Assembly: GCA_015064315.1 (NCBI GenBank)
Contig: SVSL01000003.1
Location: 1,258-65,257 of the forward strand
Length of the DNA: 64,000 bases
Direction of reading: 5' to 3'
DNA from: Oscillospiraceae bacterium
Lineage (GTDB): Bacteria > Bacillota > Clostridia > Oscillospirales > CAG-272
Shown: positions 1 to 64,000 of the stretch, one piece after another
How the letters are laid out: each line of letters opens with the position of its first letter
Numbering within the stretch: the stretch's first letter is position 1
Program-made: the position numbers and the translations under genes
The notes under the pieces: generated by a model
The model's input: the letters and a program-made list of their open reading frames with translations, nothing else
Told to the model about the DNA's origin: nothing
Databases searched by the model: none

Positions 1-1307
1 ATGAGATCGTCCACCTGTCCTTCAATGGGGCGCACCTCCACCTCGGGATCCAGCAGTCCCGTGGGACGAATGATCTGCTCCGCCACCTGTCGGGTATTCT
101 CGTTTTCGTAGTCACCCGGGGTGGCACTTACAAACACGGCTTGGTGGATCGATTCTTCAAATTCTTCAAAGTAAAGCGGGCGGTTATCGTATGCCGAGGG
201 CAAACGAAAGCCGTAATCGATCAGATTTTTCTTTCGAGCCGTGTCACCGCCGCTCATGCCGCGCACCTGCGGCACCATGACGTGGGATTCATCGATGAAC
301 ATGATAAAATCCTCGGGGAAATAGTCAAGCAGCGTAAAGGGCGTTGAGCCTGCGGGCCTTCCCGAAAGCACGCGGGAGTAGTTTTCCACTCCGGAGCAAA
401 AGCCGATTTCGCGGAGCATTTCCAGATCGTATTTGACGCGTTCCTGAATTCGCTGTGCTTCGATCAGCTTGTTTTCGGACTCAAAAAACTGCGCACGCTC
501 GATCATTTCACGCTCGATCTCGCCAAACGCCGCTTCGCGCTTTTCATCGGATACGGCATAGTGAGTAGCCGGGTAAATGGAGGCGTAAGAAAGCACGCGC
601 TTCAGCTCTCCCGTAACAATATTGATCTCGGAAATACGGTCGATCTCGTCACCGAAAAACTCCACGCGCAGAGCACTGTCGTTCATATTTGCGGGAATGA
701 CCTCCACCGTGTCTCCGCGCACGCGGAAGGAATCACGCGCCAGCGCCATATCGTTGCGATTGTAGCTGTTGGCAACCAGCTTGCGGATGAAAATATCACG
801 GCTCATCTGAGTTCCCGGACGGATGGCAAGCACCAAGCCTTGGTATTCACTCGGGTCACCCAAGGAATAAATACAGGAGACAGATGCCACGATAATCACG
901 TCACGTCGTTCGAAAAGCGCGCTGGTGGCACTGTGGCGCAGACGGTCGATTTCATCGTTGATCAGCGCGTCCTTTTCGATATACATATCCTTGCCGGGGA
1001 TGTACGCCTCAGGCTGGTAGTAATCGTAGTAGGAGACGAAAAACTCCACGGCGGCATCGGGAAAGAACTCCCGCATCTCGGAGCAGATCTGCGCCGCCAA
1101 GGTTTTGTTGGGCTCCAAGATCAGTGTGGGACGGTTGACACGGGCAATGACGTTTGCCATGGTAAAGGTTTTGCCCGATCCGGTCACGCCCAAAAGAGTC
1201 TGCATGGGCAGACCCGCCTCCAAGCCCGCAACCAGCTTTTCGATTGCCTCGGGCTGGTCTCCCGTTGGAGTATATTCACTTTTCAGCACAAAGGGCTTTG
1301 TTTCCAT
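1..1307 (-). CDS. uvrB: Excinuclease ABC subunit B (5' part; runs off the window start)
   Basis: Not in the ORF track. Manual minus-strand translation from ATG 1307 gives [22 protein letters not shown]...[19 protein letters not shown]...NKTLAAQ...[13 protein letters not shown], the hallmark UvrB motifs. Confidence 0.97.
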
Positions 1308-1556
1308 GACGTTCTCCGTTCCGCAAATGAAATGCAAATTCTCGCAGGATATAGTATACCACAAAAAAAGCCGCAAGTAAAGATTCTTTTTTCAATTCCG
1401 ACAAGATTTTTAAACCCAACGTGAAAAAGTATCCCGTTTTTTGATGAAATAATGAAACTTTTTTCAAAAATCTATGGAAATTATCGTTTGCTTATGGTAT
1501 AATGAGATAATAATTATTTATGTTTATATTATTTTCCCTTTTGAAAGGATCAAGCA

Positions 1557-3986
1557 ATGCCCTCTTACATCGAAAAAGCCGAACAAATTAACCTTCCCGT
1601 GATTCCCTTGCGCGGAACCGTCGCGTTCCCTTCCATCGCCATCAATTTTGAAATCAGCGATGAAACCGACCTTGCCGCCGCCAAAATTGCAGGCTCGGGA
1701 AGCTCTTTGGTATTTTTAACCGCATATTCCGAGCTGTCTCAAAAAAGGAAGCGCACCACCGACGAATTCCCCTTTTACACCGTGGGAACCGTAGCAAAGA
1801 TCAAGCAGCTTCTGCGCGCTCCCGAGGGCTCCACGCGTATTATCGCCGAGGGCTTGGCGAGAGCAACCGTGATCAAGTATGACTTTGCCGAGGATCATAT
1901 TGAAGCCGATCTGATCTGCAAAAACATCTTTTTGCCGGGTCACGGAGGTGTGCGCGGAGAGGCTTGTATTCATGAAATGATGAGCGCTCTGGAGCGCAAT
2001 GCCCGCTTTCTTCCCTCCAGCTCGGAGGAGATGATCAACGCCGCCAGATTCTATGACGATCCCGGTCAGCTTGCCGATTTTATTGCCGCCAATATTCTGG
2101 TGCGCAACAACGACAAGCAAGCCGTGCTGGAGTGCTTTGATCCCCTGCGCCGCTGTGAGATCCTTTTGGAGATCCTGCAGGAGGAAGCCACCATTCTGGA
2201 GACCGAGGCAAAAATCCGCCATAAGGTCAACAGCCGTATGAACCGACACCAGCGCGAATACTATCTGCGTGAGCAGATCAAGGTGATTCAGGAGGAGCTG
2301 GGCGACGCGGGCGACGTGGAGGAATTCACCCGTCGCATCAAGGAATCCGACCTTCCCAAAGAGGTGGAAGCCAAGCTTCTCAAGGAGACCGACCGCCTTT
2401 CCAAAGCCCCCTTCGGCTCTGCGGAAGCCACGGTGATTGCCAACTATCTGGACATCTGTCTGGATATTCCCTGGACCAAGACCTCCAAGGACAAATTGAA
2501 TTTTAGCGCGGTAATGAAGACACTGGATGCCGATCACTACGGCTTGGAGAAGGTGAAGGAACGCATTGTGGAGTACATTGCCGCCAAGCAGCTGAGCCCT
2601 GAGCTCAAAGGACAGATTCTCTGTCTCGTAGGCCCTCCCGGCGTGGGTAAAACCTCCATCGGTGCCTCCATTGCCCGTGCCATGAACCGCAAATACGTGC
2701 GCATCTCCTTGGGAGGCGTGCGCGATGAGGCGGATATTCGCGGCCACCGCAAGACCTATATCGGCGCTATGCCCGGCAGAATCATCACTGCCGTAACCCA
2801 AGCAGGGGTAAAGAATCCGCTCATCCTTTTGGACGAGATCGACAAAATGACCCGTGACACCCACGGAGATCCCACCTCGGCACTTCTGGAGGTGCTGGAC
2901 GGTGAGCAGAACAAGACCTTCCGCGATCATTTTGTGGAGCTTCCTTACGATCTTTCGGATTGTATGTTCATTGCCACGGCAAATAATCTTTTGGGCGTCC
3001 CCCGTCCCCTGCTCGACCGTATGGAAATCATTGAGCTGAGCATTTACACCAAGCGCGAAAAGCTTGCCATTGCTACAAGCCATCTTTTGCCCAAGCAGCT
3101 CAAGCGTCACGGCCTTTCCAAAAAGACGTTGAAGATCACGGACGAGGCTTTGATCGAGGTAATCGATTACTATACCCACGAGGCGGGCGTGCGCAATCTG
3201 GAGCGTAGCATCGCAACCCTTTGTCGCAAGGCGGGCAAAAAGCTGCTTGCCGAGGAAGCCAAGAAGGTGGTCATTGACCAAAAGGATATTGCCTCCTATC
3301 TCGGTGCGCGTAAAATTCTGCCCGAGCTGATCGATGCCGAGGACGAGGTTGGCTGTGTCAACGGACTTGCCTACACCGAGCTTGGCGGAAGTATGCTCAA
3401 GGTGGAGGTTGCCGTTCTGGAGGGAACGGGCAAGATCGAGACCACGGGCTCCTTGGGAGATGTGATGAAGGAATCGGCACAGATCGCCGTCAGCTTGGTT
3501 CGCTCGGTAGCAACCGAATACGGCATTCCCACCGATTTTTACAAGACCAAGGATATTCATATCCACTTCCCCGAGGGGGCAGTTCCCAAGGACGGTCCCT
3601 CTGCGGGTGTCACCATGACCACCGCCATCATCAGTGCGCTGACGGGGCGTCCCGTGCGCCGCGACGTTGCCATGACGGGCGAGATCAGTCTGCGCGGCAA
3701 CGTGCTTGCCATTGGAGGACTGAAGGAAAAGACCATGGCGGCATACAACGCCGGTGTAAAGACCGTGCTGATTCCAAACGACAATCTGCGCGACATGGAG
3801 GAGCTGGATCCTCTGGCGCGTGAAAATCTGATCTTCGTTCCCTGCAAAAAGATCAAGGAAGTACTGGATCAGGCGTTGCTCCCTGTGCAAAAAGCGGAAA
3901 AGGAAAGCCGCGGTGAGCATTCTTCCCTTGCCGCCTTTATGCCCGGCTCGGTACAAACACACATCAACGCAAAAACCGATGCGTGA
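1557..3986 (+). CDS. lon: ATP-dependent Lon protease
   Basis: N-terminal LPVIPLRG, Walker [17 protein letters not shown], catalytic PKDGPSAG and IGGLKEK motifs; 809 aa. Confidence 0.98.
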
Positions 3987-4001
3987 TAAGGAGTGATCAA
4001 A

Positions 4002-4610
4002 ATGTCTCTGAATCTCAACAACACCAATCTTCGTATCAGCGCGGGGCTCCCCCGTCAATTCCCCACCGATCCCATGGTGCAGATCGCCTTTTCGGGACGC
4101 TCCAACGTGGGAAAAAGCTCGCTGATCAATTCGCTCCTGGGCAGAAAATCGCTGGCACGTGTCAGCTCCGCTCCCGGAAAGACCATTACCGTCAATTTCT
4201 ACGACGTGGACAAAAAGCTCTTTTTGGTGGATCTGCCCGGCTACGGCTTTGCCAAGCGCAATCCTGCCGACAAGGAAAAATGGTCCTCTCTGACCGACGG
4301 ATATTTTACCAACAACCCCAACTTTGACCTTGTCAAGGTGGTGCTTCAGCTGGTGGACAGCCGCATTGGTCCTACGGCGGACGATGAAATGATGCTGCAA
4401 TACCTGAGTCAGTGCGGCATCCCCTTTATTGTGGTTGCCACCAAGTGCGACAAGCTCAACGCCACCGAGCGTAAAAAATCCGAGGAGCTTTTGAGAAGCC
4501 ACCCCGACATTCCTACCGATACCCCCATCCTTTTCTATTCCGCCCTCAAGAACGTGGGACGTCAAGAGCTTTGGACGCTGATCGGGGAATACACCGGCAT
4601 CAAGCTCTGA
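4002..4610 (+). CDS. engB: Ribosome biogenesis GTPase YsxC/EngB
   Basis: GRSNVGKSS, PGKT, DLPGYG and TKCD motifs; conserved lon-engB order. Alternative GTG start at 3993. Confidence 0.96.
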   Translation: MSLNLNNTNLRISAGLPRQFPTDPMVQIAFSGRSNVGKSSLINSLLGRKSLARVSSAPGKTITVNFYDVDKKLFLVDLPGYGFAKRNPADKEKWSSLTDGYFTNNPNFDLVKVVLQLVDSRIGPTADDEMMLQYLSQCGIPFIVVATKCDKLNATERKKSEELLRSHPDIPTDTPILFYSALKNVGRQELWTLIGEYTGIKL

Positions 4611-4646
4611 TTCTTCTCTATTTCTCAAAGAAAGTGAGTTTTTATT

Positions 4647-5375
4647 ATGCTGTTATCCCTTTTGAGCAGCGGCGATCCCAAAACCATCATTGTTTCTCTG
4701 TTACTGACACTTCCCATGATGATGCTGGCGCTCTCCGCGCACGAGGCTGCTCACGGATGGGTCGCCTATAAATGCGGTGACAACACCGCGTATCTCATGG
4801 GACGTCTGACCCTCAACCCGGCAAAGCATTTGGATCCCATCGGCTTTCTTGCCATGATGGTCTTTGGCTACGGTTGGGCAAATCCCGTTCCCATCAACAC
4901 CCGTAACTTCCGTAACCCCCGTCGGGGCATGGCACTTTCCGCCGCGGCAGGACCTGCGGCAAATCTCATTCTTGGTGTGATCTGCGCGGCACTGTTTGGT
5001 GTATGTCTGGCGGTTTATGCCTACTTGACCTTCACATCCGAAAGTCTGTTTCTGATAAACTGCGTCTATTGGTTGGCTATCATGTTCGACTACGGCGCCA
5101 TGATCAATTTTGTGTTCATGACCTTTAATCTCATCCCCGTTCCTCCCTTTGACGGCTCGAGAATCGCGTTTGTATTCCTGCCTCCCAAATACTATTTTGG
5201 TATTATGAAATACGAAAGACAGATCATGTTCGGTGTGCTGATCGCGCTTTTGGCGCTCTCAAGGCTCGGATTCTCGCCCTTTGAATGGGTTGCCAATCAA
5301 CTGACCGGTATGATCTCATCCCCCATCGCCAACGGACTTTGGGGCGTTTTTCGAGACAATCTGCTCCATCCTTGA
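4647..5375 (+). CDS. Site-2 protease family (M50) membrane metalloprotease
   Basis: HEAAH zinc motif, GRLTLNP, AGP, FNLIPVPPFDG; several hydrophobic segments. Confidence 0.93.
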   Translation: MLLSLLSSGDPKTIIVSLLLTLPMMMLALSAHEAAHGWVAYKCGDNTAYLMGRLTLNPAKHLDPIGFLAMMVFGYGWANPVPINTRNFRNPRRGMALSAAAGPAANLILGVICAALFGVCLAVYAYLTFTSESLFLINCVYWLAIMFDYGAMINFVFMTFNLIPVPPFDGSRIAFVFLPPKYYFGIMKYERQIMFGVLIALLALSRLGFSPFEWVANQLTGMISSPIANGLWGVFRDNLLHP

Positions 5376-5421
5376 TCCCTCTGTCGTCGGGCAGTATATT
5401 TGAAAGGATTCCAACAAACGA

Positions 5422-6546
5422 ATGGAAAGCGTTATCACCTATCGAATTGAGCAATTCGAGGGTCCCCTTGACCTTTTGCTCACCTTGATTCAGAAAAACA
5501 AAGTGAATATTGAGGACATTCCCATTGCCTTGATCTGCGACCAGTATCTGGAATATATCAAGGCGGCGCAGGATCTGGACATGGAGCTGGCAGGCGAATT
5601 CATCGTCATGGCAAGTGAATTGATGCTGATCAAAAGCCGTATGCTCCTGCCCCGTGTGAACGAGAACGAAAAGGACCCCCGTAAGGAGCTGGCTGACGCC
5701 CTGCTGCGCTATCAGCAAGCCAAGCAGGCAAGCGCAAAAATGATCCCGCTCTATCAAAAATTCAGCGGACGCATGGTCAAGGACACCGATGAAATCTCGG
5801 TGGACACCACCTACGTGGCGGATCAGCAGGTCACCGCCCTTTGTCTTGCGGTACGCCGTATCATTGCGGCAAACGAAAGCCGCCCCAAGGCAGAGCGACA
5901 GGTCTTTGCTCCCATGATCGCCAAGCCTATCATTCCCGTTGACGTGAAGATCGTGGGCATTCTCCATCACATCGATAAAAAGAAGAAGCCCTCCATGAAG
6001 GAGCTTTTGTCGGATGCCACCTCGCTCCCCGATCTCATCGCTATCTTCTTGGGCATTCTGGAGCTGATCAAGGTTCGCAAGATCCTCATTGATGAGGACG
6101 AGGATTCCTACACCGTGATCCACGGCTCAAGCACGCGGTTCGTCCTCAACGACAATCCCGTGGAGGAGGGCGCCGAAAAGGTCTACGATCCCTTGGATAT
6201 CGGTGACGAGCCGATTCCCCTTTCCTCCAAAGCCGAAATGCACCGCGAGCAGAGGCGTATCATCCGCGAGCGCAAGCTTGCCGAGAAAAAGCGACTCCGT
6301 GAAGAAGAACGCGCACGCCGCGCCGAGGAGCGCAGACGCGCCAAGGAAGCCGCGCAAATGCATTTGGAGGACATCCCCGCAGACGATGCCGATCTGGAGG
6401 CAGAGGCAAAGCTGGAGGAAATGCTGGACAATCAGCTCTCCGCAGAAGCCGAGGATATTATGGATGATCTGGGTCTTGACATGAACGAGATCCTGCGCAC
6501 CATGACCCAAGCCGCAAAGGATCTGCCCAAAGAAGATGGTAACTAA
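5422..6546 (+). CDS. scpA: Segregation and condensation protein A (kleisin) with a long charged C-terminal extension
   Basis: FEGPLDLLL, MASELMLIKSRMLLP and IFLGILELIK motifs; upstream of scpB. Confidence 0.93.
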   Translation: MESVITYRIEQFEGPLDLLLTLIQKNKVNIEDIPIALICDQYLEYIKAAQDLDMELAGEFIVMASELMLIKSRMLLPRVNENEKDPRKELADALLRYQQAKQASAKMIPLYQKFSGRMVKDTDEISVDTTYVADQQVTALCLAVRRIIAANESRPKAERQVFAPMIAKPIIPVDVKIVGILHHIDKKKKPSMKELLSDATSLPDLIAIFLGILELIKVRKILIDEDEDSYTVIHGSSTRFVLNDNPVEEGAEKVYDPLDIGDEPIPLSSKAEMHREQRRIIRERKLAEKKRLREEERARRAEERRRAKEAAQMHLEDIPADDADLEAEAKLEEMLDNQLSAEAEDIMDDLGLDMNEILRTMTQAAKDLPKEDGN

Positions 6547-6577
6547 AACACCGCCACATAACCAATTTTGTAACCAA

Positions 6578-6690
6578 ACAATCCCTCAGTCACCTTGCGG
6601 TGACAGCTCCCTTTACACAAGGGAGCCTGTGATTGCGAAATGCCTCCCTTGTGCAAAGGGAGGTGCCGAGGCACGAGGCGGAGGGATTGT
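6578..6690. repeat. REP-like palindrome pair (family A)
   Basis: Two hairpin units (ctccctttacacaagggag; ctcccttgtgcaaagggag) with outer inverted repeat acaatccctc/gagggattgt. Related copies at about 25040, 27045, 34090 and 54515. Confidence 0.8.
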
Positions 6691-6763
6691 AAAAAAATAG
6701 CGATCACCTTTTTGATAGTCAAAATTCATATGTCAAATTCCGAAAGGACTTGTATAAACCATC

Positions 6764-7492
6764 ATGGAAGAAAAAAAGAACGCTCCGATCACGGAGCCCC
6801 TTACCAACGAGCGCGATATCGAACAAGCCATTGAAGCCATCCTCTTTGCCGCAGGCTATCCCGTACGCTATGACAAGCTTGCCGAGGTGTTGGGGCTTGC
6901 CGTAAAGGACGTAAAAAACATTACCAAAAAAATGGCGGCGCATTTTGAAGAAGACGAAACCTACCACGGCATTCTTCTGTTGCTCTACCCCACCACCTGT
7001 CAGCTGACCACCAAAGAGCAATATGCCCCCTACATCCGCGAAGCCCTTGGCATCCGCCGCGGCGGAAACCTTTCGGCATCCTCCATGGAGGTACTGGCGG
7101 TGGTTGCCTACAACCAGCCTGTAACCCGTTCCTTTGTGGATCTGGTGCGCGGTGTGGACAGCTCCTATGCCGTCAGCTCCCTTTTGGACAAGGGGTTGAT
7201 CGAAGCCGCCGGCAGACTCGATGCCCCGGGTCGTCCCATGCTCTACGTAACCACCGACAAATTCCTGCGGGTGTTCGGCATCAATTCCTTGGATGAGCTT
7301 CCCGAAACCGAGGCCCTCAGCGTTGCCGCGGCGCAGACCGAGCAGGCGGAGACTGCCGAAAAAACCGAAGAAGAGCTTGCCTTGGAAGCCGATGAAAGCA
7401 CCCTGCCCAAGGCAGACTACACCGAAGCGGTGGACAGCGCCGAGACCGACGTCATTTTTGAAAACGGCGTTTCCGCTCCCATCGAAAACTAA
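6764..7492 (+). CDS. scpB: SMC-Scp complex subunit ScpB
   Basis: IEAILFAAG, LSASSMEVLAVVAYNQPVTR, GRPMLYVTTDKFLRVFG motifs. Confidence 0.96.
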   Translation: MEEKKNAPITEPLTNERDIEQAIEAILFAAGYPVRYDKLAEVLGLAVKDVKNITKKMAAHFEEDETYHGILLLLYPTTCQLTTKEQYAPYIREALGIRRGGNLSASSMEVLAVVAYNQPVTRSFVDLVRGVDSSYAVSSLLDKGLIEAAGRLDAPGRPMLYVTTDKFLRVFGINSLDELPETEALSVAAAQTEQAETAEKTEEELALEADESTLPKADYTEAVDSAETDVIFENGVSAPIEN

Positions 7493-7541
7493 CGTCCCAT
7501 TATCACTATTCACTATTCACTTTCACGAAGGGAGGGGTGTT

Positions 7542-8351
7542 GTGAATCCGTTTTTGCTCATATTGGCGATCCTTGGCGGAATTTTGGGCTTGATCCTGTT
7601 GCTGATCCTGTTCGGCTCGGTCAAGATCCGCGTTATATTCAAAAAGAAATTACGCGTTGTGCTCTATGCTTTCGGCATTCCCATCACCCTTGTATCCGAC
7701 AAGCCGAAGAAAAAAGATCTGCCTCCGGAGTTAAAAAATTGCAAAAATCCCGAGGCGGTTCTGCGACGCGAAAAGAAAAAATATTTAAAGGCGCAGAAAA
7801 AAGCCGCTGAAAAGCAAGCAAAGCAAAAGCTGAAAAACGCTGAAAAAGCCAAGCGAAAAAAACAGCATCAATCGAAAGAAGCCAAGAAAAAGGATCCCTC
7901 AATGCCAAAGCTTTCCGAAAAGATCGCCTTTGTTTTTGCTTTGCTAAAGGCACTCTATCGGGCAACCAACGGAAAATTCCGTCTGCGCGTCTACCGTATG
8001 CATCTTTTGATAGGCACCGACGATGCGGCAAAAACCGCCATCCTCTACGGCGCCACCGTGCAGAGTGTTTCCTATATTTTGCAATGGCTGCAAACGCATT
8101 TTATTCCCATTCGTCGGGATGAGGGAGATATGACCATTGATCCCGACTTTGTACGGGGGAAAACCTCCGTGGATATTGATATTTGTTGCTCTCTGAAGCT
8201 TCGACGCGGTATGATCATCGGCGTAAGAATGCTTTGGGCGTACCTGAAGGAAAAGGAAGCCCTTGACCAAACCGTGAAAAAGCGTTTGGAGGAAGCACAA
8301 AAAGAGCTTTCCGATACACAAGCTCAAGAAACTACGACTTCAACCACATGA
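7542..8351 (+). CDS. DUF2953 (YtfI-like) membrane-anchored protein
   Basis: GTG after GGAGG; N-terminal TM segment; GTDDAAKTAILYG motif; directly upstream of ytfJ. Confidence 0.75.
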   Translation: MNPFLLILAILGGILGLILLLILFGSVKIRVIFKKKLRVVLYAFGIPITLVSDKPKKKDLPPELKNCKNPEAVLRREKKKYLKAQKKAAEKQAKQKLKNAEKAKRKKQHQSKEAKKKDPSMPKLSEKIAFVFALLKALYRATNGKFRLRVYRMHLLIGTDDAAKTAILYGATVQSVSYILQWLQTHFIPIRRDEGDMTIDPDFVRGKTSVDIDICCSLKLRRGMIIGVRMLWAYLKEKEALDQTVKKRLEEAQKELSDTQAQETTTSTT

Positions 8352-8365
8352 AAGGAAGAAATACT

Positions 8366-8923
8366 ATGGAAAACGAATCTTCTATCAAAAATCTGATCAC
8401 CGAATCGCTGCAACAGATCCGCACCTTTATTGATGCCGATACCATTGTTGGCAAGCAGATCGTAACCCCCGGCGGAACCGTTATCATTCCCATTTCCAAG
8501 CTTTCCATGGGCTTTGCTTCGGGCGGACTGGATATTCCCTCCAAAAAAAGCGACGCAAAGAGCTTTGGCGGTGGCGGCGGAACCGGTGTGACCGTTTCTC
8601 CCATCGGATTTTTGATCGTTTCTCCCGAGGGCAAGGTCAGCATGATGCCCTTGACCCCCTCCAAGAGCGGACCCGTGGAGCAGGTGTTTGACCTCTTGGA
8701 TCAGGCTCCCGGCTTGATCCAGCGCATTGTGGGCGCCTTTGGCAGCTCCAAGGATGCAGCCGAGGAGGAGGAAGAGCTTGCAAAGCGCGAAGCCGACATT
8801 GCCACACAGCTGGCGGAGGAGCTGGAGAGCCTTGAGCCCAAGTCTAAAAAGGATATCAAGGCTGCCATGAAGGAAGCCAAGCGCGCCGCAAAAGCGGAGA
8901 AGAAAGCCGCTCGCGACAACTGA
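8366..8923 (+). CDS. ytfJ: Sporulation protein YtfJ/GerW family
   Basis: DADTIVGKQI, IIPISKLSMGFASGG and FGGGGGTGVTVSPIGFL motifs. Confidence 0.9.
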   Translation: MENESSIKNLITESLQQIRTFIDADTIVGKQIVTPGGTVIIPISKLSMGFASGGLDIPSKKSDAKSFGGGGGTGVTVSPIGFLIVSPEGKVSMMPLTPSKSGPVEQVFDLLDQAPGLIQRIVGAFGSSKDAAEEEEELAKREADIATQLAEELESLEPKSKKDIKAAMKEAKRAAKAEKKAARDN

Positions 8924-9011
8924 CACGCGCAGCAGTCCCTTGGAAGCAGACATAAACGCGACTCCGGAAAAATATACATGAAATGAAACGTATTTTTCCG
9001 GAGGTCTTGCT

Positions 9012-10187
9012 ATGTCTGTATTCAAAAAAGCAATTTCGGTTATTCTGGCAATACTCGCGGTGCTTTCCTGCATTGCCCTTCCCATCTCGGCAGAGCCGAT
9101 AGAAAAGGAGCCGCTCCCCGTTCCGTCTGTTTCGGCAAAAAGCGCGATTCTGATGCTGGCATCCACGGGGGAGATTCTTTACCAAAAGGATTGTGACGTC
9201 AAGCTTCCCATGGCAAGCACCACCAAGATCATGACGGCATTGGTGGCGCTGGAGCTGGGATCCCCAAAACAGATGATTGCGGTATCTCCCGAGGCGGTTG
9301 GCGTGGAAGGCTCATCCATCTATTTGACCGCGGGCGAGCAGCTCTCCTTAGAGCAGCTTCTGTATGCCCTGCTTTTGGAGTCCGCCAACGATGCGGCGGT
9401 TGCCATTGCCTGCGGACTTTCGGGCAGTGTGGATTCCTTTGCCAAGAAGATGAACGAAAAAGCAGACTCGCTGGGACTTGTGCAAACACACTTTACCAAT
9501 CCTCACGGGTTGGATCACGAGGAGCACTATACCACGGCAAGAGAATTGGCGATCATCACCCAAGCACTTTTGAAAGATCCTCTGCTCCGCACCATTGTCT
9601 CCACCAGAAAGACCACCATCCCCCATGACGGAACCGACAGCGTCCGACTTTTGGTCAACCACAATAAAATGCTTCGCCTCTACGACGGCTGCATCGGTGT
9701 CAAGACCGGATTCACCAAACGCAGCGGCAGATGTCTGGTCTCGGCGGCAGAGCGTGACGGCGTTGAGCTGATCGCGGTAACGCTAAACGCATCGGACGAT
9801 TGGAACGATCACACCGCTCTTTTGAACTACGGCTTTTCTCGCTATGACGCGGTCAAGCTTTGCAACACAGAGGAGTATCTCTTTCCCCTGCCCGTAGTAG
9901 GAGGAACCGATGACTACGTCATGATCGGCAACACGGAAGCCCTGCAAGCCATTCTTCCCGTGCATCACGGCAGTATTGTGGTACGGGTGGAAGCCCCCCG
10001 CTTTGCCTATGCCGACGTCAGCGAGGGAGACGTGATTGGCAGCGTGATCTTTCTCTGCGACGTGGAATCCAACGGAAGCCTGCAAAAAATAGGAGAAGTC
10101 GAGCTGACCGCCCGCTACTCCGTGAAAAAAAAGAAGGTCAAAAGGAGCTTTTGGCAATGGCTGAAATCACTTTTTGGCTTTCATTGA
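9012..10187 (+). CDS. dacB: D-alanyl-D-alanine carboxypeptidase (S11; DacB-like by position)
   Basis: Signal peptide; MASTTKIMT (SxxK), SAND (SxN) and KTG motifs; follows ytfJ. Confidence 0.85.
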   Translation: MSVFKKAISVILAILAVLSCIALPISAEPIEKEPLPVPSVSAKSAILMLASTGEILYQKDCDVKLPMASTTKIMTALVALELGSPKQMIAVSPEAVGVEGSSIYLTAGEQLSLEQLLYALLLESANDAAVAIACGLSGSVDSFAKKMNEKADSLGLVQTHFTNPHGLDHEEHYTTARELAIITQALLKDPLLRTIVSTRKTTIPHDGTDSVRLLVNHNKMLRLYDGCIGVKTGFTKRSGRCLVSAAERDGVELIAVTLNASDDWNDHTALLNYGFSRYDAVKLCNTEEYLFPLPVVGGTDDYVMIGNTEALQAILPVHHGSIVVRVEAPRFAYADVSEGDVIGSVIFLCDVESNGSLQKIGEVELTARYSVKKKKVKRSFWQWLKSLFGFH

Positions 10188-10215
10188 TTCGATAAAATAA
10201 ATTAAGGAAGAAAAA

Positions 10216-10953
10216 ATGGCAGATTTGATCCGCTTACAAAAATATTTTTCGGATTGCGGCATCCTCTCCCGACGAGCCGCCGAGGCAGAGATCCTTGCGG
10301 GAAAGGTCACTGTAAACGGCACGCGCGCATCCTTGGGAGATCGGGTGGATCCCGACATCGATCTTGTAGAATATAAAGGAAAGCCCGTCAAGCCACGGCA
10401 AAGCAAGCCCTATCTCTATCTCATGCTTCACAAGCCGCGTGGCTACGTCAGCACGGCAAAGGATGAAAAAGGACGCAAAAGCGTAATTGATCTGACAAAA
10501 GGCGTTGGAAGCCGCGTCTATCCCGTAGGACGGCTGGACATGGACTCCGAGGGGCTTTTGCTGATGACCGATGACGGCGCCTTTGCAAATCACTTGACCC
10601 ATCCTCGCCACGAGATCCCAAAGATCTATCACGTAACGCTTTCCACCGAGCCTACCGCAGAGCAGCTCTCTGCTCTGTCAGCTCCCATGGAGCTGGACGG
10701 TTATCGGCTTCAGCCCGTAGAGATCAAGCGTCTTACGCCAAACAAGCTGGAAATGACGCTCTACGAGGGACGAAACCGACAGATCCGCAGAATGTGCGAA
10801 TCGGCAGACCTCAAGGTCACACGCCTTTGCAGGATCGCCATTGGAAAGATCAAGCTGGAGCCTCTTCCCCTTGGAAGATGGCGACATTTGACAGAGGAAG
10901 AGGTTTTGTATCTCTTTCCCCAAAAAGAAAATCATCATGGATCGGAGAACTAA
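10216..10953 (+). CDS. rluB: 23S rRNA pseudouridine synthase RluB (RsuA family)
   Basis: N-terminal S4 domain (RLQKY...SRR), HKPRGY, GRLD catalytic Asp, EGRNRQIRRM. Confidence 0.9.
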   Translation: MADLIRLQKYFSDCGILSRRAAEAEILAGKVTVNGTRASLGDRVDPDIDLVEYKGKPVKPRQSKPYLYLMLHKPRGYVSTAKDEKGRKSVIDLTKGVGSRVYPVGRLDMDSEGLLLMTDDGAFANHLTHPRHEIPKIYHVTLSTEPTAEQLSALSAPMELDGYRLQPVEIKRLTPNKLEMTLYEGRNRQIRRMCESADLKVTRLCRIAIGKIKLEPLPLGRWRHLTEEEVLYLFPQKENHHGSEN

Positions 10954-10956
10954 AAA

Positions 10957-11352
10957 ATGTTAGAAGTATTACCCATTCAGGATAAACAAGAGCAGGAAGC
11001 CCTCTGCGCACGCTGTGGGATTCCCTTTGAAACCGAGCTGCTGGCTTATAAGGCATTGGTGGACGGAGTTCTCAAGGGCGTTTGTCAATTCACCATGGAT
11101 CAGAAGGGCGGAAGAATCCTCCATTTTGCCCACGTTCCGGGCGCCTATGAGTTTGAGCCCATGTTTGTCATGGGACGCGCCGCTCTCAATTTTATTGATC
11201 TGTGCGGCGTGCATACCGCATTCTTCGACGCGGAATATGACAATGAGACCTTGATCAAAGCCGTTGGCTTCCGTAAAAATGCCGAGGATCGCTACGAAAT
11301 GGATCTGACCGACTTCTTCAAGGAGCCCTGTCAGCATTCCAAGCACGAATAA
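10957..11352 (+). CDS. Hypothetical protein
   Basis: 131-aa ORF with GGAG RBS, 3 nt after the rluB stop; host-like codons; no motif recognised. Confidence 0.75.
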   Translation: MLEVLPIQDKQEQEALCARCGIPFETELLAYKALVDGVLKGVCQFTMDQKGGRILHFAHVPGAYEFEPMFVMGRAALNFIDLCGVHTAFFDAEYDNETLIKAVGFRKNAEDRYEMDLTDFFKEPCQHSKHE

Positions 11353-11413
11353 AAAGCAGAAAAAAATCCGTTACTTCCCAAAGAATCGTCGGAATTGGTA
11401 AAAATTACCAGTT

Positions 11414-11483
11414 TTCGTCAAGATTTTTTGGGAAGTATTTTATTCGCAAAAGTATTGCAAATATTTCCAAAATATGGTAAAAT
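11414..11483 (+). promoter_or_regulatory. spo0A promoter region: 0A box and sigma-A-like promoter
   Basis: TTCGTCA at 11414-11420 (reverse complement TGACGAA, the 0A consensus TGNCGAA); TTGCAA-N17-TAAAAT with TG extension at 11455-11483. Confidence 0.6.
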
Positions 11484-11569
11484 ATTCCTGTCGAGAAAAA
11501 TACTGTAAAACAATAAAATGCATTTTTATTGAAAATCGGTAAAACAAGAAATCGGAGGAATGAACACAC

Positions 11570-12352
11570 ATGGAATACACCACCAAACTTTTGATCGCTG
11601 ACGAAAACCCCTCTTTTCGAGCATCCTTGAAGGATAGCCTTGTCCGTATGGGCTACCGTAACATTGAGGAAGCCGCCAACGGAGAGGAAGCGCTTTTGAA
11701 AATGGCACACTTCTATCCCGATATCGTTATTATGGACGTTTGGCTCTCCAAGCTGGACGGAATCGGCGTGCTTCGCGGCAGCCATTCCCTTGACTGGAGT
11801 CGCAGCAAGGAGCCTGCTTTTATCGTGGTCTCCTCGGTATCAAGCCAAAACATTTTCATTCAAGCCACCGAGGCAGGTGCCGAGCTGTGCCTGGTAAAGC
11901 CCTTGAATATCAATAGCCTTTGCGATCATATCCAAAGCATCCTTTCTCGCCGTCAGGATTCCGTTCCTGCCGCCGCCATGCAGACAGTGGGCAAGGAGCC
12001 TGATATTGAATCGCAGGTGACGCAGATCATCCATCAGATCGGCGTTCCCGCTCACATCAAGGGCTATCAGTATCTCCGCACCGCCATTCTTCTCACCATT
12101 AAGGACAATGATATCATCAATTCCGTTACGAAAGTTCTCTACCCGTCCGTGGCGAAGAAATACCAGACCACCACAAGCCGAGTCGAGCGTGCCATCCGCC
12201 ACGCAATCGAGGTCGCGTGGGACAGAGGCGACGTGGATACGCTCAACTCCTATTTCGGTTACACGATTCAAAACAACCGCGGTAAGCCCACAAATAGCGA
12301 ATTTATTGCGATGATTGCCGATAATTTGAGGTTGAAGTATAAGTTGTATTAA
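11570..12352 (+). CDS. spo0A: Sporulation master regulator Spo0A
   Basis: Receiver domain plus Spo0A_C signature [14 protein letters not shown]...[15 protein letters not shown]...[13 protein letters not shown]. Confidence 0.98.
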
Positions 12353-12545
12353 GAGGAGCGAAAAAAAGGCTTATAACATAAGGCTTTTTTGCAATCAAAA
12401 AAGTATCAACTTTGTATCAATTATCCCTATGAATATCTTCAATTTTCAATAAAAAAGCGATCAAAAACCTATAAACTTTTTTCATCGAAGCTATGAATAT
12501 CTCTGCTTTATTGGGTAGAAATCAAACCTATAAAGAGGAGAATGT

Positions 12546-13538
12546 ATGATGGAAAATTTGAATTTCAGTTTTCAATTGGATGAGTTTATGCTCTTTTGTC
12601 GAAGCAGACAACTGCGAGAAAAGACCATGAACAGTTATGAACAAACGCTTCGTTTATTCGAACGATGGTGTTGGGAGCGGTTTCAGATTGAAAATGTAGA
12701 TCAGATTACCGAAAGTGTGGTGCGCCGTTATATCAACGATTTGATGGAGCGAGGCAAATATTCCTTTTACACCGATGACAAGAGGAAAACAATCAATTAT
12801 CCCGAGCGGAGACGTGATTTCCGGAATCCAATATCAATCACTACGATCAATAATTATATTCGCAACTTGCGCGTTTTCTTCAATTGGTTGGATCGCGATT
12901 ATCTATTGCCAAAGAATCCCATGAAAAAGATTCGGCAGCTCAAGAACAACAGGAAAGCCAAGGAATATATCTCCGATGAAGACTTTAAGAGGTTGATCGG
13001 TCTGTTAGACAAATCCTATTTCTCTGAGCACCGCGATTTTGTGATGATCATTCTCATGATTGACACCGGCATGAGGCTTGGAGAATGCAGCTTGCTTTTG
13101 GTTGAGGACGTGAATCTGGCAAAGAAACAAGTTTTTCTTCGAGCAGAGAATACAAAAGGTCGTAAGGATCGGATCGTTTTCTTTTCCCCAAAGACCGAAA
13201 CAATCCTGCGGCGATGGTTGCAATTCAAGGATCGATACGCGGAAAGCGATTATCTCTTCCCTGTTAAATACAGCGGCGCGGCAATCGGCGTATCGAATTT
13301 CGAAACGAATTTCAAAAAATATCTCAAGCGAGCGGCATTGAATGAAAGCATCTCGCCCCATTGCCTGCGAAACAATTTTGCCAAACGATGCTTGATGAAC
13401 GGAATGGATATTTTCACACTTAGCAAAATTCTTGGGCATTCGAGTGTACGAGTTACCGAGGAAGCCTATCTTGATCTCAATAGCGATGATATCCAAAAGA
13501 GATATCAGAATTTCAGCCCAATGGCAACAATCAAATAA
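12546..13538 (+). CDS. Tyrosine recombinase/integrase
   Basis: Catalytic set R (TGMRLGE), K (NTKGRK), HxxR (HCLR), H (LGHS), Y (EAYL); GAGGAG RBS. Confidence 0.95.
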   Translation: MMENLNFSFQLDEFMLFCRSRQLREKTMNSYEQTLRLFERWCWERFQIENVDQITESVVRRYINDLMERGKYSFYTDDKRKTINYPERRRDFRNPISITTINNYIRNLRVFFNWLDRDYLLPKNPMKKIRQLKNNRKAKEYISDEDFKRLIGLLDKSYFSEHRDFVMIILMIDTGMRLGECSLLLVEDVNLAKKQVFLRAENTKGRKDRIVFFSPKTETILRRWLQFKDRYAESDYLFPVKYSGAAIGVSNFETNFKKYLKRAALNESISPHCLRNNFAKRCLMNGMDIFTLSKILGHSSVRVTEEAYLDLNSDDIQKRYQNFSPMATIK

Positions 13539-13541
13539 GAG

Positions 13542-13582
13542 CAGAAAGAAGCGAGAACGAAAACCGTTCTCGCTTCTTTCTG
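13542..13582. terminator. Bidirectional hairpin between the convergent integrase and WYL genes
   Basis: 18-bp perfect stem cagaaagaagcgagaacg/cgttctcgcttctttctg. Confidence 0.8.
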
Positions 13583-14686
13583 TTATCTTTGATACAATCC
13601 TTGTATTTTTGAGAGATGCTTTTCAAGCTCCTCGATTACAGGAGCTGGGGAAAGGAGCTTTGCCTTGTTTCCAAAACCGCATAGCCATCCAAAGAACATT
13701 GGACTGATCTCAACAGAGACGGATACTGTAAAATGCCGGCTATCCTCGGTCAGATAAGAGGCATAGTTTCCAAAGCGATCCACAATCGAATCCAAAAGAT
13801 CGTTTGTAAACCGTATCCGAACCAGTTCGCGCCGTCCGGTGTACATAGAAAAGACGCGCTTGGAATAAGTATCAAGGTATTCCTTGAGATTCTGCGTCAA
13901 ATCATTTCCCTCTCGCGCCTCACCGGTAAGCTTTACCTTGTTCATACGGTCAATGCGATAGGTCAGGAGCCGCTTGCTCTTGTCATCGATGCCAAGCAGA
14001 TAGTAGTTTCCTTCATTTATCATAATCGCATGAGGGCTCACAACATAATCACTCCCCCGGCGACGCTCTACCCTTTGCGTGGGATTTTGAATCGTGCACT
14101 TCAAATATTTGAACCGGATCTTTTCAGGTGCGTGGGGCTTCCCTTCCTTATATTCTGCCATTGCGGAATGAATGAGATCCACGTTGTCGAAGAGCTTGGC
14201 GTTATCTGTTTTTTCTCGGGAAACAGCAAAGGCATCATGCTTGATCTGCTCACGTTGATGCTTGCTCAAAAGTCTTCCAACACTGTCCGCAATATATTGG
14301 GTATCACGTTCAGTGACAAAGCGAGCGGTGTGAAGCGCTTCCACCAACAGGCGCGCATCTGAGGGATCAATGGAGCGGCTTGCAACATAGTATCCGTTTT
14401 TCTTTTTGAATTTGATAGTTGCCCTGTCCGGATCTTCCTCCAAAAGCGCCTCTGCCTCTTGATGGTCAATACCCTCCTCCAACATAATCTTGGCGATATT
14501 GATTTCTCTGACATCCTTGTAAATCGAGCGGCACTCCACGCAAACATCACAACAATCTTTTAAATATGCCAAAAGATTTTTAATCTTCACATAATGATTC
14601 TCGTCTGAATGTTCAAGTAAATATTGCAACACAAGAAAATGTTGCATGCGCTGATTTAGTCTTCGATTATTGTTCTCTTTTGCCAT
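13583..14686 (-). CDS. WYL-domain transcriptional regulator (N-terminal wHTH, WYL, WCX)
   Basis: N-terminal VLQYLLEHSDENHY...RSIYKDV; YVVSPHAIMINEGNYYLLG; YRIDRM; C-terminal FFGWLCGFG...LLSP. Promoter TTGACT-N17-TATAAT at 14740-14712. Confidence 0.88.
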   Translation of the reverse strand: MAKENNNRRLNQRMQHFLVLQYLLEHSDENHYVKIKNLLAYLKDCCDVCVECRSIYKDVREINIAKIMLEEGIDHQEAEALLEEDPDRATIKFKKKNGYYVASRSIDPSDARLLVEALHTARFVTERDTQYIADSVGRLLSKHQREQIKHDAFAVSREKTDNAKLFDNVDLIHSAMAEYKEGKPHAPEKIRFKYLKCTIQNPTQRVERRRGSDYVVSPHAIMINEGNYYLLGIDDKSKRLLTYRIDRMNKVKLTGEAREGNDLTQNLKEYLDTYSKRVFSMYTGRRELVRIRFTNDLLDSIVDRFGNYASYLTEDSRHFTVSVSVEISPMFFGWLCGFGNKAKLLSPAPVIEELEKHLSKIQGLYQR

Positions 14687-14931
14687 ACAATCACCGCCTT
14701 TCGATGGCACTATTATATCATTTAAAAAAATCGAAGTCAATGCAAATATAAAAAATTTTAATATTAAAACCCTTCACCATTCTAAAAAATATAATAGAAA
14801 TATTTTACATAGTATTGATATTGTTCTTTCAATATGGTACAATTATAATGATGTATTTATTAGTGTTTCATTTTATCATATTTTGATTTCGCCATTTTTT
14901 ACTCCTTTCTTATCGCATTTTGGGAGCGGAG

Positions 14932-15375
14932 TTATGCACTCTCACCGTTAAGGATCTGATCGACTCTCTTCTGATACTCAAGAACCTGCGGAAAGGTCTT
15001 CAAAAACCATCTGCGGATTTCAACGTAGGACTTAGGCTCGGATTCCAGTCCGTCATCATGCTTCGGATTTCGAAGCAACCGATACTCTTCCTCCTGTTCC
15101 TCGTTTCCGTTGCTCTTGAGAAATCTTTCCATATATTCATAGGTCAGTCCTCTCAAGCTATCCTTACTTTCTTTGCGAGCGGAGCGCTTTTTGATCTCAC
15201 GAATCTTGATCTCATAGTTGGGGAAAATGCTTTGATACGCAAGGAACGCGTTGTACTCGTCGGTTCCATAAATGGAAGCTCTCTTTGCGATATTCTTGGG
15301 CATAACAATCGTCTTATTCGCGTGATCAATGTGGAATTTCTGCATCATTTCTGCATTTACTTTCTGATTCATCAT
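14932..15375 (-). CDS. Hypothetical protein carried by the element
   Basis: 147-aa ORF with AAGGA RBS and an extended -10 (TGcTATAAT) upstream; no recognised domain. Confidence 0.75.
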   Translation of the reverse strand: MMNQKVNAEMMQKFHIDHANKTIVMPKNIAKRASIYGTDEYNAFLAYQSIFPNYEIKIREIKKRSARKESKDSLRGLTYEYMERFLKSNGNEEQEEEYRLLRNPKHDDGLESEPKSYVEIRRWFLKTFPQVLEYQKRVDQILNGESA

Positions 15376-15630
15376 GGTATTTTACAATCCTTTCGTTTTA
15401 AAAAATTTTTTTATTTCAGGATTGGGTTGGCGCCTTCCCTGTCCTCTGTGCCTATATTATAGCACGCCTTAATGCAAATAGACACACATTCAAAGGCATT
15501 CTAAATATTTTTTTGATATTTTCTATATTGTGTTTTTATGAAAACTTGATCTTATTTAGACAAATATTGATTGTTAGTTGACTCATTTTCGATCCGATTT
15601 TAATATTTTTGATATTCATAGGTTTGACGC

Positions 15631-15659
15631 TTGACATCTGATCAAAAATATGGTAATAT
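15631..15659 (+). promoter_or_regulatory. Sigma-A-like promoter facing the duplicated spo0A 3' fragment
   Basis: TTGACA-N17-TAATAT with TG extension. Confidence 0.6.
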
Positions 15660-15719
15660 AAGATTACTCTATAAAGCACAGAGGATCATAGCTACGAATA
15701 AACCAATAGATTTTTGACG

Positions 15720-15920
15720 GCAAAGAAATACCAGACTACAACAAGCCGAGTTGAGCGTGCAATCAGACACGCAATCGAGGTCGCATGGGACAGAGGCGAC
15801 GTGGATACGCTGAATTCTTATTTCGGATATACCATTCAGAACAACAGAGGAAAGCCCACAAATTCGGAGTTTATCGCGATGATTGCGGATAATTTGAGGT
15901 TGAAATATAAGCTGTATTAA
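15720..15920 (+). pseudogene. spo0A: Duplicated spo0A 3' fragment (att-site remnant)
   Basis: Encodes AKKYQTTT...LKYKLY, identical to the last 66 aa of Spo0A; only a TTG at 15714 without a clear RBS. Confidence 0.85.
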
Positions 15921-15925
15921 AGAAT

Positions 15926-15960
15926 GCCCTGCGACAGATTTTGTCGCGGGGCTCTTTTTT
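15926..15960 (+). terminator. Rho-independent terminator after the second spo0A copy
   Basis: Stem gccctgcgaca/tgtcgcggggc followed by a T tract. Confidence 0.8.
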
Positions 15961-15994
15961 CACTCGCACACACTTTGAGAACCTAAACGCCTTG

Positions 15995-16042
15995 AAAAAG
16001 TTTTTTGCACCACTTCAAAAAAAGTTTTTTGCACCACTTCAA
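15995..16042. repeat. Perfect 24-bp tandem duplication
   Basis: aaaaagttttttgcaccacttcaa twice, just upstream of TTGACA-N17-TACAAT (16052-16080). Confidence 0.9.
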
Positions 16043-16132
16043 AAAATGCTATTGACATCCCCTTTATTTCATGCTACAATAAAATAATCAATCTATAATG
16101 ATGTTGTCAAGAAAATAAAGAAAGGCGATTTT

Positions 16133-17410
16133 ATGAAGCAATCTCAAAAGCGTTTGTATTCATCCCTTCTGGCGCTTCTGTTGTGCAATTCCATATTGCT
16201 GGCGAGCTGTCAGAAAAAAAGCGATCAAGAATCCGAATCCTCGGACGCCGCTACCGACGGTATCATTTCCTCGGAGCAAACGACCGATGAAAACCAGCCG
16301 AGCTCGCCCGTACCGGATGCCAACGGCTTGGAATATCAGTTGAACGAAGAAGAAAAGACCTGCACCATTACGGGTCTTGGCACATACGGCAAAAACGAGC
16401 TGATCATTCCGAGCTCCGTTGAAGGTCACACGGTAACGCGAATTGAAGACAAAGCTTTTTATAACTGCACAAATCTTACCGGCATTGCTCTGCCCAACAG
16501 TCTGACGAGTATTGGCAACCACGCCTTTTATGGATGCACCGCTCTGCAAAGCGTAGAGAATAACGTTGTTTACGTTGGAAACTGGGCAATCGGAATGGTA
16601 GACTATTCCACCGCCGCCATGCTTACAATTCGCGAAAACACCGTTGGAATTGGCGATTTTGCATTTCAAAGCCTCCTAAATCTTACCCACGTCATCCTGC
16701 CGGAAGGATTGCTTTATCTGGGGTGCGGTGCGTTTTGCTTGTCCGAAAACATCAAAAGCATCACCCTTCCGAACAGTTTGAAAGAGATTGGGATGGATGC
16801 CTTTGGGGATTGCTATGGCATTACAAGCATCACGATTCCCAATCAAGTGAACAAGATCGGCGATCACGCATTTGCCATGTGCAAAAATCTGAAAGAGATC
16901 GTGATTCCCGACAGCGTAACCGAAATGGGAGAAAGCGTCTTTTCGAATTGCAGCAATCTGGAAAGCGTTACGCTCTCCAAAAGCTTGAAAAGCCTTCCCG
17001 ATTGGATGTTTTATCAGTGCAACAAGCTTGTCAAAATGACGATTCCCGAAGGGGTCACCGAAATCGGAAGCTTTTTCTTTTATGAATGCGCCAATTTGGA
17101 GCAAATCATCCTTTCCTCAAGTGTCACGCAAATCTATGACTACGCCTTTGACAAATGTGACAATCTGAAAACGGTTTATTATACCGGTACCCGGGAGCAA
17201 TGGAATATCACCGTTGATTTTCCCAACGAGCCCTTTTCCAATGCAACGATCTGCTATTACTCCGAAGCCACCCCCTCAACGCAGGGCAACTACTGGAGAT
17301 ACGTGGACGGCGTACCGCAAATTTGGGATTCTTCCCCCACAAATGAATTCGTTTCTTTTGAAAAAGGCGAAGTCGGTGGTATCGAAGGCGGCGCAATTAT
17401 TGAATGGTAA
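16133..17410 (+). CDS. BspA-type leucine-rich-repeat lipoprotein
   Basis: Lipobox LASC; repeated L..I.IP.SVT.IG..AF..C units. Confidence 0.9.
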   Translation: MKQSQKRLYSSLLALLLCNSILLASCQKKSDQESESSDAATDGIISSEQTTDENQPSSPVPDANGLEYQLNEEEKTCTITGLGTYGKNELIIPSSVEGHTVTRIEDKAFYNCTNLTGIALPNSLTSIGNHAFYGCTALQSVENNVVYVGNWAIGMVDYSTAAMLTIRENTVGIGDFAFQSLLNLTHVILPEGLLYLGCGAFCLSENIKSITLPNSLKEIGMDAFGDCYGITSITIPNQVNKIGDHAFAMCKNLKEIVIPDSVTEMGESVFSNCSNLESVTLSKSLKSLPDWMFYQCNKLVKMTIPEGVTEIGSFFFYECANLEQIILSSSVTQIYDYAFDKCDNLKTVYYTGTREQWNITVDFPNEPFSNATICYYSEATPSTQGNYWRYVDGVPQIWDSSPTNEFVSFEKGEVGGIEGGAIIEW

Positions 17411-17415
17411 TCAAA

Positions 17416-17457
17416 AAAAGCATCGGTCTCTCAAAAATCAGAGAGACCGATGCTTTT
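17416..17457. terminator. Bidirectional terminator
   Basis: 17-bp stem aaaagcatcggtctctc/gagagaccgatgctttt between convergent genes. Confidence 0.85.
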
Positions 17458-17480
17458 CTATACTTCTTTTGAGAATATGA

Positions 17481-19181
17481 TCAGTCGATGGTCTTATCGA
17501 TGCGGAAGCGCATGATCTTGCGCAGAGTGTTCTTGGGGAATTCCTCCTCGCGGATCTTGAAAATGCCGATCTTCTTATAAGGAACGGCGGTCTTATTATA
17601 ATCGTTGATATGCGTGCGGGTATACGCATGAACGTCCTGAATGCCCTCCCTTTGCAGGAATGCGGCATCGTAAAAGACCTCGGCAACCACGGCGTTATGC
17701 TCCTGTCCGCGTTTGCTGATGCCCTCGTAAACCACCACGTCCAGAAGTCCGGGAATGCGGGATGCAAGGTCAAGCTCAATTTCCTCGGGGTAGACGTTCT
17801 TGCCGTTGGAAAGAATGATCAGATTCTTTTTGCGTCCCGTAATATACAGGTAGCCGTTCTCGTCGAATTTTCCATAGTCTCCCGTGAGGAAGTAGCCGTC
17901 GTTATCAAACGCGGCGGCTGTCGCCTCGGGATCCTTGTAGTAGCCCATCATGACGCACGCGCCCTTAACGATGATCTCGCCCTCGCCGTTTCCGTCGGGA
18001 TTCTTGATTTTTACCGTGGCGGCAGATACGGGATAACCGCATCGGCTGTTCTTGGTTCCATCGTTACGGTTGGCGGCGATCAGGGGCGCGCATTCGGTAA
18101 TTCCATAGCCGTTGATGACGGTAATGCCGAGTGCCTGGAAGAAATCCACCACGCTTTGGTTGATGGGGGCGCCGCCGCAGATAACGGTATTCAGCCTGCC
18201 GCCGAACGCCTTGCGAACTGCTGCAAAGAGCTGCTTACGCAGGTCGATCCTTGCCTTTCGCGCCACGTTGCTCACGCCAATGAGGCGGTTCATCATCTTC
18301 TCCTTTTTGCTCTTCTTCAGCGTATCCATGATCTTGCGGTAAAAGCTCTCCAAAAAGAGAGGGACCAAAATCAGATGGGTAGGCTGATGCTCCTGCATTT
18401 CCTTCATTAAATACTTAATACCCGAGGTAATATACACGTTAGAGCCTACCAAGAGATTTCCGAGAAGATTGATGGTGGAACCAAAGGTATGATGCGGAGG
18501 CAGAACACTGATGGAGCGATCTCCCACCGAGATCAACTGCAAGCCCGCATAGATATTGGTCAGAAGCGCGGTTTGAGAAAGCATAACGCCCTTTCCCTTT
18601 CCCGTAGTTCCCGAGGTAAATACCAGCAGGGCGAGAGCATCGGGGGCAATACGGGCATTCTCATACGTCCTGTCTCCCTCGGCTCTCCGTTCTCTTCCGC
18701 TCTCGATCCAAGCAGAGATCGAATGGGAAGAATTCGAAGGCTCCAAGCTCATAAGGCAGTCGATTCCTGCCTTATCACAAATTTCCCTTGCCTTGGTCTC
18801 CAAAAGCTCCTCCGCGCAAAACAGGCTCTTACATTCTGCAATCGCAGCCGTCTTTGCCAGATCCTCCTCAGTCCAATCGGGATCCAACGGCACCGCAACG
18901 GCACCTGCGGACAGCAGTGCCAGATAGGAGCATACCCATCCGTAGGAAAGCTTACCGATCAGCGCGGTATGTCCCTTATGCACGCCTCTTGAGATCAGCG
19001 CGGTGGAAAGACACCGAACGTCCTCTGCCAGCTGTGCGTAGCTGATCTGTTGTATCTCCGCATCCTTGGGAGAATGGCGGAAGGAATAGGCGATCCTGTC
19101 TCCGTAGGTAAGGGCAATATCCTCCACCAATTCACGGAAATTGATATAAAGCTTGCTTTGATTGAGTGGCATCTGTTTCAT
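17481..19181 (-). CDS. Long-chain acyl-CoA synthetase (AMP-binding enzyme)
   Basis: FTSGTTGKGKGV, GYGITE, TGDYG and ITGRKKNLIILSNGKNVYPEEIE motifs. Confidence 0.9.
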   Translation of the reverse strand: MKQMPLNQSKLYINFRELVEDIALTYGDRIAYSFRHSPKDAEIQQISYAQLAEDVRCLSTALISRGVHKGHTALIGKLSYGWVCSYLALLSAGAVAVPLDPDWTEEDLAKTAAIAECKSLFCAEELLETKAREICDKAGIDCLMSLEPSNSSHSISAWIESGRERRAEGDRTYENARIAPDALALLVFTSGTTGKGKGVMLSQTALLTNIYAGLQLISVGDRSISVLPPHHTFGSTINLLGNLLVGSNVYITSGIKYLMKEMQEHQPTHLILVPLFLESFYRKIMDTLKKSKKEKMMNRLIGVSNVARKARIDLRKQLFAAVRKAFGGRLNTVICGGAPINQSVVDFFQALGITVINGYGITECAPLIAANRNDGTKNSRCGYPVSAATVKIKNPDGNGEGEIIVKGACVMMGYYKDPEATAAAFDNDGYFLTGDYGKFDENGYLYITGRKKNLIILSNGKNVYPEEIELDLASRIPGLLDVVVYEGISKRGQEHNAVVAEVFYDAAFLQREGIQDVHAYTRTHINDYNKTAVPYKKIGIFKIREEEFPKNTLRKIMRFRIDKTID

Positions 19182-19474
19182 AAAAAACTCCTTTTTCATG
19201 AGCCGTTGCAGGCTCCTTTCCGATTCTCTTCTATTTTTCCATCAAACGCGTGGCTTGATGCAAAAAAGATCGTTTTCACCCCAAAAAGAGAAATCTATCA
19301 AAATTCAAAAGCTGTCAGATTGTATAAAATCGAAATTTCTTGGAAATTATACCATGAAAAGCGGCTCTTGTCAATGTTGACCGGTTAACATTTTCTTTTC
19401 GTCAACCTTTTATTTACAATTCCTTCATTTTCTCCCAAATCCCAAAATTTTTCCAAAAAAATGAGCGACACCTA

Positions 19475-19503
19475 TTGACAATCACTTGATTGTATGGTAT
19501 AAT
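19475..19503 (+). promoter_or_regulatory. Consensus sigma-A promoter of the P-type ATPase gene
   Basis: TTGACA-N17-TATAAT with TG extension; palindrome acaatca-ct-tgattgt in the spacer. Confidence 0.8.
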
Positions 19504-19552
19504 TTTGAAATGTAGTTCAGTCATATACAAAAAATCACAAATCAGGAGGTTC

Positions 19553-22201
19553 TTGAAATTGAAATTTTACTGTGAAGACAGTGAGAAGGTTCTTGGCGAG
19601 GTTGGAGGCACTAAGGAAGGTCTTTCCTCTGCCGAAGCCGCAAAGCGTTTGGAAGCAAACGGTAAAAACAAGCTTGCCGCCGCAAAGGGCAAATCTGTGA
19701 TCCGCAGATTCCTTGAGCAGCTTGCCGATCCCATGATCATCATTTTGCTGGTTGCCGCCGCCATCAGCGGTGTGCTGGCAGTGTTTGAGGGTGAGAGCTT
19801 TGCAGACGTTATTATCATTCTTGCCGTAGTAATCGTAAACGCCGTTCTCGGTGTTTATCAGGAGAGCAAGGCAGAAAAAGCCATTGAAGCGCTGCAGGAA
19901 ATGTCGGCGGCTACCTCGAAGGTTCTCCGTGACGGCAAGGTGCAGATCGTACACAGTGAGGATCTGGTAGTTGGCGATATCATTCTGCTGGAAGCAGGCG
20001 ATGCCGTTCCCGCGGATGCGCGTATTCTTGAAAACGCAAGCCTGAAGGTAGAGGAAGCCGCTCTGACCGGTGAGTCGGTTCCCGTGACCAAGTTCATTGA
20101 CATCATCTATCTCAAGGATGGAGAAAAGGACGTTCCTCTGGGTGACCGCAAGAATATGCTCTACATGGGCTCCACCGTGGTATACGGACGCGGCACTGCC
20201 GTTGTTACCGCAACCGGTATGGATACCGAAATGGGTAAGATCGCAGGCGCGCTTCAGCAGGCTGAGGAGAGTGCTACTCCCCTTCAGAGAAAGCTCAATC
20301 AGCTCTCCAAGATCCTGACCTGGCTGGTGCTTGGCATCTGTATCATCGTGTTTGGTGTTCAGCTGCTCCGCGCAGGCAATTTCAGCTTTAACGAAACCAT
20401 TCTTCCCTCCTTTATGGTAGCGGTATCCCTTGCAGTCGCCGCCATCCCCGAGGGACTTGCGGCAGTTGTTACCGTGGTTCTCTCCATGGGCGTTACCAAT
20501 ATGTCCAAAAGAAATGCCATCATCCGCCGCCTGACCGCCGTTGAAACCCTTGGTTGCGCGCAGATCATCTGCTCCGACAAGACAGGCACTCTTACGCAGA
20601 ACAAGATGACCGTTGTTGACTTCTTTGGCGAGGACGAAAAGCAGATCGCCTCCGCAATGGCTCTTTGCTGTGATGCCGAGATCGATACCGACGGAAACGT
20701 CACCGGTGAGCCTACCGAGGCAGCCCTCGTTGTTTGGGCAGATAAGCTGGGCATGAAAAAATATGACCTCAAGGCAAGCTATCCCCGTAGCGGTGAAGCT
20801 CCCTTTGATTCGGGCAGAAAGATGATGTCCACCGTTCACACCGCAGACGGAAAGTACGTTCAGTACACCAAGGGCGCTCCCGACGTTGTCATTGGAAAAT
20901 GTACTCACTACCTCAAGGACGGAAAGCCCGTTCCCATGACCGAGGAGTACAGGAGCTCCATTCTGAGTGCGAACAAAGCCATGGCAGACAAGGCGCTCCG
21001 CGTTCTCGCCTGCTCCATGAGAGTATATGAAAGCGAGCCCGCAGATTACGAGGCTGAGCATCTTGAGGAAAAGCTTTGCTTCGTAGGACTTTGCGGAATG
21101 ATCGACCCCGTTCGTCCCGAGGTAAAGGCCGCGATCGTAGAGTGCAGAAGCGCAGGCATCCGCCCCATCATGATCACGGGCGACCACATTGATACCGCCG
21201 TTGCAATCGCAAAGGAGCTGGGCATTATCACCGAGGACACCTACGCCATTACCGGCGCACAGCTCAACGATATGGATGATGCCGAGTTCGAATCCAAATT
21301 TATGAGCATCAGCGTTTACGCGCGTGTTCAGCCTGAGCATAAGACGAGAATCGTCAATGCTTGGCGCAAGTCCGGCTACGTCACCGCCATGACCGGTGAC
21401 GGTGTAAACGATGCCCCCTCCATTAAGAGCGCGGACATTGGCGTTGGCATGGGTATCACGGGTACCGACGTTACCAAGAACGTTGCCGACATGGTTCTTA
21501 CCGACGATAACTTTGCTACCATCGTTGGTGCGGTTGAAGAGGGTCGCCGCATTTACGACAACATCCGTAAGGCGATTCAGTTCCTCCTCGGCTCCAACAT
21601 GAGTGAGGTTCTCTCGATCTTCACGGCAACCCTGATGGGCTTCACCATTCTCAAGCCCGTTCATCTCCTTTGGATCAATCTTGTAACCGACTGCTTCCCT
21701 GCTCTTGCGCTGGGAACCGAAAAGGCTGAGCCCAACATTATGAAGCGTAAGCCCCGTGATGCCAAGGCAGGCATTTTCTCGGGCGGTATGGGCGTTGACA
21801 TCGCATATCAGGGTATTCTCGTAACCATTCTGACCATTGCTTCTTATTTCATCGGTCACTTTGTTGAGACCGGCAACTGGGAGATCACCAACAGCGCACA
21901 CGGCATGACCATGGCGTTCCTGACCATGTCCATGGCAGAGATCTTCCACAGCTTTAATATGCGTTCTCAGAGAGGAAGCATCTTTACGCTTGGCTCTCAC
22001 AATAAGATCCTGTGGTTTGCAAGCATTGGTTCTCTCATTGCTACCACCGTTGTATGTGAGGTTCCCTTCCTTGCAAATGCCTTCGGCTTTGAAAGCGTTG
22101 GAATTTCCGAATATCTGATCGCCATTGCCCTTGGCCTCGTTGTCATTCCCGTGGTTGAGCTTGTAAAGCTGATCCAGAGAAAATCGAGCAAGGCAAACTG
22201 A
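19553..22201 (+). CDS. Cation-transporting P-type ATPase (P2A, Ca2+-type)
   Basis: TGES, IPEGL, DKTGTLT phosphorylation site, KGAP, TGD, GDGVND motifs; TTG start after AGGAGG. Confidence 0.95.
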   Translation: MKLKFYCEDSEKVLGEVGGTKEGLSSAEAAKRLEANGKNKLAAAKGKSVIRRFLEQLADPMIIILLVAAAISGVLAVFEGESFADVIIILAVVIVNAVLGVYQESKAEKAIEALQEMSAATSKVLRDGKVQIVHSEDLVVGDIILLEAGDAVPADARILENASLKVEEAALTGESVPVTKFIDIIYLKDGEKDVPLGDRKNMLYMGSTVVYGRGTAVVTATGMDTEMGKIAGALQQAEESATPLQRKLNQLSKILTWLVLGICIIVFGVQLLRAGNFSFNETILPSFMVAVSLAVAAIPEGLAAVVTVVLSMGVTNMSKRNAIIRRLTAVETLGCAQIICSDKTGTLTQNKMTVVDFFGEDEKQIASAMALCCDAEIDTDGNVTGEPTEAALVVWADKLGMKKYDLKASYPRSGEAPFDSGRKMMSTVHTADGKYVQYTKGAPDVVIGKCTHYLKDGKPVPMTEEYRSSILSANKAMADKALRVLACSMRVYESEPADYEAEHLEEKLCFVGLCGMIDPVRPEVKAAIVECRSAGIRPIMITGDHIDTAVAIAKELGIITEDTYAITGAQLNDMDDAEFESKFMSISVYARVQPEHKTRIVNAWRKSGYVTAMTGDGVNDAPSIKSADIGVGMGITGTDVTKNVADMVLTDDNFATIVGAVEEGRRIYDNIRKAIQFLLGSNMSEVLSIFTATLMGFTILKPVHLLWINLVTDCFPALALGTEKAEPNIMKRKPRDAKAGIFSGGMGVDIAYQGILVTILTIASYFIGHFVETGNWEITNSAHGMTMAFLTMSMAEIFHSFNMRSQRGSIFTLGSHNKILWFASIGSLIATTVVCEVPFLANAFGFESVGISEYLIAIALGLVVIPVVELVKLIQRKSSKAN

Positions 22202-22321
22202 TTACAACAAAAAGCAATTTCAAAATAAAAAAGCAAGGCAACGCGGGCGATCGGTATAGATCGTCCGCGTTGCGGTTTATAATATTAAAATTGTGAACGC
22301 TTTTAGAAAGGAGATCCCTCC

Positions 22322-23854
22322 ATGAAGAAAACTCTTATAGGATTTCGCAGGCTGATCAGCCGACGAATGTTTATCGCCCTTCTGATCCTTGCGCAATTCG
22401 CCATGCTCGGAGCCCTGTTTATTCGCTCCTCCCATCTGCTTTGGTTTGTCAGACTCCTCAACGTGATCAGCGTTGCCACCGCGCTTCATCTGATGACGCG
22501 TCCCGACAAAAGTGCCTTCAAGCTTTCCTTGGTATTTCTGATCCTGCTCTTTCCCATCTTTGGCGGAGCCCTCTACTGGATCATGCATTTTCAAACCGCG
22601 GGCATTGGATTTCGCAGGGTTCTCCGTGAGATCGAAGCGCGAACCCAAGGAGCCATCATGCCGAAAAAGGAGCTGCTTCCCATCGCGGAGGAGGAGCTTC
22701 CCGAGCAGATCAAGCAGATTCGGTATTTGCAAAGCACCTCGGGTTTTCCTCTGTTTGACAACACCGAAGCCTCTTATTTCCCTCACGGGATGCCCATGCT
22801 GGAGAAGCTCAGGGAAGATCTGAAAGAGGCGGAGCGTTATATTTTTCTGGAATATTTCATCATTGAAAGAGGTGTGATGTGGGACTCGATTCTGGAGATC
22901 CTGCAGCAAAAGGTTGCCGAGGGCGTGGACGTGCGCGTGGTGTATGACGATTTGGGAAGCTTTTTGACCCTACCGCCCGATTACGCAAAAAGGCTCTGTG
23001 CCATGGGCATTCAATGTAAGGTCTTTAACAAATTTCATCCCTTTCTCACCTGCCTGCAAAACAACCGGGATCACCGCAAGATCGCTGTGATCGACGGCAA
23101 GATCGCCTACACGGGCGGCGTCAATCTTGCCGACGAATATATTGGCGAAAAGCTTCGATTTGGCACCTGGAAGGACAGTGCGGTGCGACTGGAGGGAGAC
23201 GCCGCCTGGAGTATGACCGTGATGTTTTTGCAGATCTGGGAGCTCTTGACTCGCAAAAAGGAGAATTTTACACAATATCAGCCAATCGAAAATCCACTGC
23301 GCAGGTGCAAAGGCTGGATCCAGCCCTATACCGACAGTCCCATTGACGGGGAAAACGTGGGCGAGCAGGTCTATTTGCAGATCATTGAAAACACGCACCG
23401 TTATCTCTATATCACCACTCCCTATCTGATGGTAGACGACAATCTGCTCTCGGCGCTGAAGCTGGCGGCAAAAAGCGGCGTGGACGTTCGCATTCTCACC
23501 CCCGGTATTCCCGACAAAAAAACGGTGCATTTTACCACCCGCACCTATTATCGGGAGCTGGTGGAGGCAGGCGTTCGGATCTATGAATTCACCGAGGGCT
23601 TTGTGCATTCCAAAACCTTTGTCTCCGACGATGCGGTTGCCACCGTGGGAACCGTCAATTTGGATTTTCGAAGCCTTTACCTGCATTTTGAATGCGGCGT
23701 TTGTCTCTATCGCTGTCCCGCGGTGCTCGACGTTAAGCAAGACTTTCTAAGCGCCCTTCCCCGTTGCCGCGAGATCACCGCCAAGGATTGCAAATCAGGC
23801 CCTTTTCGCAAATTCTTCCAAAATATTATGCGCGTATTCGCACCGCTGATGTAA
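22322..23854 (+). CDS. cls: Cardiolipin synthase
   Basis: N-terminal TM segments and two HKD motifs (HRKIAVID, HSKTFVSD). Confidence 0.93.
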   Translation: MKKTLIGFRRLISRRMFIALLILAQFAMLGALFIRSSHLLWFVRLLNVISVATALHLMTRPDKSAFKLSLVFLILLFPIFGGALYWIMHFQTAGIGFRRVLREIEARTQGAIMPKKELLPIAEEELPEQIKQIRYLQSTSGFPLFDNTEASYFPHGMPMLEKLREDLKEAERYIFLEYFIIERGVMWDSILEILQQKVAEGVDVRVVYDDLGSFLTLPPDYAKRLCAMGIQCKVFNKFHPFLTCLQNNRDHRKIAVIDGKIAYTGGVNLADEYIGEKLRFGTWKDSAVRLEGDAAWSMTVMFLQIWELLTRKKENFTQYQPIENPLRRCKGWIQPYTDSPIDGENVGEQVYLQIIENTHRYLYITTPYLMVDDNLLSALKLAAKSGVDVRILTPGIPDKKTVHFTTRTYYRELVEAGVRIYEFTEGFVHSKTFVSDDAVATVGTVNLDFRSLYLHFECGVCLYRCPAVLDVKQDFLSALPRCREITAKDCKSGPFRKFFQNIMRVFAPLM

Positions 23855-23928
23855 CAAAAATGACTTGACAGAATCTAAAAAGTATAGTATAATGGTATTG
23901 CACAAAAAACTTTTCTTTGGAGGCACCT

Positions 23929-24981
23929 ATGAACGTTTCAAAAAAGATTTTGGCGTTGCTTTGCGCCACACTGATGCTATTCTCTGTTGTTGCCTGTACG
24001 AATGAACAGCCCACACAAGATGACCCCACCACTCAAAGCACCTCCGAATCCGCTCCCACCGAAGAGCCTACGGAGGAAGCAACCTACGGTGTTGGCGTGA
24101 TTCCCGAGCCCGATGATCTGCCCTACGATCAGAGCGTTCCCGCCTCGATCACCGTAGATGCGACCAAGCACGAGCCTCTGCTTCTCTGGAAGGATCGCGC
24201 CCATACTCCTTATTGGGATGACAGCCTTGGAGCTACCGTTGATCCCCATCTGCTCCCCTACATCAAGGGAGACGGACAGGAGCGCGCCTGCGTGATCGTA
24301 TGTCCCGGCGGCGGATATTCCTATCTTTCAAATGATAACGAGGGCGGCGTGATTGCCGAATATATCAACAAAGAGTGGGATCTGAACGCCGTTGTATTGC
24401 AGTACCGCGTTACGCCCTACGATTACAACGCCATTCTCACCGACGTGCTTCGCGCCGTACGTTTTGTTCGCTACTATGCCAAGGATCTTGGCGTGGATCC
24501 CAATAAGATCATTGTCATGGGCTTCTCGGCAGGCGGACATCTTGCCTGCATGGCGGCTGAAAAGTTCGACTACGGCAAGGTTGGAGACGCCATTGATCAC
24601 GTTTCCTCCAGACCCGATGCCGCTGTTCTCTGCTACCCCGTTGTTACGCTTTCTGCTCCCTATACGCATCAAGGCTCTTCCAACCGCTTTTTGGGCTTCC
24701 GGGAAGATGCAGAACTGGTAAAGCTCTTCTCCGGTGAGGAGGCGGTTCGCAAGGATATGCCTCCCGTATTCGCGGCACACAGCAAAAAGGACGGTACCGT
24801 AAGCTACCAGAACAGCCAGCTGCTGGCTGATGCGATGCAGAAAATCGGTGCTTCCTGTACCCTGAAGCTCTACGAGCAGGGTGGACACGGCTTTGGTCTT
24901 GCGCTGAACAGCTCCAATGACTCGGCAAACTGGAAGAACGAATGCTTTGCATGGCTGAAAGAAATTGGAATCATCAAATAA
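23929..24981 (+). CDS. Alpha/beta hydrolase lipoprotein (esterase-like)
   Basis: Lipobox VVAC, PGGGY oxyanion motif, GFSAGG nucleophile, GGHGFG. Promoter TTGACA-N17-TATAAT at 23865-23893. Confidence 0.88.
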   Translation: MNVSKKILALLCATLMLFSVVACTNEQPTQDDPTTQSTSESAPTEEPTEEATYGVGVIPEPDDLPYDQSVPASITVDATKHEPLLLWKDRAHTPYWDDSLGATVDPHLLPYIKGDGQERACVIVCPGGGYSYLSNDNEGGVIAEYINKEWDLNAVVLQYRVTPYDYNAILTDVLRAVRFVRYYAKDLGVDPNKIIVMGFSAGGHLACMAAEKFDYGKVGDAIDHVSSRPDAAVLCYPVVTLSAPYTHQGSSNRFLGFREDAELVKLFSGEEAVRKDMPPVFAAHSKKDGTVSYQNSQLLADAMQKIGASCTLKLYEQGGHGFGLALNSSNDSANWKNECFAWLKEIGIIK

Positions 24982-24991
24982 TATAAAACAT

Positions 24992-25193
24992 GAGACTGTC
25001 TCACTAAGAAAAATTTGCACAAAAGCATGAAATAAGAAAGGCTCCCCTGTGTAAGGGGGAGCTGACGCCGTAGGCGGCTGAGGGGTTGTTTTTCACAAAT
25101 TTGGTGTTTTACATCCCCTCCGCCTCGTTCCTCGGCACCTCCCCTTGCACAGGGGAGGCTTTTTTGTGTAGCTTGACTTTGTGAGACAGACTC
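24992..25193. mobile_element. MITE-like element enclosing a family A REP pair
   Basis: Terminal inverted repeats gagactgtctcac/gtgagacagactc (12/13 match) around REP units at about 25038-25089 and 25111-25162. Confidence 0.6.
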
Positions 25194-25211
25194 TTGTTTT
25201 TTGCTTACAGC

Positions 25212-26837
25212 TTAGGAAAAGCGATAATGCCGCTCCGTGCCTTGCCCGGAATATTCGGAATCGTTATGACGCGTAATCAAAATGCCGTTTTCCATTTCAA
25301 AGCGCACCAGATATTTCGTTCCTATATAGGCGATCTGGCGTCCCTCATCGTTATAAACGCGGTAATAGTCAAAATTGTTTCTTGTTCCTTGATTGACGGT
25401 ATAAAAGAAGCTCTCTTGCGTCAAGCACCAAAGCGAAGACGCTCTTCTTGCCTCCACGAATATTTGGGATTCTCCGTTGGCAAATAAGTAAACGTCTTCC
25501 GTTGCATTGCTTCGAAGCAAAATGCATTTATCGTAAAACATTTCCACCGTCATATCTTCGCCGTAATCGTAAAGCAGGTTAAGCTCGTGATCGTAGATCG
25601 CATTGTTGTAATAAATGTAATTTTCTCCTACGATAGCATTCTCGTGAAGCTCGAACAGAATATTGCCCGACTCGTCAAGGAAAAAGCATTGCGCCAAATC
25701 GTTAGAAAGCGTATAGCGCGTGGAAGAAACGGCAACGGGAAGATTTTTTCCCTGATGAGGAACCCAATCGTTCAACCGTTCAATGACGGCCCCCTGATTG
25801 GAAATTGTGTAAACGACAAGATCGTTTGTATCAATGCGCTTGTTTTCGATTTGATAGCCGTACGCCAGATTGATCACGTCATCCTCAAACTGCTCAAACT
25901 TATGGGTATAGTGCCAATTTGCACGGGACTGACCTCCGCCGGAGGTCAAAACATAATCCAGCGTTACTTCTCTTTCCTCCTGTGTCTTCACGTCGAAGAT
26001 CAAAGAAACGAGCTCATATTTTTTGCCGCTGATCTCCAGGTCATATTCCTGCGCGTCATTCACGGTAGGAATCCTGTATTGCACCAAAAGATTGCCGTCG
26101 TTCAACACAAAGCCATGCGCTTCCTGTGCATAGGAAGGACTTTCGTAGTATGCAAACTGTTTCATACAATCATCGTAAACCCAAGCAGAATAGCTGTGAA
26201 GGTATCCATCAACCTCTCTGTAATAATAGCCTGCTGCCGTGGTGGTCACGCCGCTAAGGGACGGATGCATGGGATTGCTATGAAAAGCAAACGTAAGATT
26301 GCCGTCTGCATCGGTTCGGTAATACTCACCGTCGTATAAAACCAGATCAAGATAGATCTCGGGAAGATGCATGGTCTCGGCATCATAGTCCTTGGTAAAC
26401 ACGGCTTGCCCATCCGCCTGATAGAGAGAAAGGGTTTGATTTACTTGATCAATATGCCAAAAAATATGCACGCCGTTGTAGAACTCGGCAAAAGCAAACT
26501 TGTGATCGGTCTCTGAGCCCTCTATCTCAAGCACGGTGCGATTGAGCACCGCATTATAGATCGCCTGGCGTTGTCCTTTTTGATAAAACCAAAGCAGTTG
26601 ATCATCCTCGGGGTTATATTGCACAGACCAATTTTCAAACTGTGTCAGCTCCTCGTAGCCCGAAAAGGAGGGCTTATCAAAAAAGGCGTAAGGATCCTTG
26701 GCGGTGTCTGCTGCCTCTGCCTCCGGTGCCTCTTCGGAGCGACGGAATGTCAAAAGCCCCACAAGAAAAAAAGAACCTGCAGCCAAAAGACCTGCGACAA
26801 TGATAAAAACGACGGCTGTGATAAGATTTTTCTTCAT
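25212..26837 (-). CDS. Hypothetical membrane-anchored extracellular protein
   Basis: N-terminal hydrophobic anchor; Tyr/Asp-rich, beta-strand-like repeats; 541 aa. Confidence 0.75.
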   Translation of the reverse strand: MKKNLITAVVFIIVAGLLAAGSFFLVGLLTFRRSEEAPEAEAADTAKDPYAFFDKPSFSGYEELTQFENWSVQYNPEDDQLLWFYQKGQRQAIYNAVLNRTVLEIEGSETDHKFAFAEFYNGVHIFWHIDQVNQTLSLYQADGQAVFTKDYDAETMHLPEIYLDLVLYDGEYYRTDADGNLTFAFHSNPMHPSLSGVTTTAAGYYYREVDGYLHSYSAWVYDDCMKQFAYYESPSYAQEAHGFVLNDGNLLVQYRIPTVNDAQEYDLEISGKKYELVSLIFDVKTQEEREVTLDYVLTSGGGQSRANWHYTHKFEQFEDDVINLAYGYQIENKRIDTNDLVVYTISNQGAVIERLNDWVPHQGKNLPVAVSSTRYTLSNDLAQCFFLDESGNILFELHENAIVGENYIYYNNAIYDHELNLLYDYGEDMTVEMFYDKCILLRSNATEDVYLFANGESQIFVEARRASSLWCLTQESFFYTVNQGTRNNFDYYRVYNDEGRQIAYIGTKYLVRFEMENGILITRHNDSEYSGQGTERHYRFS

Positions 26838-26996
26838 TTTCGAGCATATCTCCGTTTTTTCTGAAGTATTGAACTATATTTTATCATAATCTTCGTTGAT
26901 TGTCAATTGAAAGCAAAAAGTTTTGGCAAATTCGTAGAAATGCACAAATTTCTATTTACCTTTATGTGAACATTGCTTTTTAAGAAAATGACAAAA

Positions 26997-27091
26997 GCTG
27001 TCTCCTAAGAAAAACTTGCACAAAAGAATGGAATAAGAAAAACTCTCCTGTGTAAGGGGAGGTGGCAGCCGAAGGCTGACGGAGGGGTTGT
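26997..27091. repeat. Partial copy of the 24992 element with one REP unit
   Basis: ctgtctcctaagaaaaacttgcacaaaagaatggaataagaaa matches 24996-25039, followed by a family A unit. Confidence 0.75.
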
Positions 27092-27173
27092 TTCCTTTTG
27101 CGATTTCGTTGCTTTGGTCTACAGTCTGAAGCGCCCTGCACGTTGCCGTGCAGGGCGCCGGTTTGGAAAAGGA

Positions 27174-28259
27174 TCATTCGGGAAGCGTCAGATCTCCGGG
27201 CTTGATCCACTTGATCTTATACAGAAGCTCGCTGAAAAGCAGAGTCAGACCGGCGGGCAGGATGAAGCAGATCAGCGCAAGTCCGATCCAATCCATAGCG
27301 CCCACGGCACCGACTGCCGTCTTGTAGGCATCGCTGAACCATCCGAGAACGATTCCGATGGGTCCGAGCAATCCGCAGGTTCCCATGCCCGAGTTGATGG
27401 CTTCTCCGTACATCTGCATCTTGAACACGCAGGTTGCAAGCGGTCCCGTGATAGCGGAGGTCAGAATGGTGGGAATCCAAATGCGAGGATTGTGAATGAT
27501 GTTGGGCATTTGCAGCATACTGGTTCCGATTCCTTGGGATACCAAACCGCCCCATTTATTTTCCTTAAAGCTCATAACGGCAAAGCCTACCATCTGCGCA
27601 CAGCAGCCCGCAACCGCCGCACCGCCTGCCATGGCAAGACCCGTAGCAGAGGAAGGATCGGTAGCCGCCGCTACGGATACCGCAGAGAGTCCAAGCGCCG
27701 CGCAGATCGCCGCCGAGCTGATGGGCAGGGTCAGGGCGATACCAACGATCATGGACACCAAAATGCCCATAACAAGGGGCTGTTGGGTCATGGCAAAAGC
27801 GATCAGATCGCTGATGAGCCCCACCGCCTCTCCAATGTAAGGCGCGCACCAGATGCTGAGCAAGCCGCCCACGAGAAGTGTTACAAAAGGCGTTACCAGA
27901 ATGTCGATCTTGGTCTTCTTGGAAACCAGCATACCAACCTCTGCGGCAATGATGGCAATGAAAAGCACCGCCAAGGGACCGCCCGCACCGCCGCTGGTGT
28001 TGGCAAGAGCACCAACCGCCGCGCAGGAATAAACCACCAAGGGAGACGCCTTGAGAGAAACCGCAATGGCAACCGCCATGGCAGGTCCGGCTACGCCCTG
28101 CGCGCCCTTACCGATCTTGGTGAGGATCGAAAGTCCGGGAATCATTCCCAGCGCGTTGAAGATGGTGCCTATGAGGAGCGAGGCAAACAAGCCAAGCGCC
28201 ATCGCGCCCATGGCATCAATAAAATACCGTTTTGCGTACTTTTTCAATACTGCTTTCAT
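27174..28259 (-). CDS. PTS EIIC_2-family membrane protein
   Basis: FIDAMGAMALGLFASLLIG, KTKIDILVTP, LPISSAAI, GIGTSMLQMPNI and SGMGTCGL motifs. Confidence 0.85.
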   Translation of the reverse strand: MKAVLKKYAKRYFIDAMGAMALGLFASLLIGTIFNALGMIPGLSILTKIGKGAQGVAGPAMAVAIAVSLKASPLVVYSCAAVGALANTSGGAGGPLAVLFIAIIAAEVGMLVSKKTKIDILVTPFVTLLVGGLLSIWCAPYIGEAVGLISDLIAFAMTQQPLVMGILVSMIVGIALTLPISSAAICAALGLSAVSVAAATDPSSATGLAMAGGAAVAGCCAQMVGFAVMSFKENKWGGLVSQGIGTSMLQMPNIIHNPRIWIPTILTSAITGPLATCVFKMQMYGEAINSGMGTCGLLGPIGIVLGWFSDAYKTAVGAVGAMDWIGLALICFILPAGLTLLFSELLYKIKWIKPGDLTLPE

Positions 28260-28407
28260 AAAAAATCTCCTATTCTTTTTCGATGCTAACAGTATACCAT
28301 AAAAATCTGTCAATCTTCAACAAAAAAAGATGCCGAAACTTGGCGTGTTTCGGCATCTGATTTTGACAATTTTCCCATATTTTTGTTTACAATTACGGTT
28401 CAGAAAG

Positions 28408-29076
28408 TCATTCGTTGATCTTTGTGTGCGGCGCTTCCTGCAAAAAGCCTCGGTAATGGCAAAGAGGAACCCGCATAAAACGCGCCTCATTGTCATACTC
28501 CGCCACCGTAACCGAGCAGCTTTGAAATCCGTTGATGTTCCGCCGTTTCATTTCCTCGGCAAGCACGGGGCTTTTCTCTTTCCAGGTATCGCTCAAAGCG
28601 CGGAGCATCCTGCCATGGCAGAATATCGCCACGCATTGATCCGGATGAGTGATAACGATATCCCGTATCGCCGCTTCTACACGTTCTACGATCTCCTCGC
28701 GGCATTCGGCTCCCTCGGGACGAGGATCGCTTCGATCCATCTGAAAGCGCATCCAGAATGGGAATATCTGCGGATACTTTTGCTCAAGCTCCTTCCACTT
28801 CTGCCCTTCCCAAGCTCCCACGTAAGCCTCCCGCAAACGGCGGTCGGTCACGATATCCAATCCAAAGGCATCTGCCGTTGGGCGGGCGGTCTGGACCGTT
28901 CTGCAAAGATCACTTGCATAGATCGCATCTATGGAATAATGTTCTCGCAGATAGGCGGCAGTCCTCTCGGCTTGAGAAAAGCCCTCTTCAACCAAAGGAT
29001 AATCAAGCTGTCCGCTGCAAACGCCCAAGTGGTTCCCCTCGCTTTGCGCATGGCGAATAAAAATAAGTGTAGTCAT
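28408..29076 (-). CDS. Histidine phosphatase family protein (paralog 4)
   Basis: RHAQS, SDLCRT, LREAYVGAWEG, CHG. Confidence 0.88.
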   Translation of the reverse strand: MTTLIFIRHAQSEGNHLGVCSGQLDYPLVEEGFSQAERTAAYLREHYSIDAIYASDLCRTVQTARPTADAFGLDIVTDRRLREAYVGAWEGQKWKELEQKYPQIFPFWMRFQMDRSDPRPEGAECREEIVERVEAAIRDIVITHPDQCVAIFCHGRMLRALSDTWKEKSPVLAEEMKRRNINGFQSCSVTVAEYDNEARFMRVPLCHYRGFLQEAPHTKINE

Positions 29077-29089
29077 AAAAGCTCCTTGG

Positions 29090-29740
29090 TTATACGACGT
29101 TTCCGTCCGTATGGCTGGAAAGTTCCATCAAATGTCCCTCGTAGCCAACCAAAAGATAGTCCGCGTAATCACGTCCGCAAAAGCGCAGTACGGTGACCGA
29201 CGCGTTTTCGAAATCCCCGTTTTTTACCAACGCGAGGCGTTCCTCTCTATTGGGAATACACCTTGCCAGAATTGTGCCTATGGTACCGGCGTGTGCGAAC
29301 ACGGCAACCGTTTGATCCCGATTTGCTTCCAGTACGCGGTCCAAAAAACGATTGATCCGAATCCGCAGCTCTCCAAAGCTTTCTCCGCCTTTGGGAGCGT
29401 AGCTCGAATCGGTCCTCCATCGAGTCATTTCCTCTGCTCTTGTCCGAAAGATCAGATCAGCATTCTGCCCCTGCCATTCTCCCACACAGATCTCGCGCAG
29501 ATCAGCGTCGGGAATCGTTTCCAAGCCAAACGCCCGTGCCGTAGGCTCTGCCGTTTGTATGGCGCGCTTCAGATCGCTGGCATAGACGGTATCGATGGAA
29601 TAGTTCTCTTTGATATACTTTCCCGTTTGCTCTGCCTGCGCAAAGCCGAGATCGGATAAAGGAAAATCAATCTGTCCGCAATAGACACCCATCAGATTTC
29701 CCGTGCTTTGTCCGTGTCGAACCAAAATCAAGGTTGTCAA
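29090..29740 (-). CDS. Histidine phosphatase family protein (paralog 3)
   Basis: TTG start; RHGQS, SDLKRA, LREICVGEWQG, GGES, AHA. Confidence 0.9.
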   Translation of the reverse strand: MTTLILVRHGQSTGNLMGVYCGQIDFPLSDLGFAQAEQTGKYIKENYSIDTVYASDLKRAIQTAEPTARAFGLETIPDADLREICVGEWQGQNADLIFRTRAEEMTRWRTDSSYAPKGGESFGELRIRINRFLDRVLEANRDQTVAVFAHAGTIGTILARCIPNREERLALVKNGDFENASVTVLRFCGRDYADYLLVGYEGHLMELSSHTDGNVV

Positions 29741-29766
29741 AGTCTCTTCCTCCTGTAAAAAACAAA

Positions 29767-30438
29767 TTATACAAGCCCCTTTATACTATCCGACACAATC
29801 GATCCAAGATGGGCATTGTATCCAAGCTCTTTGACACGCAGAAGGGTTCCGTCGTCATCAAGCTCTGCCACAGTGATTGAAGAATTGGGAATGCGGAGGG
29901 TTCCGTCCTCCATGTTGCAGATTCGTTTTTCCGCATGATTGGGGTCGTCCCATGATTGGCAAATACTGAAAAGGGGTCCCCAGTGGCTGAAGAGCGCAAT
30001 GCACTCTCCCTTATGCTTTTGAATCAGCTCTTCCAAAAAGGCTAAAACACGCTCGCGCATCTGACGCTTTGTTTCACCGCCCTCGGGACAAAAATCCTCG
30101 GTGTCGTTCCACGTACAGTGAATCTCATAGTATTCCTTATTCTCAAAAATTTCCTTTTTGGAGACGCCCTCCAGAATTCCACCGCTCATTTCCTTGAGCG
30201 CATCCGAAGGGATCGTCTCCAAGCCAAAGGCTTCCGCAGTGGGAGCGGCGGTTTGCATGGTACGCGTCAGCGAGCTGGCGTAGATATGATCAATATGGTA
30301 ATGCGCCCTCAGATATTCTCCCGTCATTCTTGCCTGCTCGAGTCCTTGTTCGGTCAGCGGATAATCCTTTTGTCCGCAACACATGCCCAACAGATTTCCT
30401 ACACTTTGTCCGTGACGGACGAGAATTACCGTTGTCAT
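29767..30438 (-). CDS. Histidine phosphatase family protein (paralog 2)
   Basis: RHGQS, SSLTRT, LKEMSGG, GGET, SHW. Confidence 0.9.
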   Translation of the reverse strand: MTTVILVRHGQSVGNLLGMCCGQKDYPLTEQGLEQARMTGEYLRAHYHIDHIYASSLTRTMQTAAPTAEAFGLETIPSDALKEMSGGILEGVSKKEIFENKEYYEIHCTWNDTEDFCPEGGETKRQMRERVLAFLEELIQKHKGECIALFSHWGPLFSICQSWDDPNHAEKRICNMEDGTLRIPNSSITVAELDDDGTLLRVKELGYNAHLGSIVSDSIKGLV

Positions 30439-30452
30439 AAGAGGTTCTCCTT

Positions 30453-31097
30453 TCAAAGCAGTCCTTGGGGCAGTACGGTAACGTCATCCCCCAAATGATC
30501 CTGATAGTTTTTCAATACAACGCGACGGGCAATTCCCTCGTCGTCAAATTCCAAAGCGGTAATGGAAGAATTTTCAAATACCGCAATCTCGCAAAGCGCG
30601 GGCAGGGTCTTTTTCCAAATATCTGCCAAAGCGTTGATAATCCCCGCATGGGTATAAACGGCAACGGTCTTTCCCTGATTTTGCGCAAGAATCCGTTGTT
30701 GCGCAAGGAGCGCTCTCGTTCTGTACGCCTCGGGGCTCTCAGCCCCCTTTGGATAACTGCCGTCACGCTTTAACCAGCGTCGATACAGCTCGGGGAACTG
30801 TGCCGCAATTTCCTTGTTGGTTTTTCCCTCCCAAACGCCCACGGATCGCTCGCGCAGCTCTGGCGTGGGAATGATCTCCAAGCCGTACAGCGCGGCGGCG
30901 GGTGCCGCCGTTTGCATGGCACGCTTCAGATCGCTGGAATAGATGGCATCCAGAGAAAAGCTCCTTTTCAAAAACGTTGCGATCTTTTCTGCCTGGCGGA
31001 GCCCCAGCTCGGTCAGGTCAAAATCCATTTGTCCCGCAAATACGCGGAGTAGATTGGAGGTGCTTTGCCCGTGACGGACGAAAATCAAGGTGGTCAT
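30453..31097 (-). CDS. Histidine phosphatase family protein (paralog 1)
   Basis: RHGQS, SDLKRA, LRERSVGVWEG, THA; start overlaps the MFS stop codon. Confidence 0.9.
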   Translation of the reverse strand: MTTLIFVRHGQSTSNLLRVFAGQMDFDLTELGLRQAEKIATFLKRSFSLDAIYSSDLKRAMQTAAPAAALYGLEIIPTPELRERSVGVWEGKTNKEIAAQFPELYRRWLKRDGSYPKGAESPEAYRTRALLAQQRILAQNQGKTVAVYTHAGIINALADIWKKTLPALCEIAVFENSSITALEFDDEGIARRVVLKNYQDHLGDDVTVLPQGLL

Positions 31098-32296
31098 GAA
31101 GGCTTACCGTCATTCCTTTTTTGTTTTCTTCCCCAAAGGAGAACAACAATATTGATGATGGGAAAAATCAGCGCAAACAGGAAGGCATAGCGCAGCTCTC
31201 CCGCGAAAAATCCCGCCACTGAGCCTGCCAAAGGCGGTCCGATCAAGCATCCGGAATCTCCCGCCACCGCAAGCAGCGCGAACATGGCAAGACTGGCGCC
31301 CGGAAGTTTGGACGAAGCATAGCTCAAGGTTCCCGGCCAAAAGATTCCCACGCTGAAGCCACAAAGGGCGCATCCCACAAGTGAAAGAGCGGGATGAGGG
31401 GCAAACGCCGCCAAGAGATAGGCGACAATACAAAGGAAGCAGCTTCCGAGCATCATCCTCTTCAAATGGATGCGCTCGCTGAATTTTCCATAAAATACAC
31501 GACACAGCGCCATCATAAGCGCGAACATGCAGGGACCCAGCAGATCACCAAGGCTCTTTTCAACGCCAAGGGCGGATTCTACGAAATTGGACGCCCATTG
31601 GCTCATGATCATTTCCGAGGCGCCTGCGCAAAGCATCATCAAAAGGAAGCTGATGAACAAGGGATTTGCGAACAGACCGCGCACGCTTCCCTCCTTTGCT
31701 TTGGTTTCATCGGAGGGCAATTTATAAATGGGAACAAAGCAAAACGCAATGGCTCCCATAAAGGGAACGATCGCCCAGAAAAAGGGCAGATATTGCCAAT
31801 AGGTATCAATGTTAAAAAAGTGGAAAAAGATGCCCGAAAAAAGCACGACACCTGCCTGTCCCCAGCAATAGAAGGAGTGGAGCAGACTCATATTTCCCGA
31901 TTTTCCCTCGGTGGGACACGCCTCCATCAAAGGGCTGATCACAACCTCGGTAAAGCCGCCGCCAACGCCGAGCAATGCCTCGGCAAGAAGCAAGCCCCAA
32001 AGAGGCGGCATGATCTCGGGAAAGACAGCCAATCCCATCAGTCCCAGCACCGACGAAAAGTGGGCAAACACAATGCAAAGACGCAGATTCATGCTTCTTG
32101 CAAACAACGATGCCACCAGATCAATGGCAAGCTGAACGGCAAAATTAACGGCAATAAGCAAGCTGATCTGTCCAATCGTCAGCCCATAGCTGCGCTGAAA
32201 GGTGAGATACAACAACGGTGCCAAATTGATACAGATTGCCTGCGTAATGTAGCCGTTATAGCAGGCGAGCATGGTAGAACGGTAGGTAAGCTTCAT
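31094..32296 (-). CDS. MFS transporter (sugar-permease-like)
   Basis: About 12 hydrophobic segments; MSLLHSFYCWG and GASE...W motifs. Confidence 0.85.
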   Translation of the reverse strand: MKLTYRSTMLACYNGYITQAICINLAPLLYLTFQRSYGLTIGQISLLIAVNFAVQLAIDLVASLFARSMNLRLCIVFAHFSSVLGLMGLAVFPEIMPPLWGLLLAEALLGVGGGFTEVVISPLMEACPTEGKSGNMSLLHSFYCWGQAGVVLFSGIFFHFFNIDTYWQYLPFFWAIVPFMGAIAFCFVPIYKLPSDETKAKEGSVRGLFANPLFISFLLMMLCAGASEMIMSQWASNFVESALGVEKSLGDLLGPCMFALMMALCRVFYGKFSERIHLKRMMLGSCFLCIVAYLLAAFAPHPALSLVGCALCGFSVGIFWPGTLSYASSKLPGASLAMFALLAVAGDSGCLIGPPLAGSVAGFFAGELRYAFLFALIFPIINIVVLLWGRKQKRNDGKPS

Positions 32297-32529
32297 GGTA
32301 ATCCTTTTTTCAATCTCGGGTTTCAAAAATGATCCTATTCTGGGATATTATAACACACCTTTGGGACTTTGTAAACCCCAAATGGAAAATCTTTTGAGAA
32401 TAAAGCGGTTGTAATAAATTTTGAAGAAAACTTTTTTGAGAAATCCTGCTTTTCTATGGACTTTTGAAAGCTTTTATGATATACTGTTGACTGCGGTCAA
32501 GTTTTTTGGAAAGGAGGCGGTTTTGGAAA

Positions 32530-33222
32530 ATGCAATCGAAAAAGTCCTGTTTTTTCTGTGTTGATCTTTGGATTCTGACGGCTGCTGTACTCAATCTTGT
32601 TGCGTTTATAGTGCATGAAATCGTGATGCGCAACGACCAGTTTCCCATCACGCGCGCAATCCTTTTGGCGGTGAACTGCCTGCTTTTCTACGTGGGCGGC
32701 TATCTCTTTTCCAAAAGAACGGGGGACAAAAGGATTTTGAAGAGGCTCTTTTTCCTTTTCTTCCTTCTGTACCTCTATCTTTTGCTCTCGCTGACGCTTT
32801 TGGATCCCTCTATGGGAAGAGGGCAAAATTCGGTTTACACCTCCATTGAGAAAACACGGCAGGCTTACAGAGAAAGGTTTGTCAATCTCGTTCCCTTCCG
32901 CAGTATCTATCACGTTTATATCAAGGGCTTTTTGAGGGGCTACATCAGCGCTTATTACACGCTTTTGAATCTGCTTGGAAACATCTTGGCGCTGGCACCG
33001 CTGGCCTTCTTTCTCCCATACTTTTTCCCCTCGCAAGCCAAATGGTATCGCTTTTTGCCAACGGCAATGCTATGGGTGCTCCTGATCGAAGCCCTTCAAT
33101 TTTGTTTCATGATCGGCTCCTGTGACGTGGACGATCTGATCCTGAACGCGGGTGGCTCGTTTTTGTTCTTTCTCATCTTAAAAATCCCTTTTGTAAATAA
33201 ATTGATTTTGAAATTGACGTAA
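32530..33222 (+). CDS. VanZ family membrane protein
   Basis: NLVPF, NLLGNILALAPL, IEALQ and DVDDLILNAGG motifs. Confidence 0.85.
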   Translation: MQSKKSCFFCVDLWILTAAVLNLVAFIVHEIVMRNDQFPITRAILLAVNCLLFYVGGYLFSKRTGDKRILKRLFFLFFLLYLYLLLSLTLLDPSMGRGQNSVYTSIEKTRQAYRERFVNLVPFRSIYHVYIKGFLRGYISAYYTLLNLLGNILALAPLAFFLPYFFPSQAKWYRFLPTAMLWVLLIEALQFCFMIGSCDVDDLILNAGGSFLFFLILKIPFVNKLILKLT

Positions 33223-33265
33223 AAAAGCAGAGGACCGAACAAGGTTTGTTCGATCCTCTGTTTTT

Positions 33266-33937
33266 TTAGCTTACGGTTCGAAATCCGTAGCTTCTTGCAT
33301 AGACCTGCGCGTAAGAGCCCACGGGACAACGAATGGTAAGCGCCGCGCTGCAATTTTCAAAGGCGCCGTATTCCACGCTTTGCAGGCTCGCGGGAAGCGT
33401 GACGTCGGTGAGGAACACACAGCCCGAAAAAGCAAACCATCCAATCTCCTTCACGCCCGACGGAATCACAACGGAAGCAAGCACCGTGTTGTTCTCAAAC
33501 GCTCTATCGGCAATGGCTACCACGGGATAGCCGTCCAGAGTGGCGGGGATCCGCACCTCCGAGGCATTTCCCCTATAAGCGGTCAAAATGGCTTTCCCAT
33601 CCTTTTTTGTGTATTCGAACAGCGACTCCGAGGGAAGTGCTTCAGCTGCTCCGTTCCCCTTCAAATCAGAGATCTGCGATTCGTATTCCACCCGATTGGT
33701 GTAGAGCTGGGTCTTCAGGTCAAGGATCTCCTGCTGAAGCTCTCCCAAAAGTCCCTCGTAATACACAATTTTGCTCTGTGCCGCATCCAGCGCGATACGG
33801 TCGGAGCCGCTCTCGGCATCCAAAAGGAACGTTGGCGCTTGCAGCTCTTCCGTCCCCGCCGCGCCGTCTGCTTTTTGTGCGGAGCAGCCGCATAAAAGCG
33901 CGCAAAAAATGCAACAGACTGCCAAGGTTTTCTTCAT
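33266..33937 (-). CDS. Small LRR (BspA-type) lipoprotein with a coiled-coil segment
   Basis: Lipobox-like LCGC; heptad region; IP..V..IG..AF..C repeats. Confidence 0.82.
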   Translation of the reverse strand: MKKTLAVCCIFCALLCGCSAQKADGAAGTEELQAPTFLLDAESGSDRIALDAAQSKIVYYEGLLGELQQEILDLKTQLYTNRVEYESQISDLKGNGAAEALPSESLFEYTKKDGKAILTAYRGNASEVRIPATLDGYPVVAIADRAFENNTVLASVVIPSGVKEIGWFAFSGCVFLTDVTLPASLQSVEYGAFENCSAALTIRCPVGSYAQVYARSYGFRTVS

Positions 33938-34166
33938 AAGTAAAAAACTCCTTTCTTTTTTGGGTTGTCCTTATCATATCACATTCGCCCTGTCGAAGTT
34001 ACGGGATTTAGGGAGGAGATAAAAATTTTCACAAAAAGAAAGGCTTTCACTCTTCTCTGCATTCTTAGCGGAGAAATGATATAACGAAAAGCCTCCCTTG
34101 TGTAAAGGAGACTTTTGTTGATTGATGCATCAATATTCTCAACAAATTGGAATTTGGAGAACAGAA

Positions 34167-34622
34167 TCAAGATAATTCTTTAACATACAAACGGTCAATT
34201 CCGTTCCCGTAATTTACGATATCTTTAACATAGCAATAGCCGTATTTCTCGTATAAGCCTATGTGTTCCGTTGGAATATAGGTCTTTTCAAACCCAATCT
34301 CTTTGGCATACCGGTTGGCAAACTCGATGAGTCTTCCGCCTATTCGATTGCCACGATATTCCTCGCTCACAAAAAGGGTCGATATCCAAGGAAAAATCCG
34401 GGGCAAAGGATAATAGTCGGATTTCATGATGGTCACCATTCCAACAATTTTTTCATTCGCTATTGCTACGAACGGAGTTTCCCATGCTTCGAATTCCCAA
34501 TTTTCAAGCACTCTCACCGTATGCTCTTTTACATCCAGCCAAGAGAAGTTCTTTACAAAGTTCAGCAAGTCATCTGCCAAAGGAGTTCCCTTATCTACTT
34601 TTTGAAGTTCAATAGCTTCCAT
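34167..34622 (-). CDS. GNAT family acetyltransferase
   Basis: LFVSEEYRGNRIG acetyl-CoA-binding motif; GLYEKYGY. Confidence 0.88.
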   Translation of the reverse strand: MEAIELQKVDKGTPLADDLLNFVKNFSWLDVKEHTVRVLENWEFEAWETPFVAIANEKIVGMVTIMKSDYYPLPRIFPWISTLFVSEEYRGNRIGGRLIEFANRYAKEIGFEKTYIPTEHIGLYEKYGYCYVKDIVNYGNGIDRLYVKELS

Positions 34623-34822
34623 TTTCCTACCTCCCATATTTTCCAAATTCTTATTTATCGCTTACATTTACCGTAGATGGATCGTTCCGATTGCACACCC
34701 TAATTATAGCATAAAAACCGCAGAAAATCAATCTGCGGTTTCTGTTTTTCTGTCGGTAGAGAAAAACGCTCTTTCGGGTGCGCCCCTGTTTCTTCGTTTT
34801 TTTGCGACAGCTTCAGATTCGG

Positions 34823-34858
34823 TGGCACACCTTGGCACAAAATGACACGGTTGGCACA
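34823..34858 (+). promoter_or_regulatory. Four helically phased direct repeats TG(G/A)CAC upstream of the head module
   Basis: tggcaca at 34823, tggcaca at 34833, tgacacg at 34843, tggcaca at 34852. Confidence 0.6.
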
Positions 34859-34925
34859 AACAGGAATGCTAAAATCTTGTTGCACAGAACACATAAGGAT
34901 GCAAAAAGGAGGTGATAACCTTGGT

Positions 34926-35336
34926 GTGAATCATGAAAAGCAGGAAGACCGTCAGGTCACTTTGGAAAGCGCGGTGACCGAAGCGGAGCTTCTTGAGCAA
35001 TTAGACCAATATCTGCAAAGCTGCCGTCCGCCCCCCACGGAGGAGCGCAAGAATGCGGCGGTCCCCTTCCCCAATCTGGCGGGCTTTTGCCGTCACATGA
35101 ATTGGGGAAGCACGGAAATGGAGCTTCTCAAGCAATCAAGCCCCGAGCTTCATGATCGAATCTGCACCGTTTTGGAAGATGAAGCGCTGAATTCCGATCT
35201 ATCCGCCTCGGTGCTGACCGCCTACCTCAAGCAACGCATCTGGCGCGCCGAGCCTACTCCCGATAAAAGCGCCGTGTCAGGAGGAGATCAGCTTCGGTTG
35301 ATCTTCGAGCACGATATTCTGGAGGACGGCTCATGA
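34926..35336 (+). CDS. Putative terminase small subunit
   Basis: GTG after AGGAGGTG; PNLAGFCRHM HTH-like segment; stop overlaps the terL start (ATGA). Call is mainly positional. Confidence 0.6.
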   Translation: MNHEKQEDRQVTLESAVTEAELLEQLDQYLQSCRPPPTEERKNAAVPFPNLAGFCRHMNWGSTEMELLKQSSPELHDRICTVLEDEALNSDLSASVLTAYLKQRIWRAEPTPDKSAVSGGDQLRLIFEHDILEDGS

Positions 35337-36658
35337 GGATCCCCTCAAAAACGCGACGGATCCGAGGCAAGCCCAATGAGCGCCAAAAGCTCTTTTTCGC
35401 CTCCCGTGCCCGCTATACCGCCTACGGCGGTGCTCGCGGTGGCGGAAAATCCTGGGCGCTTCGGCGCAAGCTCGTAGGGCTCTGCCTGCGCTATGCCGGA
35501 ATCCACTGCTTATTGGTCAGACGTTCCCTGGGGGAATTGAAGGCAAATCACGTTCGTCCCATTCTGGAGGAATACGGCGACGCAGTCTGCTGGCACGAGG
35601 GAGAAAAGCTTTTCCGGTTCCCAAACGGAAGCGTGATCGCATTGGGCTTTTGCGCCTGTGACCGCGACGCATTGCGGTATCAGGGACAGGAATACGACAT
35701 CATCGCCATCGACGAGGCAACGCAACTGAGCGAATATCAGTTTTCTATTTTTAAGGCCTGTCTGCGAGGCGTTGGTGACGTTCCAAGAAGAATGTACCTG
35801 ACCTGCAATCCGGGTGGCATCGGTCACGGGTGGGTCAAAAGACTCTTTGTGGATCGGGAATACCGCTCGGATGAAAACGCCGAGGACTATTGCTTTATCC
35901 CCGCTCTTGTTTATGACAATCCCGTGCTGCTCAAAGCCGACCCCGCTTACGTAAAGCAGCTGGAATCCTTGCCCAAAAAGCTGAAGGATGCCTGGCTCTA
36001 CGGCAGATGGGACGTATTTGAGGGACAGTTTTTTCCCGAATTCCGTCAAGAGCTTCACGTGGTTGCCAAGGAAGCGATTCCCTCTCCCTTGCGTTATTTT
36101 GCGGCAATGGATTACGGCTTTGATATGCTGGCGGCACTCCTTCTGGGCATTGACCGCGGCGGCAATCTCTTTGTCATCAACGAGGTCTGTATCCCGGGGC
36201 TTACCTTACGGGAGGCGGCAGAGCGTGTGGCAGCACTCTGCCGTGGATATGAGGTTGAATACATCGTTTCCTCCCCCGATCTCTGGAACCGACGGCAGGA
36301 TACCGGAAGAAGCGGATTTGAAGTCATGCAAGGCGTTTACGGGATGCCCCCCATGCAGGCGGCGGATAACCGTCGCGTCCCGGGATGGCGCATCCTAAGG
36401 GAGTATCTCAACTCCTCTCAAGAATCGCCCGCACTCCGAATCTCCTCCGACTGCAAAACGCTGATCCGTTCCCTGCCCGCCCTTCTTTGCGACGCGCTTC
36501 GAATCGAGGATGCCTCGGACTCCCCACACGAGATCACCCATGCCCCCGAGGCACTTCGATATGCCGTTATGAGTCGCAATCGCCCGTGGGAGGAGCGTGA
36601 CGCGCCCGATCGCAATTTCCGGTTTCCCAAAAAGCCAAGCAGGCTTTTTTCGGATTGA
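35333..36658 (+). CDS. terL: Terminase large subunit
   Basis: Q motif (PNERQ), Walker A GGARGGGKS, Walker B IAIDEA, coupling motif TCNP, nuclease AMDYG and HAPEALRY. Confidence 0.93.
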   Translation: MRIPSKTRRIRGKPNERQKLFFASRARYTAYGGARGGGKSWALRRKLVGLCLRYAGIHCLLVRRSLGELKANHVRPILEEYGDAVCWHEGEKLFRFPNGSVIALGFCACDRDALRYQGQEYDIIAIDEATQLSEYQFSIFKACLRGVGDVPRRMYLTCNPGGIGHGWVKRLFVDREYRSDENAEDYCFIPALVYDNPVLLKADPAYVKQLESLPKKLKDAWLYGRWDVFEGQFFPEFRQELHVVAKEAIPSPLRYFAAMDYGFDMLAALLLGIDRGGNLFVINEVCIPGLTLREAAERVAALCRGYEVEYIVSSPDLWNRRQDTGRSGFEVMQGVYGMPPMQAADNRRVPGWRILREYLNSSQESPALRISSDCKTLIRSLPALLCDALRIEDASDSPHEITHAPEALRYAVMSRNRPWEERDAPDRNFRFPKKPSRLFSD

Positions 36659-36721
36659 TCCTTCCTGTGTTCTGTGCAGCGCAAAGCGCCAATCCCATGC
36701 ATTCTTTGAAAGGAAAAAACT

Positions 36722-38434
36722 ATGTCAAAAATCAAAATTGAAAAAGCCTATGCAAAACATCGAGTCAGCTCCTTTGGCGGTATGCGGGAAGGGCTCTCCA
36801 AAAACGGCGAAAGTGCCTCGGATATCCGCAATTTACGGATCACCTCCGACGGCTCTTTGGAAAAGAGAAGCGGATGGAGGCTGTGGAAAAGCTTCTCCGA
36901 CCCTTTAAGAGGCTTTTGGGAAGGTACCCTTAACGACGAATATTACGTCTTTGCGGTAGCCGGAAAAAATCTCTATCGGGTGTATGACACCCAAAATTCC
37001 GTTCTGATCGGCTTGCTGAACACCACAGAGGGACAAATCCACTTTTTGCGATACAACGACAGGCTCTATCTGCCGGACGGCGATACGATCCGCGTGTTTG
37101 ACACCGACACCGAGAGCTTCATTTTGGCAAGAGGCTACGTTCCCTTGTACGGGCGCAACTGGCATCCCACCCAAATGGGCGACGTCAACGAGCCCCTCAA
37201 CCTGATGAATCAAAATCTCCGCATCCACTATCTGAACGCAAGGGGAGAAAAAAGCTTTACACTTCCCTTTTTTGCCTCCTCATTGGACAGCGTACGGGTA
37301 AACAACCAAAGAACCACTGCCTATACCTTTACGCCCGGCAGCGATAGCTTTACCCTTCCCTCCGCAGCCGCGGGAGACTCGGTGGAGGTCGCCATGACGA
37401 TCAGCGGTACCAACGCACTGAATCAACAGCTGCATCGCGTCACAAGGGGCTGCCTGTACCGCAACGGAGCCCTGGAGCAGCTCTTTCTCTACGGCGCGCC
37501 TCAAGGATACAGAATCTTCGGAACCACAAGTGTCAGCGACATTATGCTCGCCGCCTGCTCGGTTTTCTATTCCGATTGCGATCCTCTGTATTGCACGCAA
37601 AGCCAGATGCTTTTGATCGGTGACACCGATCACCCCGTAACAGCAATCACGCCAAACTTCGATCGCCTCCTGGCGTTTACCACAAAAGAGACCCACAGCA
37701 TCAGTATTGACCGGGATCAACTCTACTCCTATCCCGTGCTTTCCGATCTCGGCTGCAGCGCAAAGGATGCGACGGCACAAATCGGAAACGACGTTATTGT
37801 ATTGAACGCGCGTGGCGTCTGTCGCTTACACGCTACCGCATCCGATCCCGACAGTCTTTCGGTGAGTAACCTTTCCGAAGCACTTGGAACAACTTGGAGC
37901 AAAAATCTTTCGGAAAGCACGGTATTCTTCTGGGACAACGTCAAGCAGGAGCTTTGGGTCATGGACACCTCCAAATACAACGAGGGAATTGTCTGGATCT
38001 GGAACGCGGAATTGGAGGAATGGTATTGCTTTGATGGAATCCGCGCGCTCTTCTTCGCATTCTATCAAGGAAAAATTCTGTTTGGGGCGGAAAAGGATCT
38101 GCGTATATTTGAGGAAGGACTCGGCAACGACGGCGGAACGGATTTCAATGCCTACTATCAAAGCAATTACATGAGCTTTGATTCTGCCTCCGCTATCAAA
38201 AGAGCCTTGCGAGTCGTTATTTCCGCCACCACCGACGGCTCGGATCTGCAATTGGATCTGGAAACCGAAAATATGCTTCGAAGCTTTTTATTGGAAGGCA
38301 AAAACAGAAACGCCCCCTCCGTTCTCGACGTTCGCTTTGCCCCCGGCCGTTTTCGATTTTTCCGTTATCGGATCACCTGCATAGGCAACCGTGCCTCTAA
38401 AATTCACGAGGCAAATTTCTTTACCACTCTCTGA
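36722..38434 (+). CDS. Putative podovirus-type tail nozzle or head-stabilisation protein
   Basis: N-terminal FGG...N.RI..DGSLEKRSG pattern and beta-rich body resemble P22 gp10 / T7 gp12-like nozzles (pattern recall, not searched). Confidence 0.55.
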   Translation: MSKIKIEKAYAKHRVSSFGGMREGLSKNGESASDIRNLRITSDGSLEKRSGWRLWKSFSDPLRGFWEGTLNDEYYVFAVAGKNLYRVYDTQNSVLIGLLNTTEGQIHFLRYNDRLYLPDGDTIRVFDTDTESFILARGYVPLYGRNWHPTQMGDVNEPLNLMNQNLRIHYLNARGEKSFTLPFFASSLDSVRVNNQRTTAYTFTPGSDSFTLPSAAAGDSVEVAMTISGTNALNQQLHRVTRGCLYRNGALEQLFLYGAPQGYRIFGTTSVSDIMLAACSVFYSDCDPLYCTQSQMLLIGDTDHPVTAITPNFDRLLAFTTKETHSISIDRDQLYSYPVLSDLGCSAKDATAQIGNDVIVLNARGVCRLHATASDPDSLSVSNLSEALGTTWSKNLSESTVFFWDNVKQELWVMDTSKYNEGIVWIWNAELEEWYCFDGIRALFFAFYQGKILFGAEKDLRIFEEGLGNDGGTDFNAYYQSNYMSFDSASAIKRALRVVISATTDGSDLQLDLETENMLRSFLLEGKNRNAPSVLDVRFAPGRFRFFRYRITCIGNRASKIHEANFFTTL

Positions 38435-38446
38435 GAAAGGAGTAAT

Positions 38447-39991
38447 ATGGAATTTTCTATTGAAAAAACATGGAAACAGTACGAAGCAGGAAAGGAACAC
38501 AAGCGCCGCATCGGACTTTACGAGACCGTAAGAAGAAACGAGCGCTTTTACCGAGGAGATCAGTGGTCGGGAAGCAACGCGGATCTTCCCCATCCGGTGT
38601 TCAATCTGACCCGTCGCATCACCGACTATCTGGTCTGCGCCGTAGCCCCCGAGCGGCTCACCGTAACCTACACCGACGACAAGCTTCCCTTTATCGACAA
38701 CGCGAGTCTTCGCGCCACCGTTCAAAACGGACTGACGCTGCTCAGTAAAAACGCCTCCTACCGCTGGAAGCAGAATCAGATGAACGCGCTCTCCTATCAG
38801 GCGCTCATGGATGCGGCAATCTCGGGAGACGGTGTATTCTACTGCTGGTGGGACGCCCAACATCAAAACGGGCAACCCTTTCTGGGGGACATCCGCACCG
38901 ATCTTTTGGACAACGTCAATCTTTTCGTAGCCGACGTCAACCGCGCCGATCTGCAATCCCAGGATTATATCATTCTCTCGGGAAGAGCTACGGTGGAGGC
39001 ACTTCGGAACGAAGCCCGCGATGCGGGAAGAACGGAAGAGGATTTGCTGCATATCGTTCCGGACAGTGATCTTGACGGTGCCTTTGACAACGGTCTTTCA
39101 GCAGAGCAGATCGGGTGTGAAAAGGCAACCTATCTGATCTGCTTTTATCGGGACGGCGGTGAGGTGGTCTTTGAAAAATCCACCAAAAACTGTCTGATCA
39201 AAAAGGTGCGAACCGGACTCAAGTACTATCCCGTTGCCTATTTTAACTGGCACGGAACCAAAAACAGCTTCCACGGCTTCTCCCCCGTCAGCGATCTCAT
39301 TGCCAATCAGAAGTATATCAACACCGCCTATGCCATGGCAATGAAGCACATGAGCGACACGGCGTTCTCCAAGATCATCTATGACAAATCCAGAATTCCC
39401 GAATGGTCCAACGAGGTTGGAGAAGCCATTGCCGCCATGGGCGGCGGCAACGTTGCCGATGCGGTATCCGTGGTTGGCGTTGGCAGTATGCAGGAGGGAT
39501 ACCTGGATCTGATCTCCAACGTCATTGATACTACCAAGGATATGATGGGCGCCACCGACTCGGCGTTGGGCAACGAGGAGGCGCACAACACCAGTGCGAT
39601 CCTTGCCCTGCAAAAGGTATCGCAGATCTCCCTGTTACAGGTAAAGGCAAACTTCTGCAAATGCATTGGAGAGCTTGCTACCATCTGGGCGGATATGCTT
39701 TGTACCTACTGTCCGCAGGAGCGTCTTCTGGCAGTCATCGGTGAGAACGGCGTTGAAGCCGATCACGTTGACTACGCGTTGCTTCGTCAGGAGCTTCTGC
39801 GTGCCACCGCGGAGCTGGAGGATGCCGGACAGTTCTCTGCCTCGGCTACGGTAACGCTTCTCGACAAGCTGCTGGAAAAGCAGTATCTGAGCGTGGAGCA
39901 ATACTTGGAGCTTCTCCCTGCGGGAAGCATTACGAATCGCGAAGCGCTGATTCAAAAAATCCATGAGAAAGGAACGATGCAAAATGAATGA
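38447..39991 (+). CDS. Phage portal protein (P22-like)
   Basis: NERFYRGDQW...PVFN, DAAISGDG and NTSAILALQ patterns; 514 aa, upstream of scaffold and capsid genes. Confidence 0.8.
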   Translation: MEFSIEKTWKQYEAGKEHKRRIGLYETVRRNERFYRGDQWSGSNADLPHPVFNLTRRITDYLVCAVAPERLTVTYTDDKLPFIDNASLRATVQNGLTLLSKNASYRWKQNQMNALSYQALMDAAISGDGVFYCWWDAQHQNGQPFLGDIRTDLLDNVNLFVADVNRADLQSQDYIILSGRATVEALRNEARDAGRTEEDLLHIVPDSDLDGAFDNGLSAEQIGCEKATYLICFYRDGGEVVFEKSTKNCLIKKVRTGLKYYPVAYFNWHGTKNSFHGFSPVSDLIANQKYINTAYAMAMKHMSDTAFSKIIYDKSRIPEWSNEVGEAIAAMGGGNVADAVSVVGVGSMQEGYLDLISNVIDTTKDMMGATDSALGNEEAHNTSAILALQKVSQISLLQVKANFCKCIGELATIWADMLCTYCPQERLLAVIGENGVEADHVDYALLRQELLRATAELEDAGQFSASATVTLLDKLLEKQYLSVEQYLELLPAGSITNREALIQKIHEKGTMQNE

Positions 39992-40607
39992 AGAACTGGT
40001 TGAAGCAATGCAAGAGCCGTCGGATCAGACGGAATGCCATTCGACACCTTCACAGGTTGAGGAAGCAATCCCCACAGAAATCCCTCCCACCCAAGCAACG
40101 AAAAGAGGTGAGACATGTGAAGAGCTTTTTGAAGAAGCTGTTGAAGATTCTTCTCTTTCTGAGAATCCCGATCAGGATCCTGATCCTGATCGCAAAGGCG
40201 ATGAGCAGGACGCGTCAGGAGAGCTTGAGCGATTGCGAAATGAACTGAAGGCTCTGCGCGAGCAGCTGGCACACAAGGATGCTCGCTTGGAGCAGATCAG
40301 CGCAGAATTTGAAGAATTCAACACACTGTACCCCAACACGCCTCTGTCCTCCTTAGAGGACCGTGTGTGGGCTGACGTGCAAAAAGGAATTCCCATTGCC
40401 GCCGCCTATGCGTTGGAAAGAAGACGGCAGGAGCACACCGCGCGTGCCGCGGCGATCTCCAATACGCAAAACGCATTCCGATCCTCCGGTGCGCTGGAGC
40501 CCACACAATCCGATTATTTTTCCCCCGCAGAGGTTCGCGCCATGTCGCAAAGCGAAATTCGCGCGAACTATCAAAAAATCATTCAGTCCATGCAAAAATG
40601 GCACTGA
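39984..40607 (+). CDS. Putative capsid scaffolding protein
   Basis: Acidic disordered N-terminus, coiled coil, C-terminal EVRAMS..EI helix; lies between portal and capsid. Confidence 0.7.
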   Translation: MNEELVEAMQEPSDQTECHSTPSQVEEAIPTEIPPTQATKRGETCEELFEEAVEDSSLSENPDQDPDPDRKGDEQDASGELERLRNELKALREQLAHKDARLEQISAEFEEFNTLYPNTPLSSLEDRVWADVQKGIPIAAAYALERRRQEHTARAAAISNTQNAFRSSGALEPTQSDYFSPAEVRAMSQSEIRANYQKIIQSMQKWH

Positions 40608-40646
40608 AGCTAACAACATTTTATTTCAGAAAGGATTTTAAAAATT

Positions 40647-41507
40647 ATGGCTATTACAAATTTTATTCCCGCTGTTTGGAGCGAGCATCTTCTTCAGGAT
40701 CTGGAAAAGCAGTACGTTGGCGTTGCCCACTGCACCCGTGAGTTTGAAGGCGACATTAAGGAAAAAGGCAACGTGGTAAAGATTGGCGGACTTTCCAACG
40801 TAAGAGTCTCCAACTACCAGAAGGACACCAATATGTCTGCTCCCGAGTCGCTCTCCACCGACGTACAGGAGCTTGTCATCAATCAGGCAAAGTACTTCAA
40901 TTTCCAGATCGATGACATCAACCGCGTACAGTCCAGCCCCTCCTTGATGAGTGCCGCGCTGAAAAAGGCAGCCAGCGCACTGGCAAACGAGGCAGATCGC
41001 TACATCTTCAATCTGGTTGGATCTACTGAGCTGGGAGGTGATTATGAGATTACAAGCGGAGAGGAAATCATCGACGTGATTCTTGCAGTACGCGCCCAGA
41101 TGATGCTAAGAAGTAACGTTGAGCCCGATGATCTTGTAATTGAGGTATCTCCCGAGGTGGCGACTCATATTCTCAAGACCAAGCTCGCGATTGCCGGTGA
41201 CAATCACGACGTTTTGGAAAAGGGATTCATCGGAAATCTGTTCGGTTGCAAGGTCTACGTTTCCAACAACATCTATTATAGCAAATACGATGGCCTCAAC
41301 ACGCACAGATGTCTGCTCCGTTCCAAGCGCGCCATTGCCTTTGCAGAGCAGCTTTCCGAGATTGAGGCATACCGTCCCGAGCTGAGATTTGCGGATGCGG
41401 TAAAGGGACTTTACCTGTTTGGCGCAAAGGTGGTTTACCCCTACGAGATCGCCGTCCTGAACCTGAACCTTCCCATTTCTCCCTACGAAAACAACTACGA
41501 CGAATAA
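40647..41507 (+). CDS. Major capsid protein (P22 coat-like family)
   Basis: NFIPAVWS...EFEGDIKEKGNVVKI, YFNFQIDD, IGNLFGCKVYVSNN, FADAVKGLYLFGAKV; 286 aa. Confidence 0.88.
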   Translation: MAITNFIPAVWSEHLLQDLEKQYVGVAHCTREFEGDIKEKGNVVKIGGLSNVRVSNYQKDTNMSAPESLSTDVQELVINQAKYFNFQIDDINRVQSSPSLMSAALKKAASALANEADRYIFNLVGSTELGGDYEITSGEEIIDVILAVRAQMMLRSNVEPDDLVIEVSPEVATHILKTKLAIAGDNHDVLEKGFIGNLFGCKVYVSNNIYYSKYDGLNTHRCLLRSKRAIAFAEQLSEIEAYRPELRFADAVKGLYLFGAKVVYPYEIAVLNLNLPISPYENNYDE

Positions 41508-41519
41508 TCGAGGTGACGT

Positions 41520-41912
41520 ATGACCTACCGTGAGTTGTATGATTCGGCTTTGCGGATCGTTTCGGAAACCGACGAAAACACCAACATGGACTACGAGGAG
41601 CGCGCGGAATATATTCTTGCCGCCTTCTGCTCCGAGTGTGCCGGCATCAACAAAAAATACTGCAAGGCAAACAGCCTGACAGAAACAGACTTTTCGCCCA
41701 AATCCGTTGTGCCGCTGAGCGAACGCTTCCCTCTTCATGAGGTCTTCGTTCCTGCAGCCGTCTATTATCTCGGTGCCATGCTGGTATCCGACGAAAACGA
41801 ATCCCTGAGTGACCGTCTCTTTGCCCTCTACACCGACGCGATCTCCGCCATTCAGGAGGGACTCCCCTGGTCGAATCACAAAATCGTCAATCGTTATCCC
41901 AATATGACTTAA
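41520..41912 (+). CDS. Putative head-tail adaptor protein
   Basis: GAGGTG RBS; MTYRELYDSALRIVSE helical N-terminus; position after the capsid gene. Confidence 0.55.
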   Translation: MTYRELYDSALRIVSETDENTNMDYEERAEYILAAFCSECAGINKKYCKANSLTETDFSPKSVVPLSERFPLHEVFVPAAVYYLGAMLVSDENESLSDRLFALYTDAISAIQEGLPWSNHKIVNRYPNMT

Positions 41913-41950
41913 AAAAAGGACCAAACGGCAACGCCGTTTGGTCCTCTTTT
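41911..41950. terminator. Bidirectional terminator shared by the head operon and spoIIE
   Basis: A tract, stem aggaccaaacggc/gccgtttggtcct, T tract; touches both stop codons. Confidence 0.88.
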
Positions 41951-44402
41951 AGTTTTCGGTCTGATCCGCCGAAAGGATCCGGATCGCCACGGCTGAGCAA
42001 TCGTCGCGGGTATCGGTATTGGCGGCATGGAGACAGATTCTGTAAACGATCTCCTCGGGAGACTGCTCCGATGCCCCCGTAAGATATTCGGTCAGCCACT
42101 CACACTCGGGGTCATTCTGCTGGATCCCGTCGCTGATCATCACCACCGTGTCCCCCTCCTTGAGCAGAAAGGGCGTTGCCTGCGTCTGCACCGTGCGGAT
42201 GATCCCAATGGGGGCGCTTCCAACCTGCAAGCGATGAACCGCCTTTCCGCGAACGATAAAGCTTGGCGCGGCACCGCTCTTGATAAAGGAGGCTTCCGCC
42301 GTCATCAGATCCAGCTCCATCAGATCCACCGTGGAGGAGCATTCCCTTGCGCTATTGTCCTCCCGAGAGCAGATCAGATTGTTCAGCATTCGCAGGGAGG
42401 TTCCCGCGCGATTGCCGGCGCGGAGCATTTTTTCGAGGAATACCGAACAAAGATTGGACGTAAACGCCGCTTCCTTGCCCGAGCCCATTCCGTCGCTGAT
42501 CAGCGCGTAAAAATAGTCTTTTTTGTTGGAAAACAGATTGATGGTGTCACCGCTGACCTCCCCATCGGCGCAAAGATTGTTTTTTGCCGCCTGCACCGCG
42601 ATCTTCTTTTTTGCCTGCAAGGTCATGGTGGTCACCCGATTTTCCACCTCGAATGCGGGGCGACTCAGCTCCATGCCACACATCTCGCCAAGATCGCTTC
42701 GCAAGGTTTCGGGGGTCACCTTTGCCCCTTCCACGTTGACGTTGCGAACCAGAATCTGACGTCGGCGGTTTCCGTACACCGTTACACTTCCCGCGGCGAT
42801 CCCCGCGTCGCGCAGATACTCCGCCACCTGCCGCTCCTGCTCGCCGTCGTAGCGATATTCCCCGTCATCCTCCTCCAATGCATCGTTGATGATCTTTGCC
42901 GCCGATTCGTAATCCATGGCAAAGATCTCGGTGCGGTTGTTCCGCAGCATTTCCCCCGTCAAGCGGGCACAGTCCCGATTGATTTGATCAAGGATCAGAT
43001 CCATGGAATCACACCGACGGCAAAGATGCTCGGGGATCTGCCCTCTCTCCACTCTGCCGCGAGTGTGCAATCGCGAGATCAGGATGTTGACCACCCCCAG
43101 CGTTTCCTGATATTCAAGCCCCCAGCAGATGGTCTTGTTGGGACAATCCTGACAGTGACTGTCAAAGGCGCCGTCGCAGATCTGTCGCAGATCCAGCGTT
43201 CCCGGGCGTCGGAAGCGGTCGCTCAGATTGTAAAACATTTCGGAAAGCGAGGCAAAGGCATCCGAGATCCCACGAAATCGCTCGTTGGAGTCCCTGTACC
43301 GCGTCTGATCCATCGAGAGGGATGTGCTCTCTTTTTTGGCACTCTGCACGTTCGTACCGCCCCCCAGCTTTTGCAAAACAGAGAATGCCGCGCCTCCCAA
43401 AAGCCCTGCCGATAAAAATTTGACGGCATTCAACACGCCTCCGGGATAAAGTGCCCATGCCGACGCCGCCAGAACCGCCAAAAAAACACTTGCCGAGAGC
43501 GTTTTCTTCTGTTCTCTCATGAGAAAGAACAGGAGCGATGCCAGCAAAAAGGAGGGCGCATACAGCGGAAGATAGGCAACTCCAAACAAAACGCCGAAAA
43601 CCGAGCCCAATACAACGCCTCGCGTGGCACAGGTGTACAGGGTGAATGCCATGGAAAGAATCACCGCCAAGGGAAAGCCTCCCAACAAAAAATCACTTGA
43701 AGCCCACACCAACGCAATGCCGAGCGTCGCCTCGGAGATACGGCAAAACACCGCATATTGCGGCTTCCTTCCCAAAACGACAGACCATACGATCACCGAC
43801 AAAGGCGTGATCAGGAGCGCGACCGACGCGCCGAAGAGATCATAAAAATGAAATCCCCCCGCAATGATCCGCCAAAGCGATACCGCAAAAGCTGCCACCG
43901 TTGCAATGCAAACGCGCAAGAGCAGATTTTCGGTAAAGATATTCCTCATGCGTTGAAGAAACAGATTTCTTTCCTTTCGTGCATCACGCTCTGTCTCTTC
44001 AAGATCGATCTCCTTCTCGGCTTCGCCGTAAAGCTTTTTGCGAATGCTCTCGGGAAGCTCCACACGCGCCTCGGGATGCTCCAAAAGCAATCCTGCGGCA
44101 AAGCGGATCAGCGCGGCTGCCGAATAGACACAGATGTAAACAACCGGCATTTGCAGATCGGTCAGCACCGATAGGATCAAGCCCGCCAGCGTGGAGAGCG
44201 TATGTCCGCCCGCGGCGCATAAAAGTCCGAGTCCCAAGGGGCGCGCTCCAAAGGGCAGAACCGCGCACCCCAGCAGATATGCCGCGCCTCCCCACAGAAG
44301 CTCTCCGATCAGCCACCGCAATCTTTTGCGCCAAGCCGTAACGTCACGCAGCGTGCCCTCCTTTTCTTTTTCCACTCGTTCCTTTACGTTTTCTTGCATC
44401 AT
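41949..44402 (-). CDS. spoIIE: Stage II sporulation protein E (membrane PP2C phosphatase)
   Basis: N-terminal TM bundle, C..C....CW central region, PP2C motifs SDGMGSG, TVDL, SDG and DD; 817 aa. Confidence 0.9.
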   Translation of the reverse strand: MMQENVKERVEKEKEGTLRDVTAWRKRLRWLIGELLWGGAAYLLGCAVLPFGARPLGLGLLCAAGGHTLSTLAGLILSVLTDLQMPVVYICVYSAAALIRFAAGLLLEHPEARVELPESIRKKLYGEAEKEIDLEETERDARKERNLFLQRMRNIFTENLLLRVCIATVAAFAVSLWRIIAGGFHFYDLFGASVALLITPLSVIVWSVVLGRKPQYAVFCRISEATLGIALVWASSDFLLGGFPLAVILSMAFTLYTCATRGVVLGSVFGVLFGVAYLPLYAPSFLLASLLFFLMREQKKTLSASVFLAVLAASAWALYPGGVLNAVKFLSAGLLGGAAFSVLQKLGGGTNVQSAKKESTSLSMDQTRYRDSNERFRGISDAFASLSEMFYNLSDRFRRPGTLDLRQICDGAFDSHCQDCPNKTICWGLEYQETLGVVNILISRLHTRGRVERGQIPEHLCRRCDSMDLILDQINRDCARLTGEMLRNNRTEIFAMDYESAAKIINDALEEDDGEYRYDGEQERQVAEYLRDAGIAAGSVTVYGNRRRQILVRNVNVEGAKVTPETLRSDLGEMCGMELSRPAFEVENRVTTMTLQAKKKIAVQAAKNNLCADGEVSGDTINLFSNKKDYFYALISDGMGSGKEAAFTSNLCSVFLEKMLRAGNRAGTSLRMLNNLICSREDNSARECSSTVDLMELDLMTAEASFIKSGAAPSFIVRGKAVHRLQVGSAPIGIIRTVQTQATPFLLKEGDTVVMISDGIQQNDPECEWLTEYLTGASEQSPEEIVYRICLHAANTDTRDDCSAVAIRILSADQTEN

Positions 44403-44651
44403 TCTTTCCCTTTCCGACCGTTGGAGCCAAGACTCCCACGTTCTTTCACAGTCTTTTTTCTTTCGACTCTATTTTACACCAATCCCCGAGCGGAAACGGT
44501 CGAAAGCCGTATGAAAAATAAAGACTTTTTCTGCCAAAAAATCAAGAAAAAATGAAAAGAAAGAAAAATCGGCTCAAAAAGCAGGAAAAACAACTGCCTT
44601 TTGAGCCGATTTCTGTATTTTTTCGCCCTCTTTTGTCGGACGAATTTTTCT

Positions 44652-45509
44652 TTATTTCCCGTCACTTTGGGCGCGATATGCCTTGGGAGTCATCCCGTAG
44701 GCACGACGGAAGCTTTTGATAAAGTGGCTCACGTCGTTGAAGCCGCAGGCAAAGGTGATATCCGTAACCGTGAGATCGGTGTTTCGCAGGGCATAGCAAG
44801 CCGATTCCAAACGGTAGGTGATCAGATATTCGATGGGAGTCTGCCCCGTCAGCTTGCGAAAATAGCGGCAAAAATAATTGGGACTCATATTGGAAAGCTC
44901 CGCCAGCTCGGAAAGCGCAATCTCCCTTCCGTAATTCTTGCGGATGTAATTGAGCACCGACTTCATGCGTCCCGCACTCTTCTCCTCGGCGGGAACCGAC
45001 AAGGGATTCTTTTCATAAAGCTGAAATTTGAGAAGATATCCGAAAAAGCGAAGGATCATGCTCTTGACAAAGAAAGCAAAGCCCTCCTCTCGGTGCACAA
45101 GAATCTGATACAGCTCCTCGCAAAGCACCGTCATTTCGGGATGCTTTCGGCTCACCAAGGGCTCGATCTTCATTTTTCCCTTTTCGATCCTGCGGATCAC
45201 CGTCTCACAGGCATCCTCCGGAGAAAGCATACGGGTAGGATCCAACACAAAGCAAACGTAGTGACAGTCCACGGGAACCGCCGAATGAAGAACACCGCCC
45301 TGCACAAACACCACGTCGCCCTTTTTCATCAGAATGCTCTCGTCCCCCACGCCGAGACGAAGCTCCAGAACGCCGCTTTTGACGTATACGATCTCGTGCT
45401 CGGGATGCCAGTGACAGTTCATATGATAGCGCGGACTTTGTGCCGTTTGATCGTACATGGAAAGGGGCAAGCCCTCCTCTCCGTGTATCCTTCGTTCCTT
45501 ATAATCCAT
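44652..45509 (-). CDS. AraC family transcriptional regulator
   Basis: Cupin HWHPEHE; C-terminal MSPNYFCRYF...CGFNDVSHFIKSF..YGMTP; divergent from fucI. Confidence 0.93.
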   Translation of the reverse strand: MDYKERRIHGEEGLPLSMYDQTAQSPRYHMNCHWHPEHEIVYVKSGVLELRLGVGDESILMKKGDVVFVQGGVLHSAVPVDCHYVCFVLDPTRMLSPEDACETVIRRIEKGKMKIEPLVSRKHPEMTVLCEELYQILVHREEGFAFFVKSMILRFFGYLLKFQLYEKNPLSVPAEEKSAGRMKSVLNYIRKNYGREIALSELAELSNMSPNYFCRYFRKLTGQTPIEYLITYRLESACYALRNTDLTVTDITFACGFNDVSHFIKSFRRAYGMTPKAYRAQSDGK

Positions 45510-45648
45510 ATTCTTCCTCCAAAAAGTGAATATTGTTATATAAAAGTGCGATATATTACAAGAATATCCCATCTGTATGTGATATAATAACAATAATAGC
45601 ATATCATATTATTTCGGATATGTCAATATTTTCAGGAGGATTTTATTT

Positions 45649-47484
45649 ATGAAAAACAGATATGTTGGCGATTATCCCGTTATTGGTATCCGTCCCTGCA
45701 TTGACGGTCGCCGCGGTCCCATGATGCTCCGCGAATCTCTTGAGCCCACCGTTTGGGCAATGGCAAACGCCGCAAAGAAGCTGTTTGAGGAAAACCTGTT
45801 CTATTCCAACGGCGAGCCCGTAAAGGTCGTTTTGGCTGACACCTGCATCGGACGTGTTCCCGAGGCTGCCGCTTGCGCTGATAAATTCCGCAAGGAGGGC
45901 GTTTCCATCACCCTTTCCGTTACCTCCTGCTGGTGCTACGGCTCCGAGACCATGGACATGGATCCCATGACCATCAAGGGCGTATGGGGCTTTAACGGCA
46001 CCGAGCGTCCCGGCGCGGTTTACCTTGCCGCAGTTCTCGCCGGTCACGCGCAAAAGGGACTCCCCGCCTTTGGCATCTACGGTCATGAGGTTCAGGATCT
46101 GGATCAGGTCAACGAGGTTCCCGAGGACGTAAAGGAAAAGCTGCTCCGCTTTGGTCGCGCAGCCATCGCCGTTGCTACCATGAGAGGCAAATCTTACCTG
46201 CAGATCGGTTCCCAGTGCATGGGTATCGCAGGCTCCATCATCGATCAGGATATGCTGGAATCCTACTTTGGTATGCGTGTTGAATCGGTGGACGAGGTTG
46301 AGATCCTGCGCCGCATGGAAGAGGGCATCTACAACGAGGAAGAGTTCCAAAAGGCGCTGGCTTGGACCCGTGAGCACTGCAAGGAGGGTCGCGACGACAA
46401 TCCCGAAAGCGTCAACTTCCTTGGCGAGGAGCGCAGAATCAAGTTTACCAAGGAAGAAAAGGAAAAGCAGTGGGAGTTCACGGTTAAGATGTACTGCATC
46501 ATCAAGGATCTGATGGCAGGCAACCCCAATCTCCCCGATAAATTTGAGGAAGAAAAGATCGGACACAACGCCATCGTCGGCGGCTTCCAGGGTCAGAGAC
46601 AGTGGACCGACCACTGGCCCAACTGCGACTACCCCGAGGCACTTCTCTCCTCCACCTTTGACTACGAGGGCGCACGCGAGCCCTTCACGCTGGCTACCGA
46701 GAATGACGTTCTCAACGGCATGGGTATGCTGATGATGCGTCTTCTCACCCATCGCGCACAGATCTTTGCCGACGTTCGTACCTACTGGTCGGGCGAGGCT
46801 ACCGAGCGCGTAACCGGCTACAAGCTCACCGGCAAGGCAGCAGAGTCCGACGGTATCATCCACCTGCTCAACTCGGGCGCCGCTTGTCTTGACGCTTCCG
46901 GCGTTTGCACCGACGAGAACGGAAACGCTACCATGAAGAGATGGTGGGAGGTTGCCGAGGAGGACATCAAGAAGATGACCGACGCCACCGTTTGGTGCGA
47001 GGCGGGCTTTGATAACTTCCGCGGCGGCGGATTCTCCAGCCACTTTGATACTTATGCAGAATTCCCCTGCACCATGATTCGTTTGAACATGGTCAAGGGT
47101 CTGGGTCCCGTGCTTCAGATCGCCGAGGGTTGGACGGTCAACCTGCCCAAGGAGGTCAACGACACTCTGATGGAAAGAACCAATCCCACTTGGCCCTGCA
47201 CCTGGTTCGCGCCTCGCTGTGACGGCAAGGAGGGCTCTGCCTTCAAGACCGCCTACGAGGTGATGATGAACTGGGGTGCCAACCACGGTGCCATCTCCTA
47301 CGGTCACATCGGTGCCGATCTGATCACCATGTGCTCCATGCTCCGCATCCCCGTATGCATGCACAACGTACCCGAGGAGGACATCTACCGTCCTGCTTGC
47401 TGGAACGCCTTCGGTATGGATAAGGAAGGTCAGGACTACCGCGCTTGCGCTACCTACGGTCCTACCTTTAAGAAGACGCTTTGA
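45649..47484 (+). CDS. fucI: L-fucose (D-arabinose) isomerase
   Basis: IGIRPCIDGRR, CWCYGSETMD, GFQGQRQWTD, ATEND and NWGANHG motifs. Confidence 0.96.
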   Translation: MKNRYVGDYPVIGIRPCIDGRRGPMMLRESLEPTVWAMANAAKKLFEENLFYSNGEPVKVVLADTCIGRVPEAAACADKFRKEGVSITLSVTSCWCYGSETMDMDPMTIKGVWGFNGTERPGAVYLAAVLAGHAQKGLPAFGIYGHEVQDLDQVNEVPEDVKEKLLRFGRAAIAVATMRGKSYLQIGSQCMGIAGSIIDQDMLESYFGMRVESVDEVEILRRMEEGIYNEEEFQKALAWTREHCKEGRDDNPESVNFLGEERRIKFTKEEKEKQWEFTVKMYCIIKDLMAGNPNLPDKFEEEKIGHNAIVGGFQGQRQWTDHWPNCDYPEALLSSTFDYEGAREPFTLATENDVLNGMGMLMMRLLTHRAQIFADVRTYWSGEATERVTGYKLTGKAAESDGIIHLLNSGAACLDASGVCTDENGNATMKRWWEVAEEDIKKMTDATVWCEAGFDNFRGGGFSSHFDTYAEFPCTMIRLNMVKGLGPVLQIAEGWTVNLPKEVNDTLMERTNPTWPCTWFAPRCDGKEGSAFKTAYEVMMNWGANHGAISYGHIGADLITMCSMLRIPVCMHNVPEEDIYRPACWNAFGMDKEGQDYRACATYGPTFKKTL

Positions 47485-47499
47485 TTTATCCGATCAATC

Positions 47500-47529
47500 A
47501 AGGGAAGCCCCCGGGGGCTTCCCTTTTTT
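47500..47529 (+). terminator. Rho-independent terminator after fucI
   Basis: aagggaagccccc/gggggcttccctt followed by a T tract. Confidence 0.85.
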
Positions 47530-47542
47530 GCGTGAGTTTCCA

Positions 47543-47591
47543 AAAAAACTGTCAAAAGGTGATTGACAGTTTTTTGTTTTTGTGATATACT
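47543..47591 (+). promoter_or_regulatory. alaS sigma-A promoter with a 13-bp inverted repeat over the -35 box
   Basis: TTGACA(47563)-N17-TATACT(47586); aaaaaactgtcaa-N7-ttgacagtttttt. Confidence 0.75.
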
Positions 47592-47638
47592 AATATGAAT
47601 GATTTTTTCAAGAGAAAACCGAAAGGACGTTTATAACC

Positions 47639-50272
47639 ATGAAATGGACATCTCTTAACGATCTGAGAGAGAAATATCTCTCCTTCTTTGAATCCAAGGA
47701 TCACCTCCGCCTGCCCTCTTATCCGTTGGTTCCCATCAACGATAAGTCCCTGTTGCTCATCAACTCGGGCATGGCTCCCATGAAGAAGTTCTTCACGGGC
47801 GAGGAGGTTCCCCCCCACACCCGCGTTACCACCTGTCAGAAGTGTATCCGTACTCCCGACCTGGAGCGCGTAGGTCACACCGCTCGCCACGGCACCTTCT
47901 TTGAGATGCTGGGTAACTTCTCCTTTGGCGATTACTTCAAGAACGAGGCAATTCCGTGGGCTTGGGAATTTTTGACCGAGACGTTGGAAATTCCGAAGGA
48001 TCTTCTCTGGCCCTCCATCTACGAGGAGGACGAGGAGGCATACGAGATCTGGGCAAACAAGATCGGCGTAGATCCCGCTCACATCGTTCGCCTTGGCAAG
48101 GCTGATAACTTCTGGGAGCACGGCACCGGCCCTTGCGGCCCCTGCTCCGAGATCTATTTTGACCGCGGAATCAAGTACGGCTGTGGCTCTCCCGACTGTA
48201 AGCCCGGCTGCGACTGCGACCGCTTTATGGAAATCTGGAACAACGTATTCTCCCAGTTCAACAACATGGGCGACGGCACCTACGAGGAGCTGGCGCAGAA
48301 GAACATTGATACCGGTATGGGTCTGGAGCGTCTGGCGTGCGTCATGCAGGGCGTTGACAATATGTTCGAGGTTGACTCCATCCGCAAGGTGCTGGACAAC
48401 GTTTGCGCCATTGCGGGCAAGACCTATGGAGACGACAAGGAGAACGATATCTCCATCCGCGTCATCACCGACCACATCCGCTCCGCAACCTTTATGATCT
48501 CCGACGGCGTTATCCCCTCCAACGAGGGTCGCGGCTACGTTCTGCGCCGCATTCTGCGCCGCGCCTGCCGTCACGGAAAGCTCCTTGGCATAAACCGCTC
48601 CTTCCTGCCCGAGCTGGGCGTTATCGCCATTGGCGAGAGCCAGGACGCTTACCCCGAGCTCAAGGAAAAGAAGGACTATATCCTCAAGGTCATCGCCATG
48701 GAGGAGGAGCGCTTTGACGCTACCATTGACGCCGGTCTTTCTATCCTCTCCAACCTGATCCGCCGCGCGCTGGTGGACGGTGCCCACACCATTTCGGGCG
48801 AAGAGGTCTTCAAGCTTTACGATACCTTCGGCTTCCCCATCGACCTCACGCGTGAGATCGCAGGCGAGCAGAATCTGGATATTGACGAGGAAACCTTCAA
48901 AAAGCTCATGACCCAGCAAAAGGAGCGCGCAAGAAGCGCTCGCGCCAATATTTCGGGCTGGAGTGACTCCTCCAAGAGCCTCCTTGCCGAGCTTCCCAAG
49001 ACCGAGTTCGTTGGCTACGGCTGCACCACCTGCGACGACGCAAAGGTGCTTGCCATCCTTGTGGACGATGAGTCGGTTGAGGTTGCAAACGAGGGACTTT
49101 GCACCGTGATCCTTGACAAAACCCCCTTCTACGGTGAAGGCGGCGGTCAGGTTGGTGACACGGGTACTATCTACGACAACGACACCATGATCAGCGTAAC
49201 CGACACCAAGAAGTCGGACGGCGTTTACATTCACCTCTGCTCCATCGTCAACGGCGACATCAAGGTTGGCGACGTGGTTCGCGCCGAGGTCGATCAGATG
49301 CGCCGCATAGCAATCATGAGAAACCACTCTGCTTGCCATCTGTTGCAGGCGGCTCTGCGCAAGGTGCTTGGCTCTCACGTTGAGCAGGCAGGCTCCTACG
49401 TAGACAATCAGCACGTTCGCTTTGACTTTACCCACTTTGCCGCCCTCACCTCTGAGGAGCTTGCAAAGGTAGAGGATCTGGTCAATGCCAATATTCTGGT
49501 GGGACTTCCTATCGAAACCGTGGAAACCGACATTGAAACCGCAAAGAAGAACGGCGCAATGGCGCTCTTCGGTGAAAAGTACGGCTCTGTGGTTCGCATG
49601 GTCAAGATGGGTGCCTTCTCCACCGAGCTTTGCGGCGGTACACACCTTGACAACACCGCAAAGATGGGTCTGTTCAAGATCACCTCCGAGTCCTCGGTAT
49701 CCGCGGGCGTACGCCGTATTGAGGGTATCACGGGTCTTGGCGTAATGAAGCTCATCAAGGCAAACGAAGCCCTCATCAACGAGACTGCGAAGGAGCTCAA
49801 GATCCAAAAGACCGCAGAGATCGCCAAGAAAGCAAATGCGATGCAGGCAGAGCTCTCGGCAATGAAGAAGGAGATCGAAGCCCTCAACGCAAAGATTGCC
49901 GCCTCCAAGCTGGATGCCATTATGGAGAACGCTGTGGCAGTAAAGTCGCTTCGTTTGGTTGCCGCAAACCTTGGCAATATGCAGATCGACGTGGCAAGAA
50001 GCCTTGCCGATGAGATCAAGGCGCGATTTGACGACGTGGTTGCCGTTCTCGCCATCTGCGGCGACGGCAAGCTGAACTTTATCTCGGTTGCAGGCAAGAA
50101 CGCAGTAGCCGCAGGCGCACACGCAGGCAAGCTGGTGGGCGCGGTTGCAGCCGTGACCGGCGGTAAGGGCGGTGGACGTCCCGACAACGCAATGGCAGGC
50201 GGACGCGATGCCGACAAGACTGCCGACGCCCTCGCAAGCGCCGCAGAGACTCTTGGCGGTATGCTGAAATAA
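47639..50272 (+). CDS. alaS: Alanine--tRNA ligase
   Basis: HGTFFEMLGNFSFGDYFK, IDTGMGLERL, NHSACHLL, ELCGGTH and GKGGGRPD motifs. Confidence 0.98.
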   Translation: MKWTSLNDLREKYLSFFESKDHLRLPSYPLVPINDKSLLLINSGMAPMKKFFTGEEVPPHTRVTTCQKCIRTPDLERVGHTARHGTFFEMLGNFSFGDYFKNEAIPWAWEFLTETLEIPKDLLWPSIYEEDEEAYEIWANKIGVDPAHIVRLGKADNFWEHGTGPCGPCSEIYFDRGIKYGCGSPDCKPGCDCDRFMEIWNNVFSQFNNMGDGTYEELAQKNIDTGMGLERLACVMQGVDNMFEVDSIRKVLDNVCAIAGKTYGDDKENDISIRVITDHIRSATFMISDGVIPSNEGRGYVLRRILRRACRHGKLLGINRSFLPELGVIAIGESQDAYPELKEKKDYILKVIAMEEERFDATIDAGLSILSNLIRRALVDGAHTISGEEVFKLYDTFGFPIDLTREIAGEQNLDIDEETFKKLMTQQKERARSARANISGWSDSSKSLLAELPKTEFVGYGCTTCDDAKVLAILVDDESVEVANEGLCTVILDKTPFYGEGGGQVGDTGTIYDNDTMISVTDTKKSDGVYIHLCSIVNGDIKVGDVVRAEVDQMRRIAIMRNHSACHLLQAALRKVLGSHVEQAGSYVDNQHVRFDFTHFAALTSEELAKVEDLVNANILVGLPIETVETDIETAKKNGAMALFGEKYGSVVRMVKMGAFSTELCGGTHLDNTAKMGLFKITSESSVSAGVRRIEGITGLGVMKLIKANEALINETAKELKIQKTAEIAKKANAMQAELSAMKKEIEALNAKIAASKLDAIMENAVAVKSLRLVAANLGNMQIDVARSLADEIKARFDDVVAVLAICGDGKLNFISVAGKNAVAAGAHAGKLVGAVAAVTGGKGGGRPDNAMAGGRDADKTADALASAAETLGGMLK

Positions 50273-50353
50273 TCAAATCGCAATTCAATATAGAAAAACA
50301 GCGTAGCTGTGAATGTATTTTCACGGTTACGCTGTTTTTCTATTACTTTCCTC

Positions 50354-51799
50354 TTAATCCGCTCGCAAAAATGCCGGCGGATTTTTGTTTTCTCCCTTTG
50401 TAAAATCGGCACAAAGCATCTGCCGCAGGGCGGTCTCGTCAAGAGCGGGAAAAAATTCCTTGGCGTATCCCAAAAGATACCGAAAAGCATCGGGCTGGGA
50501 TATCTTTTGCAATGGGCGTTCATCCTCGCGCTCAAGATAAAGGCTAAGCCCCTCCCAAAAGGCAAAGGGCGACTCCATCATGGGGGTAAGATACCACAGG
50601 GTGTGCGCAAATCGCTCGCTTTCCAAGTAACGCTCCATGACCTCGGCAATGCGGAAGAGCCTTTGCATCTCGACGTAGCTGATCCACTTGCTTTGCAGAA
50701 CCGTATAAGGCGGCCTTGTGAAAGCAACGTAGCCGTATTCCCTCTCGCGCTCGCGCAAAGCCGTTCCGTAAAGAAGCTTCAAAAAGCCGAGCTGAAGAAG
50801 ATGTGAGCATCCGTAAGCATCGTCAAAGGATTTGGCAAAACTCCGATAATCCTCATAAGGAAGCCCTGCGATGAGATCGAGATGCACGTGGATATTTCCC
50901 ATGCTCCAAACCCGTCTGACCGCATCAATGACGGCATCCGCCCGAATGTGGCGCGCGGTGGCGGCAAGCGTTCTTTCATTGGTGCTTTGCAACCCGAATT
51001 CCAAACGAAGCTTCCCCTTGGGAAATTGGGAGAGAATCGCAAAGCTTTCCTCGTTCAACAGCGAGGCGCATACCTCAAAGTGAAACTGCCCCGTAAAGCG
51101 GTCGGAAAGAAGCGCCTTCCAAATGGCGTTGGCGCGTCCCACGTCGGCATTGAAGGTGCGGTCAACAAACTTGATGATCTTACGCGCAACCTGTAACCGC
51201 TCAAACGCCTCCAGATCGGCAATCACCTGCTCCACGGACTTCATGCGAACGCCGTGGGTGGCGGAGGAAAGACAGTAGGCGCAGGAAAAGGGACAGCCGC
51301 GAGAGGATTCATAGTAAAGAATGCTCCCAACCTGTTCCCCGTCACGGTAAAGGATTCCCTCGTCTCTCATCACCGCGGGCGGGCGACAGAAAATCACGCG
51401 CGAAAAAGGCGTTCCGTCACGAATCGCCTCACACAGAGCGGGAAGCTCCTCTTCCCCCTCTCCGCAAAGAATGGCATCCATCCAATCCATCCCGTCAAAG
51501 CGCTCGGTGGCATAGGAGACCTCGGGACCACCCAAAATCATTTTGGAGGAAGGCAAAAGCGCCTTGAGATTTTCTCCCAGCGTCAGCATCTGCTCCAGAT
51601 TCCAAATGTAACAGGAAAAGCCGTAAACGTCGGCACGCTGAGCGTACAAAGCCTCCAGAACGTGGGACGTTCTATCCTTTAGGGTATATTCCAAAAGACA
51701 GACCTCATGCCCCGCCCGTTCCAACGGCGCTCGCAGACAACGAAGCGCCAGAGAGGAATGAGACCAGGAGCCGTTGAGGGTAAAGAGTACAACCTTCAT
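50354..51799 (-). CDS. B12-binding radical SAM protein (DUF4080-type)
   Basis: FSCYIWN and GGPEVS B12-binding motifs; RGCPFSCAYC (CxxxCxxC); HLDLIAGLP. Confidence 0.9.
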   Translation of the reverse strand: MKVVLFTLNGSWSHSSLALRCLRAPLERAGHEVCLLEYTLKDRTSHVLEALYAQRADVYGFSCYIWNLEQMLTLGENLKALLPSSKMILGGPEVSYATERFDGMDWMDAILCGEGEEELPALCEAIRDGTPFSRVIFCRPPAVMRDEGILYRDGEQVGSILYYESSRGCPFSCAYCLSSATHGVRMKSVEQVIADLEAFERLQVARKIIKFVDRTFNADVGRANAIWKALLSDRFTGQFHFEVCASLLNEESFAILSQFPKGKLRLEFGLQSTNERTLAATARHIRADAVIDAVRRVWSMGNIHVHLDLIAGLPYEDYRSFAKSFDDAYGCSHLLQLGFLKLLYGTALREREREYGYVAFTRPPYTVLQSKWISYVEMQRLFRIAEVMERYLESERFAHTLWYLTPMMESPFAFWEGLSLYLEREDERPLQKISQPDAFRYLLGYAKEFFPALDETALRQMLCADFTKGENKNPPAFLRAD

Positions 51800-51846
51800 G
51801 CTTTACTCACTTTCTTTTATCATTCTTCCTTTATTGTATCACAAAG

Positions 51847-52929
51847 TCATTCGTTTTGCAAGCCAAAGAGCGCAGAACAAAAGCTTTTTGTAAATTTTTC
51901 CTTGGCATCAAAATCCATGGCTCCCATATAGATCTCCTCCAATGCGAAATGGCTCTGCCGCGCCTCCGCCAAGGCTTCCACCGCGCCTTCAAGAAGCGCC
52001 TCGCTCATGCGGTTGGCATAATTGTAGGCAGAGCGAACCGCTCCAAAGCCCGCGGTATCCACAAATCGGCGTGTAGAGATCCTGCGGTGCGGATATGCAA
52101 TGGGCTCTCCGCTGTCACAAGCAAACAAAAGCCCTTCCTTGCAAAAGAAAACCGCATCCACGCGTTCGGGGAAAATGGGATCACGGGAGATGCGAACAGG
52201 GGTCTGCTTTTCCGACGCGATCCGCAACACCTCCGCCATCAGATATTGCGCGGCACCCCGACAGTCCTCCACCAAAAAAATCTCTTTTGCCATGGCAAAA
52301 TAGGTGTCTAAGGAAACCCTGCCCCGCATTCCCACCGAGTGCATCAGCGCAGGACGGGAGGAAAAGCCGTTTCCTCTTTCAACGTCCTTGGTCAGCTTCC
52401 CTACGTAACGGCAAAGTGCGCTCCTGCGCAGATAGGGAGCAACGGTTGCCGTCTTGATCTCCTCCATATCCCCCATGGCGGCAAGATAGCGGTATGCCTT
52501 GCGGTACGCCGCTCCCTTGGCGCGACTCAACGCCTCAATCTCCTCGGCTCTCTTTGTGAGAAGCTCAATGCTCCAAAAATCACCGAGATTGATCATATCC
52601 TCCCGCACCCCGGGTCGCGAGGGCTCGTAAACGTGGGGAGCGGTGGCATCCATCAGCCCGATCCTCTGGCCCCCTCTTGAAAGAATGATCCCATCCAGCG
52701 AATCGGGATCCGAGGAGCAGTAGATGTATTCGCATTTCCATCCACAGCTCTCGGCGCATTGGGCAACCTCTCTCATAAAACGGCTTTTTCCCGTGCCCGG
52801 GCCACCCTTGATGGCGTACAGATGCCCGATGTCGGGCGCGTCAAAGCATTCCCCGTAATAGCTGTAAAAGCCGAGACTGCTGTTGGAAGCCGCAAAATAA
52901 GCATCCTCGTTGGTGCTTCTCATGGTCAT
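51847..52929 (-). CDS. P-loop ATPase, PRK06851-like
   Basis: YFAASNS..GF, IKGGPGTGKS, CSSDPDSLDG and DATAPH motifs. Confidence 0.8.
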   Translation of the reverse strand: MTMRSTNEDAYFAASNSSLGFYSYYGECFDAPDIGHLYAIKGGPGTGKSRFMREVAQCAESCGWKCEYIYCSSDPDSLDGIILSRGGQRIGLMDATAPHVYEPSRPGVREDMINLGDFWSIELLTKRAEEIEALSRAKGAAYRKAYRYLAAMGDMEEIKTATVAPYLRRSALCRYVGKLTKDVERGNGFSSRPALMHSVGMRGRVSLDTYFAMAKEIFLVEDCRGAAQYLMAEVLRIASEKQTPVRISRDPIFPERVDAVFFCKEGLLFACDSGEPIAYPHRRISTRRFVDTAGFGAVRSAYNYANRMSEALLEGAVEALAEARQSHFALEEIYMGAMDFDAKEKFTKSFCSALFGLQNE

Positions 52930-52983
52930 AGATCTCTTCCTCCACTCTTTTTTGCTAATATCTTATGCAAGGAAAAAAAGATG

Positions 52984-53012
52984 TTCTACTTTTTTTCAAA
53001 AGCTCATATAGT
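52984..53012 (+). promoter_or_regulatory. Putative sigma-E promoter of the spoIIIA operon
   Basis: ttctact-N14-CATATAGT upstream of spoIIIAA; the operon is sigma-E-dependent in B. subtilis and C. difficile. Confidence 0.55.
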
Positions 53013-53038
53013 GAAGTAAAAAAGGAAGCAGACAACCT

Positions 53039-53956
53039 ATGCAATCGATTCGTATTCAAAAACGCACGCCGCCTCTGCCATCTCCCCTTGCGGAATGTCT
53101 TCCTCCCTATCTCCCCGACGCCGTGGAGCGGATGGGACTTCCTTGGGTGGAGGAGCTTCGCATACACGGCGGTCGCCAAGCCTTTGTGACCTGCAAGGGA
53201 AAAAGCTATGCCACGGGAGTCATTCTATCCGCCGAGCAGATGAACGACATCCTGCGCAAAATGTGTCGCGGCTCGCTCTACGCCTTCAGCCAAAGCATCA
53301 ATCAAGGCTTTCTGACACTTCCCGAAGGAATCCGCGTGGGGGTATCGGGAAAAGCCGCCGTGGAAAACGGACAGGTAATTGGTGTGAGCGAGATCAACGG
53401 ACTGGTGGCACGGATTCCACACAAAATCAATGCCTCGGCGTCTTTTTTATTGGAAGAATTGAAAAAGCATCACTTTTTGCGCGGCATTTTGCTGTTTGCG
53501 CCCCCCGGGGTAGGAAAAACCACTGCCTTGCGCACGCTGGCAGCCGAGGCATCCGCACCGCCTCACGTTCTTCGCACCGTGGTGGTGGACACACGGGAGG
53601 AATTTTATCATACCCTATCGGGCGACGCTTGTAATTTGGAGATTTTGGTGGGCTATCCCAAGGAGATCGGCATTGAGATCGCCACGAGAAGTCTGGGAGC
53701 TCAGCTCATCCTTTGCGACGAGATCGGAAATTCACACGATGCCGAGGCGATCCTCTCCGCGGCAAACTGCGGTGTTCCCGTGGTGGCAACCGCACACGCC
53801 GCAAGTCTGTGTGAGCTTTTAAATCGCCCCATGCTTCACCGACTTCACCGCGCACGCGTCTTTGAAGCCTACGTGGAGCTCACCCGAGGAGACGTTGGCG
53901 CGTTTTCCTATCGCACCACCTCATGGGAGACGGCACAAGCACTTTTGGGGGCATAG
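53039..53956 (+). CDS. spoIIIAA: Stage III sporulation protein AA (ATPase)
   Basis: [38 protein letters not shown] and TAH motifs. Confidence 0.92.
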   Translation: MQSIRIQKRTPPLPSPLAECLPPYLPDAVERMGLPWVEELRIHGGRQAFVTCKGKSYATGVILSAEQMNDILRKMCRGSLYAFSQSINQGFLTLPEGIRVGVSGKAAVENGQVIGVSEINGLVARIPHKINASASFLLEELKKHHFLRGILLFAPPGVGKTTALRTLAAEASAPPHVLRTVVVDTREEFYHTLSGDACNLEILVGYPKEIGIEIATRSLGAQLILCDEIGNSHDAEAILSAANCGVPVVATAHAASLCELLNRPMLHRLHRARVFEAYVELTRGDVGAFSYRTTSWETAQALLGA

Positions 53957-53986
53957 CCCTATATATCCAAACAAGGAGGACTCCTC

Positions 53987-54460
53987 ATGATTTCACTCAA
54001 GCTGATCGGCGGTGCGATGATCCTTGGCGTTGGCGTTGCGGCGGCAATTCTGGGAGCCCGTAGGGAAAAACGCAAGCTGGCAATTCTGGACGGCTGGATC
54101 GACCTGATCTCCTACATCCGCAATCAGATCGATCTCTATCTGACCCCCTTGGACGAGATCCTCCAAAAAGCAGATGCCATAGGACTTTCGCATCCGCAAA
54201 AGGAAAATCCCCCCTGTCTTTCCGCTCTCTTTCACGCTACAGCGTGGGGTCTGGGAGAGGAGGAAAAGCGCTTGATTGGGGAATTTGTAAACGAGATCGG
54301 AGACGGCTACCGCGAGGATCAGATCCGAAAATGCGGCTATTATCTGGAGAGCTTGCGCGCTCTGCGCACATCCCGTGCCGCCGAGCTTTCCCCTCGCATC
54401 CGCGTCATGCTGGCGCTTTCGATCTGCTCATCCATGGGGGTAGCGATTCTACTGTGGTAA
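53987..54460 (+). CDS. spoIIIAB: Stage III sporulation protein AB
   Basis: LKLIGGAMIL N-terminal TM, TPL.EI, C-terminal TM; operon position. Confidence 0.85.
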   Translation: MISLKLIGGAMILGVGVAAAILGARREKRKLAILDGWIDLISYIRNQIDLYLTPLDEILQKADAIGLSHPQKENPPCLSALFHATAWGLGEEEKRLIGEFVNEIGDGYREDQIRKCGYYLESLRALRTSRAAELSPRIRVMLALSICSSMGVAILLW

Positions 54461-54512
54461 AAAGGTTCGATTGAAAAAATACAGTACACTGTTAATACTG
54501 AATTTTTATTTT

Positions 54513-54663
54513 CCCCTCTCCCCCGCCCTTGACGGGAGCTCCCCCCGGGGGGAGCCTTTCATAAAAAATTGACCGTCTTTGGTTTTTGGCTTTTGTATGA
54601 TTCTTGTATTGGTAAGCCTCTCCCCATGGGAGAGGTGGATCGCCTTGGCGAGACGGAGAGGGC
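54513..54663. repeat. REP-like palindrome pair between spoIIIAB and spoIIIAC
   Basis: gctcccccc/ggggggagc and cctctccc-ca-tgggagagg hairpins; outer ccctctcc/ggagaggg. Confidence 0.7.
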
Positions 54664-54716
54664 AAAGCTTAAAATATAAAAATTTGGTGTTACATTGTGG
54701 TAGGAGGCTTTTGAAA

Positions 54717-54911
54717 ATGGATATTTCCCTGATCATAAAGATCGCGGGGCTTGGCATTCTGGTTGCCGTAGCCTCGCAGATCCTTGGAAAAACAGGACGG
54801 GACGAGCAAGCCACCTTTGTGACCGTTGCGGGGATCATCACGGCACTCTTTCTGCTCATCAGCAAGATCCGTGAGCTCTTTGACCTGATCACCTCTGCCT
54901 TTGGAATATGA
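54717..54911 (+). CDS. spoIIIAC: Stage III sporulation protein AC
   Basis: MDISLIIKIAGLGILVAV..QIL...GR.EQA; 64 aa; AGGAGG RBS. Confidence 0.93.
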   Translation: MDISLIIKIAGLGILVAVASQILGKTGRDEQATFVTVAGIITALFLLISKIRELFDLITSAFGI

Positions 54912-55309
54912 CCGTGACGATTCTCGCTCCCTGTATGCTTGCTCTTGTGGGAGTCTGCGCGGCATTGGTGGTCAAGCAGTGGAAATCCGATCTTGTCCCC
55001 TTGGTGCGGATCGCTTCCCTTGTGACGTTGGGCGCGTTGATCCTTTCCTCCCTGTCGCTTCCCATCGCCTATTTGAAAACGCTACTCTCCCAAAGCGGAA
55101 TCCCATCCGCCCACGGAGAGCTCCTGCTCAAGGCGCTGGGCATCGCCCTTTTGACCCAAGGCTGTGCCGATATCTGTCGGGAGAGCGGCGAGGGAGGTGC
55201 CGCAAGCACGGTAGAGCTGACGGGCAAGATAGAGCTCCTTTTGCTTTGCCTGCCCCTTTTGGAGGAGATCCTCTCCTCGGCACGGGAGCTTTTGAGCATG
55301 GGAGGATAG
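54908..55309 (+). CDS. spoIIIAD: Stage III sporulation protein AD
   Basis: LLKALGIA....ADICRESGE...AS.VEL.GK motif. Confidence 0.92.
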   Translation: MTVTILAPCMLALVGVCAALVVKQWKSDLVPLVRIASLVTLGALILSSLSLPIAYLKTLLSQSGIPSAHGELLLKALGIALLTQGCADICRESGEGGAASTVELTGKIELLLLCLPLLEEILSSARELLSMGG

Positions 55310-55313
55310 GAAG

Positions 55314-56462
55314 ATGAAAAGACGCCTCCTTCTGATCTCCATGCTTTTTCTTCTGCTTCCCTGCCTGTCGATCTCCGCCTGCGCGGAGGAGGAAAGCCCC
55401 GCCACCGAAGCCGTACCGCCCGAATACACCGATTTTTTGGAAAGCATTCCCGAGGAGCTGTGGGAGCTTCTCCCCGATTCTCTCTTCTCCAACGATTGCA
55501 AGACGCTGGAGGACGCCACCCGAAGCATGAGCCACTTTTCCTATCTGCTAAAGATCGTGCTGACGCTCTTAGGGGAAAGCCTTCCCACCTGCCTCTCACT
55601 TCTTGCCTCTGTTTGCGGACTTCTTTTGCTCTCAGCGGTTCTGCGCGCCTTTCGGGAAGGCATACGCTCCGACGGCATTGGACGCGCCTTCTCGTTTTGC
55701 GCCTCGTTGACGGTGCTCTGCATTCTGATCACGCGAGGCATTGACTGCATTGAGCGCGTGACCGCCTATTTTTCCACGCTGAATACGGTAACGGCGGCGC
55801 TGCTCCCCTTGATGAGCGTGCTTTACGTTGCGGGAGGCAACCTCACCGCGGCAGCAGCGACCTCGGCGGGGCTCTCGGTTTATCTGACGCTTTTGGAGGA
55901 GCTGGTGGGAAAGAGCATTCTTCCCTTTTGCGCCATCTGCCTGACACTCTCTCTTGTGGGCGCGTTGGATCAAAGCCTGAAAACAGGAACCCTTCTCTCT
56001 ACCGTCAAAAAGAATTACACCACCCTCCTCACCTTTTTGATGATGCTTCTGCTCGCCATGCTCTCGGCGCAGACCGTGCTGGGCGCGCGGAGCGACAGCT
56101 TGATGATGCGGAGCGCAAAATTCGCCGCAGGCAATCTGATCCCCGTGGTGGGAGGCTCGATCTCCGAGCTTTTGCGCACAGTCAGCGCAAGCGTTGGATA
56201 TCTGCGCGGTGTTCTGGGCATCAGTGCCATTCTGCTTTTGCTCCTGCTTCTGCTCCCCACGGTGGTGGAGCTTCTTCTGCTTCGCCTGACCTGGCAGATC
56301 ACGGCTTCGGTTGCAGAGCTTCTCGGTTGCGACAGCGAGAAAAAGCTTTTGGAGGAATTCGCGTCGCTCTGCGGCTATCTTTTGGCGGCGGTGTGCATCT
56401 GTTCCTCGGTGCTTCTGCTATCACTCTGTCTTTTGGTGCGTTGCGCCTCAGCGATCGGATAG
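55314..56462 (+). CDS. spoIIIAE: Stage III sporulation protein AE
   Basis: Polytopic membrane protein with AKFAAGNLIPVVG motif; operon position. Confidence 0.9.
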   Translation: MKRRLLLISMLFLLLPCLSISACAEEESPATEAVPPEYTDFLESIPEELWELLPDSLFSNDCKTLEDATRSMSHFSYLLKIVLTLLGESLPTCLSLLASVCGLLLLSAVLRAFREGIRSDGIGRAFSFCASLTVLCILITRGIDCIERVTAYFSTLNTVTAALLPLMSVLYVAGGNLTAAAATSAGLSVYLTLLEELVGKSILPFCAICLTLSLVGALDQSLKTGTLLSTVKKNYTTLLTFLMMLLLAMLSAQTVLGARSDSLMMRSAKFAAGNLIPVVGGSISELLRTVSASVGYLRGVLGISAILLLLLLLLPTVVELLLLRLTWQITASVAELLGCDSEKKLLEEFASLCGYLLAAVCICSSVLLLSLCLLVRCASAIG

Positions 56463-56471
56463 GAGGTGTCC

Positions 56472-56951
56472 ATGAAAGGCTATCTGTACGCGCTCCTGCT
56501 GGTTTCGCTTGCCACGGCGGTTGCGGGGCTCCTCTCGCCCGAGGGAGAAAAAGGGGGAATCCTAAAGCACGTTCGTTTGCTCTCGGCATTGCTTCTTGTC
56601 TGCGTGCTGATCCTCCCCATTAGATCGGGCATCGCCTATCTCTTCGCCCTGCAAAACGAGGACGTCACGCTTCCCGATTGGGCAGAGCCCCCCGCGGACG
56701 GAGAGAGTGCCCTGCAGGATCGCTTGGACTTTGTCTCCAAGGAATACTTCACCAAAAATCTCACCCAAACGCTGGAGCAAGAGTTCGCCATCACATCGGG
56801 AGAGGTTCGGTGCATCATCCGTTGGGAGGACGACGCGCCAAGCCTTGTGACCGTGGTGCTGTCTGGGAAAGCCGTTTGGAAGGACCCCTATGCCATTGAA
56901 GCGTTTGTTGAATCGCTTCTTGCGTGTGAATGTCAGAGCGCCATTGAATAG
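56472..56951 (+). CDS. spoIIIAF: Stage III sporulation protein AF
   Basis: Two N-terminal TMs (LLSPEG...KHVRL...ILPI); operon position. Confidence 0.8.
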   Translation: MKGYLYALLLVSLATAVAGLLSPEGEKGGILKHVRLLSALLLVCVLILPIRSGIAYLFALQNEDVTLPDWAEPPADGESALQDRLDFVSKEYFTKNLTQTLEQEFAITSGEVRCIIRWEDDAPSLVTVVLSGKAVWKDPYAIEAFVESLLACECQSAIE

Positions 56952-56974
56952 GGCCGGAAAGAAAGGATATTGCT

Positions 56975-57481
56975 ATGTTCTCTTTTTGGAAAAATCAAGA
57001 TGGGGAGTCCCCCCAAAAAATCTACGCCTGGATCCTGCTTTTGGGCGTAATCGCAGGTGTCGCGTTGCTCTTTTTGGGCAATCGGGATGACATGACCGGC
57101 ACCGATCCGCAAGCCACCGACTACGAGCTCTCGCGGGATGAGATCATCATTTATCAGAATTATCTGGAGGAAAAGGTAAAAAGGCTATGCGCCACGGTGG
57201 ACGGCGTTGGAAGCGTCAACGTGATCGTAACCCTTGAGAGGGGCTTTACCTCGGAATACGCCGTAGAATACAGGGATGGAAACGAGGAATACGTGATTAT
57301 TGGAAGCGGCACGTCGCAAAACGGACTTCTGCTGGGGCGAAATGCCCCCAAAATCGCAGGGGTCGGCGTGGTCTGCCACGGAGGCATGAATCCGAGCGTT
57401 CAAAGAGAATTGACCGCGCTCCTCTCAGCGGCACTGAATCTTCCCAGCAACCGTATCTACGTCACCGCCGCAAGGCCCTAA
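56975..57481 (+). CDS. spoIIIAG: Stage III sporulation protein AG
   Basis: LEEK...GVG.V.V.VTL, PKIAGVGVVCHGG and LPSNRIYV motifs. Confidence 0.88.
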   Translation: MFSFWKNQDGESPQKIYAWILLLGVIAGVALLFLGNRDDMTGTDPQATDYELSRDEIIIYQNYLEEKVKRLCATVDGVGSVNVIVTLERGFTSEYAVEYRDGNEEYVIIGSGTSQNGLLLGRNAPKIAGVGVVCHGGMNPSVQRELTALLSAALNLPSNRIYVTAARP

Positions 57482-57509
57482 AAAAAAGAGAACCTTTTGG
57501 GTTCTCCCT

Positions 57510-57538
57510 GCATATTCTGAAGTCTGCCTTCATACATT
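57510..57538 (+). promoter_or_regulatory. Near-consensus sigma-E promoter upstream of spoIIIAH
   Basis: gCATATT-N14-CATACATT. Confidence 0.7.
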
Positions 57539-57569
57539 GTAGCGTAATCATAAACAGGAGGAACTACTT

Positions 57570-58157
57570 ATGAAAAAGCAATCCACAGAGCTTACCACCG
57601 TGAATCCGCCCATGAAAAAGCTTCAAGCCTTTTTCCGAAAGATCGGAAAGAAGAATCTCATCATCGCCTGCGCAGTCATTCTCATCGGTGCCGCAGTTTG
57701 GCTCAACTTCGTTCTCTTCTCAAACGGGAATCAAAACACGGGCTATGACGGCTACGATCAGCCCAGCGGAAACATCTCGGACAGTCTGAACAACACGCAG
57801 GACAATACCGAAAACACCTATTTTTCGGCAACCCTTGTCAGCCGTCAGAAGGCGCGCGACGAGGCACTGGAGGTTCTGCAAGCCGTAGTTGACAACGTGG
57901 AAGCCAGCGAGACCGTAAAGAATGAGGCTCTGGCAGGCATTTCCGCCATTGCCGACGAAATTCAGAAGGAAGCCAACATCGAGTCTCTCATCACCGCCAA
58001 GGGCTTTGAAAAATGCGTTGCCGTGCTCAACGGAGATCAGGCAAGCATCATTGTCAAGGCAGACAGCCTTCAGCCCTCCCAGATCGCCCAGATCAACGCC
58101 ATCGTTTACGAGCAGACCGGCATCGCTCCCACGGGTGTGACCATTATCAACAAGTAA
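57570..58157 (+). CDS. spoIIIAH: Stage III sporulation protein AH
   Basis: N-terminal TM; YF....R..AR.EA; EANIESLITAKGF..C motif. Confidence 0.92.
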   Translation: MKKQSTELTTVNPPMKKLQAFFRKIGKKNLIIACAVILIGAAVWLNFVLFSNGNQNTGYDGYDQPSGNISDSLNNTQDNTENTYFSATLVSRQKARDEALEVLQAVVDNVEASETVKNEALAGISAIADEIQKEANIESLITAKGFEKCVAVLNGDQASIIVKADSLQPSQIAQINAIVYEQTGIAPTGVTIINK

Positions 58158-58214
58158 AACAACAAATCAGCTCTCCGCACGGAATCCCAAGCGGAGAGCT
58201 GATTCTTATTGTCA

Positions 58215-59630
58215 TTATTTCTTTTTATTCAGTGCCTCTGCCGCATCATTTCCCTTTTCGTACTTGATTCCATCGGGAGCGGTTACGGATTTCAGAGCAA
58301 CGCAGTTGTGAAAGGCGTTCTTTTCCACCGACATGACGCCCTCCATGGTGATGCTTTCCAAGGAAACACAGTTGGCAAAGCAGGAGCCGGGCAAGGATTT
58401 CAAGGATGCGGGCAGCTTGATCTCCCCAAGAGACAAGCAGTTGTAGAATGCGTTGACACCGATCTCTTCCAAATTTTCGCCGTTGAAGATGACCGATGCA
58501 AGATAATCGCAATCCATAAAGGCGTTCTCGCGGATCGTTTCAAGGCTTGCGGGCAAAAGGATCCGGGACAAGCTATCGCAATCGTCAAAGGCGCGTACGC
58601 CAATGGATCGGATTCCCTCGGGAAGCGTCACCTTGCGAAGCGTCTCGCATTCAAAGAAGGCGTAATCCCCCAGCGAGGTGCAGCCCTCCAAAACGGTGAT
58701 CTCCTGAAATCTGCCGGGGTAGTATCCCTTTGCAAAATCGGGATATTCCGCGCCGAACACGTAACCGAGATAGGTGTTCTCGGTGGCGGATCCCCCTACA
58801 AAGGGCAGCGTCAGTCGTCGCAGGTCGGTACACCCCTGAAGGGCACCGAGACCGATCTCTTTCAGAGAATCGGTGAATTCCAAGCTCACAAAGGCGGCAC
58901 AGGAATCCAGGGCGTGATCCCCCAGCTGAATCAGATGGTCAACGGTCAGATATTTCATGGAGAAGCATCCGTAAAAGGCATACTTTCCAAGAGTGGCAAT
59001 GCGATCCGCCAGTCTTACGGCAACCAAATCGTTGCATTCAAAAAAGGCAAAATCGGGAATGGAATCAAAATTGCCGTTGATCTCCAAAAGCTTCAAGGAG
59101 GCGGGAACGTCACGGGCGTTATCCGCGTAGGTTGCGGAACCGAAGAGATAACCCAGGTGACTATTCTTGGTAATGCGTTCTCCCAGCAGAGGAGACCGCA
59201 GCGCGCGAAGCGCGGTACAGCCCTTGAGGATCGATTGTCCCATGGTGGAGATGCTGCTCGGCAGCACCAGCACCTCAAGGGCGGTGTTATCGGCAAAGGC
59301 GCTCTCGGCAATGGCGGTAACGGGATGATCACCGATCTTTTCGGGAATGGCGATTGCCTTTTCGGTTCCCTTGTAGCCCTTGATCGTCACCTTGGAATCA
59401 ACGACCTCGTATTCCAGCTCCTCGGCAGACAGCATCCTTGCCTCGGCAAAGGCATCGTCCAGCAGCTTTTCGTAATCGGTGGGATCAACGGGAATCTCGG
59501 GAGCGGGAGACAGAGGCGTTTCGGGGGCTCTCGGGATGGGCATGGGAGGCGGCGCCTGCGTACAGGCAACCAACAAAGACGCTAAAAGCGTCAACGCCAA
59601 AAGAAGCGCAATGCGCGGTGTTTTTTTCAT
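58215..59630 (-). CDS. BspA-type LRR lipoprotein
   Basis: Lipobox LVAC, Pro-rich linker, many LP.S...IG..AF..C repeats. Confidence 0.9.
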   Translation of the reverse strand: MKKTPRIALLLALTLLASLLVACTQAPPPMPIPRAPETPLSPAPEIPVDPTDYEKLLDDAFAEARMLSAEELEYEVVDSKVTIKGYKGTEKAIAIPEKIGDHPVTAIAESAFADNTALEVLVLPSSISTMGQSILKGCTALRALRSPLLGERITKNSHLGYLFGSATYADNARDVPASLKLLEINGNFDSIPDFAFFECNDLVAVRLADRIATLGKYAFYGCFSMKYLTVDHLIQLGDHALDSCAAFVSLEFTDSLKEIGLGALQGCTDLRRLTLPFVGGSATENTYLGYVFGAEYPDFAKGYYPGRFQEITVLEGCTSLGDYAFFECETLRKVTLPEGIRSIGVRAFDDCDSLSRILLPASLETIRENAFMDCDYLASVIFNGENLEEIGVNAFYNCLSLGEIKLPASLKSLPGSCFANCVSLESITMEGVMSVEKNAFHNCVALKSVTAPDGIKYEKGNDAAEALNKKK

Positions 59631-59827
59631 GGCAGACATCCTTTCAGACAGAAATACGGATCAAAAACCGTCTTCCCCCTTATTGTACCATAAAAATACC
59701 GATTTCGCAAGAGGTTGCATGAACAATTCATAATTATTTCAATTTCGTCACAAAAAATCCTTGTATTGCGACGCTCGGCATGATATAATTAAGACGTCGC
59801 GTGACAACACTAACCAAGGAGGACGGT

Positions 59828-60766
59828 ATGCGCATTGAAATCAACGACGCTTTTGCGGGAAAAACGCTGAAACAGCTGTTGCAGCTGGAGCTTCGGTTTT
59901 CCACCAAGATGATCAAATATCTCAAATACCGTCCCGACGGCATGACGGTAAACGGCAAGCGAAAAACCGTTCGTTACGTTCTGCAAAAGGGCGATCTTTT
60001 GGAGCTTGCCACCGAGGATGCAGAAGCCTCCCCAAAGCTCCGCGCCGTAAAGCTTCCTCTTGAGATTCTTTACGAGGATGACGACCTGGTGGTTCCCGTC
60101 AAGCCTGCCAATATGCCTACGCACCCCTCTCACGATCACTATGATGACACGGTAGCCAACGCCCTTGCCTATCGCTATGAAAGGGACGGCATCCCCTTTG
60201 TCTTTCGCCCCATCAACCGCCTGGACCGCAATACCAGCGGACTCTTGCTCATTGCGCGCCACAAGGCTGCGGCGGGAATTCTGACAAAAGCCATGCAACA
60301 GGGGCGTATTCAAAAGAAATATCTGGCAATTCTGGATGGCGAGATGCCTCCCACGGAGCAGGGACGCATTGACGCCTGCCTGCACCGCACGGCAAAAAGC
60401 ATTATTGTTCGAGAGGTCTGCTCGCCCGACGCCCCCGACGCCGATCCCTCGGTGACCGAATATCGGGTGCTTGCCGCCATGAACGGACACACGCTGGTGG
60501 AGGCAGCCCCCATTACGGGAAGAACCCATCAGCTCCGCGTACATTTTTCTTATTTGGGATATCCCATTACGGGAGACGATCTGTACGGCGCGCCCTCAAA
60601 AGCCATTGACCGTCACGCGCTCCATGCCAGAAGTCTCTCCTTTCCCTTGCCCTCCACCGACGAGGAAATCACCCTCACCGCGCCTCTGACCGAGGATTTT
60701 GCCAAGCTTTTGGAGGCGTATTTCCCCGACCATCCCCTGCTTACAGAAAGGATCCTTTCCCTATGA
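59828..60766 (+). CDS. RluA/RluD family pseudouridine synthase
   Basis: ILYEDD...KPA, NRLDRNTSG, TGRTHQLRVH and GDDLYG motifs. Confidence 0.93.
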   Translation: MRIEINDAFAGKTLKQLLQLELRFSTKMIKYLKYRPDGMTVNGKRKTVRYVLQKGDLLELATEDAEASPKLRAVKLPLEILYEDDDLVVPVKPANMPTHPSHDHYDDTVANALAYRYERDGIPFVFRPINRLDRNTSGLLLIARHKAAAGILTKAMQQGRIQKKYLAILDGEMPPTEQGRIDACLHRTAKSIIVREVCSPDAPDADPSVTEYRVLAAMNGHTLVEAAPITGRTHQLRVHFSYLGYPITGDDLYGAPSKAIDRHALHARSLSFPLPSTDEEITLTAPLTEDFAKLLEAYFPDHPLLTERILSL

Positions 60767-61890
60767 CCTTTTACGTTACTCCTCCAGTCACCGAACGCAA
60801 GAAAAGAAAACGCCTGCCGCGCGTCTGCAAGATCATCTATCTTTTGACGCTTTTGAGTGCCGTTCTCTATCTGATCTTTACCCAAAGCCAAGGCTTTTCG
60901 GATTGGTTCAATCAGAATATCAGCACGTGGGGGCGCAGACTCCTTGCCTATCTCACGTCGTGGATCCCCTTCTCGCTTGCCGAGGTGCTCCTGCTCTCGC
61001 TCCCCATCCTTGCCGTGATCCTCATTGTGGTTGCCTATAAGCATTTCAGCGACAGCAAGCAGGATGCATGGGTCTATATTCGCATTCTGCTCTCGGTCCC
61101 CTGTCTGATCCTTGTGATCTTTGTGTGGAACTTTGCCCCGGGCTACTACGGAACGCCTCTGGAGCAAAAGCTGGAGCTCGATCGCCAAAAGGTGAGCGCA
61201 AACGAACTGTTTGATACCGCACAGCTCCTTTCCGCCGAGCTGGAGCGTCTGACCCCCGAGATCGAATTCTCGGAGGACGGAAGCTCTAAAATGCCCTATT
61301 CCTACAAGAAAATGAATCAAAAGCTTCTCGATGCCTACGAGCGCTTTTGCGAGAAGCAGGATTTCATCGATCATTTTTACAGCCGTGCCAAGCCCGTAAT
61401 GCTCAGTGAGCCCATGTCCTATACCCACATCACGGGAGTGTATACCTTCTTTACGGGGGAGGCGAATATCAACGTCAATTTCCCCGATTACACCGTTCCC
61501 TACACCGCCGCCCACGAGCTGGCACATCAGAGAGGCATTGCGAAGGAGGATGAAGCAAACTTTATCGCCTTTTTGGTCTGCATGGAATCCGACGATCCCT
61601 ATATCCGATACAGCGCCTGCCTCAATCTCTACGAATACGTGGCGGTGGCGCTGAGAGAAGCCGACAGAGAGCTTTACAGGGAATCCTACAAGGGGCTTCC
61701 CGAGAGCGTCAAGCGAGAGGAGGAGGCATACAGCCGCTTCTTTGACAAATACCGTCACAACGTAGCCGCCGACGTCAGCCAGAAGACCAACGATCTGTAT
61801 CTGCAATCTCAGGGCTCTCCCGAGGGAACGAAAAGCTACAACCTTGTAGTTGATCTGGCAGTGGCTTATTACAAGCCTCAATTTGAATAA
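60763..61890 (+). CDS. DUF3810-like membrane-anchored zincin
   Basis: N-terminal TMs; GVYTFFTGEANIN; HELAHQRG...EDEANF (HExxH...E). Confidence 0.82.
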   Translation: MTFYVTPPVTERKKRKRLPRVCKIIYLLTLLSAVLYLIFTQSQGFSDWFNQNISTWGRRLLAYLTSWIPFSLAEVLLLSLPILAVILIVVAYKHFSDSKQDAWVYIRILLSVPCLILVIFVWNFAPGYYGTPLEQKLELDRQKVSANELFDTAQLLSAELERLTPEIEFSEDGSSKMPYSYKKMNQKLLDAYERFCEKQDFIDHFYSRAKPVMLSEPMSYTHITGVYTFFTGEANINVNFPDYTVPYTAAHELAHQRGIAKEDEANFIAFLVCMESDDPYIRYSACLNLYEYVAVALREADRELYRESYKGLPESVKREEEAYSRFFDKYRHNVAADVSQKTNDLYLQSQGSPEGTKSYNLVVDLAVAYYKPQFE

Positions 61891-62145
61891 AACGCGAACA
61901 TTTTTTCTTTTCGAGCATAAACTGAAACCGAAAGCAAAGTCTGTTTTTTGGGAAAGCTCCGAAAAAAATGAAAATTTTTCTAAAAAAATGAAAAATCCAC
62001 TTTTCATTTATCAAATAGTATGATATAATATATCTGTATGGACGTAAGGAGAAAAGAAGGCAGACTTTTTTCTCATTTTTCGCTTTTCGACTGTCAAAAA
62101 ACGTCGAAAAAAAGCATTTCTGTTTGCAAAGGAAGGTGTGGCACC

Positions 62146-63441
62146 ATGTCAACGAAAATCGTGATACAGGGGGGCTTTCCGCTTCGCGGAGAGGTCTTTG
62201 TCAGCGGCATGAAAAACGCTGCCCTCCCCATTCTTTTTGCATCGATCCTTGTAAAAGACGTCTGCATTCTTGAAAACATTCCAAACGTCAGCGACATCAC
62301 CGCAACCCTTGAGATCCTGCATTCCATGGGTGCATCGGTCTGTTATAAGACGCCCACCACCGTCCGCGTTGATACCACGCACCTGCGCGGAGGATCGGCA
62401 CCTGCGGAGCTTGTAAAAAAGATGCGCGGCTCTACCTATCTGCTCGGCGCGGAATTGGGTCGCTTTGGCAAAGCCTCGGTGGGCTGGCCCGGCGGTTGCG
62501 ATTTTGGAAGCCGCCCTCTGGATCAGCACATGAAGGGCTTTGAGGCACTGGGTGCCACCGTTACCACCGACAGCGGTCAGATCTGTCTCACCACCGACAA
62601 GCCTTTGGTGGGAAGCTCGGTCTACTTTGACGTGGCGTCCGTGGGCGCTACCGTGAACATCATACTGGCTTCGGTTCTCGCGGAGGGACTTACCGTCATT
62701 GACAACGCCGCAAGAGAGCCCCACATCGTTGACCTTGCCAACTTCCTCAACTCCTGCGGTGCCAATATCACCGGCGCGGGAACTCCTGTGATCAAGGTGC
62801 GCGGCGTCAAGGAGCTGCACGGATGCACCTATGCCATCATCCCCGATATGATCGAGGCAGGCACCTTTATGGTAGCCGCGGCGGCAACGGGAGGCTGTGT
62901 CAGAATCCGCAACGTGATCCCCAAGCACGTGGAAAGCATTACCGCAAAGCTTTGCGAAATGGGCGTGCTGGTGGAGGAGGAGCCCGATGAAAGCCTGATC
63001 GTCACCGCTCAGCCCGAATGTAAGAACGTAAACATCAAGACCCTGCCCTATCCCGGCTTCCCCACCGATATGCACCCTCAGTTTGCCCCTCTGCTCTGTT
63101 TGGCGGGAGGCGTGAGCTGCATTCAGGAGGGCATTTGGGAGCATCGCTTCCGCTACGTGGATGAGCTTCGCAAGATGGGTGCCACCGTTATGCTGGATAG
63201 CCGTACCGCCACCTTTGTGGGAAGCGGAAAGCTCAACGGCGCGCCCGTGGACGCCACCGACCTTCGCGCCGGAGCGGCTCTTGTGATTGCAGGTCTTGCC
63301 GCCGACGGCATTACCGAGATCAGCAACGTGGATTACATTTACCGCGGTTATGACAATATTGTGGAGAAGCTCTCCAAATTGGGCGCCAAGATCAGCGAGG
63401 TCACAATTCCCGACCCCGAACTGATCCAGAAGGCAAATTAA
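62146..63441 (+). CDS. murA: UDP-N-acetylglucosamine 1-carboxyvinyltransferase
   Basis: SGMKNAALP, PGGCDFGSRP, SVGAT.N, NAAREPHI, PGFPTD and DLRAGAAL motifs. Confidence 0.97.
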   Translation: MSTKIVIQGGFPLRGEVFVSGMKNAALPILFASILVKDVCILENIPNVSDITATLEILHSMGASVCYKTPTTVRVDTTHLRGGSAPAELVKKMRGSTYLLGAELGRFGKASVGWPGGCDFGSRPLDQHMKGFEALGATVTTDSGQICLTTDKPLVGSSVYFDVASVGATVNIILASVLAEGLTVIDNAAREPHIVDLANFLNSCGANITGAGTPVIKVRGVKELHGCTYAIIPDMIEAGTFMVAAAATGGCVRIRNVIPKHVESITAKLCEMGVLVEEEPDESLIVTAQPECKNVNIKTLPYPGFPTDMHPQFAPLLCLAGGVSCIQEGIWEHRFRYVDELRKMGATVMLDSRTATFVGSGKLNGAPVDATDLRAGAALVIAGLAADGITEISNVDYIYRGYDNIVEKLSKLGAKISEVTIPDPELIQKAN

Positions 63442-63473
63442 AGAAAGCTGAAACAACACTAAAAAGCATAAAA

Positions 63474-63804
63474 GGGGCTGTCTCATTAAGAACACCTCAA
63501 AACCGAAAGATAGCGTAGCCTTGAAGTTATTTCATGGCTACGCTATCTCTTTGAATGACCCAAAAACTTGTAGGGACAGGCGTCCTCGACTGTCCGGAAA
63601 CAAAGGATTTTTGTTTTCTTTATGGCTATTGTTTGTAGCCGGAGAAAAAACAAAATTTTTTACTTCTTGGACCGTCGGGGACGCCGGTCCCTACACCGAT
63701 AAATTGAATTTTTCGGTTTATCGTTTTATTCTGTAAATACAGGTATTTGTTGAAAAAACTTTGAAAATGCTTTGAATAAGGGGCTTTCTTAATGAGACAA
63801 CCTC
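63474..63804. mobile_element. MITE-like element enclosing a GTAG-type REP pair
   Basis: Terminal inverted repeats ggggctgtctcattaagaa/ttcttaatgagacaacctc (17/19); internal inverted GTAG REPs at 63570-63595 and 63669-63694; 13-bp hairpin at 63508-63548. Confidence 0.65.
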
Positions 63805-63900
63805 TTTCTTTGGCTTCTTTGCGAACTTGTAGGGACAGGCGCAATCGCGCGTTCTATTCCTCGCCTAAAACCGAGCAAGAGACGTGGGAACGCATCAAAA

Positions 63901-64000
63901 TCATTCGCTCAACATCTCTGCGATCTCCGTATGTCCATGTTCCACAGCATAATCGTAGGCGGTTTTGTTGCGCGCGTCGATCAAGGTAGGATCAGCTCCA
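63901..64000 (-). CDS. 3' end of an ankyrin-repeat protein (runs off the window end)
   Basis: Manual translation GADPTLIDARNKTAYDYAVEHGHTEIAEMLSE-stop matches the ankyrin consensus. Confidence 0.75.
   Translation of the reverse strand, partial: GADPTLIDARNKTAYDYAVEHGHTEIAEMLSE

Follow-up and report, generated by a model that had tools for sequence, protein, structure and literature searches.

Phage 21 integrates in the icd gene, which in Escherichia coli also harbors the element e14. For e14 (PMC13626634), icd is described to run into the prophage, on whose far side a C-terminal fragment, icdC, is left; most differences between the two ends are synonymous, and excision results in a chimeric but working icd. 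Mobile elements also reside in sporulation genes, namely skin in sigK, SPβ in spsM and the yin element in yabG (PMC5025042, PMC10747680).

The window, i.e. the whole stretch of 64,000 nucleotides analyzed here, contains an element of 3,568 bp at the 3′ end of spo0A. Its genes and the repeat that delimits it are:

11570–12352, forward strand: intact spo0A, 260 aa, forming the left junction (attL); PF00072 Response_reg, E 1.8e-18, and PF08769 Spo0A_C, E 5.4e-47
12152–12352, forward strand: copy A, i.e. the terminal 66 codons of the intact gene with its stop codon, from the pairwise alignment
12546–13538, forward strand: Xer-like tyrosine integrase, 330 aa; PF00589, E 1.7e-28
13583–14740, reverse strand: WYL-WCX protein, putative ligand-sensing regulator; Pfam WYL 32.4 bits and WCX 28.7 bits, both above the cut-offs
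14932–15375, reverse strand: open reading frame of a 147-aa protein, function unassigned, no Pfam match
15720–15920, forward strand: copy B, an orphan spo0A tail forming the right junction (attR), from the pairwise alignment

The arrangement resembles that of e14 at icd in that a site-specific element occupies the end of a conserved protein-coding gene, which stays whole by running into element DNA, and a C-terminal fragment lies at the far end. Unlike e14, the spo0A element employs a short Xer-like enzyme, the repeats of its family are longer and more diverged (82–98% identity), and the family spans cassettes of about 2 kb to full prophages. With skin, SPβ and yin it shares the residence in a sporulation gene of endospore formers; these elements split a reading frame that is restored by excision during sporulation, whereas the frame of spo0A is never broken. 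Skin and SPβ use large serine recombinases, unlike the spo0A element with its tyrosine recombinase.

The final 66 codons and the stop codon of spo0A are present twice, and the two copies align without gaps, with 26 mismatches in 201 nt that affect 22 codons and are all synonymous. Their translations are identical over 66 residues plus stop, and the likeness ends sharply, 1 nt left of 12152/15720 and directly after the TAA. Since blastn aligns both copies over 202 nt at 87.1% identity with an E value of 9e-67, the repeat greatly exceeds what chance would give in 64 kb. The GC3 of copy A (0.67) is nearly equal to that of spo0A codons 1–194 (0.62), and that of copy B (0.53) is like that of the element genes (0.47–0.55). 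Alignment and translation thus confirmed the synonymous duplicate that the original prediction had read from the sequence. The same holds for its claim that only the integrase, the WYL regulator and the 147-aa reading frame lie between the copies (open reading frame list, Pfam) and for the preservation of Spo0A, as the 260-aa gene is whole and its reading frame unbroken. Residues R177, K204, H272, R275, H298 and Y308 of the integrase, which we take to be its catalytic residues, are invariant in a homolog alignment (A2), and domain searches detected no arm-binding N-terminal domain. The WYL gene converges with the integrase gene and, judging from the sequence, its start is probably an ATG near 14686 that follows a promoter-like site (14740–14712). 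The 147-aa protein gave no match in Pfam, PHROGs or NCBIfam and no fold match; homologs, encoded close to the right end of related elements, are present at 13 of 80 genome loci and at 4 of the 44 metagenome loci. No excisionase, replication or transfer gene was recognizable in the element by Pfam, PHROGs and NCBIfam searches.

Locus scans, queried with integrase peptides only, placed integrase homologs (46–83% identity) about 200 nt past the end of spo0A and in the same orientation. Among the genome loci counted, i.e. those with at least 330 nt of upstream sequence, a spo0A 3′ end lies no more than 330 nt before the integrase gene, and on its strand, in 77 of 77 cases, and the same neighborhood is found at 27 of the 28 metagenome loci that extend far enough upstream. 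At one locus, L192, the integrase follows what we read as an aldehyde dehydrogenase-like fragment instead of spo0A. At 15 of 80 viral loci, a spo0A end is followed by a homolog with about 47% identity, and distant integrases (29–32% identity) have no spo0A neighbor. The family ranges from Oscillospiraceae and Christensenellales through to Clostridium proper; a search of 50,697 deposited phage records yielded no member (best match 27% identity), and in the genus survey the family was present in 2 of 78 genomes, one copy being truncated. The prediction that integrase homologs would consistently lie beside spo0A is borne out by this near-absolute association, and the window very probably holds an integrated element that uses the spo0A 3′ end as the attachment site of its tyrosine integrase. 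Elements and prophages of this kind apparently constitute a large, undescribed family in gut and soil Clostridia.

Wherever the far end of an element is in view, an orphan tail is again present there. A second spo0A tail within the 8.2 kb in view was found at 14 of 79 loci including the window, in elements of 1.9–8.1 kb with repeats of 82–98% identity; more distant orphans, 8.4 to about 20 kb away, occur in G094, G095, G098 and G099, and overall the family extends to prophages of about 35–60 kb. The orphans comprise 19 to 77 codons, with left edges at arbitrary codons. Over 12 elements, 124 codons differ between the copies with just three residue changes. Synonymous-only divergence is hence a family-wide trait, and the special recoding process that had been suggested for the window is not upheld: the divergence reflects, as we read the sequences, two natural spo0A alleles. 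Across the genus, the spo0A tail is 94–100% conserved as protein and just 76–86% identical as DNA. Junctions of the excised type, in which a phage right end is followed by the tail and the integrase, are present on six viral contigs, and one viral contig shows host spo0A, tail and integrase in this order. On contig L048 the right end and tail are followed by unrelated sequence about 21 nt past the stop; L044 contains about 130 nt of additional left-end-like sequence and then the same downstream sequence as L048.

For the position of strand exchange, we lean towards a site inside the repeat, about 35–50 nt before the stop; the likeliest interval derives from the junctions at loci L111, L112 and L127 and from base composition:

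12299–12318, forward strand: candidate crossover interval in copy A, within the EFIAMIA codons

L111 and L112 carry 95% identical integrases in two genera. Their intact genes have the same last 11 residues, continuous with the element, and their orphans differ in their C-termini and are each followed by host DNA; in the left parts, the orphans are about 92% and the intact genes about 84% alike (alignment counted by eye). At L127 the sequence switches in the same block. In the window, the copies differ at 20 sites left of the proposed central region (codons 195–247) and at four sites right of it, including 12319, 12337 and 12344. Left of offset 141, GC-informative differences favor copy A by 13:1, and to its right they favor copy B by 3:1 (Fisher p 0.019; scan permutation p 0.0145); a split at the proposed central region gives a weak 13:3 versus 1:1. 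Seven hosts of high GC3 show counts of 24:12 and 3:11 on either side of the block (p 0.005), or 11:9 and 2:10 with the window removed (p 0.036); L113 (host GC3 0.91) shows 1:7 in favor of the orphan right of the conserved block. The composition signal is absent from five low-GC3 hosts (14:18 and 8:12). An internal crossover would point to a mostly native copy A and a mostly element-borne copy B, the latter probably being a mosaic of an element-borne arm up to about 15866 and displaced native codons from about 15887. The original assumption that the entire 66-codon end is a replacement carried by the element is not supported by the junctions of the closest analyzable relatives or by composition.

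A crossover at 12152/15720, where the repeat begins, with all 66 codons derived from the element and the orphan as the full native end, would correspond to the classical arrangement, as for e14 at icd (PMC13626634), and would directly account for the synonymous-only divergence because the element's copy would be translated. It also fits a motif common to the left spacer that lies at a fairly constant 75–108 nt from the orphan's left edge in 8 of 14 elements with tails of 79 to 251 nt, as well as the left edge shared by L137 and L138 in two hosts. We nevertheless consider it improbable, since it predicts the opposite of the left-part identities at L111 and L112, since the intact tails of eight near-identical element pairs, located in different species, diverge in their left part like host DNA, since the left 140 nt are host-like in copy A of the window and element-like in copy B, and since related integrases show left edges at many different codons. 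The opposite geometry, a crossover at or just past the stop codon that leaves the intact gene wholly native, swaps only the 3′ UTR and lets the orphan travel with the element, agrees with 9 of 14 elements whose repeat ends no more than 4 nt from the stop, with left-arm motifs whose distance from the stop is constant (+55 and +115 nt), and with the overall GC3, host-like in copy A and element-like in copy B. Near-identity moreover starts at the stop or within 9 nt of it in L137/L138, L173/L177, L155/L156 and L184/L186. This geometry is distinctly improbable in view of the 11 final residues common to the two genera of L111 and L112 with orphan C-termini that differ and lead into host DNA, of the 1:7 count at L113 and of the L137 and L138 orphans, which match their own host's protein and not each other's. 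The crossover position varies within the family: L137/L138, L155/L156 and L184/L186, with integrases 46–64% identical to that of the window, are near-identical elements whose spo0A ends differ up to a few nucleotides before the stop. Both tails of L137 and L138 agree with their own host's protein. A single fixed crossover does not explain such loci without an extra exchange between the tails.

The explanation that we regard as rather probable as a whole combines a family of spo0A-end elements, an internal crossover, an exchange of alleles and a promoter arrangement. The Xer-like integrase would recombine with the 3′ end of spo0A, the element of the window being a minimal family member, and strands would be exchanged in the EFIAMIA codons, where the gene is most conserved. 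The element would carry spo0A sequence on either side of the exchange point, namely an untranslated homology arm of 25–190 nt and a replacement for roughly the last 12 codons plus stop. Upon integration, the gene would retain its protein sequence and acquire the element's last codons and weaker 3′ end, and the native last codons and terminator would remain as the orphan, following the arm of the element. Copies A and B would represent two natural spo0A alleles, that of the present host and that of former hosts, and therefore differ only synonymously. Since the untranslated arm likewise differs only synonymously, we assume that it must be refreshed from host genes.

Transcription signals and candidate binding sites at the ends of the element and between its genes are:

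12358–12392, forward strand: weak AT-rich hairpin with a U-run, in place of the native spo0A terminator; −10.6 kcal/mol, z −3.2
12466–12475 and 12525–12534, forward strand: two copies of the motif AACCTATAAA in the integrase spacer, candidate protein-binding sites in the element's left arm
12507–12516, forward strand: family-wide motif TTTATTGGGT between both AACCTATAAA copies, coordinates read from the sequence
13540–13584, both strands: hairpin scored as terminator-like in both directions, where the integrase and WYL genes converge; 19–20 pairs (9 GC)
15615–15624, reverse strand: arm motif in inverted orientation, AACCTATGAA, in the right end of the element and about 100 nt before copy B
15631–15659, forward strand: outward promoter-like site into copy B, a consensus match of TTGACA, 17 nt and TAATAT preceded by TG
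15926–15952, forward strand: native GC-rich intrinsic terminator of spo0A, now behind copy B; 12 pairs (8 GC), then a T-run

AACCTATNAA has three matches in the 64 kb against 0.2 expected, every one at the element's ends, and 7-mers of TTTATTGGGT occur in 41–54 of 79 spo0A–integrase spacers. The displacement of the GC-rich terminator (−23.8 kcal/mol, z −5.8) and its substitution by the weak hairpin, which a terminator scan did not score as terminator-like, are supported as predicted. Promoter calls here are consensus matches to the promoter type of one sigma factor; by this measure none of the 79 spacers holds a promoter-like site, and the right ends of elements carry one facing outward in 11 of 14 cases and inward in 1 of 14. 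Because no spacer contains such a site, the proposed read-through of spo0A transcription into the integrase gene is plausible. Lacking a spacer promoter of its own, the integrase would be transcribable in the chromosome only from spo0A and would be driven on the excised circle from the opposite end of the element, by the promoter that faces outward there. IS911-type insertion sequences and Tn916 form junction promoters on circularization, and the outward promoter would similarly drive the recombinase gene only once the ends are joined; compared with these systems, the spo0A family is known from consensus matches. As a working mechanism, we put this arrangement forward tentatively.

Neither an excised circle nor a same-species empty site was found: an exact 24-mer from the gene had no metagenome match, and public-run contigs contain no in-register joint from 12151 to 15720. 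Among relatives, 9 of 10 genus loci with full-length spo0A (L003–L012) have no element protein match in the 1.5 kb beyond the gene, the tenth (L009) not being scorable across the full 1.5 kb. In G009 a host gene follows spo0A. Logan contigs of public runs span the junctions without differences, covering 12229–12601 in run X2; contigs of X1 are identical over 14830–15803 and 15870–16672, and those of X2 over 15091–15803. Runs X1 and X2 may be the samples behind the window's assembly. Run X3, from another study, contains a left-junction variant (12266–12641) with 11 differences and one gap. Contigs of X3 and X5 cover the integrase and the 147-aa reading frame and not the WYL region, and one X3 contig departs from the window at 14874, which points to recent cargo turnover.

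Truncated spo0A homologs have been described in gut phages by Schwartz et al. 2023, with 29 sequences (PMC10294663), and the viral contigs analyzed here likewise carry pieces of the Spo0A DNA-binding domain. Our 80 viral loci comprise 42 short tails, 25 effector-domain reading frames with a start codon and 13 full host genes at a prophage border. The short tails, to which copy B belongs, have a family integrase just downstream in 11 cases, lie beside another integrase in three, at a contig or locus end in 17 and in other contexts in 11. The suggestion that attachment-site remnants explain truncated phage spo0A genes thus suits only the short tails and not the complete effector-domain reading frames.

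That the element once integrated at spo0A and is now an immobile remnant, the repeat being its scar, is possible if unlikely. It is very small and devoid of recognizable excisionase, replication or transfer genes, neither circle nor empty site was seen, in a decayed relative (G011, contig C72) an integrase truncated at residue 133 stands between a tail and a second, shorter one, and integrases are cut or broken in L129, L140 and L151; yet the integrase reading frame is complete with all six conserved residues, the motifs and the outward promoter are still in place at the ends, several contigs carry 99–100% identical integrases, and the turnover seen in X3 and X5 appears recent. A misassembly that joined the spo0A ends of two strains around an unrelated island might be suspected for a metagenome bin of 116 contigs and 81.5% completeness from samples with many spo0A variants. 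Its likelihood is close to nil, as contigs of another assembler bridge both junctions without differences, a left-junction variant comes from a separate study, and the architecture recurs in isolate genomes and dozens of independent assemblies. Expression of copy B as a truncated Spo0A peptide that interferes with sporulation control, as proposed for phage spo0A, would be in keeping with the strong promoter-like site reading into it, its perfectly preserved coding sequence, the stand-alone effector-domain frames and the truncated genes reported from gut phages (PMC10294663). We judge this very improbable, for copy B holds just 66 of the roughly 105 domain residues, its sole in-frame start is a TTG at 15714 with no Shine-Dalgarno sequence nearby (read by eye) and an in-frame TAA 12 nt upstream, and the variable lengths and arbitrary left edges of the family's orphans fit a folded product poorly.

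The end of the intact spo0A gene is present twice in the window: its last 66 codons and stop codon (copy A) reappear as an orphan tail (copy B) at the far end of a 3,568-bp segment, hereafter the element, which carries three genes.

11570-12352: intact spo0A, a complete 260-aa ORF with receiver domain and Spo0A_C DNA-binding domain
12152-12352: copy A
12546-13538, + strand: tyrosine integrase
13583-14740, - strand: WYL-WCX protein, converging on the integrase
14932-15375, - strand: 147-aa ORF
15631-15659: outward promoter-like site (TTGACA, 17 nt, TAATAT), consensus match
15720-15920: copy B

Pairwise alignment of the two copies reveals 26 differing positions out of 201, which fall into 22 codons without gaps and leave the translation unchanged (blastn E 9e-67), and the likeness stops within one base on the left side and directly past the stop codon on the right side. 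Both junctions are spanned without one difference by contigs of public sequencing runs that were built with another assembler, and a variant of the left junction is present in a run from another study. An assembly artefact is therefore very unlikely as the source of the repeat. Alignment, blastn and the bridging contigs show that the tail repeat had been described correctly in every particular in the original prediction. The feature is real, with an integrated element occupying a conserved attachment site within spo0A. The G+C content of the element is below that of its surroundings. Copy A is followed by a hairpin of -10.6 kcal/mol and copy B by a terminator of -23.8 kcal/mol.

The integrase matches PF00589 (E 1.7e-28), and R177, K204, H272, R275, H298 and Y308, which we take to be its catalytic residues, are invariant in 18 aligned integrase homologues. 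Its N-terminal part matches Phage_int_SAM_1, SAM_4 and SAM_5, that is, a SAM-like core-binding domain, and no separate arm-binding domain was detected. The best NCBIfam matches are the XerA, XerC and XerD models; because all of them fall below the cut-off, the integrase is not an orthologue of these proteins and, judged by its sequence, is a short Xer-like tyrosine recombinase. The WYL protein scores above the cut-offs of 21.8 bits for the ligand-sensing WYL domain (32.4 bits) and of 23.9 bits for the WCX domain behind it (28.7 bits), the domain order of WYL regulators such as BrxR, CapW and PafBC, while no HTH family was detected in it with Pfam and NCBIfam at E 0.01. Among relatives whose flank is long enough to show it, the WYL gene is convergent with the integrase gene at 19 of 70 genome loci and at 13 of 19 metagenome loci, and the protein would be the likely switch of the element. 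The 147-aa ORF matches no family in Pfam, PHROGs or NCBIfam and has six close homologues, none of them named; its AlphaFold model (pLDDT 75.8, pTM 0.42) yielded no Foldseek match in the PDB at E 0.001 or better. The protein recurs near the right ends of related elements, in the larger of which further cargo separates the WYL gene from this ORF. One element of about 8 kb (locus L222) harbors at this position several ORFs without a family and a serine resolvase (11691-12320, - strand, PF00239, E 5e-28). In the public runs X3 and X5, contigs cover the integrase and the 147-aa ORF and leave the WYL region (13412-14818) uncovered, and an X3 contig departs from the window sequence at 14874, which suggests that different cargo replaces the WYL gene in a variant of the element; this gap is the only uncovered part of the public runs that was counted as evidence.

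The search for relatives employed the integrase alone as query, and the upstream neighbour of each match was inspected afterwards. More than 2,200 integrase relatives were obtained, of which the best 120 are all at least 71% identical. Scanning one genome per prokaryote species with the alignment of the 18 integrases gave 80 loci of 46–83% identity, and the 77 of these with at least 330 nt of upstream sequence were taken into the count. In every one of the 77 the spo0A 3′ end lies on the same strand within 330 nt upstream of the integrase, and on metagenome contigs the integrase is found downstream of a spo0A end in 27 of 28 loci. Integrase homologues are thus clearly associated with spo0A, and the proposal that spo0A serves as attB of a tyrosine-integrase element is borne out. 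Beside distant integrases of 29–32% identity a spo0A neighbour is absent. The sole exception among the metagenome loci (L192, a contig of 1852 bp with features at 62-517 and 723-1730) has an integrase 75% identical to that of the window downstream of what reads as an aldehyde dehydrogenase-like fragment; with its 0.8-fold coverage it may be a chimera or a secondary site.

According to the record titles, the hosts belong to Oscillospiraceae, Christensenellales and Clostridium proper and include the isolates Pseudoflavonifractor capillosus ATCC 29799, Oscillibacter valericigenes An860 and Clostridium celatum DSM 1785; the elements of the first two isolates (L147 and L111) measure about 7.8 kb and about 9 kb, and the third is locus L182. 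This integrase family homes to spo0A in many families of Clostridia. Within the genus of the window it occurs in only 2 of 78 species genomes, one copy being truncated, and in nine of ten genus loci (L003-L012) no element protein was matched in the 1.5 kb beyond a full-length spo0A; hence, both the occupied and the empty state exist at the genus level. Locus L016 (contig C72 of genome G011), with a spo0A tail (2-223), an integrase ending at residue 133 (503-901) and a shorter second tail (1318-1422), is a decayed copy of the system within this genus. Elsewhere, L140 possesses two orphans, at +2835 and +3211 after the stop codon, and in L169 and L127 (genome G099) a tail is followed by the left end of a second element. 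Such stacked orphan tails and tandem junctions suggest repeated integrations at one site that left scars behind spo0A.

Querying IMG/VR with the 66-residue tail produced 111 matches, and 80 loci were retained for examination. Fifteen of them have an integrase that shares about 47% identity with the one in the window and trails the spo0A end with the same spacing, on contigs some of which are 35–60 kb long, and the family thus ranges from cassettes of about 2 kb to full prophages. Among deposited phage genomes the integrase family is absent (best match 27% identity), and a scan of viral contigs with the single integrase returned two distant relatives only. In a second, unrelated arrangement, three IMG/VR loci (L061, L068 and L100) have an integrase of only about 30% identity, encoded immediately upstream of the orphan spo0A tail and on the other strand; this gene end may serve at least one further integrase lineage.

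With 8.2 kb in view, a second tail was found in 14 of 79 loci, the window included. These elements measure 1.9–8.1 kb and their repeats are 82–98% identical, which makes the 87% of the window ordinary; in four more genomes the orphans lie 8.4 to about 20 kb away. Across 12 ungapped tail pairs 124 codons differ, and only 3 of them change the residue. Within the genus, the 66-residue tail is 94–100% conserved as protein and 76–86% identical as DNA. The duplicate had been called synonymously recoded, of which the synonymous difference stands; since divergence is confined to synonymous positions almost family-wide and the tail protein is conserved while its DNA varies, recoding is no separate process. 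Copies A and B represent two natural alleles of a coding segment under strong constraint.

No empty site of the same species was found by word search in the metagenome collection, where a 24-nt exact word from spo0A just left of the repeat returned nothing, and neither such a site nor an excised circle of the element was found in the public runs, where the in-register joint (12151 to 15720) is missing among the joints listed for four runs at 90% likeness. Joints such as 12066 to 15768 were rejected as empty sites because they are out of register, have sides of 21 nt and a depth unlike that of the organism; we took them as spo0A of other organisms. A single contig in run X1 contains a joint that goes back from 15636 to 12192 (depth 4, side 31). 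Related species possess spo0A without the element, and junctions of the excised type were seen in related phages only, plus the tandem junction in L127. An orphan tail on contig C106 of genome G009 (L015) was considered as a sister element and dismissed, because G009's own spo0A, on another contig and without the element, has a host gene downstream and the flanks are not syntenic with the window. In L015 two tandem homologues of the 147-aa ORF (8332-9143 and 9508-9696) precede the orphan, whose flanking DNA is 80% identical to window positions 15602-15920. This contig may come from another strain in the bin.

Which of the two copies is native depends on the position of the crossover, for which we weighed the left edge of the repeat, as assumed in the original prediction, the stop codon and the interior of the repeat. 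The evidence is mixed. For the window we lean, with somewhat better than even confidence, towards the interior, and there towards the EFIAMIA block, conserved codons about 35–50 nt before the stop (about 12299-12318). An exchange at the left edge is unlikely in view of eight pairs of near-identical elements in different species, in which divergence of the intact-gene tail resembles that of host DNA and near-identity begins only at or shortly before the stop; moreover, the left edges of the repeats lie at many different codons. The stop codon is quite improbable as the crossover when the elements of Oscillibacter and Pseudoflavonifractor are considered, whose integrases are 95% identical to each other and 76% identical to that of the window: both intact genes share their last 11 residues in continuity with the element, and the orphans have different C-termini, each followed by host DNA. 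Comparable endings in L147 and L143/L144 lead us to regard the C-termini of these orphans as typical of their hosts. Between the junctions of the same two genomes, identity breaks within or just past the EFIAMIA codons, and in the left parts the orphans are about 92% alike versus about 84% for the intact genes, as counted from the alignment. The tandem junction of L127 switches in the same block. The junction pattern in these genomes fits an exchange inside the repeat, in which case an untranslated arm on the left of the exchange point and, on its right, a replacement for about the last 12 codons would both come with the element.

Base composition likewise agrees with an exchange inside the repeat. 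Differences of G/C versus A/T between the copies of the window favour copy A by 13:1 left of the block and copy B by 3:1 from the block onward (p 0.019; scan permutation p 0.0145), and GC3 amounts to 0.62 in the rest of spo0A, 0.67 in copy A, 0.53 in copy B and 0.47–0.55 in the element genes. For seven high-GC3 hosts the counts are 24:12 left and 3:11 right (p 0.005), and 11:9 and 2:10 without the window (p 0.036); in low-GC3 hosts the signal is absent. The overall GC3 of both tails in 12 elements differs in mixed directions and is informative only after a split at the conserved block. Likeness to relatives places neither copy as native because synonymous sites are saturated (codon identity 0.38–0.56 in the 5′ part, 0.38–0.67 in the tail). 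Against an internal exchange, the ends of the intact genes differ almost to the stop in L137/L138, L155/L156 and L184/L186, and the tails of L137 and L138 each match the protein of their own host while their elements are 98% identical. Phages that are otherwise nearly identical vary most in the tail, whose sequence appears mosaic. Since these cases do not fit a single internal crossover, extra exchange between the element tail and host tails presumably occurs, which could proceed by recombination of the direct repeats or by migration of the junction through the homology before resolution. By eye, only a weak Xer-type dyad surrounds the proposed crossover.

The closest described case is the prophage e14 in E. 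coli icd. There the icd reading frame extends into prophage DNA, the far end retains a C-terminal fragment (icdC), most differences are synonymous, and excision yields a chimeric gene that works (PMC13626634). The spo0A family belongs to this kind of system, with target and integrase family both new: direct repeats of the gene's 3′ end flank the element, one as part of the intact gene and the other as an orphan fragment, and the recombinase lies beside the same target gene in unrelated hosts. Elements of the skin type split a sporulation gene, which becomes functional only once the element is excised, and use a large serine recombinase, whereas spo0A is unbroken here and the only recombinase of the element is a tyrosine enzyme. 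The three ORFs, none of which has a match among replication or packaging families, do not resemble a phage satellite of the PICI type, which would bring an integrase, a repressor, a replication module and packaging-hijack genes, and copy B does not resemble a phage gene for an effector domain, as it comprises 66 residues of a domain of about 105, offers a TTG start only and on reading of the sequence has no ribosome-binding site. In open-access papers and preprints we found no report of spo0A as an attachment site, nor in the accessible parts of PMC5027557 and PMC10747680; one could exist in a subscription journal. The element represents a known kind of system with an unusually important target and a wide distribution.

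At the element ends, the motif AACCTATNAA occurs three times, which are its only occurrences in the 64-kb window (0.2 expected). The left-arm copies lie about 55 and 115 nt past the stop, and the shared motif has its right-end copy 75–108 nt from the left edge of the orphan in 8 of 14 relatives. A scan for sigma-A-type promoter-like sites by one fixed rule detected none in the 79 spacers between spo0A and the integrase; a strong outward site 82–158 nt before the orphan was detected at 11 of 14 right ends and an inward one at 1 of 14. A hairpin with T-run of -7 kcal/mol or better is present in 30 of the 79 spacers, that of the window having none by this rule, and four of the five such hairpins listed adjoin the integrase start. 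The terminator scan permits no firm conclusion on read-through from spo0A into the integrase.

Spo0A controls the decision of endospore formers to sporulate, a process that shapes the persistence and spread of gut Clostridia. In the excised circle, the outward promoter would read through the tail into the integrase gene and favour integration, and in the chromosome it would run into the native spo0A terminator behind the orphan. The integrated integrase gene, having no promoter of its own in this proposal, would be reachable only by transcription from spo0A through the weak hairpin. The family offers a natural case of a mobile element that may read the sporulation signal of its host. It changes the 3′ end of the master regulator and would move the last codons of that gene between strains. 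A wider proposal, in which the spo0A 3′ end is a docking site and exchangeable cassette across Clostridia, the integrase is tied to the sporulation decision and many virome spo0A calls are scars, appears doubtful. If true, prophages and mini-elements would swap the last codons and 3′ UTR of spo0A between strains, excision would rise at the onset of sporulation, and a considerable fraction of the virome sequences called 'phage-encoded spo0A' would be attachment-site scars and not genes. The integrase family offers a ready marker for the borders of prophages and islands in Clostridia.

Truncated homologues of spo0A have been reported from gut phage contigs by Schwartz et al., who interpret them as regulators (PMC10294663). 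Among our 80 viral loci, 13 have the full spo0A of the host at the border and 42 have short tails of less than a domain's worth. Of these tails, 11 are followed directly downstream by an integrase of the family, 3 lie beside another integrase, 17 are situated at a contig or locus end and 11 occur in other contexts, some of the last being right junctions by our reading. The remaining 25 are domain-sized ORFs (IMG/VR L052, L054, L056, L063, L067, L069-L077, L086-L089, L092-L094, L096, L098, L103, L104), which are 40–65% identical to the Spo0A effector domain. Nearly all possess a start codon together with an N-terminal extension other than a receiver domain, 24 lie away from contig ends, and these ORFs look like real phage genes. 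Attachment-site remnants, suggested as an explanation for truncated phage spo0A, hence account for the short pieces (42/80), which need not be auxiliary genes, and not for the stand-alone ORFs (25/80). Among deposited phage genomes, 14 records of uncultured faecal phages contain spo0A pieces the size of the effector domain. In bacterial genomes, G098 and G099 (contigs C54, C63, C66 and C97) and G097 (contig C3) harbor extra frames of 169–262 aa with 39–55% identity to the Spo0A effector domain, which come besides spo0A itself and the orphan.
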